A DNA stretch of 52,157 nucleotides from NCBI RefSeq assembly GCF_004010195.1, contig NC_057718.1, forward strand, positions 56,180,603-56,232,759, written 5' to 3'. A program made the position numbers and the translations under genes. The notes below the pieces were generated by a model. The model saw only the letters and a program-made list of their open reading frames with translations, searched no databases and was not told the DNA's origin. Shown here one piece after another: positions 1 to 52,157 of this stretch; position 1 is the first letter of the stretch; each line of letters starts with the position of its first letter. Source of the stretch: Chiloscyllium plagiosum. Its lineage: Eukaryota.

Positions 1-88
1 GATAAGACGCTTATCCTATGATAAGAGGCTGAGTACATTGTGTATTTATTCTCTGGATTTTAAAAGAATGAGATGTGATTTCATTAAA

Positions 89-288
89 TTAAAAATCACA
101 CAACACCAGGTTATACTCCAACAGGTTTAATTGGAAGCACACTAGCTTTTGGAGCGACGTTTATCACCTGATGAAGGAGCATCGCTCCGAAAGCTAGTGT
201 GCTTTCACTTAAACCTGTTGGACTATAACCTGGTGTTGTGTGATTTTTAACTTTGTAACCCCAGTCCAACACCGGCATCTCCAAATCA
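89..288 (+). mobile_element. Short non-autonomous Penelope-like terminal element with inverted arms and a target-site duplication
   Basis: Bases 89-~160 are the reverse complement of ~180-250 (TTAAAAATCACACAACACCAGGTTATA / TATAACCTGGTGTTGTGTGATTTTTAA). Flanked by a 13-bp direct repeat TGATTTCA(T/G)TAAA at 76-88 and 289-301. Related copies at ~34951-35060 and ~38512-38600. Confidence 0.8.
165..199 (+). ncRNA. Minimal type I hammerhead ribozyme motif (Penelope-associated)
   Basis: CAC-CTGATGA-A-GGAGC-ATC-GCTCC-GAAA-GCTA-GTG: core CUGAUGA (168-174), stem II GGAGC/GCTCC, GAAA (189-192), palindromic AGCT stem III, NUH triplet CUA (194-196), stem I CAC/GTG. Confidence 0.75.
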
Positions 289-689
289 TGATTTCAGTAA
301 AGTATACAATATTCAGAAGGAGCTTGACAGGTAAACATGAAGAGATGCCCCTGAGTGAATATAGAACAAGGAGACACAGGCTCAAGATAAGAGTCTAATG
401 TGAGAAACTTATTTACCCAAAGGTAATTCCCTATCCCAGAGGGTTGTGGGTTCTGCTTTGTTAAATATGCTTAAGTCTGAGTTTGGCAGATTATGGTCAG
501 TAATGGAGTTGAAGGATATAGGAGTGGGCAGGAGGGAAGAGTGGAGGCCAATGATTAATAATATTGATGAAATGACAGAACGGGCTCGAGAGACCATCTG
601 GTCTATTTCTGCTCCTACTACTTACCGTCTTCATTATTTAAAGAAGTTGGTTACAGTTTACATATTAAAGGATTAAAGTGAGATGAAGA

Positions 690-985
690 GGAGCAAGATC
701 TGAGATGAAATTCCACAGATTAGGGATTAGCTGCTTAAGGTGTAGCTATCAAAAGAGGAGCAAAGCAAATTAAATACGCAGAAGAGGCTAGAAGTGGGGA
801 AAGCAAAATGGAAATTTTTTGTATGACTGGAGCCAATATTATTCAGCGAACAATGAGTGGATTAGGAGATGGATGAAAGGGCCTTTGTTAGGATAGGGCA
901 GCAGAATTTTGGTTTAGGCCAAATTTATTGAATGAACTATAGGCAGATAACCAGGAGAACATTGAAAAAGTGGAGGCAGTTTATG
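690..985 (-). mobile_element. Highly decayed L2-type LINE fragment
   Basis: The minus strand near 940-975 reads as a degraded 'LDYSNALL'-type L2 ORF2 segment. It resembles the L2 remnant at 36.2 kb. Confidence 0.35.
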
Positions 986-989
986 CATG

Positions 990-2060
990 TCATAGAGTCA
1001 TAGAATATTGGAGTCATAGAGTCATACAGCACAGAAGCAGACCTTTCAGCTCAATTCATCAATGTCAAACAGGTTTCCTAAACTGAATTAGTCCCATTTG
1101 CCTGCATTTTGTCTCTATCCCTCTAAACCTTTCCTATCCATACACCTATCCACATGTGTTTTAAATGTTGTAATTGTACTTGCCTCGACCATTTCCTCTG
1201 GCAACTTATTCCATATACATACCATCCTCTGCGTAAAAAAGTTGCCCGTCAGGTCTCTTTTAAATCTCTCCCCTCTCACCTTAAGCCTAGGCCCTCTAGT
1301 TTTGAACTCCCTTCCCTTGGTGAGAAGACCTTGGCTATTAATTTTATCTATGTCCCTCATGATTTTATAAACCTTTATAAGGTCACCCCTCAGTTTCCTA
1401 CGCTCCAGGGGAAAAAAGTCCCAGCATTTCCAGCCTCTCCTTATAACTCAAACTCTCCAGGCTCGGTAGCATTCTTGTAAATCTTTTTTGCACTCTTTCT
1501 AGTTTAATAACATTCTTCCTATAGCAGGGCGACTAGAATTGTATGCAGCACTCCAAATGTGGCCACTGATGTCTTGTACAGCTGTAACATGATGACCCAA
1601 CTCCTCTTACTCAATTCATGCAAGCATGGGCGGCACGGTGGCACAGTGGTTAGCACTGCCTCACAGTGCCAGAGACCCGGGTTCAATTCCCGCCTCAGGC
1701 AACTGTCTGTGTGGAGTTTGTACATTCTCCCCGTGTCTGCTTGGGTTTCCTCCGGGTGCTCCAGTTTCCTCCCACAGTCCAAAGATGTGCAGGTCAGGTG
1801 AATTGGCCATGCTAAATTGCCCGTAGCGTTAGGTGAAGGGGTAAATGTAGGGGAATGGGTCTGGGTGGGTTGCTCTTCGGAGGGCCGGTGTGGACTTGTT
1901 GGGCCAAAGGACCTGTTTCCACACTGTAAGTAATCTAATCTAATCTAATGCTAAAGCTTTCTTCACCACCTTGTTTACCTGTGATGCCACTTTCCAGGAA
2001 CTATCTACCAGCACCCCTAGGTCTCTCTGTTCAACAATAGTTCCTAGGATGAGAGTTTCA
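990..2060 (-). mobile_element. CR1/HER1-like LINE 3' end, split by a SINE at 1628-1948
   Basis: The minus ORF 1115-1360 (KTRGPRLKVRGERFKRDLTGNFFTQRMVCIWNKLPEE) is the canonical CR1 ORF2 C-terminus. Terminal (CATAGAGT)n repeats at 990-1030. Confidence 0.9.
1628..1948 (+). mobile_element. HE1-like tRNA-derived V-SINE
   Basis: A-box TGGCACAGTGG, B-box GGTTCAATTCC, V-domain GGAGTTTGTACATTCTCCCCGTGTCTGCTTGGGTTTCCTCCGGGTGCTCC, CR1-like tail ending in (TAATC)n. Confidence 0.92.
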
Positions 2061-2234
2061 GCACCTGAGATAGCGACAGAGATAGGCCTATTCCAAAAGT
2101 GAAAGTACACATTGTTTATAGTGGAGAGTATATCTGCAATTGTAAACAATTTACTTTAGCCTATGACATTGGTTAGAGAAGATGATGGAATTAGCAGCTT
2201 GGGAAGGTGTTTGTGGTGGGGAACTGAAAACAAT

Positions 2235-3870
2235 GGGCTAAATCTTATGCTTATTTGTCTAAATCTGAGTTGGGATAGAGTTTTATGGAGGGTGTCTCAC
2301 CTCATGAGTTTTCTTATGGTACCTTGTAAGACTCACCTCATTAATTATCTACCTGTCCCAATGACATCTGTCAAGTCTGAATTCCACCCCATCTTACCCC
2401 ACCATTCTCAGAACAACTCCCCAGTTGGTGAATATCATGGAATTTACTGGCATCCTTTGTACCCATGCCATCTTTGAAAGCCCGTTGAGCTTCTGGACAA
2501 GTATTGTCAGTTCAGAGTTGCCCTGCAGAGTCACAGACATTTGCATGGACATCGCAGACAGAGGAAATTGGTGCCCCACTATATGGGCAGGAACCTGGAG
2601 GTCCTGCTGGAGGAATCATTCACATATGGGACTTCTTGCTTCATGACCAGCAGGGAAGACACACACAAGCCTGGTCCATGATTGCTAACCTGGTTTAAGC
2701 AATCTCAGCTATCTGGAGGAATGGCCAGTGCTATAGGAAGAAGGTCAATGCCCTTCTCCACTCTGCCAGTGTAGGTGCCACCAGCTCCTCTTGGATACCT
2801 CACTCTCGCTCTATCTCTGCTACTGTGTCCACCTCCAACCAAAGGTCATGCTCTACCACTCTCGCAATTACCTGGAATGTGTTCCCCACTCACCTTCACC
2901 TGCCCCAAACTCCTGACACTACTAACCCTGCATGCCTGCACCAACAATACCCATGCCACCCACTTTCATCTCCTGTAGTACCTGCCTCTTTCATTCAATG
3001 AGGAATACAGCCCACAATAGGGCAAGAAACATCAAGATGGGTGGAGTGCTGCCCATAATTTGGCTTCCTAGCCCCTATAAGGAGATATCCTGATACTGAC
3101 CCCCTGAGCAGGGCTGAGACTGATATCAGAGGCTGCCCCATGGAATCCCCTGAATATAGGTTACCCCCCTTGACTGATCTGAGGCCTGCTTCCTGGCTTT
3201 GTGTCTGCATTAAATGACCCTAGTATTTCTGGCTGAGGTGACAAAATTGAAAAAAAAGGACAAGGCAATGCAAGGTAGGGATGCTGTGAGTATTCTGGTA
3301 GAGTTAGAGTGAGTAAATGCTATGATAGTGAGCAAAGAGCCCAGAGATGCAGCCTGGTCCAGTTCAGAGAACGTATCCCTCAGTGCATAGTGTTCTTCCT
3401 GCAGCGTTACAACAATAGTTACCAATTCAGCCTGAAGTATAGCATTGAAATGCAGAAGGCAAGTGGTATGTCATGAGGGACTAGCAAACATTGAATGCCA
3501 ATGTCCATGATGTGGGGTGGCATGGTTGCTGCCCAGGGAGTGTGGTCTAAGATGTTGGTGTCTAGTTTCCAGAATGGAGGTCACTTGGAACAAGCAGTGA
3601 GTTGAATCTGCCAGTTTCTTGCACTAGTTTGCTTGTCAGGTTTTCTCAACATCTAGCTTATTTGTTAAGTTTAGTAACATAGGAGTTTAAATGTTAATGA
3701 GGTAGGTTATGGCATTAACAAAACTTTCAATAAGCAGTAATCTCAGTCAGTTTGCAAATTGCCTCTGGCAAGAATTTTGCAATGCCACATTGAAAAACAT
3801 AAAAGATGGAGTGAAATGATCTCAATATCGTGATGGGCATGATGCCAGACTGTGGCACAAATCTCATCTT
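2235..3870 (+). mobile_element. Decayed PIF/Harbinger-type element with Myb/SANT-like gene remnant
   Basis: 2570-2770 translates with frameshifts to NLEVLLEE..QAWSMIANLV*AISAIWRNGQCYRKKVNALLHSA, followed by a GT donor (GTAGGT). After a C-rich intron, ~3005-3085 gives TAHNRARNIKMGGVLPIIWLPSPYKE, matching the W..IA..V..R..QCRKK.NDL / AHN.RE..KTGGG pattern. Left end GGGCTAAATCTT. The right boundary is uncertain. Confidence 0.65.
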
Positions 3871-3891
3871 AGACCACAGGGGTTTTTAAAT

Positions 3892-4230
3892 GGGGAGGTG
3901 ATGTCCCAGACTATCACTCCAGACACCCTGGTAATGCTCTGGGGACCCGGTTCGAATCTCACCATGGAGGGATTTTAATTCAATAAAAATCTGGAATTAA
4001 GAGACTAATGATGACCATGAATCCACTGTTGATTTTTGGAAAAACTCATCTGGTTCACTACTGTCCTTTAGGGAAGGAAACTGCTATCCTTATCTGGTCT
4101 CAACTACATGTGACTCCAAACCCACAGCAATGTAATTGACACTGAACTGCCTCTGGGCAATTAGGGATGGCCAATAAATGTTGGCCTAGCCAGTGATGGC
4201 CTCATCCTATGAATGAATAAATTAAAAAAA
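3892..4230 (+). mobile_element. Second tRNA-headed SINE family (family B)
   Basis: GGGGAGGTG head, B-box GGTTCGAATC, shared core GTCCTTTAGGGAAGGAAA..CATGTGACTCCA..CCCACAGCAATG, tail ATGAATGAATAAA plus A run. Several other copies occur in the window. Confidence 0.85.
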
Positions 4231-4261
4231 TAAACTAACAAGTATAAGCAATTAATGTTGG

Positions 4262-4545
4262 CATAGGAACATCAGAATTAGGAGCAGAAATAGATTATTT
4301 AGCTCTTTGATCTTGCTGTACCTTTCAACCAAATCATAGCTAATCTTCTATCTTAACACCATTTCAATATCTTCCCATATCCCTCAATGTCTTCAATATC
4401 TACAAAATTTATTGCACTCTCATTTCCACAACACCCTGGGGTACAGAATTCTAAAGATTCAGCATCATCTTACTGGAGAAATTCCTCCTCATCTCTCCAA
4501 TAAATAACACACCCTTATTCTGAGACTGTATCCCCTAGATCTCAG
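4262..4545 (-). mobile_element. Old CR1 3' end fragment
   Basis: CATAGGAACATCAGAATTAGGAGCAG tail and AAATTCCTCCTCATCTC..CCCTTATTCTGAGACTGTATCCCCTAG, the reverse complement of the CR1 'TRG.SL.IRG' region. Confidence 0.65.
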
Positions 4546-5855
4546 TTTTGCTCCTTATACACAGGTGCTGATTCACATTAATAAAGCATCTGGAGATAAC
4601 TAATGAATTGCCAACATCTCCCTTTAAATCCATGTGCAAATAAATTCCTTCCAGCATTGAAGGGGTTACATGGCATTACTGTGGAGTCAGAATGACTTTG
4701 TGTTTGTGCACATTATTTTAAATGTAACATTGAAATCTTATATAAATGAATGTTCCTTTAGTCTGGCAATCCATTTTTTTGATGCTATTGATCTTTCTCT
4801 GGCTATGCATCTCAGTATTTGTCAGTCATAAATGCAGATACTCTGGTACCCTGCAATTCATTATTTGCCTCTGACTGCAATGCTGCCGAGGAAGTGAAAG
4901 CTGCAGAACTATATACCGCAGAGTCACTCAGACATTGCCAAGAAAAGATGAATAAGCAATTTTAGAAAATGTCTGTTCAACCATGTGTTCATTCTCAACA
5001 CAAAGCAAACTACAAGCTTCTTGAAATGAATTAGAAAAGTCAGATTTGTGCTGCTTCAGTTTTCAATATAAGCCAATAAATATATACAGCTTAACATTTT
5101 TCTGCAATTATGTAATGTAATATTCAAACATAAATTTGTATGTTTATCATTTAAAACATTTTGGATTATAAAGTTGAAAGCTAATGCCTGGTCTTCAAAT
5201 AAGTTGACATAAACATATTTCGCTATGATTTTTCCAGCCTGAATTCTTTACATAATCCCTCCATTATGCTGTGTTACAACCTGGCTCTGGGCAGAGTTCC
5301 CCAAATTATTCCAGTTCTAAGTGGCAAACTCCAATTTGTCAAGCTTCCAAGTAAGGAGGATGAACTGACTCCCCTTCTTTATTCATCTGCTTCTTTGGTA
5401 GGTCACAAAATTTCTTCCTAGACCAAATGAATTTATGTTTTAAAATGAGTCAATTTGACAATGGTTTTTTGAGTTAATAATGGAGTTAGATAATTAGTTA
5501 CTAAATGCAACATGACATAATAATGTAATACACATATTTCTCATTTCTAACCTATGCATTAATCCAAAAAAGATGGAAGTTAAACATATACTGATCAGTC
5601 TCTGATTCATTCATGAAGGGTAGATAATGAAGCATTGACAGCTGATCAATTGATTTCAAAATCTTTTGCTTTTCAGATTAGGTGAAATCTTTTAGTTCTG
5701 GTCCCTTTTGATTGGCTTGCTAACTGGTTTCCCAGCACTTAGAGGGAGTATTTCTTTTCTCCTGTTTCTTTTTGAAGTGGTTTGCTGACTGGCTTCCAGC
5801 ATCCAGAACAAGAGAGTCCTTTACCTGTAATGCAAAGATGGCTAGTAAATAGTTC

Positions 5856-6163
5856 GATTAGATTAGATTCCCTACAGTGTGGAAGCAGGCCCTTCTGCCC
5901 AACAAATCCAACCAACCCTCCGAAGAGCAACCCACCCAGACACATTCCCCTACATTTACCCCTAACACTATGGGCAATTTAGCTTGGCCAATTCACCTAA
6001 CCTGCACATCTTTGTACTGTGGGAGGAAATTGGAGCACCCAGAGGAAACCAACGCAGACACAGGGAGAATGTGCAAACTTCATACAGAAAGTTGCCTAAG
6101 GCGGGAATTGAACCCTGGTCTCTGGCGCTGTGAGGCAGCCGTGCTAACCACTGAGCCACCGTG
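5856..6163 (-). mobile_element. HE1-like V-SINE
   Basis: Reverse complement of the 1628-1948 element, with a (GATTA)n tail at 5856-5868. Confidence 0.92.
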
Positions 6164-6344
6164 TTCATCGACTGTGACTTTCACAGCATAGTAGTGCTTC
6201 AAGCTCACTAGTACACATGGACTAAGGTTGAAATTTTACTTTTAGTCCCTGTCCCTGTGTTTTCTTGAAAGTGAAAACAAACGCATCTCTTGCCCAGACT
6301 GTTGTTTTTTCTCCCATCAAATTCATAGTCTGAGATACTCCGAC

Positions 6345-7271
6345 AGTGACTAAATGAATAGATGTGGGTAGGGCATTTGAGATAATTTATATAGATTTCA
6401 GAAAGGCCTTCAATAAAGTCCCAAATGGAAACTGATAAAGAAAAAAAAGCTCATGGGTAACCTGGATCCAAAATTAGCTAAGGTGGCAGGAGACGGTGGT
6501 GGTCGTTTGTGTAACTGGAGGCTAGTGTCCATTGTAATTTCACAGGGATCAATGCTGAATCCCTTATTGTTTGTGATATTCATAAATGATATGGATGAGA
6601 ATGTGGGTGGGGTTAATAAATTGTGGTTGACACAAAAATTGACCAGGTGGTTGACAACAAGGAGGGAAGTCTTTAGTTACAGGAAGATATATACACCAAT
6701 TAGTGGTAGATGGAATTTAACCCTGAACTTTAGTTAGGTCTCAGCTGGAGTACTGTGTGCAGTTCTGGTCACTACACTGTAGGAAAGATGTGTTTGCATT
6801 GGAAGGAATGCAGAGGAGATTCACCAGGATGTTGCCTGGGATGGAGCATTTCAGCTATGAAAAGAGCTAGAAAAGCTCTGGATAAGGGTTGTTTTCTTCC
6901 AAGCTAGGGAAGTTGAGGGGTGATCTGATTGATGTGTATGAGAGACGTGAACATTGTCAATAGAAAGCAGCTTTTCCCTTTAGTCAAAGAGTCAAGAACA
7001 AGGTGGCACTTTCACTTTGAAAGTGAATGGCACAAGCTTTAGAGGGAATTTGAGGAAAATGTTTTGATCAGGAGGCTGGTGGGCATCTAGAATCCGCGAC
7101 CTGGTAGGATAGTTGAGGCGGGTAACCTAATAACCTTTAAAAAGTAGTTGGATGAAAATTTCAAGTCTCAAAACATTCAAGGCATGGGATAATGGAACAA
7201 GTGTAGGTAATAGTGTATTTTTGGGGTACAGACTTGATGGGCCAAAGAGCCTCTTCTCTTCTGTATGATTC
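6345..7271 (+). mobile_element. Decayed CR1 LINE ORF2 RT region and 3' end
   Basis: YIDFRKAFNKVP (~6388-6423), QGSMLNPLLFVIFINDMDE (ORF 6453-6737), LEYCVQFWS, and a 3' tail GGGCCAAAGAGCCTCTTCTCTTCTGTATGATTC. Confidence 0.85.
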
Positions 7272-7318
7272 ACAGGAGATTATAGGCTGTTTGAAACTTT
7301 CTTGACACAGATGTGATA

Positions 7319-8371
7319 AAGATTTGTGTAAAGATTTGTAGCTTGAGTGCCGGTTGTTGTGGTTATGGGCATGTTCGTTGAGCTGGGAAGTTGGCTTGCC
7401 GACATTTCATCCCCTGTCTCGGTGACACCTTTAGTGCTTTGGAGTCTCCTGTGAAATGCTGCTGTACTGCGTCTTCTGAAATTTATTTGGTTCCGTTTCT
7501 GCTTCTTTCAGTTGCGATTCCAATTGTTCGTTGTAGTGGTTGGTATATTGGGTCTAGGTGAATGTGCTTGTTGATGGAGTCCGTGGTTGAGTGCCATGCT
7601 TTGAGAAATTCTCTCGCTGTCCTATATTTTGCTTGTCCTATGATCATTGTGTGTCCCAGTTGAATTTGTAGTCCTTGACATCTGTGTATATAGCTACTAG
7701 GGACAGCTTGTTATGGCGTTTAGTGGCTAGTTGGTGTTCGTGGATGCAGATTGCAAGTTGTCTGCCTGTTTGCTCTATGTTTCATGGTTGGAACAGTCTG
7801 GTTGTCAGGTCCGAATCGTTTTTGTATGTAACCAACCACAAGGATTCATGACAGCCAATAAACCAACTGCCATGCTCAGACAGCAACTCACCAGGAAAAA
7901 AGACCCTGTATCCATCATGTACAAGATAAACGTAATTTACAGGATTCCATGCAAAGACTGCACTAAACACTATATAGAGCAAACAGGGAGACAACTAGCA
8001 ATCCGCATCCACAAACACCAACTAGCCACTAACGCCACGACCAGCTGTCCCTAATAACTATACACACAGATGACAAGGACCACAAATTCGATTGGGATAA
8101 CAATCATAGGACAAGCTAAACAGGGGACAGCCAGTGAATTTCTTGAAGCATGACATTCAGCCACAGTCCCCATCAACAAGCACATTGACCTAGACCCAAT
8201 ATGAACAATAACTACAATGAACAACTGGAAGCAGCAGAAACGGAACCAATTAAATTCCAGAAGTACAGCAGCGCTTACAGGAGGCTTCAAAGCATTGAAG
8301 ATGTCACCTAGATAAGGGACAAAATGTCTGCAAATCATCTTCCCAGTTCGGCGAACATACCTACAACCACA
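7319..8371 (+). mobile_element. Penelope-like retroelement fragment (GIY-YIG endonuclease 3' part) with an inverted duplicate
   Basis: ORF 7731-8054 ends NVIYRIPCKDCTKHYIEQTGRQLAIRIHKHQLA (GIY-YIG). ~7350-7780 is the reverse complement of ~7972-8371. Flanked by ACAGAT(G/A)TGATA at 7307-7318 and 8372-8383. Decayed hammerhead cores at ~8292-8331 (+) and ~7398-7437 (-). Confidence 0.88.
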
Positions 8372-8483
8372 ACAGATATGATACTCCCGTATGCCTTTCC
8401 AACTTGTGCCATCTTCTCCTCTGTCTTATAGTATATCGGTCTACAATATGTCAGCAATTCATTTGAATCCTAAACTTAAAGGT

Positions 8484-9543
8484 GGGGTTGGATTTTCATT
8501 TCTGGCAGCCAATAGCTTGAGCTGAGAAATTTTCCTTGGTACAAAGGGCCTCTTTTACATCAAATTTACATCTGGGGAGGCGGAGGCAGGACTAGCCAAC
8601 CCAGAAAAAAGTGTGGCAAAGCAGATTGGTAGGACACTTTAGTTCTCTGGATTTTGTCCTAGTTGCTTTAGAAGCAGTTAGGCCTTAATGTTATTGCAAT
8701 GGTACCTCATGCCCGTCACCCAATCACAAATTCTATCATTGCCGTATGCTCCCTCCATGCTATCTCATAGCCCCATGCCCCTTCCATGCCACCTCATACA
8801 ATCATGCTACCTCCAGGCTAACTCAAATTCCCTTCGTGCCCTTTCCATACTCCATGTTTAGCTATTCACCCATTATCCACTTTGGGCAGACCTCTAGTAT
8901 CAGGATGAACAACATTACTCATAACAACTTAATAAAGTTCTATCAACCTGCTATAAAAAGAAACTTCAGTTACGTTCAGTATTTAAATCAAAGATAGCTA
9001 ATCCTTTAATAGTATTTTTGAACTGCCAATCAAAAACTGAACACAGAATTCTATGCTGTATATGTTTTTGGTCTTTGAAACGCAAACAACTATTCATAAT
9101 GACCTCAGTTGAAATAATAGTCCTTGTGAAATGTCAATTAAGAACTCCATTGAAACTGCAGGAACAAATTGTAATGGCTGCTGGTCAATTAAAACAGTGC
9201 AAAAAATTGAGTTTTCTTAACTTTAACTGACAGCTTTAGCCTGATTCTTTCATATTTAAAGAGTGGGAATTTTTTATTTAAAACCTTCACATCGTAACAT
9301 TTAAATAAGTCTTATCAATCATTTGGTTCTACACTATAAATTCATAACCCTGATCCTTAAGATTGTGGTCTATTTGAACTCAGCACTAATTTCGAATGGC
9401 CCTATAAGTTGAAGCATCTAGTCTATGTAATTCATATCCCTCCCCGCCCCTGTCAAAACATAGGGATGTGACTTCTGGATCTATCTCCTGTCTTCCATTT
9501 CAAAGGTTTCTGAATTTGGCCCAACCCCACAAAAATCTAGTCC
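8484..9543. mobile_element. Possible non-autonomous DNA transposon (Harbinger-like ends)
   Basis: Imperfect terminal inverted match GGGTTGGATTTT (8485-8496) versus AAAATCTAGTCC (9532-9543). No coding remnant seen. Confidence 0.3.
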
Positions 9544-12416
9544 ACTGTGTTTCTAAAAACTGAACTCGTTGTTATAGGTATTTAATGTATTGACTCAGAA
9601 ATGCTGTCTCCTGAGATACATTAATAAACATAATCTGCTGTTCAATCTTGACTGAGTATCACCACACATGTGCGGACATGTGTGTGCTGCATACACGTAT
9701 CAGATTTACATTTCGAGACAAGTGGCTGTCTATTGCAATATCATATGGGAAGTCTTGACTGTTGTTTCATTGCATGTACATGTTAGGATCAACAGACCAT
9801 CATCTTGGATCAGTGGAAATTTAATCAGATAAATTTTAATTCTGTGTTCATTATTATGTCCGTTAGAATTTTCATGACACAGTTAGGGTGCTATAATCAT
9901 AAATGCAGTGTGAAAATCCAAATTAAACAAGTATACTAGTGATAATGCTTAATTAACACTGAATTACAGATCATTTGTGATGATAATTTTCCTGAAAACA
10001 CAAGTTCAACTTTAACTAGTAAATCTAATTAGAGAAAGGGGGAATACACCGAGATATCTATTTAATTTTATCTTTCTGAACTGGATCTAATGCAGCGTCC
10101 AGCATACAACAGTGTTTAATTGGCTGTCACAAAATCAATGGATTTCCAGTATTGAAATAGTATGAATCCTTAACCCTCCTTTCCACATTTTTTTCAACTA
10201 CCTAGAGTGATAGTCATTGTTGTCCATTCTGCACTTTAATAAAATAGAAGGTGAGCAGAGATTTAAAACTGTTCAGTCTGTATGCCTCACAGGAGGCAGA
10301 TTTTGCCATACTTTGCTGCTGCATTCAGAGCCTTTACTGCCTGGTACTGATGTAAATGAGGACGAAATCTTTACAAACAAGAAAACAAAAAGGCTATTTA
10401 CTAGATCTTTGTTAATAATTTCTTGTGTACAGCGTCAACAAAGAATTATTTGATTCCATGAATATACAAATATAGGCAAGTGCAAAAATATGTTTAATTT
10501 ACCTTGTTGTATTTCCAACGTTCAAGTCACTTTTTAGCCATAATTAAAAACTGAATAAAATCAATGTTATGCTTCCAAAAGGGTCAAACTCATTCTCCAG
10601 CATTTTATGAAGTAATAAATCAAAACAGGAGCATTCATGATCACACACAATGTTTCCTGTAATGCTTTTTCTGTAGTTTATAACATTTGCAATGTTACTT
10701 TTAAGAAATAAACATTTATATATTGTTGGAAAGGAAGACATGTTGCCAAAGGTTTTTACTTTATTTTCATCAGGACAAATACAAGAATGCCAAACTCCAA
10801 AAAAATCATATAGCAAGAGAAAATGGTGCTGATTGGTTTGCAAGTTGACTGTGATTGGCCTCTTCATGAAAACACCTAGGACATGAGGAACTACACACTT
10901 CCCAAGCTCCCAGATAATTTAAAAACAGGTGAAAGACTTAAATATACTCTTTTTCTTTGCAAAGAACATGCCTCTGCTATGTACATTGCACATCATATTT
11001 GCTTGAGCAAGCATAAATGAGCCACATTTTGAAATTGATTGATTATCTTAAATTGATTGTTAGTATAGCTGGCAGGTATTGTTCAGTAAGTGCTAGTCAA
11101 TAGCAGAAGAACATCTAATAGTAAATATTTTTATTTGGGTTTTGCAAGTGTAGGCAAAAGTGTACCAACAACCAAAAGAACATACTGTTTGATTTGATCA
11201 GCCAATCACTGAGACATGCTGGCTACGTACCTGGCATTGCACAGGCGCTAGATAATCATGTGATTTATTAACTAACCTTATATAGCATCCTAAATATGTA
11301 ACTCCTTAAAATTCGCTATTCTTTTCTCTTTCTTCAGTTGTCTTACCAAACCACAGGGTAGAGCAAGGAGGCAGGTCTTGAATCCACCACTGCAGAAATG
11401 GAGATAAAACTTTGTCCTAATACCATTAATCTGATTACTCCAGCTATACAGACAACTGTCCATTCCTCCAAGAAGTCCAAGTTATTGTGGCAACATACAC
11501 TTTCACATAAATGTTGTCATTTTGAACTATGAATAATGATGGTTGAGGCCCAAATGTTCTTTCCATCATATGGCTGACCAAGAATCTCTGCCATCACTAT
11601 GTCTTAGAAGGATTTATAAGTTAAAAATCAACATGTTTGGCCATGTTATGAATGCATCTTCCTTGGTTATCAAGTCCTGAACTGGGCATGAATGTAGAGC
11701 TTCTGAGACAAGGTTGGCACAAGTCCATCTTAGATTATTTAAGTATTCAGAAAGAACAGATCGCTTAGCAACATAATCCTTCAAGACTAATGGTTTGTCA
11801 TTGCATTAAACCTATTAATTAATCATTAACAGGCAAGAATGCCATGAAGTGAGGACAAAGTTTGATCACTATTCCTGCTGGGCTGGATCCAAGACCTGCC
11901 TTCTTGCCCTACCTGTGATGGACATCACAACCTTGTTTTGCAGTGCCAGTGCAGTCTGATCTAGGTTACTGAAGACTCCTACGAACTATGTATATAGGCA
12001 CCTGACAAGTGCAGTTGGGTGCGCTCTCCCTTTTGCTGCCTACACTTATTTCATCCTTCACAGAGGTCTCCCCTATTGTATTCTGCAGTAGCTAGGTTTG
12101 CCGTTTTCATGGCCTACATGTCCTCTCTTCCCACATCTTGAGGATTGGGAAAGGCAGAATGGATCACAGGACTCAGACACATTAACATCAATTTTGCCTC
12201 CTTGACATCATTGAGCCCATGGATAACCTTTTGTTGATAGGTGCTGCCGATAAACGTTTGGGGGTTGGTTGTGGATTCAAATTCAGACATCCTCTTTTTG
12301 CTATCTCCAGCAATTGCACAATTGTAAATGAAATTTATAAGTAATTGGATTATTGTTCTGGCTTTCCTGATGGGTTGTGGTCAGTATGTTCATCGGGGCA
12401 GAGTAATGAATGATGA

Positions 12417-12890
12417 TTTTATTGTCACTTGTATTTAACAGTGTGAAAAACAAGAAAATAAAGTGAAAAACTTTCCACTGTTGTCATGACCAAGCACCAT
12501 TTTGAATAGTTTTAAGAATAAGGAAAAAAAATAGGAAAATACAGCTTAAAGTGAGCCAGTCAGCCTGATGCAGCTTATCGTCAATGATACCTGCACCACC
12601 ATCTCTCCTCCACTGCCTCACTGCCACCTACACTGGACCTAACCAATGTTGAAGTCGCAACTTTTCATGCACCATTTTACGCTGCTGGGCCGATTTCTCC
12701 TCCGCACTGCCTCATTGCTGCCTGCACCAAACCCACCAACATTGGAGTCACATCTCTTGCCACTGGACTCACCTTGTTGATGTTGCTGTGATGCCCTTCT
12801 GCCACTGCTTTGCTGAAGCTGCTGATCCTCAGGGGCCATCTTTCCCTGCTAGGCCTACCTTGCAGCATTGCCTCTGATGTAGCAGGATAA
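12417..12890 (-). mobile_element. Interspersed repeat with a Rex1/Babar-like 3' tail
   Basis: The minus strand ends ..TTTTTCACT..TGTTAAATACAAGTGACAATAAAA, the same tail as at 15130-15203 (+). The family name is inferred. Confidence 0.45.
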
Positions 12891-14087
12891 ATTCTTTGGC
12901 TTACCAAAGGGTCTACTCCTTCCAGAAAGGTACAGTTCCCCCATTTTCATCACTCCCACACATATACAGGCTTGTTCTTTCATTTCCTCCTAATCTATCC
13001 TATAATTGCTATTTCCATCTGAACCTATTACCAACTTTCCCGCTCAATGAACATACTGACAACAACTACATATCCGTCCCTTCTGCATGGCAAGTGGGAC
13101 TTTAATTTTTCAATCTCATGCTGGCATTTCGAATAGTCTGCAGTGAGGGCTTTGTTTTCTTTACCTGTGTGGTGCAGAACTCTGAGAAAGACCTGTTGGT
13201 TCTTTCATTTCTTGGTCAGCTCATCCACAGCTGTTTGGACTACATTCCGACCATTGACAGCGTGCTGTTCCTCCTGTATGGTCTATCACACTGGATCTGA
13301 AACTGTCGCCTAGTTCCTCCTCTCATGCTCTACTGCTTTGACTCTTACTTTCTCCAGTTCCTGATTCACTTCCTGCAGTTCCTTACATGGTTCACTTTCT
13401 CCCATTTTTTATCTCACCGCTGCACCATGCAACCTTGCTGAGTTTTAAAGCATATTTCCTTTCAGCTTTTTGATGCCGTTTCCCAACTTTTCTGTCCCAC
13501 AAGTGCCAGACGAGATTTTTGCTCATTGCAATGCTTGACCCATCTGGGCCACTTCTTATTTCGTAATTTTCTTAATACCTCCTCTGCCATTTCTCCTATT
13601 GTTTCCTTCTAATTTACTGCTTCCTCACTCTCTCTCTCTGATGGGTCCCTGATTCTATATTAGCTGCTTTTTCACTTCTCTGCAACTCTAAGTCCCAACC
13701 CTTTTCATGTTTCTTACCTCATGAGTTCTCTATCCTACCCTTGCTTCTTTGTATCTTCGTGGGTCCTCCAACCCTATATTCAGTTTGCCTGCCTGATTGC
13801 ACCCAAAAATTCCTAGACCATCCAAGCTCTGAACTCTGATTGTTTGTCCTCCTCACTTTACAAGCAGTTGGTTTCTGGCTGACTCACTGGTTAGAAACTT
13901 TCACCCTTTATCACCCACTTGAATCCTGGCTATCATGTGGGGCAGCTGCCTCTTAACTCAGGTTTAGGTTGGATGTCCAAGAGTATAAGATTGATGGGTT
14001 CAACTTTAGTAGTTGCGTCAGCAGTGGTATTGTGGGCCTAGTCTGGTATTCCCAGAATGCTTGGTAGCCCTGGAGCGGACTGTGATA

Positions 14088-15000
14088 CCGGTCGTGTTAA
14101 AATTGTACAAGACTTTGGTTCAGCCGCATTTAGAATACTATGTGCAGTTCTGGTCACCACATTACCAAAAGGATGTGGACATTTTGGACAGGGTGCAGAG
14201 AAGGTTTACGAGGATATTGCCTGGTATGGAAGGTGCGAGTTATGAAGTGAGGTTGAGTAGTTTAGGATTGTTTTCAATAGAAAAAAGGAGATTGGTGGGG
14301 GGACCTGATTGAGGTCGACAAAATCATGAAGAGTGTAGACAGGGTAGATAGAGATAAGCTTTTTCCCAGGGTGAGAAGGATTCAATAACGAGAGGTCACG
14401 CGTTCAAGGTAAGAGGTGAGAAGTTTAAAGGGATACACGCGGCAAGTACTTCACACAGAGGGTGGTAGGTGCCTGAAACACTGCCAACAGAGGTAGAAGA
14501 GGCAGGCATGGTAGATTCATTTAAAATGCATCTGGACAGATGCATGAGTAGGTGGGGAGCAGAGGGATACAGCTGCTTAGGATGGCGGCACGGTGGCTCA
14601 GTGGTTAGCACTGCTGCCTCACAGCACCCAGGTCCCAGGTTCGAGTCCAGCCTCGGGTGACTGTCTGTGTGGAGTTTGCACATTCTCCCTGTGTCTGCGT
14701 GGGTTTCCTCCGGGCGCTCCGGTTTCCTCCCACAGTCCAAAGATGTGCAGGTTAGGTGAATTGGCCATGCTAAATTGCTCACATTGTTAGGTGCATTAGT
14801 CAGGGGTAAATGTAGGGGAATGGGTCTGGGTGGGTTGCTCTTCGGAGGGTCGGTGTGGACTTGTTGGGCCGAAGGGCCTGTTTCCACACTGTAGGGAATC
14901 TAATCTAATCTAATTGAGCGATAGGTTTAGACAGTAGGTTTGGATCGGCTCAGGCTTGGAGGGCTGTTCCTGGGCTGTAAATTTTTTTTTGTTCTTTGTA
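14088..15000 (+). mobile_element. CR1 LINE 3' end, split by a SINE at 14584-14912
   Basis: LKLYKTLVQPHLEYYVQFWSPHYQKDVDILDRVQRRFTRILPG (ORF 14013-14312). The 3'UTR resumes after the SINE (GATCGGCTCAGGCTTGGAGGGC..CTGTAAATTTT). Confidence 0.9.
14584..14912 (+). mobile_element. HE1-like V-SINE
   Basis: A and B boxes, V-domain and (TAATC)n tail, as in the other copies. Confidence 0.92.
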
Positions 15001-15203
15001 CAGGGGCGTTGGTGTGCCTGGAGCCTGTTGTGAAAGCCTTTCACCTCCTTTTTCGACCAGACCACAAGAAAGGAGGGAGAACTCTGTTTTTAGTTGTATT
15101 CTAGTTATATTTTAACATCTTCTGTAACTCAAAATGGCACCAGTGCAAGGCGGCATACTACACTTTTCACTGTATTTATTTGTTAAATACAAGTGACAAT
15201 ACA
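15001..15203 (+). mobile_element. Interspersed repeat with a Rex1/Babar-like 3' tail
   Basis: CAAAATGGCACC..CTTTTCACTGTATTTATTTGTTAAATACAAGTGACAATA, shared with 12417-12503 (-). Confidence 0.45.
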
Positions 15204-16291
15204 ACACTCAATACAATTCAGAGGTCGTATAAACAATTCTAATCAAAACCCACCCAGGGATGCCAGTGTTGTCTCTGCTTTGGACATGTCAACATGTTTA
15301 TGTGTTATAAACATTTTACCAAGCACTCTTGATGATAAGGAGGACAAAGGGACACAGAATTCAACTTGTGGTTCAACTCAGTTTTATGAATAATATATAC
15401 CTTATTAAAAACACCGTGTGAGCATTTTCCAAATTCCCACAATATTTGTTCTCTATCTGTCTTTATCTGTCTGAGAAAGGATATTACTTGCAATGATCCA
15501 TGTGTTTGAGCTTGGCCGTTGAAATTGCCTTCCTCTCCAACATAGCGCTGGGTCTCTTCCATGAAGGTGGGTCTCCAGGTCAGGGCAGATCTTCTCCAGA
15601 GTCTTCTTGGTTGCTGGAAGGTCTTTCCCCAATGAATGTTGTTGGTACTCAATCAGCCTGCACATTGCAAAACCCAAAACAAAATGTTTATTGTTAGATG
15701 TTCTTTTGCTATTGACTAAAATTTACTGAATATTCCTGAGTGTTCTGTGGTCTTTGGTGCATGGGTTATGAGCTGGGTTCAAAGCATCCCATGGGATCGC
15801 GCTGATACCCTTGGCTGTTGCCAGACCAGGGAGGTGTAAAATGCACGTTCTTAAGCATTTGCTGCAAGTCAAGATGCCAGAAAGTCTGATTGATACATCT
15901 CCAATACACAACCCTAGGCCGATTGTAACTGGTTACCCCTGAATCTTTGTGACCTCTTTGATCTTGCTCTCCATTGTTCTCTGAAAATGATAGTTGCTGA
16001 CTACTGCTGAATTTAGTTAAGCAAATCTTTTGTCAGACTTGATTTCTTTGGCTGTGAGTCAATTTATAATATCCAATTTTGGACCTGAGACCATATTCAG
16101 CTCAACAATTCTAGAAGGAATTGATATGGGAATGTTTGTTAAGCCGATTTATCTTTTGTACAATGTGACTCGATTACTTCTCCCTTAGGAATGACAATAG
16201 TCCAGCTATTTATACAACCATTGTTTACGGTGATGCAGTTGTCAGAAATAGCAAAAACATCCCTGTATTTGAGCCCACATGTGGCCTCTAT

Positions 16292-19200
16292 ATGTTGTTT
16301 AAAAGCACCCACCAACAAAGGGTTCTCCATGGGCTTGACAATGTCGAGGAGGTAAAATTAATGTTAATGTGCCTGAGTCCCGCATTCCATTCTGCCTTAA
16401 CCAATCCTCAGAATGTGGGAGGGAGGGACCTGCAGGCCATGAAAGCAGCGATCCTAGTCACTGTAGGATACAATAGGGAAGACTGTTTGGAAGGATGAAA
16501 TAAATGTAGGCAGCCAGAGAGAGAGAGAGAGAGGACCCAAATTCATTTGCTAGGTGTCAATGGACACTGTTCACAGGAATCTTCAGTAATCTAGATCAGA
16601 CGGCACTGACACCATAAAACAGGACAAACTGGCCACTGAGGCATCAAGGAAAGCCTGCGAAAATTTTGATCCCGTAGACCACACACAGAACAATGGATGA
16701 CCAGGAGGATGGTCCAGGCTCGGGAGAAAGAGATCCTTGAATCAGAGCCCTGTCAAATAAGGCAAGGGGGAAATTCACCGAGTAAAAGCCCCAAACCCCA
16801 GTCCCACGTAAAGGAACATAGGGGGTGACCAAAACAAGGGGCGTTATTATTGGAGCTACCTACATCTATATGCTCATCACGAAGTGAGAAATAGGTTTCA
16901 GCAGCAGGGAGACTGAGGCAGCAGCAGTCACTGCAAGGGTTATGCTACAATTGTGGGTGCAGAGGCAACTTCACCAGGCCTGCAGGGTACCCAGGCAGTC
17001 AGCGCCACCATAAGAGCCAGGCTCAAGACCCCAGTCAATGCTGCAGGAAGGACTGGATACACAAGCAGCCAGTTAATTTGGTCGGGGAGATCACACAGAC
17101 AAACGTAGAGAAGGAAGTCCTACTGTCTAACTCTTTATACCCCCAGCTGAATACTCTCCCCAAAGCATGGTGGAGCTGCATCTGTTCAGTGCCAGATGGG
17201 ACAGTGTGGAACAGCCCCTGCTTGATGGCAAGGTGGAAGGCCAGTCTGTTGTATTCTCGTGAGACAAGGGAAGTCAAGAGCGAGACTTAACTTATCCCGA
17301 CATTTTGATAAGACATGTGCACCAGTAAGAACATTTCTTCTTCGTGGATTCGCAAGACGGTTTTAGGAGAGTGCGAAGATAGAACCACAGAAGTTAAACT
17401 GGGAGACATAGTCTACCATCATCCAGCAGTGTTGGTTAATCTCCATACGGATGCTGAGGCGATTTTAGATTCAGAACTTAATGTTTGACCCAGCCAATTG
17501 CATTTGGCAAATGCCTGAGGTTAATGCAGCCCCAGCAGAGATTATAAGAGACTCATACACACAGAGAATGTGTACCCTGGGGCAATAAGACCCACTGCAA
17601 TGACTGAGGATGACCATACAGTTTCCCCAAGCAGGCAGAGGGGAAAGTGAGCATTCAGAGCTTGTTAGTATGAAGTATCCTATGCTCACCAATGTGGCTG
17701 GTTAAGAATCTGGATGGCTGTTGTGGTTCACCATCAAATACAGGAACTGAATAAAAATACCTCAATCATGCACTAACATGGGCGATTAGCCCTGAAAACA
17801 TGATGATGCAGGCCCAGTGGGAAAAGTATTTCACCATACTGGAGATCTGTAAGGGGTTTTGGTCCATTCCCCTACACCGACACTGCCAATATGAATTCAC
17901 CTTCACATTTCAGGATCAGCATTACACATGGACCTGCTTGACCCAGGGTTTTCACAATTCTCCATCAATATTTTATTGGAGGCTGACTAAGGGCTAGAGA
18001 GGTTTTCCTGACCAGACTGTTTGGTACAATCTCCTCCTTCAGATAGAGACAAGGACTGAACATTTGACACTTACAGGAACTGTTAACCTTGGGTTCTCAT
18101 GAAGAGAATTAACACTAAGAAGGTTCCAGGTCTCATGCTTGGGAATTGTGATAACTCAAAGGGAAACATGATATAGTGCATCGCGGACATAATTCATTTG
18201 CCCCTCCCAGGGAAGTGTGCTTGCTGTGTTCCTTTCTGGATCTCGTGGGATACTGTCAGAACCACATTGATGGTTTCACCACTAAAACTGCTCCACTCTC
18301 TGACCTCCTCAAAAGCAATTCACCATGGGAATGGACTGAACAGCACACAGGCCATAGTGCAAGATCCCACACTGTAGGTACCCGACCCAGAACTTGCTCT
18401 CACCTTGAAAGTTGCAGCAACAGATGCCATACTGGCATTTGTACTTCTCTAAGGATGACACAATAAACTCAGATCAGTAGCCTATATCTCTCAAACACTT
18501 TCACCAGTAGAGCAAGGCTTCTGTATATGTGAGAAGCAATTGTTAGCCATGTTCTGAACAAAGCAACCTTTTGCCAATATTGTCGGCCTGAATCCCCCAA
18601 CCATTCTGACAAATCCTGCTCCCAATCAATTTTTGCTGGATGGCAGGATTAAAGATGGTACGGTCATCCCAAATCACATTGAGTGCTGGACCTTAATGTT
18701 GTAGGGTCCCAACATTGCAGACAAACATACCACAGTGCCCACCTTCCTAGCCAGGAATTTGAGCTACAGAGGAGAATCCCATGGGTTTCAGGTAGTGGTA
18801 ACAAATTTCCCTAAGGGACTATTTGTGCCACAACAAAACAGAACAAGATCCAAGACACATGGGAAGCAGTTAGAGAGATCCCTCTAGATTACATCAGTAG
18901 ATGGATCCTCTACAGTGGAGGATGGACAAGATGGTACCTAACCTCTCTACAGTCTGCCCTGCCTCAGCTGAGGGCCACACTCTCTCAGAATTGCAAAGGA
19001 CCCACTCTGTACTACATCCTACATCAGTAGATGGATCCTCTACAGTGGAGGATGGACACTGAAAGACAAGATGTCGTATATACTGTATATATGGAGAACC
19101 ACTGGGGCAAACCCCTGATAGAGTTGCACTGAAGCTCTCCAATTAAATGTGCACTCAGGAGGCCAAGTAGTAGCTGTAGCCAATGTGATCAGCCACCCTG

Positions 19201-20050
19201 AAGCATTTTCCCCGCCCAGCATGTACGTCTGCAACAGTTTAACTGACACTTCCTGCCACTGTGGGAAGCTAGAGGATTCATCTTGGCAGGCAGGAAACCT
19301 CTATACATCCATGCTCAAATTTTTCTCCAAACTGCCCAAGATCATGAATATGACATCACTAATGTTAGAGCCTAGCATTGAACTTCCCCAGTTAGGAACA
19401 TAAAAACTGACAAATTGACTGAGAAGGGTGCCCACAAAGAAGAAACATGACACCATCACTGTGAACCAAATCAAGGTTGATGATCTGGTACAGTCTCAGA
19501 ACAGCAACATGAGTTAAAGCAAATGCAGGAGGAAACAATATCTATCCCATAGAGCGGGTTAAGTAGTAAGGACAGACATTTCTCAAAGATGGAAGGTATG
19601 TGGTACTGGCCCAGGACTGAAATCTAATTATTTATCAATGCCACAATATCCAGGGTCATCAAAGGACAGAAACCACATCTAACAAAATTAAGCAATTTCT
19701 TGGTGGCTAGAAATGAGAAAAGACATAAAACGTTATGTCAAGAATTGTGTCACCTGTACCCAGAATAATCCAGATAAATGTGTCAACACAGAAAAGTTAA
19801 GGTGTGCTAGGCCAGTAGCATAACCATAAACTGATCTTCAAATATACAATGTCTGCCCCATACCACTCTGTAAAGGGGAATATAAGCATGTCCTGGTCAT
19901 TGTAGACATTTAAAGGAAATGCAGAGACGATTCCCAATCAAGTGAAAACCACTAAAGTTGCAGTGGATTTCTTACTTCAGCATGTTTTCACTACATGAAT
20001 TCTTCATTGCAATATAAGTTTAGACCAGGAATTCCAATTCACAGCCCAGA
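16292..20050 (+). mobile_element. Decayed endogenous retrovirus-like provirus (gag, protease, RT, tether, RNase H, integrase)
   Basis: Colinear broken motifs: gag-like ORF 16292-16498; zinc knuckle CYNCGCRGNF..C (16943-16983); protease VEGQSVVFS*DKG (17233-17271); RT PMWLVK..YRELNK (~17689-17762) and KYFTILEICKGFWSIPL..YTWTCLTQGFHNSP (ORF 17800-17997); thumb SFLDLVGYC..PWEWT; tether LKVAAT..VAYIS..CEKQLLA (18378-18720); RNase H VDGSS.V.DG..MYVCNSL..LPLWEARGF (18890-19300); integrase H..GH..WW..CVTC, LQI..KHVLVIVD, ISLDQEFQFT (19640-20050). Confidence 0.88.
18890..19058 (+). repeat. Exact 39-bp direct repeat separated by 91 bp
   Basis: TACATCAGTAGATGGATCCTCTACAGTGGAGGATGGACA at 18890-18928 and 19020-19058. 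Confidence 0.95.
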
Positions 20051-20999
20051 AAATGGATGTAGGAAGCCTAGCAACTTTCCAGAACATTGCCCCAAGTTGC
20101 AAATCTGTAAGTGAATCTGAACAATGTCAATAAAGTGTCTCAGAATGTCTTAAAAAGCTCACTGAACCCAATGATGATCTTGATCCTGAATTCCAATATA
20201 ATTCAAGATCACGCACTGCAAAGTATCAAATTGTAATATCTAAGAATTGAAACATGATCAAAGCTGAACTTGATTCACTTGTAAATGATCACAAGTCTTT
20301 TTGGTTTTTGGAAATAAAAACCATAAGAAGCAGCATTATTGCTTTAAGTTTCAGAATGATTTGACATACAGGTATTATAAATCAATGAGAATACACTGCT
20401 ATCTAAATGTAGAAGACAGACATATTCAGATAATACACTGAAAGTGACTTAGATGGCCTGTATTCAAATCCCATCTGCTCCAGAGTTACCTCATAACATC
20501 TCTGAATGGATTGACCTCAAATAGCCAATTCTGTGGTTAATACAGAGTTCTGCCTTTAACAGTCAGTGCACAGTTTTCTGAGCACTGCAGAACTCACCAA
20601 GATCAACAAAGCAAAATCACAGCACGGTGTCATTGTTTAATAATGAAACGTCCAAGCTTTTAAATGGGGACTGCATTGCTGCGGTTTATGAAAAGATTGT
20701 GCTCACAGCAGTTTTTCTGAGTGCTTAATTTCAGTGCTTCACAGATGTGTTCCAACTTACTGGAAGCCATTTCATTCACTTGGACTTGACACTTTATTGC
20801 TTCCTTGCTGTCAGATTTCACTGCATCATGAGAGCAATCATTGCAGCAGCCACACTAATAGCTGAAACATTAATAGCAGCAGGCGCAGCAACAGAAGCTG
20901 CTTTTACCATAGTCATATGCTGCTCCATAGGACAAAGTGAATGGTCACAGGGTTCCAACTGGAAGGAACAGGTTAACCCAGCGACTGTAAGAAAACAAT

Positions 21000-22650
21000 G
21001 ACATAGTTCAAAGTTAGGAAGATGTATGTCTTGGTGGGATGTAGGCACATGGTGGTGATCCCATGTATCTGCTGTTCTTGTCCTTCCAGGTAGTACAGGT
21101 CACAGGTTTGGAAGATGCAGTCTAAGGAGCTTTGGTGCATTGTAGTGGTCCATCTTGTAGATGGTACACACTGCTGCTAATGTGTGTCAATAATGGATTA
21201 AGTAGGTTGCTTTTCTCTGAAGGGTGAGTACCTGAGTATTGTCAGAACTGCACGGCATGAGTCTCTCAAAACAAGGATGATATCTGCGTGGCTTCCTGAT
21301 TTATGTGTCCTCAGATTCCTGAGCCACACAACCCTAGAGTCATAAGTCTGTGGTCAAAGAGGAATAGGATTCTCAAGCCAGTGTTCTGTTCGATCTCTTT
21401 CTGTTTTATTGCTTCTTGAGAGTAGAGGTTATGTAGTCTACTTCTGACTGTGTTGTGGCTTATTGTTAAGGGCCCACAACATGGCCTTGTTTGGAATAAA
21501 TTCTTCATGCACATGATTTCAAAGAGATATTCAGAGTGTTCTTAAAAATACTTTCTCTGTGATCTTGAGATTGGGTGCCATCCTTGAGTTGTGAGAAGGG
21601 GATCTGTTTTGGAAGCTGATATTTGGCCTGTGAGCAAAGTAACTAGACAATGAAGGTAACTTAAAGAAATCATGTTTGCAATGCTGGAAGAACTGGCTTT
21701 GGTGAGGATTCTTCTATGTTTGCCTGAAGATTGCTGGGAATGCTTCAGCCTTACCTTTTGCATTTATATGTTGTGCTCTTCTATCATTGAGGATGGGAAT
21801 ACTTGTGGAACCTCCTCCAATGAGTTGCTGAATCAAAACTGGATGTGGCAGGATTGCAGAGCTTAGACCTAATCTATTAATTGTGGGATCACTTAGATCA
21901 GATTCCCTACGTTGTTAGATTAGATTCCCTACAGTGTGGAAATAGGCCATTTGGCCCAACAAGTTCATACCTACCCTCCGAAGAGTAACCCACCCAGACC
22001 CATTTCCCTCTGACTAATGCACCTAACACTATGGGCAATTTAGCATGGCCAATTCACCTGAGGAAACCGGAGCACCTGGAAGAAACCCAAGCAGACACAG
22101 GGAGAACGTGCAAACTCCACATAGACAGTTGCCTGAGGCTGGAATTGAACCCGGGTCCCTGGCACTGTGAGGTTGCAGTGCTAACCACTGAGCCACGGTG
22201 CTTCCCCCCCCCCATCCCCCAATCACCATGCCACCACCACCATCGTGCCCGGTCACTGTGCCGCTCTGTCTTTAGCTGTTTATGCTGTTTGGCATGCAAG
22301 TAGTCCTGTTTGGTAGCTTCACCAGGTTGACCCCTCATTTTCAGTTATGCCTGGTGGTGCTCCAGGCATGCACTCCTGCATTCTGAACTGAACCAGGGTT
22401 GATACTTTGGCTCGATGATAATGGTTGAATGGGAGATATGCCAGACTCTGAGGTTGCAGATTGTGCTGGAGTGCAATTCTGCTGCTGTTGATGGCCCACA
22501 GCGCCTCATGGATGTCCAGTCTTGAGTTGCTAGATCAGTTTAAAGTCTATCTCATGTAGCACGGTCATAGTGCCACAAAACACAATGAAGGTTATGCTCA
22601 CTCAATGTGAAGGTGGAACTTCATCTCTATAAGGACTGTACAGTAGTCTG
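21000..22650 (-). mobile_element. Fragments of a CR1/L2-group LINE (including an APE endonuclease region), split by a SINE
   Basis: The minus strand at 22270-22640 carries degraded endonuclease-type text (GGTGAAGCTACCAAACAGGACTACTTGCATGC, GAGGCGCTGTGGGCCATCAACAGCAGCAGAATTG). The same family appears in + orientation at 43660-44700. Confidence 0.55.
21892..22202 (-). mobile_element. HE1-like V-SINE with an internal deletion and a duplicated tail
   Basis: Reverse-complement A and B boxes and V-domain. The tail TTAGAT(C/T)AGATTCCCTAC occurs twice (21892-21931). Confidence 0.9.
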
Positions 22651-23289
22651 AATGGTGTCCAAGCCTTGCATATGTGAATATGGACTCCTCCGTTATCCAT
22701 GGAGTCATGAATGCTTGCAGTTATGGATATCTATGTTAACCAAGTTCACACACAGCTATTCCTGGAATTACAGCTCCTATGGAGATCTTCAAGGGCAATG
22801 GAAGTACTTATGTGTGTGTTGGAGTTTGCCAATGACCAGAAACTATAAGCAGACTTTTCCTGATAAGTGCATGTGGTTGTCTTGTTATAGGAGGTTAACC
22901 ATATATCAGGCAGTTGGAGGAACAAAATGTGTACAATCAAAATTATTTATTAGGTTATTACAGTTTTGATTTGCATTTTGGTATTGCAGACATAAATAGT
23001 TGTAATTTCAAAGTTACAAGTTATTTTTCACTTACATTTCAGTTTAAACCACTAATTATGGAAATGCCTATCTCAAAATGTTAAACTGAGATTGAATGTG
23101 CTGACCCGTGCCTAGCACACCTGTGAATCTCAGAACTATACTCCCATTTCCTACCCCATCAAGGGACTACATACCCCACCATCTCAGGAATATGGTTGCC
23201 AACTCTGTATTGAGATGATATCCCCTCCCTGCCATCTCAAGAATGTATCCTTTCCTTGTGTGTCTCAGGGATTACACCTGAATACCTCC

Positions 23290-24050
23290 CCCAACTCTGC
23301 GTGTTTCTAATCACACCCTAAACACCATCTTCTTTAGCCCACTTCTGTCAGGACTAGACACTCCCTCTGCTACATACCACCCCATCCCCTCCCCTATCAT
23401 TCCACTTTCATCTCGTGACTACACAATTCTTCCCCCCCCCAATTCTTCCCTCTTCTTCACTGCACAGACCCTCCTCTACACACTCTCAGCTCAGTGTATT
23501 CACCTACCCCGTCCCTGTCACAGGAGTACATAAACTGTCCCCACTCCCATATCCCCCTACACACAGACACGCCCACACGCATGTAGGCACATGTGCACAC
23601 ACAAGTGCTGGAAGGGAAATTAAGAAAATCGGGTGAGGAGGAGCTTTGAGAGGGGCAGGAGAGCGGGGTAAAAAAGGGAGTGTGAAAAGACGGGGTGAGG
23701 CTGAGGAGACAAGAGAAGGTGGGAAGGAGAGGAGTGCTGAGGACAAACAGATTGGTTGGAAGAAGATTGGAGGAGAAAGATTGGAGGAGAGGGGGAGTGG
23801 AGGAGCTTGGAGAAGGGATGGACCAAAGGGGTTAAATAGGAAAGGGCTAGAATATAGTTGGGAGGAGGGGAGAAGAGAAAAGGAATAGAGGTAAGTAGGA
23901 GGTGAGAGAGGTGGGTAGGGGAAGAGAGTAGAGGGGGAAAGGTGAGAATGGAGTGGGATTGGGTGGAGGGGACCTACAGGGGAGCTAAAGGGCGATCAGG
24001 AGAAGAGGAACAGGTCAGGGCGGGGAAATGGCCCACAAAGAAGAGAGGAC
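23290..24050. repeat. Low-complexity tract: C/T-rich half followed by G/A-rich half
   Basis: 23290-23600 is pyrimidine/C-rich and 23610-24050 is strongly purine-rich with many GGG/GAGG runs. Confidence 0.75.
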
Positions 24051-24277
24051 TATGCCACTATATAACCTAATAACAATTTCTATAGGACATTGTGCTAGTT
24101 AGTGCTAATTCTGATAACAAATGTAACTAATATCAACAACACTCTAATGATCACGGGACTTGAGAAAATGCCTGAAACTGTGTGCTGTTTATCTAAGGTG
24201 TTTCTTCTTTGTCATTTACAGGCTGTAGGATTGCATTGGTGCTTTTCTTTCTAGCTTCATTTCTTGTCAGATGATTC

Positions 24278-24895
24278 CAAGCATTGAGTATAGGTGTTGA
24301 GAGGTCATGTTGCAGCTGTACAGGACATTGTTTATGCCACTTTTGGAATATTGTGTGCAATTCTGATCTCCCTCCTATAGGAAGGATGTTGTGAAACTTG
24401 AAAGAGTTCAGAAAAAAATTACAATGATGTTGCCAGGGTTGGAGGATTTGAGCTATAGAGAGATGCCGAATAGACTGGGCTGTTTTCCCTGGAGCATCAA
24501 AGGCTGAGAGGTGACCTTATAGAGGTTTATAAAATCATGAGGGGCATGGCTAGGGTAAATAGACAAGGTCTTTTCCCTGTGGTGGAGGAGTCCAGAACTA
24601 GAGGGCATAGGCTTTGGGTGAAAGGGGAAAGATTGAAAAGGGACCTAAGAGGCAACTTTTTCATGCAGAGGGTGGTGCGTTTATGGAATGAGCTGCCAGA
24701 GGAAGTGATGCAGGCTGATACAACTACAACATTTAAAACGCACCTGAGTGGGTATATGATTAGGAAGGGTTTAGAAGGATGTGGACCAAGTGCTGGCAAA
24801 TGGGACTAGATTAGGTTGGGATATCTGGTCAGCATGGACAAGTTGGACTGAAGGGTCTGTTTCTGAGCTGTACATTTCTATGACTCTATGACTCT
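24278..24895 (+). mobile_element. CR1/HER1-like LINE 3' end
   Basis: ORF 24537-24809 (ESRTRGHRLWVKGERLKRDLRGNFFMQRVVRLWNELPEE) and a (CTATGACT)n tail. Confidence 0.92.
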
Positions 24896-25026
24896 TAAGT
24901 TATTTCAGTGGAACAGCTTTGACCATATTAAAGGCATATAAATGTTTGCAGTTTATGTGGTTTGAGCATTATGATTTCATTTCAGGGTCACTGATTTCAA
25001 TAAACCTTTTTTAGCTGTCAAGTGAT

Positions 25027-25190
25027 GAGTGAATGAATGTTTTAGAATGCAGCCCATCACAAATAAGCACAATATAATGCTGTTGAGCACAGAATGTTGT
25101 CAAAAATTTATGGTCAGGTTTCCTATAGGACATTAGTGAATCAGATGCATTTTTACAACAATTGACGATAGCTGTTATGGTCACTTTCAC
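25027..25190 (-). mobile_element. Degenerate SINE family B fragment
   Basis: TTTCCTATAGGACATTAGTGAATCAGATGCATTTTTACAACAATT matches the reverse complement of the family B core. Confidence 0.5.
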
Positions 25191-26075
25191 TGAGCCTGAC
25201 ATTGTATTACAGACAATTTTTTGAGTTACTGTTTTTCCCTTGTTCATTCCTGCAGTATCATATAATAGATCACTCTGATGCCATATTTGTATTGGTAGGA
25301 CAAAAGCGAAATACTGCAGATAAGAGAGAACTGGAATATAAACAGAAAGCACTGGAAATATTCATAAGTCAGGTAGCATTTGTACAGCTTCTAAAGCCTG
25401 TCTGTCGTTTGGTAAAATGTTGAGTCATGATGTCTTTAATTCTCAATTTCTCTTTTGACCTTGTCAGACTCCCATGAGACTGTCTAACAAGTGACCTGAT
25501 CAGACAATAGCTATAAAACAATAAAGCTTTGCTGTTACAGTTAAGATATAATCTGAACTCCTTCCACTGTTATCAATTCCTGCTATTCTTTGCCTATTGT
25601 TAATTTAAGGAACTTAATATTTGAAAAAAAATCTTTCCTTAGTGTGGATAACAATTGCTTATGAATATGATTCATATAGCTGCAAATGAACAAATGTTAA
25701 GCTATATTTACCTTACTGCAAAACATTACCCTGGTAACAGAGCTGTTGATTAGTAGCTGTTGATTGTTATTAAACTGTATGCCTCACTACTTAGGATTAT
25801 TAAACACTGAGAAGCTGAATCACTGTTTTGATTTATTTGCTATATTTGCCACCCCCACATTTCTATTTATGTTTCTCATGTTTTGGTTGTACAATGGATT
25901 GGGAAGGGGAGATGCAAGCCTGGCAATGAAGGAGGTCTGCTATCAAATAGCCCTAAATTGAAGTCGCAAAATTTTCTTCCCCATTAGGTATTATACTGTC
26001 ATTCATCCTCCAACACCTGACTACATTATGTCGTGGCAGAGACGCAGGTGAGGGAAATCAGCTAATTTTTCTGAT

Positions 26076-26429
26076 TTTGTTTTATTCATTCACAAGAGGA
26101 GGGCGTTGCTGGCTAGGTTAGCATTTATTGTCTGTTCCTAATTGTGCAGAAGGCAGTTAAGAGTTAACCACATTGCTGTGGGGCTGGAGTCACATGTAAG
26201 CCAGACTAGGTAAGTTTCCTTCCCTAAAAGACAGTAGTGATACAGATGGGTTTTTCCAACAATTAATAATGGATTCATTGTCATTATTAGGACTCTTAAT
26301 TCCAGATTTTTTTTATTGACTTCAAAGTTCACCACCTGCCATGGCAGGATTCGAACTCAGATCCCCAGACATTATTTGGGTTTCTGGGTTAACAGTGCAG
26401 CAATAAAACCACTAGACCATCACCTCCCC
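26076..26429 (-). mobile_element. SINE family B
   Basis: Reverse complement of the 3892-4230 element, from the tail TTTATTCATTCA to the head CCATCACCTCCCC. Confidence 0.88.
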
Positions 26430-26453
26430 AACAGCAACAGGATTGTTACATTA

Positions 26454-27341
26454 GTATTAGGATTGTGCTAGGATGGTGGGACTCAGAAATTATGGAAGGA
26501 TGAGTAACATTTCTTGGGAGAGAAGGAGACACCCTAATTTTGGGAACCTCCTTTTGTGCACTCATACCCCAAGAAGATCTCCTGAAATCTCATTCGGTTT
26601 TATGTATATATTTTCTCAAAACATATTCTTCGTTGCATTTGGCTTTTTAAGTAGTTTCAAAGAAATTCCTAAACTATAAGAAATGCTTATTACCTAAGAC
26701 AGTGAGGTACACAAAGGTCTATACCATCACAAATGCTAGCAGTCACTTGAAATGAAGCAGTTCACTGTAGCATGACAGGATTTACCCTCATTGGTGTACT
26801 CCTACTGTCAAGGGGTTAACAACTTGCAGCTATAACTGAGTCCAACCCAGGAATATGGGCAGAATCATGTGTGAAGTCAGCAAACCCATGAGACAAAGAC
26901 CACCGGACCCACTTCCAGACTGCCTAGTCTAAAATAAGACATGTTGCTGTAATTTGGATGGTATCCAAGAGGAAAACAATTTAATGCAAGTTCATTGGTT
27001 CCCTCGATTGCACTCCCAAGGTAAGATTCTTGTTGTTTCTACAGTAGTCTATTGACCTACCTGTGCTCCTATATTATATTCCTTTTTGTAAGTCACTGTC
27101 TTAGGTAATAAGCATTTCTTATTGTTTAGGAATTTCTTTGAAACCACTTAAAAAGCCAAATGCAACCAAGAATATGTTTTGAGAAAACATATACATGTAA
27201 TTGAATGAGATTTCAGGAGATCTTCTTGTAGTAGGAGTGCAAAAAATTAGGTTGCCAAAGTTAGGTTGTCTCCTCTCCTGAGAAATGCTATGTGTCTTTC
27301 CATAATTTCTGAGTCCCACCATCCTAGCACAGTCCTAGTAC
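26454..27341. mobile_element. Foldback/MITE-like element with about 260-bp inverted arms
   Basis: 26454-26717 and 27081-27341 are reverse complements (about 88% by manual alignment, one 3-bp gap). The mirror ORFs 26473-26679 (+) and 27119-27322 (-) reflect this. TA dinucleotides at 26455-26456 and 27339-27340. Confidence 0.85.
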
Positions 27342-28302
27342 CCCTGCTACCTGTATCTCCTATAGGTAAATATTTGTGGATATCTACCTATCCACAAATT
27401 GGATAGAAAGATACCTGGATCAGATCTATGCCACCACCCACCATGGCCTTGTAAAATTACCCTTTGTGATGATGGTAGACATCTGACTTGCTGGACTATA
27501 ACCCTTGAATATTGAAAACTTTCAACTGTTTAAAAACAATAATCCAATCTTTAGATAAGTTCTTAAATTTTATTTTTGAATTGTGTAACAAATCATAACA
27601 CTTTTAACAATAAAATCTTCAATTCCACAATTATTACCTTATCCATTTTTTGCATATATAGTTTCCATTATCTCCTATTGCATGTATGTTACAACATCAC
27701 ACAAATAACTATTACAGGTATTGTCCTATACAGACATATTAGCTTTTATTTAATATCTATCCTATTATCCATGAAATAATTAAACAGTATTGGCGTCCTT
27801 CCTCCGAAGCTTAGAAGCTTAGCTCCGAAGATAGAAAATATAAATAGCTTTCTTTTGTATTTCAGTATTAATTGCATAACATAAAAAAAAGCAAGAAAGC
27901 AGAAACATTTTACTGATTGCTAGGGAGGTGATAAATCAATGATGTACAATATCAAGTGAGAAACCAGAAGAACCTTCAGAGCTTTTGTCCATGCCATTTT
28001 ATTGCAACTACCTAATGATAAAGTGTTTCTATGTTTGTCATTGAATGGACAGCAGTGGATATGGTACAGATATGAATGAAACAATTTCAATTCAGTTCAA
28101 AGATCGAGTTTTAGAGAATTCACAGCTTTAATAAGGAAACACTTTGTTCTCTTCTGTCTCTCATATTTCAGCTGCACTTGATTCCTACCATCGGAGAGCA
28201 GTTTGAAGTAGATGCATGACAAATTATAAGCCAATGATGCAATTCAGACCCAGCATTGTTTTGATTGAGGCCTGTTGATGATTGATGTCACACAAAGTTG
28301 AC

Positions 28303-28521
28303 TGAAATAACTCCACAGATACCAGTATTCCATCACCAAGTCACCCTTTCTTTACACATGAACAGTCCTGGTCTTTAGTATTTCTCTTCAGAGTCAGCTA
28401 TCAGAGCGGCAATATCTCTGACAATCCTGTTTATATCTGTCAGCTAGGACTCCCTGATTGGACCAGATTAACAGCCCCGATCAGGGAACTCTTAATCAGG
28501 CTGACCTTATTACACTATACG
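28303..28521 (-). repeat. 3' LTR of the Gypsy element
   Basis: Aligns with 29854-30088 (TGAAATAACTCCACAGA..CACCAAGTCACCCTTT..CCCTGATTGG..ATCAGGGAACTC..GGCTGACCT) and abuts the PPT. Confidence 0.88.
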
Positions 28522-29853
28522 TCCCTCCCCCTCAGAGACCGATAACATAGACTGGCCCTTTTACTTGGAGAGCCCCCTGCTGTGTTTTAGCATCAGGCCA
28601 AATCCTTCTAACTTATCGTCTGCTATGTTTGGCATGTAATGCATCAGAGCTTGCCTCTTGCACCAGGAGCACCTCAGTAGAATTTCATTCCCCTCTTCTG
28701 GCAGCAAAGGTGACAAGGTAGCTATATCTGTCATTTCTATCTTCGATTCTGAGGACTCATGGACGCTTGACAGAGAGGGTGAACCCATGGGTTCTGGCAG
28801 CCTTTCTGATTGTCTTGAGGGGCAGCTTTCATTTGGTCTGCGTGCTTGTTCAGGATCGTCATACCTAACCAAATTTTATACGCCTTTGGTCCTGACCTCA
28901 CATCAACCATGCCTCTTAACCATGTGGTGCCATGTCCATGATTCTTACACCAAACTTCGCCCCCTGTATCAATCCATCTCTCTCACTTGACAGAGGCTTG
29001 AGTCTGGCATTGGTATTCCTGATGGTGTTTCACCCTCTCCCCCCCCACCAGATCTGGGAAGTTCAAATTTAACCTGGTTCAGAGTCTTTTCTCCGTTAGT
29101 AACACTGCCGATGCTATCCCTGTAGTTGCATATGGGGTAGTCCTATAATCAAATAAGAACTATGATAGCTTGGTATTTAGCAAGGCTGTAGGCTGTTTCT
29201 TCAAGCCTGCCTTTGTAGTTTAAACTGCTCTTTCTGCCAGTCCATTGGATGATGGATAGTATGGCACTGTCCTTATATGTCAAATCCCATTTGAGTTTAG
29301 GAAATACCCAAATTCCCTGCTGGTAAACAATGGCCCGTTATCTGTGACTAATACCTCCTGGACTCTGTGATAAGATGTGTGCGGTTTTTCTATCATTGTC
29401 CCCGTGTTTGAAAAATGGACCCTATACACATTCAGCCACCTGAGTGGCATCTACAATGATTAAGAACATTGAACCTGTGAAAAGACCTGCATAGGCAATA
29501 TGCAACTGAGTCCAAGGTTTACCTGGCCATTCCCATATTGGGGAGCTGGTGGTGGTAACTTTTGTCCTTGTTGGCACTCTGGGCACTACCCACCAACATA
29601 GCTATGTCTGCATTCAGGTCTGGCCAAAAGTCTAAATGTCTTGCCAACATCTTCAGTTTGGAAATCCCTGGATGACCCTGGTAGATTTCAGCCAGTATTT
29701 TGTGGGACCTTTGCTCGGGAAAAAATAACGCATTCTCTCCACATTCTGGACCTAGTCCTCGATGGCAAGGTTGAACGAGTCAAGCTTATCCTAATGCATA
29801 GACGACTGTTGCGAATAAATTTCTTCAGGATCGTTCCTTACTCTTGTTGCCAC

Positions 29854-30088
29854 TGAAATAACTCCACAGAAGCAGGTATCTTGTCACCAAGTCACCCTTT
29901 ATTTACACATGCACAGTCCTTGACTTCAGTACTGCCTACGTTTGAGTCTGCTGACAGGGTGACAGTATTTCTGACATTCCCATCTGATCCATTAGCCAAG
30001 GTTCCCTGATTGGATCAGGTTAACAGCAGCAATCAGGGAACTCAAATTCTATGAGGTCCACCTGGCTGACCTCATTACAATCACTATT
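29854..30088 (-). repeat. 5' LTR of the Gypsy element
   Basis: Ends ..TTTCA on the minus strand, one base before the TGG of the PBS. Confidence 0.88.
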
Positions 30089-31066
30089 TTACCCACTGTC
30101 TCCATTGATAGAAAGTTTGCATATAAAGCCTGCTAGAATGTTAGAGAATTTCTGTTGCCGGATCAATAATTGTCCTGTTCATGAATGACTCCTGGGATAT
30201 GGCACTTACGTGCAGTTCAGCAGAGTTTAGTTATCATTGCAACCTTTCTTAGAAAGAGAGGGCTGGTTTGCTTGTAAGGAAGATGATAAAATATGTTGAA
30301 ATAGAATTAACTAGGTAGAGTGAGGTAGGATGGACTTAGGATGCTCACAGACTGTACTTCAGCTCAGTGCTGCCTAACTTAGTGGTTGGGCACAGTGAGA
30401 TCTTGGAGATAGTTGGCAGGCGAAAGACACCAGCTACCACGAAGTAATCCTGGCTTGAACCGGCCCAGGATTTATTGTGTTTGTGTTACATTCCCAATAG
30501 TAGTCCAAGAAGCATATATGTGGCATAACCTGGGCAGGATAGGTGAGAACAATCTCAGATTCACCTATAACTTGCTATCTATAATCACACTCGTATCTCA
30601 CTCTACCTAGTCTAGTTTATAGCCATTACAGTAGTGTTTGACATAATATTCTAAAATTAGAATAGCATTTTTAACAAACCATTTCTATTTAATAAACCAG
30701 TTCCATGTGGAGGTAGCGGGGATATGAGTATTGTGATTAATTTGCTGGAAAGGTAATCCAGATACCTGCGTTAATAATGAAGAGCTTGTGCATTCAAATT
30801 CAAAGAGAACATATAGATGGTTGATCAGAGATCAGCATGACTGGTGTCTCTGCATAGAGCAACCAACCCCTCCCTTCAGACTGCTGCATTCATAAATTCA
30901 ATGGAACTTCTGTTAAATTACTCTTAAGCACTACTTACGTACAACAATTCAGTGGCATCAGTCCAAGGGGTACAGATTTGATGGACAACTGGCTTAACCT
31001 GTTAAATCTAGCCAGATTGTATTAAGTATTATTGAGTTCTACTCTCGTGGAAAATTTGCTCCCTTA

Positions 31067-31600
31067 GAGTCATAGAGTCATAGAGAGGCAAGCATAGAAA
31101 CAGACCCTTCGGTTCAACTCGTCCATGCTGACCAAATATCCTACCCTAATCTAGTCAAAATTAGAACTTCAACTTTTAGATCCAGTCTATCCTTTTCCAT
31201 CAGTATTTTAAAACTAATTCAATTAATGATTGCTGGCCCCAAAGTGCTCCCCCACTGACACCTCAGTCACCTGCCCTGCCATATTTTCCAAGAGTAGGTC
31301 AAGTTTTGTACCTCAGGCAAAAGGAAGTACTGCAGATGCTGGAGATTAGAGTCAAGATTAGAGTAGTGCTGGAAAGGCACAGCAGGTCAGGCAGCATTCG
31401 AGGAGCAGGAAAATCAATGTTTCAGGTCAAAAGCCCTTCATCATCCCTGGGTTCCCCCACCCCACCAATCTTACTAGTTTAAATCCTCCTGAGCAGCTCT
31501 AGCAAATCTCACTGCCAGTATATTAGACCCCTTCCAATTCAGGTGCAATCCATCCTTCTTGTACAGGCTACTTCGACCCCAGAAAAGATTCCATTGATTT
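31067..31600 (-). mobile_element. CR1 fragments: 3' tail, ORF2 start and ORF1 esterase C-terminus
   Basis: Tail (CATAGAGT)n at 31067-31085. The minus ORF 31474-31728 ends WNLFWGRSSLYKKDGLHLNWKGSNILAVRFARAAQEDLN*, with the DGLHL SGNH-type esterase motif of CR1 ORF1. Confidence 0.75.
31317..31448 (-). mobile_element. Penelope-like terminal fragment with a decayed hammerhead
   Basis: The minus strand reads ATGATGA-AGGGCTTTTGACCT-GAAA-CATTG (31414-31444), followed by the GCTGCCTGACCTGCTG..CCAGCATCTGCAGT tail. Confidence 0.6.
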
Positions 31601-32615
31601 TTTTCTTCTGTATTATTAACTGCTTTCATAAACCCCAACACCTCATCACTTCCATCCTGAACTCCAACAAAGGAAAGGGAATTCCTTCTCTTTGTCTCTG
31701 GAGGCAAGCCATTTGCTGAGAGATGCAAATTCTAAGTAGAACTTAGACTTCCTAATTATCTTGCAATTATTCTTCAATTTTTGCTTCATATTTGTGCCAT
31801 TCATTTCTTCAGCCTTGTACTCTCAACAGAATCAAGCAGGCATCATACTAAAGTCTCAATACTGCATATCTCAATATCTGATGTCTGAATTGATGAGTCA
31901 GCAGTGATTAATTATCGGAAAATGAAATCAACTCAATGGAGCTTATTTTAATTTTTCTCTCCTACCTCGTACTTCTTTAAAGGCAACATGCCACATGAAA
32001 TACACAAGAATGTTTAAGGCTTCATGTAGCTGCAGTTTCCACAAGATCTTTGTTGTTCCTTTTACTAAAAAACCAACAAAAAGACATTGCAGTCTTCTCA
32101 TCAAACGAAGATGCCCTCTCTTTAATATTGAATTAAACTAAAAATCAAAAGGAAAATCATAAAATCGAATATATCTCTCCTTTTACTGTAATCTCAAGCG
32201 CAGTCATTGTACCATTAAATTGATAGGCATGTCAAGGTAGAGGTAAACAGGTAAGATTTTTGAAAAGTATTTTATATAATATTTTTAGCTGAATTAATAT
32301 TGTTCCAGACATTAAAGAATTCTCAAATTATGAAATAAATGCATTTGAATCAATATTTGTTTATGGTTGAAAAATTAGCAACTTATGAATTTTACAAAAT
32401 ATTTTGACGTTTAAGATCTTGTTTCTTGATTTAGGAGACTGTGTAATTCATATGTCTGCTTGTATCCTTGGCCATCTATTGCTATCTATGCCTTTTCTCA
32501 CCTGTATCCTCTGGTCCCCAGTTCTAATAGTGCATTTAACACTGTCTTGAAGTTAACTGGTAGTTAAGACCACTATTGTCTGTACCTCAACCTTCTTTTC
32601 TCACAGTTAACACTA

Positions 32616-33216
32616 GAATTATAGAGTCATAGAGATGTGTAGCACAGAAACAAACCCTTCAATCCAAATTGTCCATGCTGACCAGAAATGCTAAACTAAT
32701 CTAGTCCCATTTGCCAGCACTTGGCCCATATCCCTCTGAATCCTTCCATTCATATACCCATCCAGATTCCTTTTAAATATCATAATTGTACCAATCTCTG
32801 CCACTTCCTCTGGCAGCTCATTCCATACACGCACCACCCTTTGTGTGAAATAGTTGCCCCTTAGGTCCCTTTTAAATCTTTCCCCTCTCACCCTAAACCT
32901 ATGCCCTCTAGTTCTGGACTAACCCACCCCAGGGAAATTTACCCTATCCTTACCCCTCATGATTTTATAAACCTTCAGTCACCCCTCAGCCTCCAATGTT
33001 CTAGGGAAAACAGCTCCAGCCTATTCAGCCTCTCCATATAGCTCAAACCCTCCAACCCTGGCAACATCCTTGTAAATCTTTTCTGAAACCTTTCAAATTT
33101 CACAACATCCTTCCTGTAGGAGCGAGATCAGAATTGCACATAATATTCCAAAAGTAGTCTAACTAATGTCCTGTACAGCTACAATATGACCTCCCAACTC
33201 CTATACTCGATGCACT
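32616..33216 (-). mobile_element. CR1/HER1-like LINE 3' end
   Basis: ORF 32691-32891 (RGERFKRDLRGNYFTQRVVRVWNELPEE) and a TAGAGTCATAGAG tail. Confidence 0.92.
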
Positions 33217-34518
33217 AGAGTTCTTTTCAAATTTAGCTTCCAAGTTCCTGGTTTTCTTTAGATCAGAATATTATGTGAAACAATGGAAGGAAAATGAGAC
33301 TCGAAGTAGGTAGCATTGATGCTCATGCTCCAATCCTCCATAGGCTTCATACAGGGCAGCTTAATATTTATAAATTAGAGGGGGAAGTGAGGTGATGACT
33401 ACATCACCAAATGATGTCAGTAGTTGTGCTGGTGTCAAGTTTAAAAACTTGTCAGTAACAGGATTCGGTCAAGGGCCTCCTCTAGAGCTGCATTAATCAT
33501 TCTCTGCAGCCAGAAGAGCAAGCCTGTCCATGGGGGAAGGCTAAAAGGACAGTAAAACAGGCATAGTGAAGCCCTACAGGGAAGATGTTAATTGACATAG
33601 CAATGACTTTCTTTACTTTAAAGCATGAGTGACACACATCAATTCCCATAGAGGCCAACAAATTAATAAGTGTAGGAGTGTCTCTACTAGAGGGAAAGCT
33701 CATCACATTGGTGGCTGTTGGATGAGGTTGCTGCATCTCCCATGAAAGCAGTGAATTTATTTCAGTTAAGGGGTATGAGTCTGGCAATGGTAATACATAC
33801 AAAATTGCTCCAAAGTGGCCACGTGCATGCTAATGACTACAAAACCTAGATTTCTGATTTATACCATAATACTCCGTTGTTGTCTCTAATGTGCTGCTCT
33901 ATTGCTCAAATTTTAACTTAACCTTGATCAGCTCGTAACTGTTGTCCCTTTGCTGCTGATTCCTGCTATGCCTCTGGAGTGGTCTACCATTTCTTATTAA
34001 AGTTTTAGCTTCAACTACAATTTAGTTACTGAATAGACCTTGACTTTCTTGAGCTGAAGACATTCTGTTGGGTACTTGTTTCCAATTATAGAATAACCAG
34101 GCACAGGAACTACACAATGTTTTCTTTAAGTCTTTATTGCAGAAATATGACAGTCATCTGGATGATACAAGATAACTGCAAAGATGTGACAAATTCATAG
34201 GTGGTATAATGCAGCTGCTCCTGCCCAATCACAGCTCACTTTCTTATACCTTGTGTTTTCTGTGGCTTGGCTGGAGCTATATTTGTTCATTTCTACAGTA
34301 ATAGTGCTTGAAACTGATCTCTGTGGTTAACAGCAATTGTTCAGTGAAGTAGCCCCTTGCTGTTCACGTAAGTGCTCCAACCATATTTGCTAAGAACTCA
34401 TCCTTAATCTCATCAAGTCTCGCTATGTTTTCCCTGATCTGATTACTCCAATTTAACCCTTTCTTGTTTTACGGGTTTCCACTGAATCCCACACTCTGCT
34501 GCACAACTTCTGGACCGT

Positions 34519-34830
34519 GGGCGGCATGGTGGCACAGTGCCACCGCACTGCTGCCTCACAGCGCCAGAGACCTGGGTTCAATTCCCGCCTCAGGCGACTC
34601 TCTGTATGGAGTTTGCACATTCTCCCCGTGTCTGCGTGGGTTTCCTCCGGGTGCTCCGGTTTCCTCCCACAATCCAAAAATGTGCAGGTTAGGTGAATTG
34701 GCCATTCTAAATTGCCCGTAGTGTTAGGTGTAGGGGAATGGGTCTGGGTGGGTTGCGCTTCGGCGGGTCGGTGTGGACTTGTTGGGCCGAAGGGCCTGTT
34801 TCCACACTGTAAGTAATCTAATCTAATCTA
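34519..34830 (+). mobile_element. HE1-like V-SINE
   Basis: tRNA head, V-domain and (TAATC)n tail. Confidence 0.92.
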
Positions 34831-34950
34831 AAAATAGTAGCTTCAACATTTCAAACAGCTTTCCAACTACATTAATCTCTGTGCCTGTCTCCAAATTTGG
34901 AGAACAGTTCATTAATACTTGTTGCAAATTTAACACTACGTTCATCAACT

Positions 34951-35060
34951 TTAAAAATCACACAACACCAGGTTATAGTCCAACAGGTTTACTTTTGGGA
35001 GCGCTGCTCCTTCATCAGGTGGTTTGTACACCACAGTCCAACACCTGCACCTCCAAATCA
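34951..35060 (-). mobile_element. Deleted copy of the short Penelope-like element
   Basis: TTAAAAATCACACAACACCAGGTTATAGTCCAACAGG, as at 89. The minus-strand hammerhead CACCTGATGAAGGAGCAGCGCTCC-CAAA has lost its GAAA. Confidence 0.8.
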
Positions 35061-36629
35061 TACATCAACTTTATTCCACTAGGTGAGATTGCTGACTTTA
35101 ACTCTATACATATACATGTATACATCCTAATATTTGTTACATAATTAAGGCTTGCATTTTCCCTTTTCATTTGTGCATGGATCTGAGTCTATAAATTCAA
35201 CATCCACAATTTTCCGCCCTATTTTTTGCTTTTTTTTCAAACCTTCTAGCCCCCTCTCTCCTGTTATCATGCGTTCTTCCATTTCCCTCCTCTCAGGTAT
35301 TTTCCAAATTCCTACCTCCAATATTCTTCTCCATCATACTTCCCTGCTGCTGGTCTAGACTCCTCCTTAGTCAAGGCTACAGCTTCCTAATTTGTCTCTC
35401 TTTGGAATTTTCAAGGCACAAGGTTCTCCCTCCTTACTCGTTGCAATCATAATTGTCAACCTCCTCCTTAGCCCACTCACACCTGCCAGTGCTGACCCTG
35501 TGGATATGTCCAGTGGATTAGCTATCACCATTCCTCCCGAATGTTGCAATTTCATAGAGTCATAGCAGCAAAGATGGGAGAGCAATTAACACATCAGGTT
35601 CATGCTACTTCTCAGGAGATTAATCATGTAATCCCATTCTGCCATTTCTGTCCCCGCGAAAAAGGCAATTGCTTGATCTATGCCAATCCATCTAACGAGA
35701 GCCAGGAAATCATCTGAAATAGAATTTCTTCCCACTCTCACATCATTACTTTTGTATCCCCAAGAATCAAACTTTAACCTCCTCCTATTTCTTATCTATA
35801 TATGAACCTTCAGCTGAAAACATCATATGACCTACGACATGTTTGCTGATGACACACTGCTCCACTTCACCAACACTCTTCTTGTCTCTAAATGCTCAGA
35901 CTCCTGTCCAACATCCAGAATTAGATAAGCAAACACTTGCTCCAAATAAATTTTGGGAAGATCAAAGCCAATGTCTTTGTTCCATCACAATCTTCATTTC
36001 TGAACCATTAACTAAATCCCATTCCCTAGCAATTGTCGGAGGTTCACCAGACTGTTCACATCTTTGGTGCTACATTTGATCCCAAAATCCCAACTCTTAC
36101 CAGATATCCATATTGTCACCAAGACAGCCTGTTTCAAGTTCCATAATGTCACCTGACTCCAATGTGTCTCAGTTACAATGCTGCTGAAATCTTCACTCAT
36201 GTCTGTGTTACCTCTAGACTTGAGCACTCAACAGCATTCCTGGCAGGCTTCCCACATTCTACCTTTCATAGTTTGAAATCATCCCTTATGCCAACTGTCA
36301 CTAAATCCAGTTCAACAACAATGCTTTTCTTCACTAGATCTACATTAGCTCCCAGTCATGTAAAGCTTTAATTTTAACATTCTCATCCTTGTTTCACAAA
36401 TCACCAAGGCTTCATTGCTCCTCATTGCTGTGATTTCCTCCACTACAATTCCCTGCACTTCTCCAATTCTGGACACTTCAGCAATTCCTAATTTTCAATA
36501 AATAAAAGCAGAAATCACTGGAGAAACTCTGCAGATCTGACAGCAGTGGAGAGAGAAACATTGTTAATGTTTCAAGTCCAATAAGACTCTTCTTTGGAAT
36601 TGTCAATCCCAATTTTATTGGCAGCATAA

Positions 36630-37850
36630 TTTGAGGAAGTAAGAAAGAGGATTGATGAGGGCAGAGTGGTAGATGTGATCTATATGGACTTCAGTAAGGC
36701 GTTCAGCAAGGTTCCCCATGGGAGACTGATTAACAAGGTTAGATCTCACGGAATACAGGGAGAACTAGCCATTTGGATTCAGAGCTAGCTCGAAGGTAGA
36801 AGACAGAGGGTGGTGGTGGAGGGTTGTTTTTCAGACTGGAGGCCTGTGACCAGCGGAGTGCCACAGGGATCCTCTACTTTTTGTCATTTACAGAAATGAC
36901 TTGGATATGAGCATAAAAGGTACAGTTAGTAACTTTGCAGATGACATCAAAATTGGAGGTGTAGTGGACAGTGGATGGGTTACCTCAGATTACAACAGGA
37001 TCTTGACCAGATGGGCCAATGAGCTGAGAAGTGGCAGATGGAGTTTAATTCAGATAAATGCGAGGTGCTGCATTTTGGGAAAGCAAATCTTAGCAGGACT
37101 TATACACTTAATGATGAGGTCCTAGGAAGTGTTGCTGAACAAAGAGACCTTGGAGTGCAGATTCATAGCTCCTTGAAAGTGGAGTCGCAGGTAGATAGGA
37201 TAGTGAAGAAGGTGTTTGGTATGCTTTCCTTTATTGGTCAGAGTATTGTGTACAGGAGTTGGGAGGTCATGTTACAGCTGTACAGGACATTGGTTAGGCC
37301 ACTGTTGGAATATTGCGTGCAATTCTAGTCTCCTTCCTATCAGAAAGAGGGTGTGAAACTTGAAAGGGTTCTGAAAAGATTTACAAGGATGTTGCCAGGG
37401 TTGGAGGATTTGAGCTATAGGGAGAGGCTGAACAGACTGAGGCTGTTTTCCCTGGAGCGTCGGAGGCTGAGGGGTGACCTTATAGAGGCTTATAAAATTA
37501 TGAGGCGCCTGACTGGGGTAAATAGGCAAAGTCTTTTCCCTGGGGTCGGGGAGTCCAGAACTAGAGGGCATAGGTTTAGGGTGAGAGGGGAAAGATATAA
37601 AAGAGACCTACAGGGCAACATTTTCACACAGAGGGTGGTATGTGTGTGGAATGAGCTGCCAGAGGAAGTGGTGGAGCTGGTACAATTGCAACATTCAAGA
37701 GGCATTTGGATGGGTATGTGAATAGGGAAGGTTTGGAGGGATATGGGTCGGGTGCTGGCAGGTGGGACTAGATTGGGTTGGGATATCTGGTCGGCATGGA
37801 TGGGTTGGACCGAAGGGTCTGCTTCCATGCTGTACATCTCTATGACTCTA
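36630..37850 (+). mobile_element. Relatively young CR1/HER1-like LINE (RT to 3' end), frameshifted
   Basis: VDVIYMDFSKAFSKVPH, GVPQG, NFADDIKIGG, MEFNSDKCEVLHFG, LEYCVQF, TRGH..WNELPEE, and a CTATGACTCTA tail. Confidence 0.95.
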
Positions 37851-37854
37851 ATTG

Positions 37855-37950
37855 TCACGATACTAAGATCTGGAATTCACTTCCTCAACCTCTCTGCATT
37901 TTTCACGATACTAAGATCTGGAATTCACTTCCTCAACCTCTCTGCATTTT
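37855..37950 (+). repeat. Perfect 48-bp tandem duplication
   Basis: TCACGATACTAAGATCTGGAATTCACTTCCTCAACCTCTCTGCATTTT at 37855-37902 and 37903-37950. Confidence 0.95.
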
Positions 37951-38511
37951 ACTTGCGTTTGCTCCTTTGAAGACACTCCTAAAGACCATCCTGTTTGTAC
38001 AAGTTTTTGGTTATTTGCTCTATATTTCCTTACATGACTAAGTTTCAAATTTTGTTTCATAAAATGCCTTAAAAATGTAATATGTTCATATAAGTCATAT
38101 CATTGTTATGTACCTCATCATACATCCTCCTTACCACAGTGAATAAGAAAGTGTAAGAAGGTTAATAGTTAAAGGAGACATTGTTCCAACCAAGTAAAGC
38201 CACAAATTCATACAATGGCCTGTTTTCAAATGAGACAACTGCCTCTGTAATTGGGCATTGATTCTCTTGTTGGTTAGGTGTCGCTTTGGCATTGTAGCAT
38301 ATGGAATCTATGACAACAATTTCCCGAAGAACGTGCAATTTCACCTGACTACTGTAAGAAGATTGCAAGGTAATTTACTTACTGCTGTTGGTGGTGGCAG
38401 TCAGTAATTAGTAGAACAGCCTTTTTGCTTCTTTACTTTGCCTCATGTGCGATTGCCAATGATCCATCTTAAGAAAAGACAGTCTTTCCCACAACCCATA
38501 TTGTACATAGT

Positions 38512-38600
38512 TAAAAATCACACAACTCCAGGTTATAGTCCAACAGGTTTATTTGGAAGTACAAGCTTTCGGAGCGCTGCTCCTTCGTCAGCTAGCTAGT
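38512..38600 (-). mobile_element. Short Penelope-like terminal fragment with a near-intact hammerhead core
   Basis: Minus strand 38559-38594: TAG-CTGACGA-A-GGAGC-AGC-GCTCC-GAAA-GCTT-GTA. The core and stem II are intact and stem I has one mismatch. Confidence 0.75.
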
Positions 38601-39351
38601 TGCAGGCTTGGTTTAGTTCACATTCCTCAGATTAACGCAACTACTGTAAGCCCCCGCAAACAGCAACCTTTAAAAACCTGATTTTGCACCTATCAACAAA
38701 CTGCAGCACAGAGGCTGTCTCCCATTGCAAATTTTCTAACTGAGTGGAGAATATGGAAAAGAAAAAGCGAGGCTATCTTTAAAATTTTGGTAGATTTGGC
38801 ACCTTCTGTTACAGAAAGCTATATCCATGCCAAAGGCAAATGTGCTGTTATTAATGCTGCTAAAGTATACTAGCCCAGATTTCCAGTGATACAGAATCCA
38901 TTACAATTCAACTCAATAATCCTATGATGATAATTGATTGTTACAAAAATATTAATAATTTTATTAGGTCAAGAGGAACCTAGCAACCTTTCAAATCACA
39001 TATACTAAGTAATTCTGCCATTTAGAAACACCTCTCTCTGCTTGGGCTAATATGCTCCAAGAATTTATTATCAACAACTGTGGTTAGCACAGGACAGACA
39101 ACACTTTCAGCCATCACCTGAAAGAAGTCCTTCATTTGAAAACTTATATAATTGTTTGGTTTATGCACCTCTGTCAAACATATTATAGGAATTATAGAGG
39201 GCATGTATGAGTTGCAGTTCATCATGATAATTTGCTTCATTTACTCGTACTTCTATTGGGCTCACATACAATACCTGTTAGTAAATTGTGAATGTTCTCA
39301 TATTGGTCCTTCTTTAGAAAATAACTTATGAGTTCGCTTTCTCTGCAATCA

Positions 39352-40308
39352 TTTTTTAAGAGGTATTTTTATTGAAAAATAGATTTTTTAATATTACAAC
39401 AATAACAAAACAATGCAATTCAAAACAATACAAAGAAAGAACAAAATAAATGTAAAAAAACCCAATCACCCTCATGTACAAATGTATAAACATGTTTAAA
39501 ATACAAAAATCCCCAACTAACTACTTAACTAAATAAATAATAACTAACAACAAACTAATAAATAATAATAATACGACTCAGCCAAACAAAACACTAACTC
39601 TCGAATATCGAGAGCATTAATTTTCACCTATTCATACATTTGCAGTTCCCCACTCTCTGGATATTGGACTCATAAAGCACAATTGTTACGGCTACATAAA
39701 AGCCCTTATTAGCGTGGCAGACAAATCTGTGTTGAGGTTTCCAAAAAGGGCTGCCATGTTTATAGAAATTCTCCGTTTTGTGGTGTACCATACTTGTGAG
39801 AAAATCCAAGGGGATATGCTCCATAACAATCTTCCGCCAACCCAACAGGCCCTGGGGAATTTCAGATATCCAACCTAACAAGACATTCTTTCTCATGCAG
39901 AAAGTGAGGATGTTGAAAAGTTTTTTCTTATGCGCATCTACAGGGAACACACTTGGCAGGACAAGAAGAAGAAAGATCGGGTTCTGCTCGACCCTTACAC
40001 TCAAAATTCCCTCCATTGCACATCCACAGTGCTCCAGTATGCTGAAGCCTACCGCAGGACCAGAGACAATGGGTAAGAGTGCCCATACCAACTTTACACT
40101 TGGGACAGATTGAAGATACTCCTATTTTAAATTTTGTCAAATGATCCAGAGCGAAATGGACCCTGTGGAGAATCTTCAACTATTAACCATGGGTAGTATT
40201 GCAAATTTATATCTTTCTTGCATTTTCCCAAATATCTACCCATGCCTCTGCAGAGACCTCAACACCTAGCTCTCTCTCCTACACCCTGCAGAGTTGATTG
40301 AACTCTGC
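39352..40308 (-). mobile_element. L1/Tx1-clade LINE 3' end
   Basis: Minus ORF 39928-40179 KILHRVH..SICPKCKVGMGTLTHCLWSC is the C-terminal CCHC (zf-RVT-like) motif. T-rich 3'UTR, AATAAA and A tail at ~39352-39375 on the minus strand. Confidence 0.85.
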
Positions 40309-41271
40309 AATCATTTTAACTAATTGTTGTTTGTTATCCCTTTAGATGGACCAGACAAGAAAGAGACAGAAGGTCACCTCCAGAAACATTAACATTTCAC
40401 TGTAAATATTATTGGTCACTCATTCCTCTAAGCAGCAGTCAAAAACATAGAAGCACTAAATTTGAGAAGACCATCTCTTTACCCACCAAGCAATTTGGGC
40501 TGAGAAACAAATAATTATTTCTTTCAGCATTACAAGTTTCATCGTTGCAATTTGGAATAATTACTCATTGATTAGTTGTCACACAGAATAGCAGAGAACC
40601 ACTATATAACCAATATTTATTGAAGTCATATGAAAGGAGCCCCCAGATAAATTAAGTCACATAAACTGAAGTTGTCAATGGTATGTTCAATTATATTGCG
40701 CTACTTTTGTAAGTATATTAGGATTGTAGAGGGTGTCTTCAACTAGATATTGCAAGTGTATCTCTGTCTCCCTTAATATCTCTATTGCTTTACATTCTTG
40801 GAGGAGTGGAATAGTGGATGAGTGAATGAATGAATGTTTTAGAACAAAAGCATCTTGGAAGCAGCCGGCACAGATATCCAGGATCCTTCTGCAGTGATCA
40901 CACCTGTGTATTTTGATGGAATCATGGCCTTTTTGTGGAGAAAAGTTCCCAACTCAGTCTCTGGTTTCCAAATAAGCATGTGCATTCAAATAATGATGTT
41001 GAATGCACAAGAGAAGCTGGCAAAGTTGCAAAATTTTAGAAATTTCTCAATTTAGTTGATACTATCCATTGTGAAGGCAATTTCCTGAACTGACTACTGA
41101 ACTGTCTAGCTCTAGTTAAAAAGGAATTGGTGTGTTGCTTAATGTATCCTGAAACCTGGGACCTGTGGATGGAGTCTTCTGTAACTGATGGAGTGTGGAG
41201 CAAAAAGGTTCAGATAGTTGTGACTTTCACAATCACAAACTTGCTTCCTTGGATCAGGAGGCAGTTGGGCC

Positions 41272-41664
41272 TTTTTTCTTGTTCCTTCATGGGATGTGTG
41301 TGTTGATGCTAAAGCTAGCATTTGCTGTCCATCCTAATTGCCATGGATCTGAGTTGGTTGCTGGCCATTTCAGAGGACAGTTCTGACTCAACCACATTAC
41401 AGAGGGCCTGAAGTCATGTGTTGACCGTAACAAGTAAGATTTCCATCTCTAAAGGACATTGGTGAATGAAATGGATTTTTACAACAATAAACAATAATTA
41501 TAGTCATTATTACTAAGATTGGCATTTTATTTTTTTCATTGATTGAATTCAAATTCCACTAGCTGCTATAATGTGACTTAAATTCAAATCTCCAGAGAAT
41601 TGGTCATGGATTCTAGATTACTAGTTCAGTGGCATTAGCATGGCACAATCATAATCCTCCCTCC
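41272..41664 (-). mobile_element. Degenerate SINE family B
   Basis: AGCATTTGCTGTCCATCCTAATTGCC..AACCACATT..AAGGACATTGGTGAA..TTGAATTCAAATTCCAC matches the reverse complement of family B. Confidence 0.75.
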
Positions 41665-42428
41665 ATGCGGCACTGTTTTTCTTGTGAAGCACAATCTCTT
41701 GAAAACTCTGCAATTGAGACATCTGGGGAAATTACTTTTGACATTTGGATCCTTTGGGCTGAGTATGGCAGCATCCCCCCCTCCACTGCCAACTCCTGCT
41801 GTGCCCTAATAAGTAGGTCAGCATTGCTGTTCTTCCTTCAATGGTTTATGTAAATATCACTAATGTCAAAGTGAAAGAGATTATCCAAGATGAATAAGGC
41901 ATATAACTCAAAAACAATTTCAGCATCCTGAAATCCAAGAAAAACAGAAAAATCCTCATTTTTAAAATTAAAAGAGCAGTAGTCTTTTAGATTATGCTCA
42001 TTTTGTATCAATTCATTTCTGAGGAAATTTTCTGAAGAATTACTGAATGGGCTGCCTGATGATCTTTTTTTAAGTTTCAAAAATGGTGCGCAATCTGGAT
42101 GAGGTGATAATGTCCATAAAATACCTTAAAGTATGTAAACACCTCTGGGACTTTGTACATTCTCCATAATATAAGGACTTGAGTCGACACAGTTCACCTT
42201 TAGACATCTCAAAGATTTGTGCTTAGCAGCTCTGCTTCCTCAAAGAAAAGTAACTTGATCTGACAAACATGTTACTTGGTGACCAGCAAACAGCATCCTC
42301 AATCATACGAGAGTTTCTTGCAACTGTGAACATGGTAACAGCCTTAACATTTTACAACCAAGTCCTCCAGGGAATTACAAGGGACACCAATGAAATCAGC
42401 TAGCCTACATGCATGAAATAGCAAGCAA

Positions 42429-42732
42429 ATCATAGAATCCCTACAGTGTGGAAACACTGGCCCAACAAGTCCACATTGACCCTCCGACTAATCCACCCAG
42501 ACTCATTCACCTTCCCATACATTTCTCCTGACTAATGCACCAAACCTACACATCCCTGAACACTATGGGAATTGAGCACAGCCAATTCACCTAATCAGCA
42601 CAACTTTGGACTGTGGGAGGAAACCAGAGAACCCAGAGGAAACCAACACAGACAGCTGTCCGAGACTAGAATCGAACTGGGTTCCTGACACTGTGAGACA
42701 GCAGTGCTAACCACTGAGCCACCATGCCACCC
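42429..42732 (-). mobile_element. HE1-like V-SINE with an internal deletion
   Basis: GAATCCCTACAGTGTGGAAAC tail, GGACTGTGGGAGGAAACC, and CAGCAGTGCTAACCACTGAGCCACCATGCCACCC head. Confidence 0.88.
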
Positions 42733-43659
42733 AATTAGTCAACATATTTGACAGGAGCAGTACTTAGTAGAATAATTGCAGTGAAACAACTTCAGCTGTA
42801 GGTGAGAGTTTAGAACATTTTCAAATGATAGTTGATCAATACATTAGTATTATAATTGTAAATAGCACACACGAGATTCCTAGTTGACTTACCAGCAGGT
42901 GATTCCTCATGGTAGTAGTTTGCTAAAACAACATAAGTCATTCTTTTAGTGGGTGCACTGGAGGTGAATGATTAGTGCAGGCAAGCAATGTTTCTACTGT
43001 ATGTATCGCTTGAGAAGAGCGCTACTCTATAGTTTAAAAAAGGTGAGCAAGATCACCTTTGTATGCTTTATGGTTCACAATTTGGCAATCGCCAGAAAAG
43101 TGGGCTGAGAAATCTGAAGCCTTCTAGGAAGAGAAGACAACACAGAGGTGGCTGATGTGCAGATAGGCAGAATGAATTAAAATGCATTGAATTTGAATTA
43201 AAATTAAATTAATTGACAACCACTTTCAGTAACTGATATCTCAGCCACTTCCAGCTTTGTTGTACTATGAAAAGACAAAATGTTTGTATTTCTATAGCAA
43301 CCATAACATTGCAAGGATTTTATAGAATCAAATGAAAAAAAGATTTGACAACAAACCAAAGGGGATATTTAGTGAGCTTATCAAAAGTCTGGGCAAAATG
43401 ATGGGTATTAAGAAGAAGAGTGGGTGGAGAGGCCAATACTTTTAGGAAGCATTCAGTATTGTGGAACTTATCTGTCTATTGCAACAGTTATTGTAATATT
43501 GCTAAGCACGTATTCTTATAAAGGAAAATGGTAAATAGATAATAGTTTGATAAAATAGAGCAAGTACTTCAATATACTTCTAAGCTCTGGCTTCACAATA
43601 TTAACAAAACTGGCAGTAGATATGACAAAGGCACACCTTGCCCAATCAACTCTTTGAAG

Positions 43660-44700
43660 TCCTCCTCATTAATAAGTGAATATGTCAAAATTGATTGATA
43701 TATCCCACAGACAGTCTAAGCAACAGACATTTATCTCACATAAATATATCTTTCACACAATGTGATGTTATTAAATCTGGGTACCCAACTTCCACCCAAC
43801 CAGCAGGCCAAACCCGCAAAAGTTATGGCATTGATACTTTTATTTGGAAATAAAGGGGCCAGTGAGTCTTCCACTTGACTCCACACCCCATGAAATTTCA
43901 TGATATCAGGTCTCACACTGGTGAGAATTGTGTTAATTGTGCTAACTACCATCCTCCCTTCACTTACTAAATCTGAACTAATATATGTTGAACAGTCCTT
44001 GGAAGAAGCAGTAAAAATAGCAAGAAGAAAGAATGTCTCTGATATCCATAACTAGGAGTGAATTGATTGGCCAACTTAGCCAAGTCCTAAAGCACATGGT
44101 TGCCAGACTGGGCCTGCGACAGGTGATGAGACAATCAACATAAGAGTAAAACGCATCGTCAGAAGTCTTCTGACATTTATACAATTATCTATTATAGTAT
44201 TGGTGGGAATGACCACTGCACAATGCTCATTGATTCAAGGCATCCAACATCATGTTGGGTGACACTAGCAGAATGGCAAATGGGAAATATTTAGAAAACA
44301 ACTACTAACTCAAAAGTATGCAGTCATGAAGTGTTATGGATCATCAGCAGTGAACTGTAGTCCACCACCAACTGCAAGTTTACAGTCTGTGATAATCTTT
44401 ACACTATCATTGAAGAATGTCAGAGAGAATGCAAGGAACAGCACCAGTCATTTCTATGAATGATGTTTCAACCTTCTGAACAGGATAATAAACATGCTAA
44501 ATATCAGAAGCAACATACTATAGACAAAGCATGACATGGACACATTTAACAACTCAGATCAAAGTGTTGTAGTCCTGCACATTCAGTTGTGGTGGATAAT
44601 TAAAATCAATAATGCAAACAAGGAGTCTCAATTAACAGAATTATTCTCATGATGACAGTGACCAGCACCTGAGTACAATGGGTAATGATATGGGAGAAGC
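43660..44700 (+). mobile_element. Decayed CR1/L2-group LINE endonuclease region
   Basis: GACTGGGCCTGCGACAGGTGATGAGACAATCAACATAAG (GLRQVM..PTR-like), GACCACTGCACA (SDH motif), and GGATCATCAGCAG; the same family as 22270-22640. Confidence 0.5.
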
Positions 44701-44704
44701 TGAT

Positions 44705-45475
44705 CAAGCCTTAAAATTGTTGAAATTGATGTTGAGCCCAGAAGGCTGCAGTGTTCCCAAGTGGAAAATGAGATACTGTTCTTCCATCTTGCACTGAGTT
44801 TTGCTGGAACACTACAGCAAGACTGAAATAGAAATGTTGGGCAGGGGACACAGTGGTCTATTGAAGTGGAGGGCAATCAGAAGATCAGGGTCTTTTTGCG
44901 GATAGATGTAGGTGTTCTGTGAAGTGGTCACCCAGTCTGCATTTCATTTCCCCAGTGTAGAGGAGACCGCTTTATGAACAGCAAATACAGTAGATGAGAT
45001 TAAGTGAAGTGCTGGTAAAGTGCTGCTTCAGCTGGAAGATGTGTCTGAGATCTTGGATAGTGAAGAGGCAAATCCAGGAGAAGGTGCTGCAGAGCTATGT
45101 GGGGGGATGTTGGAAGTGAAGGAGGAGTGGATCAGGGTGTTGTGAAGGGAAAAGTCCCTGCAGAAGTCTGACAAGGGAGGGGAAGGGAATATGTCTGGTG
45201 ATGACATCCTACTGGAGGGGGCAGAAATCGCAATTAATGATCCTTTGGATGTGGATGCTGGTGGGATGGTAGGTGAGGACAAGGGGTCCCTATCACTGAT
45301 GTGGGAAGGAAGACAGGAGATGAGGAAAAAGTGCAGTAGATGGGTCAGACACGGCTGAAGGTCTGTCAACCATAGCACTAGGGAATCCTCAGTTGAGGAA
45401 GGAGGTGGGCATTTCCAAGGCCCCCTTGTCGAAGTTGGCATCATTGGAACAGATTCAACAGACATGCAGCCCCAT
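44705..45475 (-). mobile_element. Penelope-like fragment (RT C-terminal linker and GIY-YIG), decayed
   Basis: The minus strand reads TSLNLIYCICCS*SGLLYTGEMK (~44945-45010). ORF 45028-45549 (-) contains IFPSPPLSDFCRDFSLHNTLIHSS, typical of the Penelope linker. Confidence 0.75.
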
Positions 45476-45649
45476 GTGCCTTCCCCTGCAATTGCACAAA
45501 GTGTATCTTGTAAAAGAAAAAATGATGAGAAAAAAACAATAAAAATCATGACTTTTCGTCAATGGTCTTTAAACAAAGGATTGAATTTGATGAATTCTCA
45601 CAAGTCATTGGGTGCCCTGTTGATGAAGTTTAATCACTGACAAATGGAA

Positions 45650-46330
45650 GATCTTCCCAACAAGTGTAACTAACACTTCACTCAATCTACTCTGCTATAT
45701 TCATGCTCATACTGTGGTCTCCTCTACATTGGGGAGGTGAAACACTGACCGGATCACTGCTTTGCACTTACATTTTGTTCACAGAAATAACCTTGAGGGT
45801 CCAGTTGCCTGCTGCTTTAACACACTATCGTGTTCCCTGGCCAAAGTCTATCTCAGGCTTGCTGCAGTGCTCCAGCAAAGCTCAGTGCAAGCTGAAAGAA
45901 CAGTACCTCATTTTTTGCTTGGAAACTCTGCAGCCTCCTGATCTAATGTCAAGTTCAACAATTTAGGGTTGGAGCACCATCTCCCATGTCCTTTACCTAA
46001 CACCCATACAACAGGCCTTGTTATCACATGGGCTGCTACTACATATTGTTTAGTACTATTAGTTCCCATTAGTAGCTATTGATACCCTGGACTGACCCTT
46101 ACTCATTCTTTTATCTGCCCAACTGTGTTTCTCTCTCTTTGGGCTCTATCACCACCTATCATTGACTCTTCACCCTCTCCCCAACCTATCTTCTGTATAA
46201 ATCTTCTGCCAACATTTTCCTGGCTACCATCAGTTCTGAAGAAGAGTCACTGGACCTGAAGAGTTAACTCTGCTTTGTCTCCACAGATGCTGTCAGACCT
46301 GCTAGGCTTTTCCAGCAATTTTTGTGCTTG
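45650..46330 (+). mobile_element. Penelope-like 3' end (GIY-YIG and terminal repeat with a decayed hammerhead)
   Basis: CGLLYIGEVK (~45712-45742), KLKEQYLIFCLETLQP, and the hammerhead-like AGTT-CTGAAGA-AGAGTC-ACTG-GACCT-GAAG-AGTT-AACT at 46232-46269. Confidence 0.75.
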
Positions 46331-47275
46331 ATGATTCTTTTGGTTTCAGGATACATCCAGTAACTTATTCAGCCCCTTTATTGTCTGATCTCAGAAGTAT
46401 ATTCTTGTGTCAATTGAAAGGTCTTGCAATTGTTCAATGCTTTTCTTCTCAGTCCTCTTGGCCACTGTCTCAAACACTCAAAGCTTGCCCATCCACTCAT
46501 TGATCTGACCATCTCTATCAGAAAACATAGTGAACCCATGGAGATGGTCAATGGGAAGGACTGGATCTCATCCAAAGAAGGGTTGGTGAGGACATTAACC
46601 TGATGATGAGTGCAGGATGCTATTATAGCATTAACCAGTTCTGAATTTGTCAAAGACATCCATGAGTATGAGAACATCCTTGATCCATTACTATTCAAGT
46701 CAAAGTCTATAAAATCTTTTACAAGGCCCTCCAGAAGTCTCTTGGCAAACAATGATCCATTTTGGTATGAAGTCACTTCCCTGCTTTAGCCAAAGTACAC
46801 CTTTATCAAATTTGCCAGTAGTCATCAATATCAGCAATCATCCTGATTCCAGTAACACCACTCTGTCAGCACAGTCAGCTTTAGTGTTGCTTTGTGTTCT
46901 GCTTAATCATGAACAGTTACCAAAACTAGAGAATTGAGGCTGTCAGAAAAGATGAGTTGCTTCACCTCTATGGCCTTGTAATGAATCAGCTGATAGAAGA
47001 CTCAATTCTCCTCCCTCATCCTCCTCTTCCAGCACCTCAAATGTTACTGTGCCAGTTTAGACTCCCTCATTATTTAGGTGGAAGTTGGGCTTTTCAGTAA
47101 TGGTGCTGTCTATTCATACCAATGTTAATCAGCTGAAATAGCCCACCTCAAAGCTAGCAATCCAATTGTCAAACTGGAGTAATTCTCCATATTCCTCATT
47201 TTTGACATGAGACTCCTACTGACATAAGCAGTAATCATTCTTCCTGTCTTGAGCCTTTCTGTTTGTAATCACACA

Positions 47276-47560
47276 CAGGATCAGCATTTATTGACATTAT
47301 TGGTATTATTGACCATTCCTAACTGCCCAGTCATAAGTAGGCCTGATTAGGTAAAGATGACAGATTGCCTTTCCAAGGACACTAGCTAACCTGATGGGAT
47401 TTTCTGACAATCAGCAATGGTCATCATTAGACCCTTAATTCCAGATGCTTTTCATTGAATTCAAATTTCACCATGGAGTGATTTGAACCCAGGTACCCAG
47501 AACATTAGCTGAGTTTCTGGATTAATAGTCCAGTTGTACAACCACTAGGGCATTGCCTCC
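47276..47560 (-). mobile_element. SINE family B nested in the Gypsy RNase H
   Basis: CAGCATTTATT..AGACCCTTAATTCCAGAT..TTTGAACCCAGG..CCCAGAACATTA..CCACTAGGGCATTGCCTCC. The RNase H motifs continue on both sides. Confidence 0.8.
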
Positions 47561-48659
47561 TCTGTGACAGCAGTGCTCTTAGGCTGAGGAAACTGGTGTC
47601 ACTTTCCAGTATGAAAGGGAAATGGAAATCTGGGAAGCCCAAGAATGGTTGATGAGACAAGCTTCTGCTTGTGGGTGCTGGAGTCCAACTCCCTGTGATG
47701 TATTGCACATCATTCATCCTTTCCAAACCAATCCTTTATCATTCTTTGATTTTCTTGACAGATCATGGAGTGAGGCAGACAACTGTACTTGCCCAAATCT
47801 CTTTTAGTCACTTCTTGACCAAGGAACCCAACGCAGATTCCCCCCCAACTTAGGCTGGGGCTATTCAGCTACCAGTTGGACTTTCTCTCCAACAGGAGTA
47901 ATGTTTTCATTGATAATGAACTTCCCCCAATGAATTGTGCTTATTTTAAGAAAAGTTGCTTTATTCTTTCAAGTTAAGCTGTGACAAATTGACTAAGATA
48001 GTGTATTGTCTTTATAAGGGTCTTCTCAAAAATTGAACAGGAGATGAGTATGTCATCTAAATAGACAAAGATGAACTTAAGGTTACCAAAAGCTTTATCC
48101 ATCAGACACACAAAGGCAGAAGGAGCAATACATAGGCCAAGTGGCTTTCATAAAGTTCCTCAGTGCCTTTTTGGAATACCATCGCTTCAATTTGTTCAGC
48201 AATGTATAGACAGTTGTAACTGTGGGCCAAACTGAGACTGAAGAAATGGTATGAACCTTAGAACTTGCAATTCTAGGTGGTGGGTAAGCATCATTTTAGG
48301 TCTTTGCACCAGTAATCGACACAGTTCCTCAGTTTTCCACTTTGTTTGCTCACAAGGTCTGCGGATGAAGCACATGGAATTGATGACACTTCGATGACAC
48401 CTCACTCCAAGCACTTCTGCAGACTGTCCCAGACATCGTCCCAGTGATGAGTGGGATCTAGTGATAAGGGACCTTTACTGAACAGTCACTGTTAGTCATA
48501 ATCCCATGATTTACTAGGCCGTAATACCCAAAGTCATGTTCATCTTTATGGAGAGTTGTCCCATACTTGGCAAGAGTAGAAACAAGCTTCCTTCTCTGTC
48601 CATCTTTGGAAATCCAGTGAGATATCTCCTCCAATCAGTCCATGACCCACGACATTATG

Positions 48660-49008
48660 GGGAGGCAACAGCCTAATGGTATTATTACTGGACTGTTAAT
48701 CTTTAAACCCAGGTAATGTTCTAGGGAACACTTGGGTTTGAATCACACCATGGCAGATAGTGAGTTTTGAATTCAATTTTTAAAAAAATCTGGAATTAAA
48801 TGACAAATGATGACCATGGCACCATTATCAATTATCAGAAAAGCCCTTATTTTCCACTTATACCCTTTAAGAAAAGAAACAACCATCCTTACCTTGTCTG
48901 GCTACATGTGACTCCAAACCCACAGCAATAAGATTGACTCTTAACTACCTCTGGGCAATAAATGGAGGCCTACATACTGATGCCCTTGTCAGTGAATGAA
49001 CTAAAAGA
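48660..49008 (+). mobile_element. SINE family B nested in the Gypsy element
   Basis: GGGAGGCAACAGCCTAATGGTATTATTACTGGACTGTTAATC head, family core, and GTGAATGAA tail. Confidence 0.82.
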
Positions 49009-50515
49009 AAATTGTGGCAGGTGTAAATACTTATATGGGAGTTCTTGGTTGGAGGTAAAGACCTTTGTCATTGAAATTGGCAATCCACAAGGGTAACCTA
49101 CTCTTTTTTCTAACAATGACAAAGGTGGCTGTCAGAGTTGCATCAAGTGGGAATTTTGCTACATGTGGAGATGGCTGGTGTGAGTGTTCAAGAACATTGA
49201 TGGTGCAGCCAGGTAGAGGGATAGCCCAATTCCCTGCTACTTGAACAATTCAGGGTGCCATACAGGTTGATAGACTTTATCTCTATTAAACATCTTCAAC
49301 TCTATTTGAACATTCCCATCCTTCACTGCTTCTGATCAGCAGTCCTTCAGTATTCTGGACCTGGTCAATTGGAAGAAGAGTAATAAAATCAAACAACTTC
49401 ACCAGCTCAAGGGATAAAGAAACCAAATTTTCCCTTTTGGCTTCTTGAACTCATAAAACCTCAGCTATAATGATATCAAGATAGGGCTGACCCCGAAACC
49501 TTTGTCAGTACATCAATGATCGGCTGCAGACTTCTCTGAACATCTGTGCTTCACCTGAATATTTCCTAAAAGGGCTTCCCTGCATAGATGTTCCATCACA
49601 AAAACCATCTACTCACTCGTGTTGAGGCTGCCATAACCAGCTGTGTGTCCTCAATCCAGCCTTTTATCATGGGATCTCTGAATCTGCATATCTCCCTACT
49701 CATCAGCAAGTGGAATATTCAACAAGGAGGTATTGTTTTCTTCTTCCATAGTATCAAGGGAACTCACATAGGGAGTCTATGTGGGTTTAGCCTAAAGTTC
49801 TGATTCCCTCTGCCAAATCTCAGCCTCCAATGCTCCCAGAGCAGCTTCAGCCTCCCTCTTGGACATTATCACCTTCAACTCATCCACCATCTGTTCCATC
49901 TCAGCCAGAGCTTTTCAACCTTGTCCACCATGACTTTGATGCTGGTGTTGGGGAACCCTGCTGATTGCCCCAGTAATGTTAACATAAGATTTAAATACAT
50001 AGAAGACCCAAAGATCATGAAGCAGGAATTCTTTATTCCTCATCATCTTCATTTCCATCTCTGGAAAAAAACAAATACAGGTTAATTTTCCTTCATGAAC
50101 TAGATTGGTCTGATTGAAACATCAGACATTCATTTACATGAGTTAGTCACTGTCAATTTTGGTATAGTGGATGGGCTGTGAAGAGCAACAATGACATTTT
50201 CTACCTGCATTGGAAGCCCAGTATAAACATCTAAACAACTTGTTATCCTAATTAATTAGCATAAATCTTTTGTAATCTTAATTGCTAAAGAAAAAGTTTT
50301 TTTTTCAACTGAGCACTCTATTCGCAATTCTTAGTCATGTGGCTAGGTTTAACCAGCATTTTGGAGATGCAAAACAAGAAAGCTGGCAAGATGGTGCAGG
50401 AAAGTGCTGGATATGGTACTCCTAATTAATAATCATTAATTAATTGGCTGTTACTAACTGATTGGCCTTAAATCCTTCTAACTGTCACAATGGTTCACAT
50501 TCTTCCTGCTTTCAG

Positions 50516-50606
50516 GTACGACAGTGGGAATTCTATCACTACCACTAACCGCAGTCCTTATCTCCCCATGAGATATTTGAATTCAGATACATCAGCACCA
50601 CCAAAG
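50516..50606 (+). CDS. Putative internal coding exon of an unidentified host gene (91 nt; YDSGNSITTTNRSPYLPMRYLNSDTSAPPK)
   Basis: Branch-like TTCTAAC (50476-50482), pyrimidine tract and acceptor TTCTTCCTGCTTTCAG|G, donor AAG|GTAGTT. Only one of the three frames is open (phase 2 in, phase 0 out). The segment keeps CpGs and sits in non-repeat, AT-rich flanks. Confidence 0.55.
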
Positions 50607-51429
50607 GTAGTTAAAGATAATTTTAATTGTCAAAAATAAGACTTTAATGACTTCCAAAGATATTTATAGAAAAGGTGTAATCTCCAAATTTTGATTGTAC
50701 AAATGTTGCAACAATGTTGAAATACAGCAAAGTGACTTATAGAATTGATGAAATTGTAGCAATGACCTAGGCAAGAATTATATCATCAAAATATATTTAT
50801 AGAACAAAATCTGGACATTGTATTAATTCAATCAATGTGTGCAGTGATAAAAAATAAAGTAATGATGATATATTGATTTTGCAACTTAAGCTTTTAAATG
50901 TTTAATGCAATTTTCAATGCAATTAGGTTGTAAAAGTACAGGCAGTATTTGAATTTAAGAAAAATAGCCATTAATATCACAGCAATTTCAGCAAAATATC
51001 AATCAAATGTCTTTTCAAATTTGGATCCAGGCCGTCTTGCCTTTTCACTGGGTTATCTCAGAAGCATTTTAAATTGTCTGATGGGGCCCTTTAGATATTA
51101 GTCTAATTCAGCTTTGTAATGATTGCAGTGCCATCTCTGCAACATAAATAATGAAAATTAAGGAATTCGGCATATTTTTCAGCCTATATTTTACGAGACA
51201 ACTATGATCCTTAATACATAAGACAAATTTCCAGAGGATAATGTACATTTCTTAAGGCGGTGATGGTTCTGAAGGAGTGGCTATTTTTCTACAATGGCAA
51301 GAACAGAGAGGGAGTTTGAGCCTGTTTCAAAAATAATAAAAGTGCAACAACTTTCTGAGATCAGTTCTATTAAAATATTGAAAATTAAGAATTGTCACTT
51401 TAAAGTATCTGCTAGCTAAATCTACACAA

Positions 51430-52157
51430 CTATATGGATGGATGAAGACTCGCCATCTGAGGTAGTTTGGGCTGAGGTTAGGAATAGGAAAGAGTTTCTA
51501 CAGGCCTCCTAATAGTCCTAGAGATGTAGAAGAAAGGATTGCGAGGATGATTCAGGAGAAGAGAGAAAGTAATAGGGTGGTTGTTATGGGGGACTTTAAC
51601 TTTCCAGATATTAACTCGGAAAGCTATAGCTCGAGTTCGTTAGATGGGTCAGTGTTTGTCCAATGTGTGCAGGAGGGTTTCCTGACACAATATGTAGACA
51701 GGCCAACAAGAGGTGAGGCCATACTGGATTTGGTTCTGGGTAACAAACCAGGCCAGGGGTTAGAATTGGAGGTAGGTGAGCACTTTGGGGACAGTGACCA
51801 CAATTCGGTGACTTTTACTCTAGTGATGGAGAGGGATAAGTGTGCACTGCAGGGCAAGAGTTATAGCTGGGGGCAGGGAAATTATGATGCGGTGAGGCAT
51901 GACTTAGGATGCATGGCTTGGAAAAGTAGGCTTCAAGGCAACGGCGCAATTGATATGTGGAGCTTGTTCAAGGAACAACTATTGAGTGTCCTTGATAAGT
52001 AAGTACCCGTCAGGCAGGGAGGAAAGGGTCGTGTGAAGGAGCTGTGGTTTAATAAGGAATTGGAATCCCTTGTTAAAGGGAAGAGGGCGGCCTATGTAAA
52101 GATGAAGCGTGAAGATTCAATTGGGGCGATTGAGAGTTATAAGGTAGACAGGAAGGA
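51430..52157 (+). mobile_element. CR1 LINE ORF2 APE endonuclease region, running off the window end
   Basis: ORF 51547-52002 VVVMGDFNFPDI..LTQYVDRPTRGEAILDLVL..GDSDHNSV. A premature stop is present at 52000-52002. Confidence 0.92.

Follow-up and report, generated by a model that had tools for sequence, protein, structure and literature searches.

A decayed provirus, probably of a basal snakehead-related retrovirus lineage, in the genome of Chiloscyllium plagiosum

To which group of retroelements does a decayed gag-pol sequence with two apparent RNase H folds in the genome of the shark Chiloscyllium plagiosum belong? The sequence lies in a stretch of 52,157 nucleotides (contig NC_057718.1, positions 56,180,603 to 56,232,759 of the forward strand; hereafter, the window), and the original prediction, made from the letters alone, was a deep-branching endogenous retrovirus (ERV), possibly lokiretrovirus-like or snakehead/clade-S-like. 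According to the present analysis, the element is very probably what remains of a canonical retrovirus, a dead provirus truncated at both ends. The virus was likely a basal one related to the snakehead retrovirus, SnRV (clade Huo, Xu et al. 2018), and its shark lineage likely that of rh_ty_ERV2.

Extent, state and copies of the element

The provirus (16194-~20045, forward strand) is cut at both ends and contains partial gag, a protease, a reverse transcriptase (RT), a non-catalytic tether, a second RNase H and a partial integrase (IN), in the order gag-pro-RT-tether-RNase H-IN (Table 1). The 5' part of gag is missing, and the copy stops inside IN, before the position of env. With ~18 stops and ~15 frameshifts, it is predicted to be inactive today. 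The element itself was borne out; its proposed start at 16292 was not, homology beginning at ~16194.

Table 1. Features of the provirus and of the second copy in the window
Feature	Position	Strand	Basis
Second copy of the same family, gag only, head-to-head	11934..13590	-	blastn 73% over 431 bp, E 1e-67; translations
gag 3' part (capsid region to nucleocapsid), broken	16194..17190	+	73% DNA identity to second copy over 16194-16621
Degenerate Gag zinc knuckle, C-x2-C-x4-N then frame break	16943..16990	+	sequence
Aspartic protease remnant, catalytic motif damaged	17190..17500	+	from 17337 aligns to P0008 N-terminus
RT remnant, QG-type motif B, YxDD missing	17617..18349	+	Pfam RVT_1, P0008 alignment, trees
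Tether, old Gypsy-type RNase H fold without first catalytic Asp	18345..18800	+	PF17919 and PF17917, alignment column, tether tree
39-bp duplicate of RNase H start and 91-bp piece of high-copy repeat	18890..19019		exact repeat, depth
Second RNase H remnant, retroviral, RNase H1-type	19027..19432	+	P0019 identity, profile score
IN remnant, HHCC zinc domain and core to second Asp	19627..20045	+	Integrase_H2C2, P0188 alignment, IN tree

The expected Gag CCHC knuckle is present at 16943 as a remnant in which the motif is degenerate and the frame broken; in rh_ty_ERV2, the printed whale-shark relative, it is complete. The remnant would argue against ERV4 and ERV3/ERV-L, for which Table 1 of PMC4299795 gives no Gag zinc finger. 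The protease stretch before 17337 matches rh_ty_ERV2 by eye. In the ESM Atlas, the Gag region has predicted capsid-clan look-alikes at 0.89-0.94, which may serve as a lead.

The retroviral-type RT signature was found where it had been described, with GFWSIPL from 17854 and YTWTCLTQGFHNSP from 17923, while the YxDD motif is gone near 18030. The remnant matches Pfam RVT_1 (36.3 bits, cut-off 29.6) and is 61% identical to the P0008 protein over 232 columns. Using the degraded RT as a query against proteins of 733-2333 aa, none of the 67 candidates scored. Tether positions 18345-18698 exceed the Pfam cut-offs of both RT_RNaseH_2 (40.9 bits) and RT_RNaseH (31.9 bits); a JAMM1 match (E 0.01) was taken as chance. 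The tether had been called non-catalytic, and its LKVAAT at 18405 agrees: on the printed part of the alignment, the column holds Ala in the window and P0008 and Asp in all 14 Gypsy rows. Pfam analysis of single-frame RNase H, protease, knuckle, thumb, Gag and flank pieces gave 1/18 above cut-off, namely the IN zinc domain, and Rfam gave 0 matches over 11000-23000.

Counting against the preferred reading, neither env nor long terminal repeats (LTRs) were found in this copy. No tblastn match at E<0.003 was obtained in 20051-21900 or 15220-16190 with the proteins and loci of the comparison set, the SnRV genome among them, and no direct repeat flanks the provirus. The stretch 15220-16190 was not accepted as its LTR or env, having 20-60 times higher depth and no match.

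The gag-only second copy retains the 5' gag region and is itself broken, with an interruption at ~12400-12790. By eye, its N-terminal Gag resembles the coiled-coil region reported for SnRV and chicken Ovex1. Elsewhere in the window, one LTR remnant contains integrase only (28815-29743) and another RT and a Gypsy-type RNase H (47131-48446). In a plain six-frame search the profile for the second RNase H missed even that of the provirus, so a negative result with it carries no weight for or against the single RNase H predicted for these two remnants.

The same insertion is present in a second species (organism B), one contig of which crosses the 5' junction. Divergence is ~2.4%, like that of the flanks: 58/2396 bases differ inside the element and 27/1222 in the flanks (summed by hand). 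In one polyA single-cell run (~2% read), all 71 placed reads fit only in part, almost all on repeats, and a putative-RNA contig set has a few short, low-depth pieces that may be DNA; neither is counted as evidence of expression.

The second RNase H and its duplicated start

A second RNase H following the tether, as originally predicted, was confirmed with a profile built without the window sequence: scored with X at its breaks, the window RNase H reached 47.6 bits (best of 200 shuffles, 2.7 bits). It is identical to the natural protein P0019 at 67 of 128 positions (52%), and P0019 itself matches Pfam RNase_H with 73.3 bits. Single-frame pieces gave no match in Pfam (0/3) and none in PDB. The domain is present in 0/14 Gypsy proteins examined.

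The VDGSS motif described as the start of this domain occurs twice, because positions 18890-18928 are exactly repeated at 19020-19058. Between the two copies lies a 91-bp insert of a very high-copy repeat; bin depth at 18890-19019 is 47,000-84,000 versus ~10-70 in adjoining bins. Organism B is free of the insert, one of its contigs joining 18867 to 19020. The first VDGSS is a recent duplication, and it is the second that leads into the rest of the RNase H. The HHCC integrase expected downstream was likewise found (Integrase_H2C2, 30.5 bits, cut-off 25.5), ending before the Glu of DDE.

Retroviruses normally have a tether together with a second RNase H. This architecture thus classifies the element and does not make it unusual.

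Phylogenetic placement and competing readings

Trees were constructed for RT (68 rows) and RT+tether (42 rows, mixture model), as well as for the tether, RNase H and IN; ERV-L, ERV4, named Ovex1, Odin, and lenti-, alpha- and deltaretroviruses are absent from them, and the foamy viruses are those of tetrapods. In the RT tree, the window and P0008 were located inside canonical retroviruses (100/99, the same value in the RT+tether tree), and lokiretroviruses (99/99) and Gypsy (100/100) stood apart. The tether tree also placed the window inside canonical retroviruses (99/98), separately from lokiretroviruses. The prediction of a deep-branching ERV distinct from Ty3/Gypsy agrees with this RT position and with the tether plus second RNase H.

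The closest proteins, P0008, P0001, P0002 and P0019 from public metagenome and read assemblies, show 52-61% identity to the element over protease, RT, tether and RNase H and have, as it does, a tether of VAAT type and an RNase H beginning of VDGSS type. In contrast to the element, their frames are open, YVDD is present and none of the acidic residues of the RNase H is missing. A comparison of P0008 with viral contigs gave no match; with metagenome contigs, it gave one locus from 37 stretches at 31% identity, which was not used. On sequence comparison, the nearest named relatives are the 'protein NYNRIN-like' Pols of Aquarana (XP_073459965.1), Rhinophrynus, Latimeria and Xenopus (A0A803JYW4), whose domain order is that of the element. 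They are sister to the window and P0008 in the RT tree (95/85), and in the RT+tether tree the window, P0008, frog, coelacanth and NYNRIN form one clade (95/96). The RT of P0008 is 54-58% identical to those of the frog and coelacanth Pols, 48% to SnRV, 35-41% to lokiretroviruses, at most 37% to foamy viruses and at most 35% to Gypsy. These Pols come from other hosts, some with many intact copies, and are not sister to the window in the unrooted RNase H tree, where a 97/92 branch separates the shark pair, together with SnRV and class I, from frog, coelacanth and NYNRIN.

A shark relative is also on record. The capsid stretch of window Gag is identical by eye, ungapped, to that of rh_ty_ERV2 from the whale shark at 43 of 74 positions, and matching runs extend through the knuckle into the protease; the comparison spans Gag to protease. 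The two are not identical; the copy described here is degraded and has lost both its ends. In S2 Fig of Xu et al. 2018 (PMC6001957), the label rh_ty_ERV2 adjoins Snakehead_retrovirus under 'Clade Huo', and given the Gag identity the lineage has likely already been published from a shark. SnRV-like ERVs are also on record from the elephant shark. The suggestion of a host group with sparsely characterised lineages was accordingly overstated.

SnRV itself (L002/P0197, identified by RT match to a published alignment) resembles the window in its QG-type RT (48% to P0008), tether and RNase H, and single Gag knuckle. It differs in that its IN and tether branch elsewhere and it has env and accessory ORFs, none of which were seen for the element; BLASTP finds no similarity between the two Gags. 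The snakehead option of the original prediction indicated the right neighbourhood, but the grouping was recovered in no maximum likelihood tree, and monophyly with SnRV was not rejected by the AU test (p=0.44 and 0.10). Since SnRV is absent from the window group in all trees, the label Huo rests on the order of labels in the figure and on this non-rejection.

It is quite possible, at somewhat less than even confidence, that the shark, coelacanth and frog 'NYNRIN-like' ERVs are a separate basal lineage of Retroviridae, not monophyletic with SnRV, and that clade Huo is a grade; this would refine the preferred reading. Support for the branching of the element's group outside SnRV, foamy viruses and class I/II is 90/95 with RT and 90/89 under the mixture model. 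In both trees the 'Huo-like' sequences resolve as a grade, SnRV being nearer to foamy viruses and class I. The Gag of the element does not match that of SnRV, and its IN lies away from SnRV. Against this, neither branch was starred, SnRV monophyly stood at p=0.44, the trees are without ERV-L and ERV4, and the clade description in Xu et al. 2018 (PMC6001957) gives five clades 'with strong supports'.

A lokiretrovirus, or a chimera with loki parts, would be the first in cartilaginous fish and hence new, as the Orectolobiformes entries of Wang & Han give 0 lokiretroviruses in 3 genomes. Lokiretroviruses and Odin (Wang & Han 2021, 2022) have a tether, a second RNase H and an integrase of similar type, the window tether is Gypsy-like enough to match PF17917/PF17919, and the partial window IN joins lokiretroviruses weakly (83/85), not SnRV, within a polytomy also holding NYNRIN and the frog and coelacanth Pols. 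Lokiretroviruses nevertheless have an F-like env, related to the fusion protein of Mononegavirales, and a PFG-type RT in a separate clade, PFG being motif B in the loki sequences printed in the supplement of Wang & Han, in contrast to the QG-type motif of the window. The two lie apart in each of the trees for RT, tether and RNase H, and the AU test rejected their grouping (p=0.00026). This refutes the loki reading for RT, and the lokiretrovirus option is very improbable.

A Ty3/Gypsy or Odin-type LTR retrotransposon that gained an RNase H and never had env is comparably improbable. The missing env match would suit it, as would the automatic UniRef name of relatives, 'Gypsy retrotransposon integrase-like protein 1'; however, the copy stops before the env position, RT and tether lie inside canonical retroviruses, and Odin, an env-less group of sea anemones, is reported as sister to lokiretroviruses, from which the element is excluded. 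Ty3/Gypsy membership was rejected on the RT position outside Gypsy, the second RNase H and the tether-column Asp of all 14 Gypsy rows. A foamy-like ERV (clade Tu) is extremely unlikely: foamy Pol is the best PDB match of the RT piece (43 bits versus MLV 26 and Ty3 19) and of P0008 (217 versus 198 and 160), but no SnRV-like entry is among the PDB matches, spumavirus Gag is without the Cys-His box whose remnant the window keeps, and the trees and AU test (p=0.00054) rejected grouping with tetrapod foamy viruses.

Probable kinship with NYNRIN and significance

For the preferred canonical-retrovirus provirus, standard retrovirology and the intact relatives suggest that RT would have copied the RNA of the ancestral virus, the tether would have been a structural connection domain, the second RNase H (4/4 acidic motif residues in P0019) would have degraded the RNA strand, and the HHCC-DDE integrase would have performed integration. 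Germ-line entry would have preceded the split of organisms A and B, followed by loss of both ends and decay without selection.

The mammalian NYNRIN/CGIN1 protein (P0069) has KH, NYN, tether, RNase H and IN domains without RT; it is a domesticated host gene on a long branch, whereas the window element bears no sign of domestication. Three trees nest NYNRIN with the frog and coelacanth Pols (tether, 96/92; RNase H, 98/94; IN, 95/81), and its pol part likely comes from the same branch as the window element, to judge from these sequences. For the tether alone, a position of NYNRIN outside canonical retroviruses was not rejected (p=0.08 for both constraints). Marco & Marin 2009 reportedly treated NYNRIN as retroviral. 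It is called Ty3/Gypsy-derived in one paper and retroviral in another.

Tentatively, the shark family and the coelacanth and frog 'NYNRIN-like' ERVs may together form a branch that ranks among the deepest of canonical retroviruses and excludes the snakehead, foamy and class I/II viruses, and may have donated the tether, RNase H and integrase of the mammalian placental gene NYNRIN. The locus itself is unremarkable: a further decayed ERV, whose lineage has likely been sampled before, in the whale shark. Its value is that of a pointer: together with the intact relatives, it extends a basal group, so far poorly named, by a tip from cartilaginous fish. The tether of this group is still Gypsy RNase H-like, and the group seems to contain the NYNRIN donor. 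The group bears on the status of clade Huo, as a true clade or a basal grade, and on whether lokiretroviruses have kept an ancestral integrase in their 'CGIN1-like' one; if the deep branching and the NYNRIN donation are true, the loki-like integrase would be the ancestral retroviral integrase and not a replacement peculiar to lokiretroviruses.

Anatomy of the provirus and its two RNase H domains

The provirus is real, was correctly noticed in the original prediction, and is a further member of an already known kind of retrovirus. According to the Pfam analysis, its RVT_1, RT_RNaseH_2, RT_RNaseH and Integrase_H2C2 domains all exceed the cut-offs. In a frameshift-aware alignment with natural relatives, with X placed at every break, identity was 196/339 for PR-RT, 113/203 for the tether region (the non-catalytic, old Gypsy-type RNase H fold), 67/128 for the second RNase H and 58/182 for the integrase. 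The interval 17337-20045 contains ~18 stops and ~15 frameshifts, counts that vary with the alignment used. The RT is without YxDD, and the integrase ends past the second Asp. As for the Gag CCHC knuckle, a remnant is present in degenerate form. A search for env and LTRs of the provirus found none.

Elements found in the window
Element	Coordinates	Strand	Remarks
Provirus	16194-~20045	+	In order: gag 3' part, protease, RT, tether, second RNase H, integrase first half
Second copy of the same family	11934-13590	-	Gag only; 73% identity over 431 bp
Mid-copy repeat adjoining provirus 5' break	15220-16190	-	Depth 210-970 vs ~10-70; Cys-containing broken frames
Piece of mid-copy repeat near gag-only copy	11082-11172	+	93 bp, 83% identical
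Open frame	20818-21000	-	Ala-rich hydrophobic tail, then stop
Gypsy-type remnant	28815-29743	-	Integrase only
Gypsy-type remnant	47131-48446	-	YxDD-type RT and RNase H keeping first Asp; interrupted by other sequence
LINE-type remnant	39627-40121	-	
LINE-type remnant	51466-51999	+	
SINE-like repeated element	e.g. 14584-14914, 21915-22201		Several repeats of 200-400 bp

The gag-only copy lies head-to-head with the main copy, to which the 73% identity applies over the part of gag that both contain, and retains the 5' gag. The frame of the mid-copy repeat is antisense to the neighbouring gag at both of its sites, and nothing in either exceeded the Pfam cut-off. The open frame likewise had no Pfam match; its end resembles the terminal exon of a gene for a membrane-anchored protein.

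The predicted arrangement of a tether followed by a second RNase H was borne out. Within the aligned stretch, the column for the first catalytic residue of the old RNase H has Asp in 14/14 Gypsy rows and Ala in the window copy and P0008, an unnamed relative from public assemblies. The downstream domain, with X at the breaks, scored 47.6 bits against an RNase H profile built without the window sequence, versus 2.7 bits for the best of 200 shuffles; its single-frame pieces had no match in Pfam or PDB. A second RNase H was absent from all Gypsy proteins checked (0/14). In P0019, another natural relative, the RNase H scores 73 bits on Pfam RNase_H and retains all four acidic residues of the motif. 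Of the two VDGSS motifs, the first, on which the original prediction relied, proved to be a duplicate copy: 18890-18928 is repeated exactly at 19020-19058, on either side of a 91-bp insert. This very high-copy piece has no Rfam match and is absent from organism B, the second of two species whose sequencing data contain the provirus. The 39-bp direct repeat around it is long for a target-site duplication.

Judging from established retrovirology and the intact relatives, the RT of the ancestor would have carried out reverse transcription with the tether as a connection domain, while the second RNase H would have cut the RNA strand and the DDE integrase would have inserted the DNA.

Phylogenetic placement

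With the degraded RT as a query among shorter proteins, 6/7 candidates matched, leading to the natural relatives P0001 and P0002; P0008 was reached from the RT-query matches by cluster look-up. Among 1.84 billion representatives searched, 198 matches were found, the top named ones being frog and coelacanth Pols annotated as "NYNRIN-like" or "Gypsy integrase-like". Tree labels were assigned in this analysis. The RT of snakehead retrovirus (SnRV; P0197/L002) matches the SnRV row in the available part of the Wang and Han supplement, and the lokiretroviruses are four proteins, P0028 included, with the PFG-type RT motif seen there. Foamy, epsilon and beta rows are unnamed IMG/VR records picked by motif (6/16, 3/3 and 5/11 used), gamma and Gypsy rows were labelled from motif and Pfam content, and P0069 was identified as mammalian NYNRIN from its KH and NYN domains. 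The trees are without ERV-L, ERV4, named Ovex1, Odin, fish foamy-like, lenti, alpha and delta viruses, and the RT tree omits 17 rows of a first tree.

In the RT tree, the window copy falls inside the canonical retroviruses (branch supports 100/99), apart from lokiretroviruses (99/99) and Gypsy elements (100/100). The coelacanth and frog Pols are sister to the window copy plus P0008 (95/85), and a separate branch unites SnRV, foamy and class I/II viruses (90/95). The RT+tether tree (LG+C20, 42 rows) reproduced this placement and united the window copy, P0008, frog, coelacanth and mammalian NYNRIN sequences (95/96), with NYNRIN forming a long branch and covering 33% of the columns. The domain trees differ in detail: the tether tree is consistent with RT, in the RNase H tree a 97/92 branch leaves the probable shark pair on the same side as SnRV and class I viruses, and the integrase tree groups the degraded half-integrase with lokiretroviruses (83/85). 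AU tests, run under the simple LG+G4 model with some groups named after viewing a tree, gave p=0.10 for the window copy with SnRV alone, p=0.44 for the whole basal set with SnRV, p=0.00054 for the window copy with foamy viruses and p=0.00026 with lokiretroviruses. The lokiretrovirus-like affinity initially suggested as a possibility fails.

Published shark retroviruses and clade Huo

Xu et al. 2018 (PMC6001957) report a whale-shark ERV, rh_ty_ERV2. In its printed sequence, compared by eye from Gag to protease, Gag is identical to the window frame from 16292 at 43/74 positions without gaps, and further matching runs reach the protease. This match to a whale-shark element, together with the original prediction, is the basis for taking the host to be a shark. 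A short stretch of the gag-only copy also resembles, by eye, the translated printed start of rh_ty_ERV2. In the S2 Fig text of that paper, its label appears under "Clade Huo" next to Snakehead_retrovirus, Nan_par_ERV7, La_ch_ERV4 and Ca_mi_ERV1, an assignment read from label order rather than the drawn tree; Pet_mar_ERV1 and Ps_yo_ERV1 stand within the same block. SnRV-like ERVs are described in elephant shark in the accessible text of Han 2015. In the available portions of Wang & Han 2021, shark genomes are among those screened, with 0 lokiretroviruses in 3 Orectolobiformes, and a lamprey lokiretrovirus with a long branch is said to have been formerly misplaced among retroviruses. Because of this misplacement and the presence of Pet_mar_ERV1 and Ps_yo_ERV1 in the Huo block, the published clade may be partly an artefact.

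Age of the insertion and the probable link to NYNRIN

The stretch or part of it was present in 20 runs from 8 studies and two organisms, four runs being examined closely. One organism B contig crosses the 5' junction; among the pieces listed, none crosses the 3' junction. Since organism B carries the same insertion with its 5' junction spanned, the insertion is older than the split of the two species. In the organism B contigs listed (hand-summed), 58/2396 bases differ inside the element and 27/1222 in the flanks, and this equal divergence suggests neutral decay. Across most of the element, the depth summed at 85% likeness comes to ~1-5 times the single-contig depth, which, depth being no copy number, suggests that close copies are few. 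The provirus is predicted to be inert today.

NYNRIN (P0069) nests with the frog and coelacanth Pols in the tether (96/92), RNase H (98/94) and integrase (95/81) trees; in a tether-only test, other placements were not rejected (p=0.08). Among rows P0069, P0015, P0188 and P0189, mammalian NYNRIN stands amid frog and coelacanth retroviral Pols, and it carries a second RNase H. This position and domain fit descent of NYNRIN from retroviruses, not from Ty3/Gypsy elements. No published statement naming this group as the NYNRIN donor was found, the likeliest place, Marco & Marin 2009, lying outside the search. The remaining interest of the provirus is in the likely link between its basal branch and NYNRIN, and in the status of Huo as a true clade or a grade.
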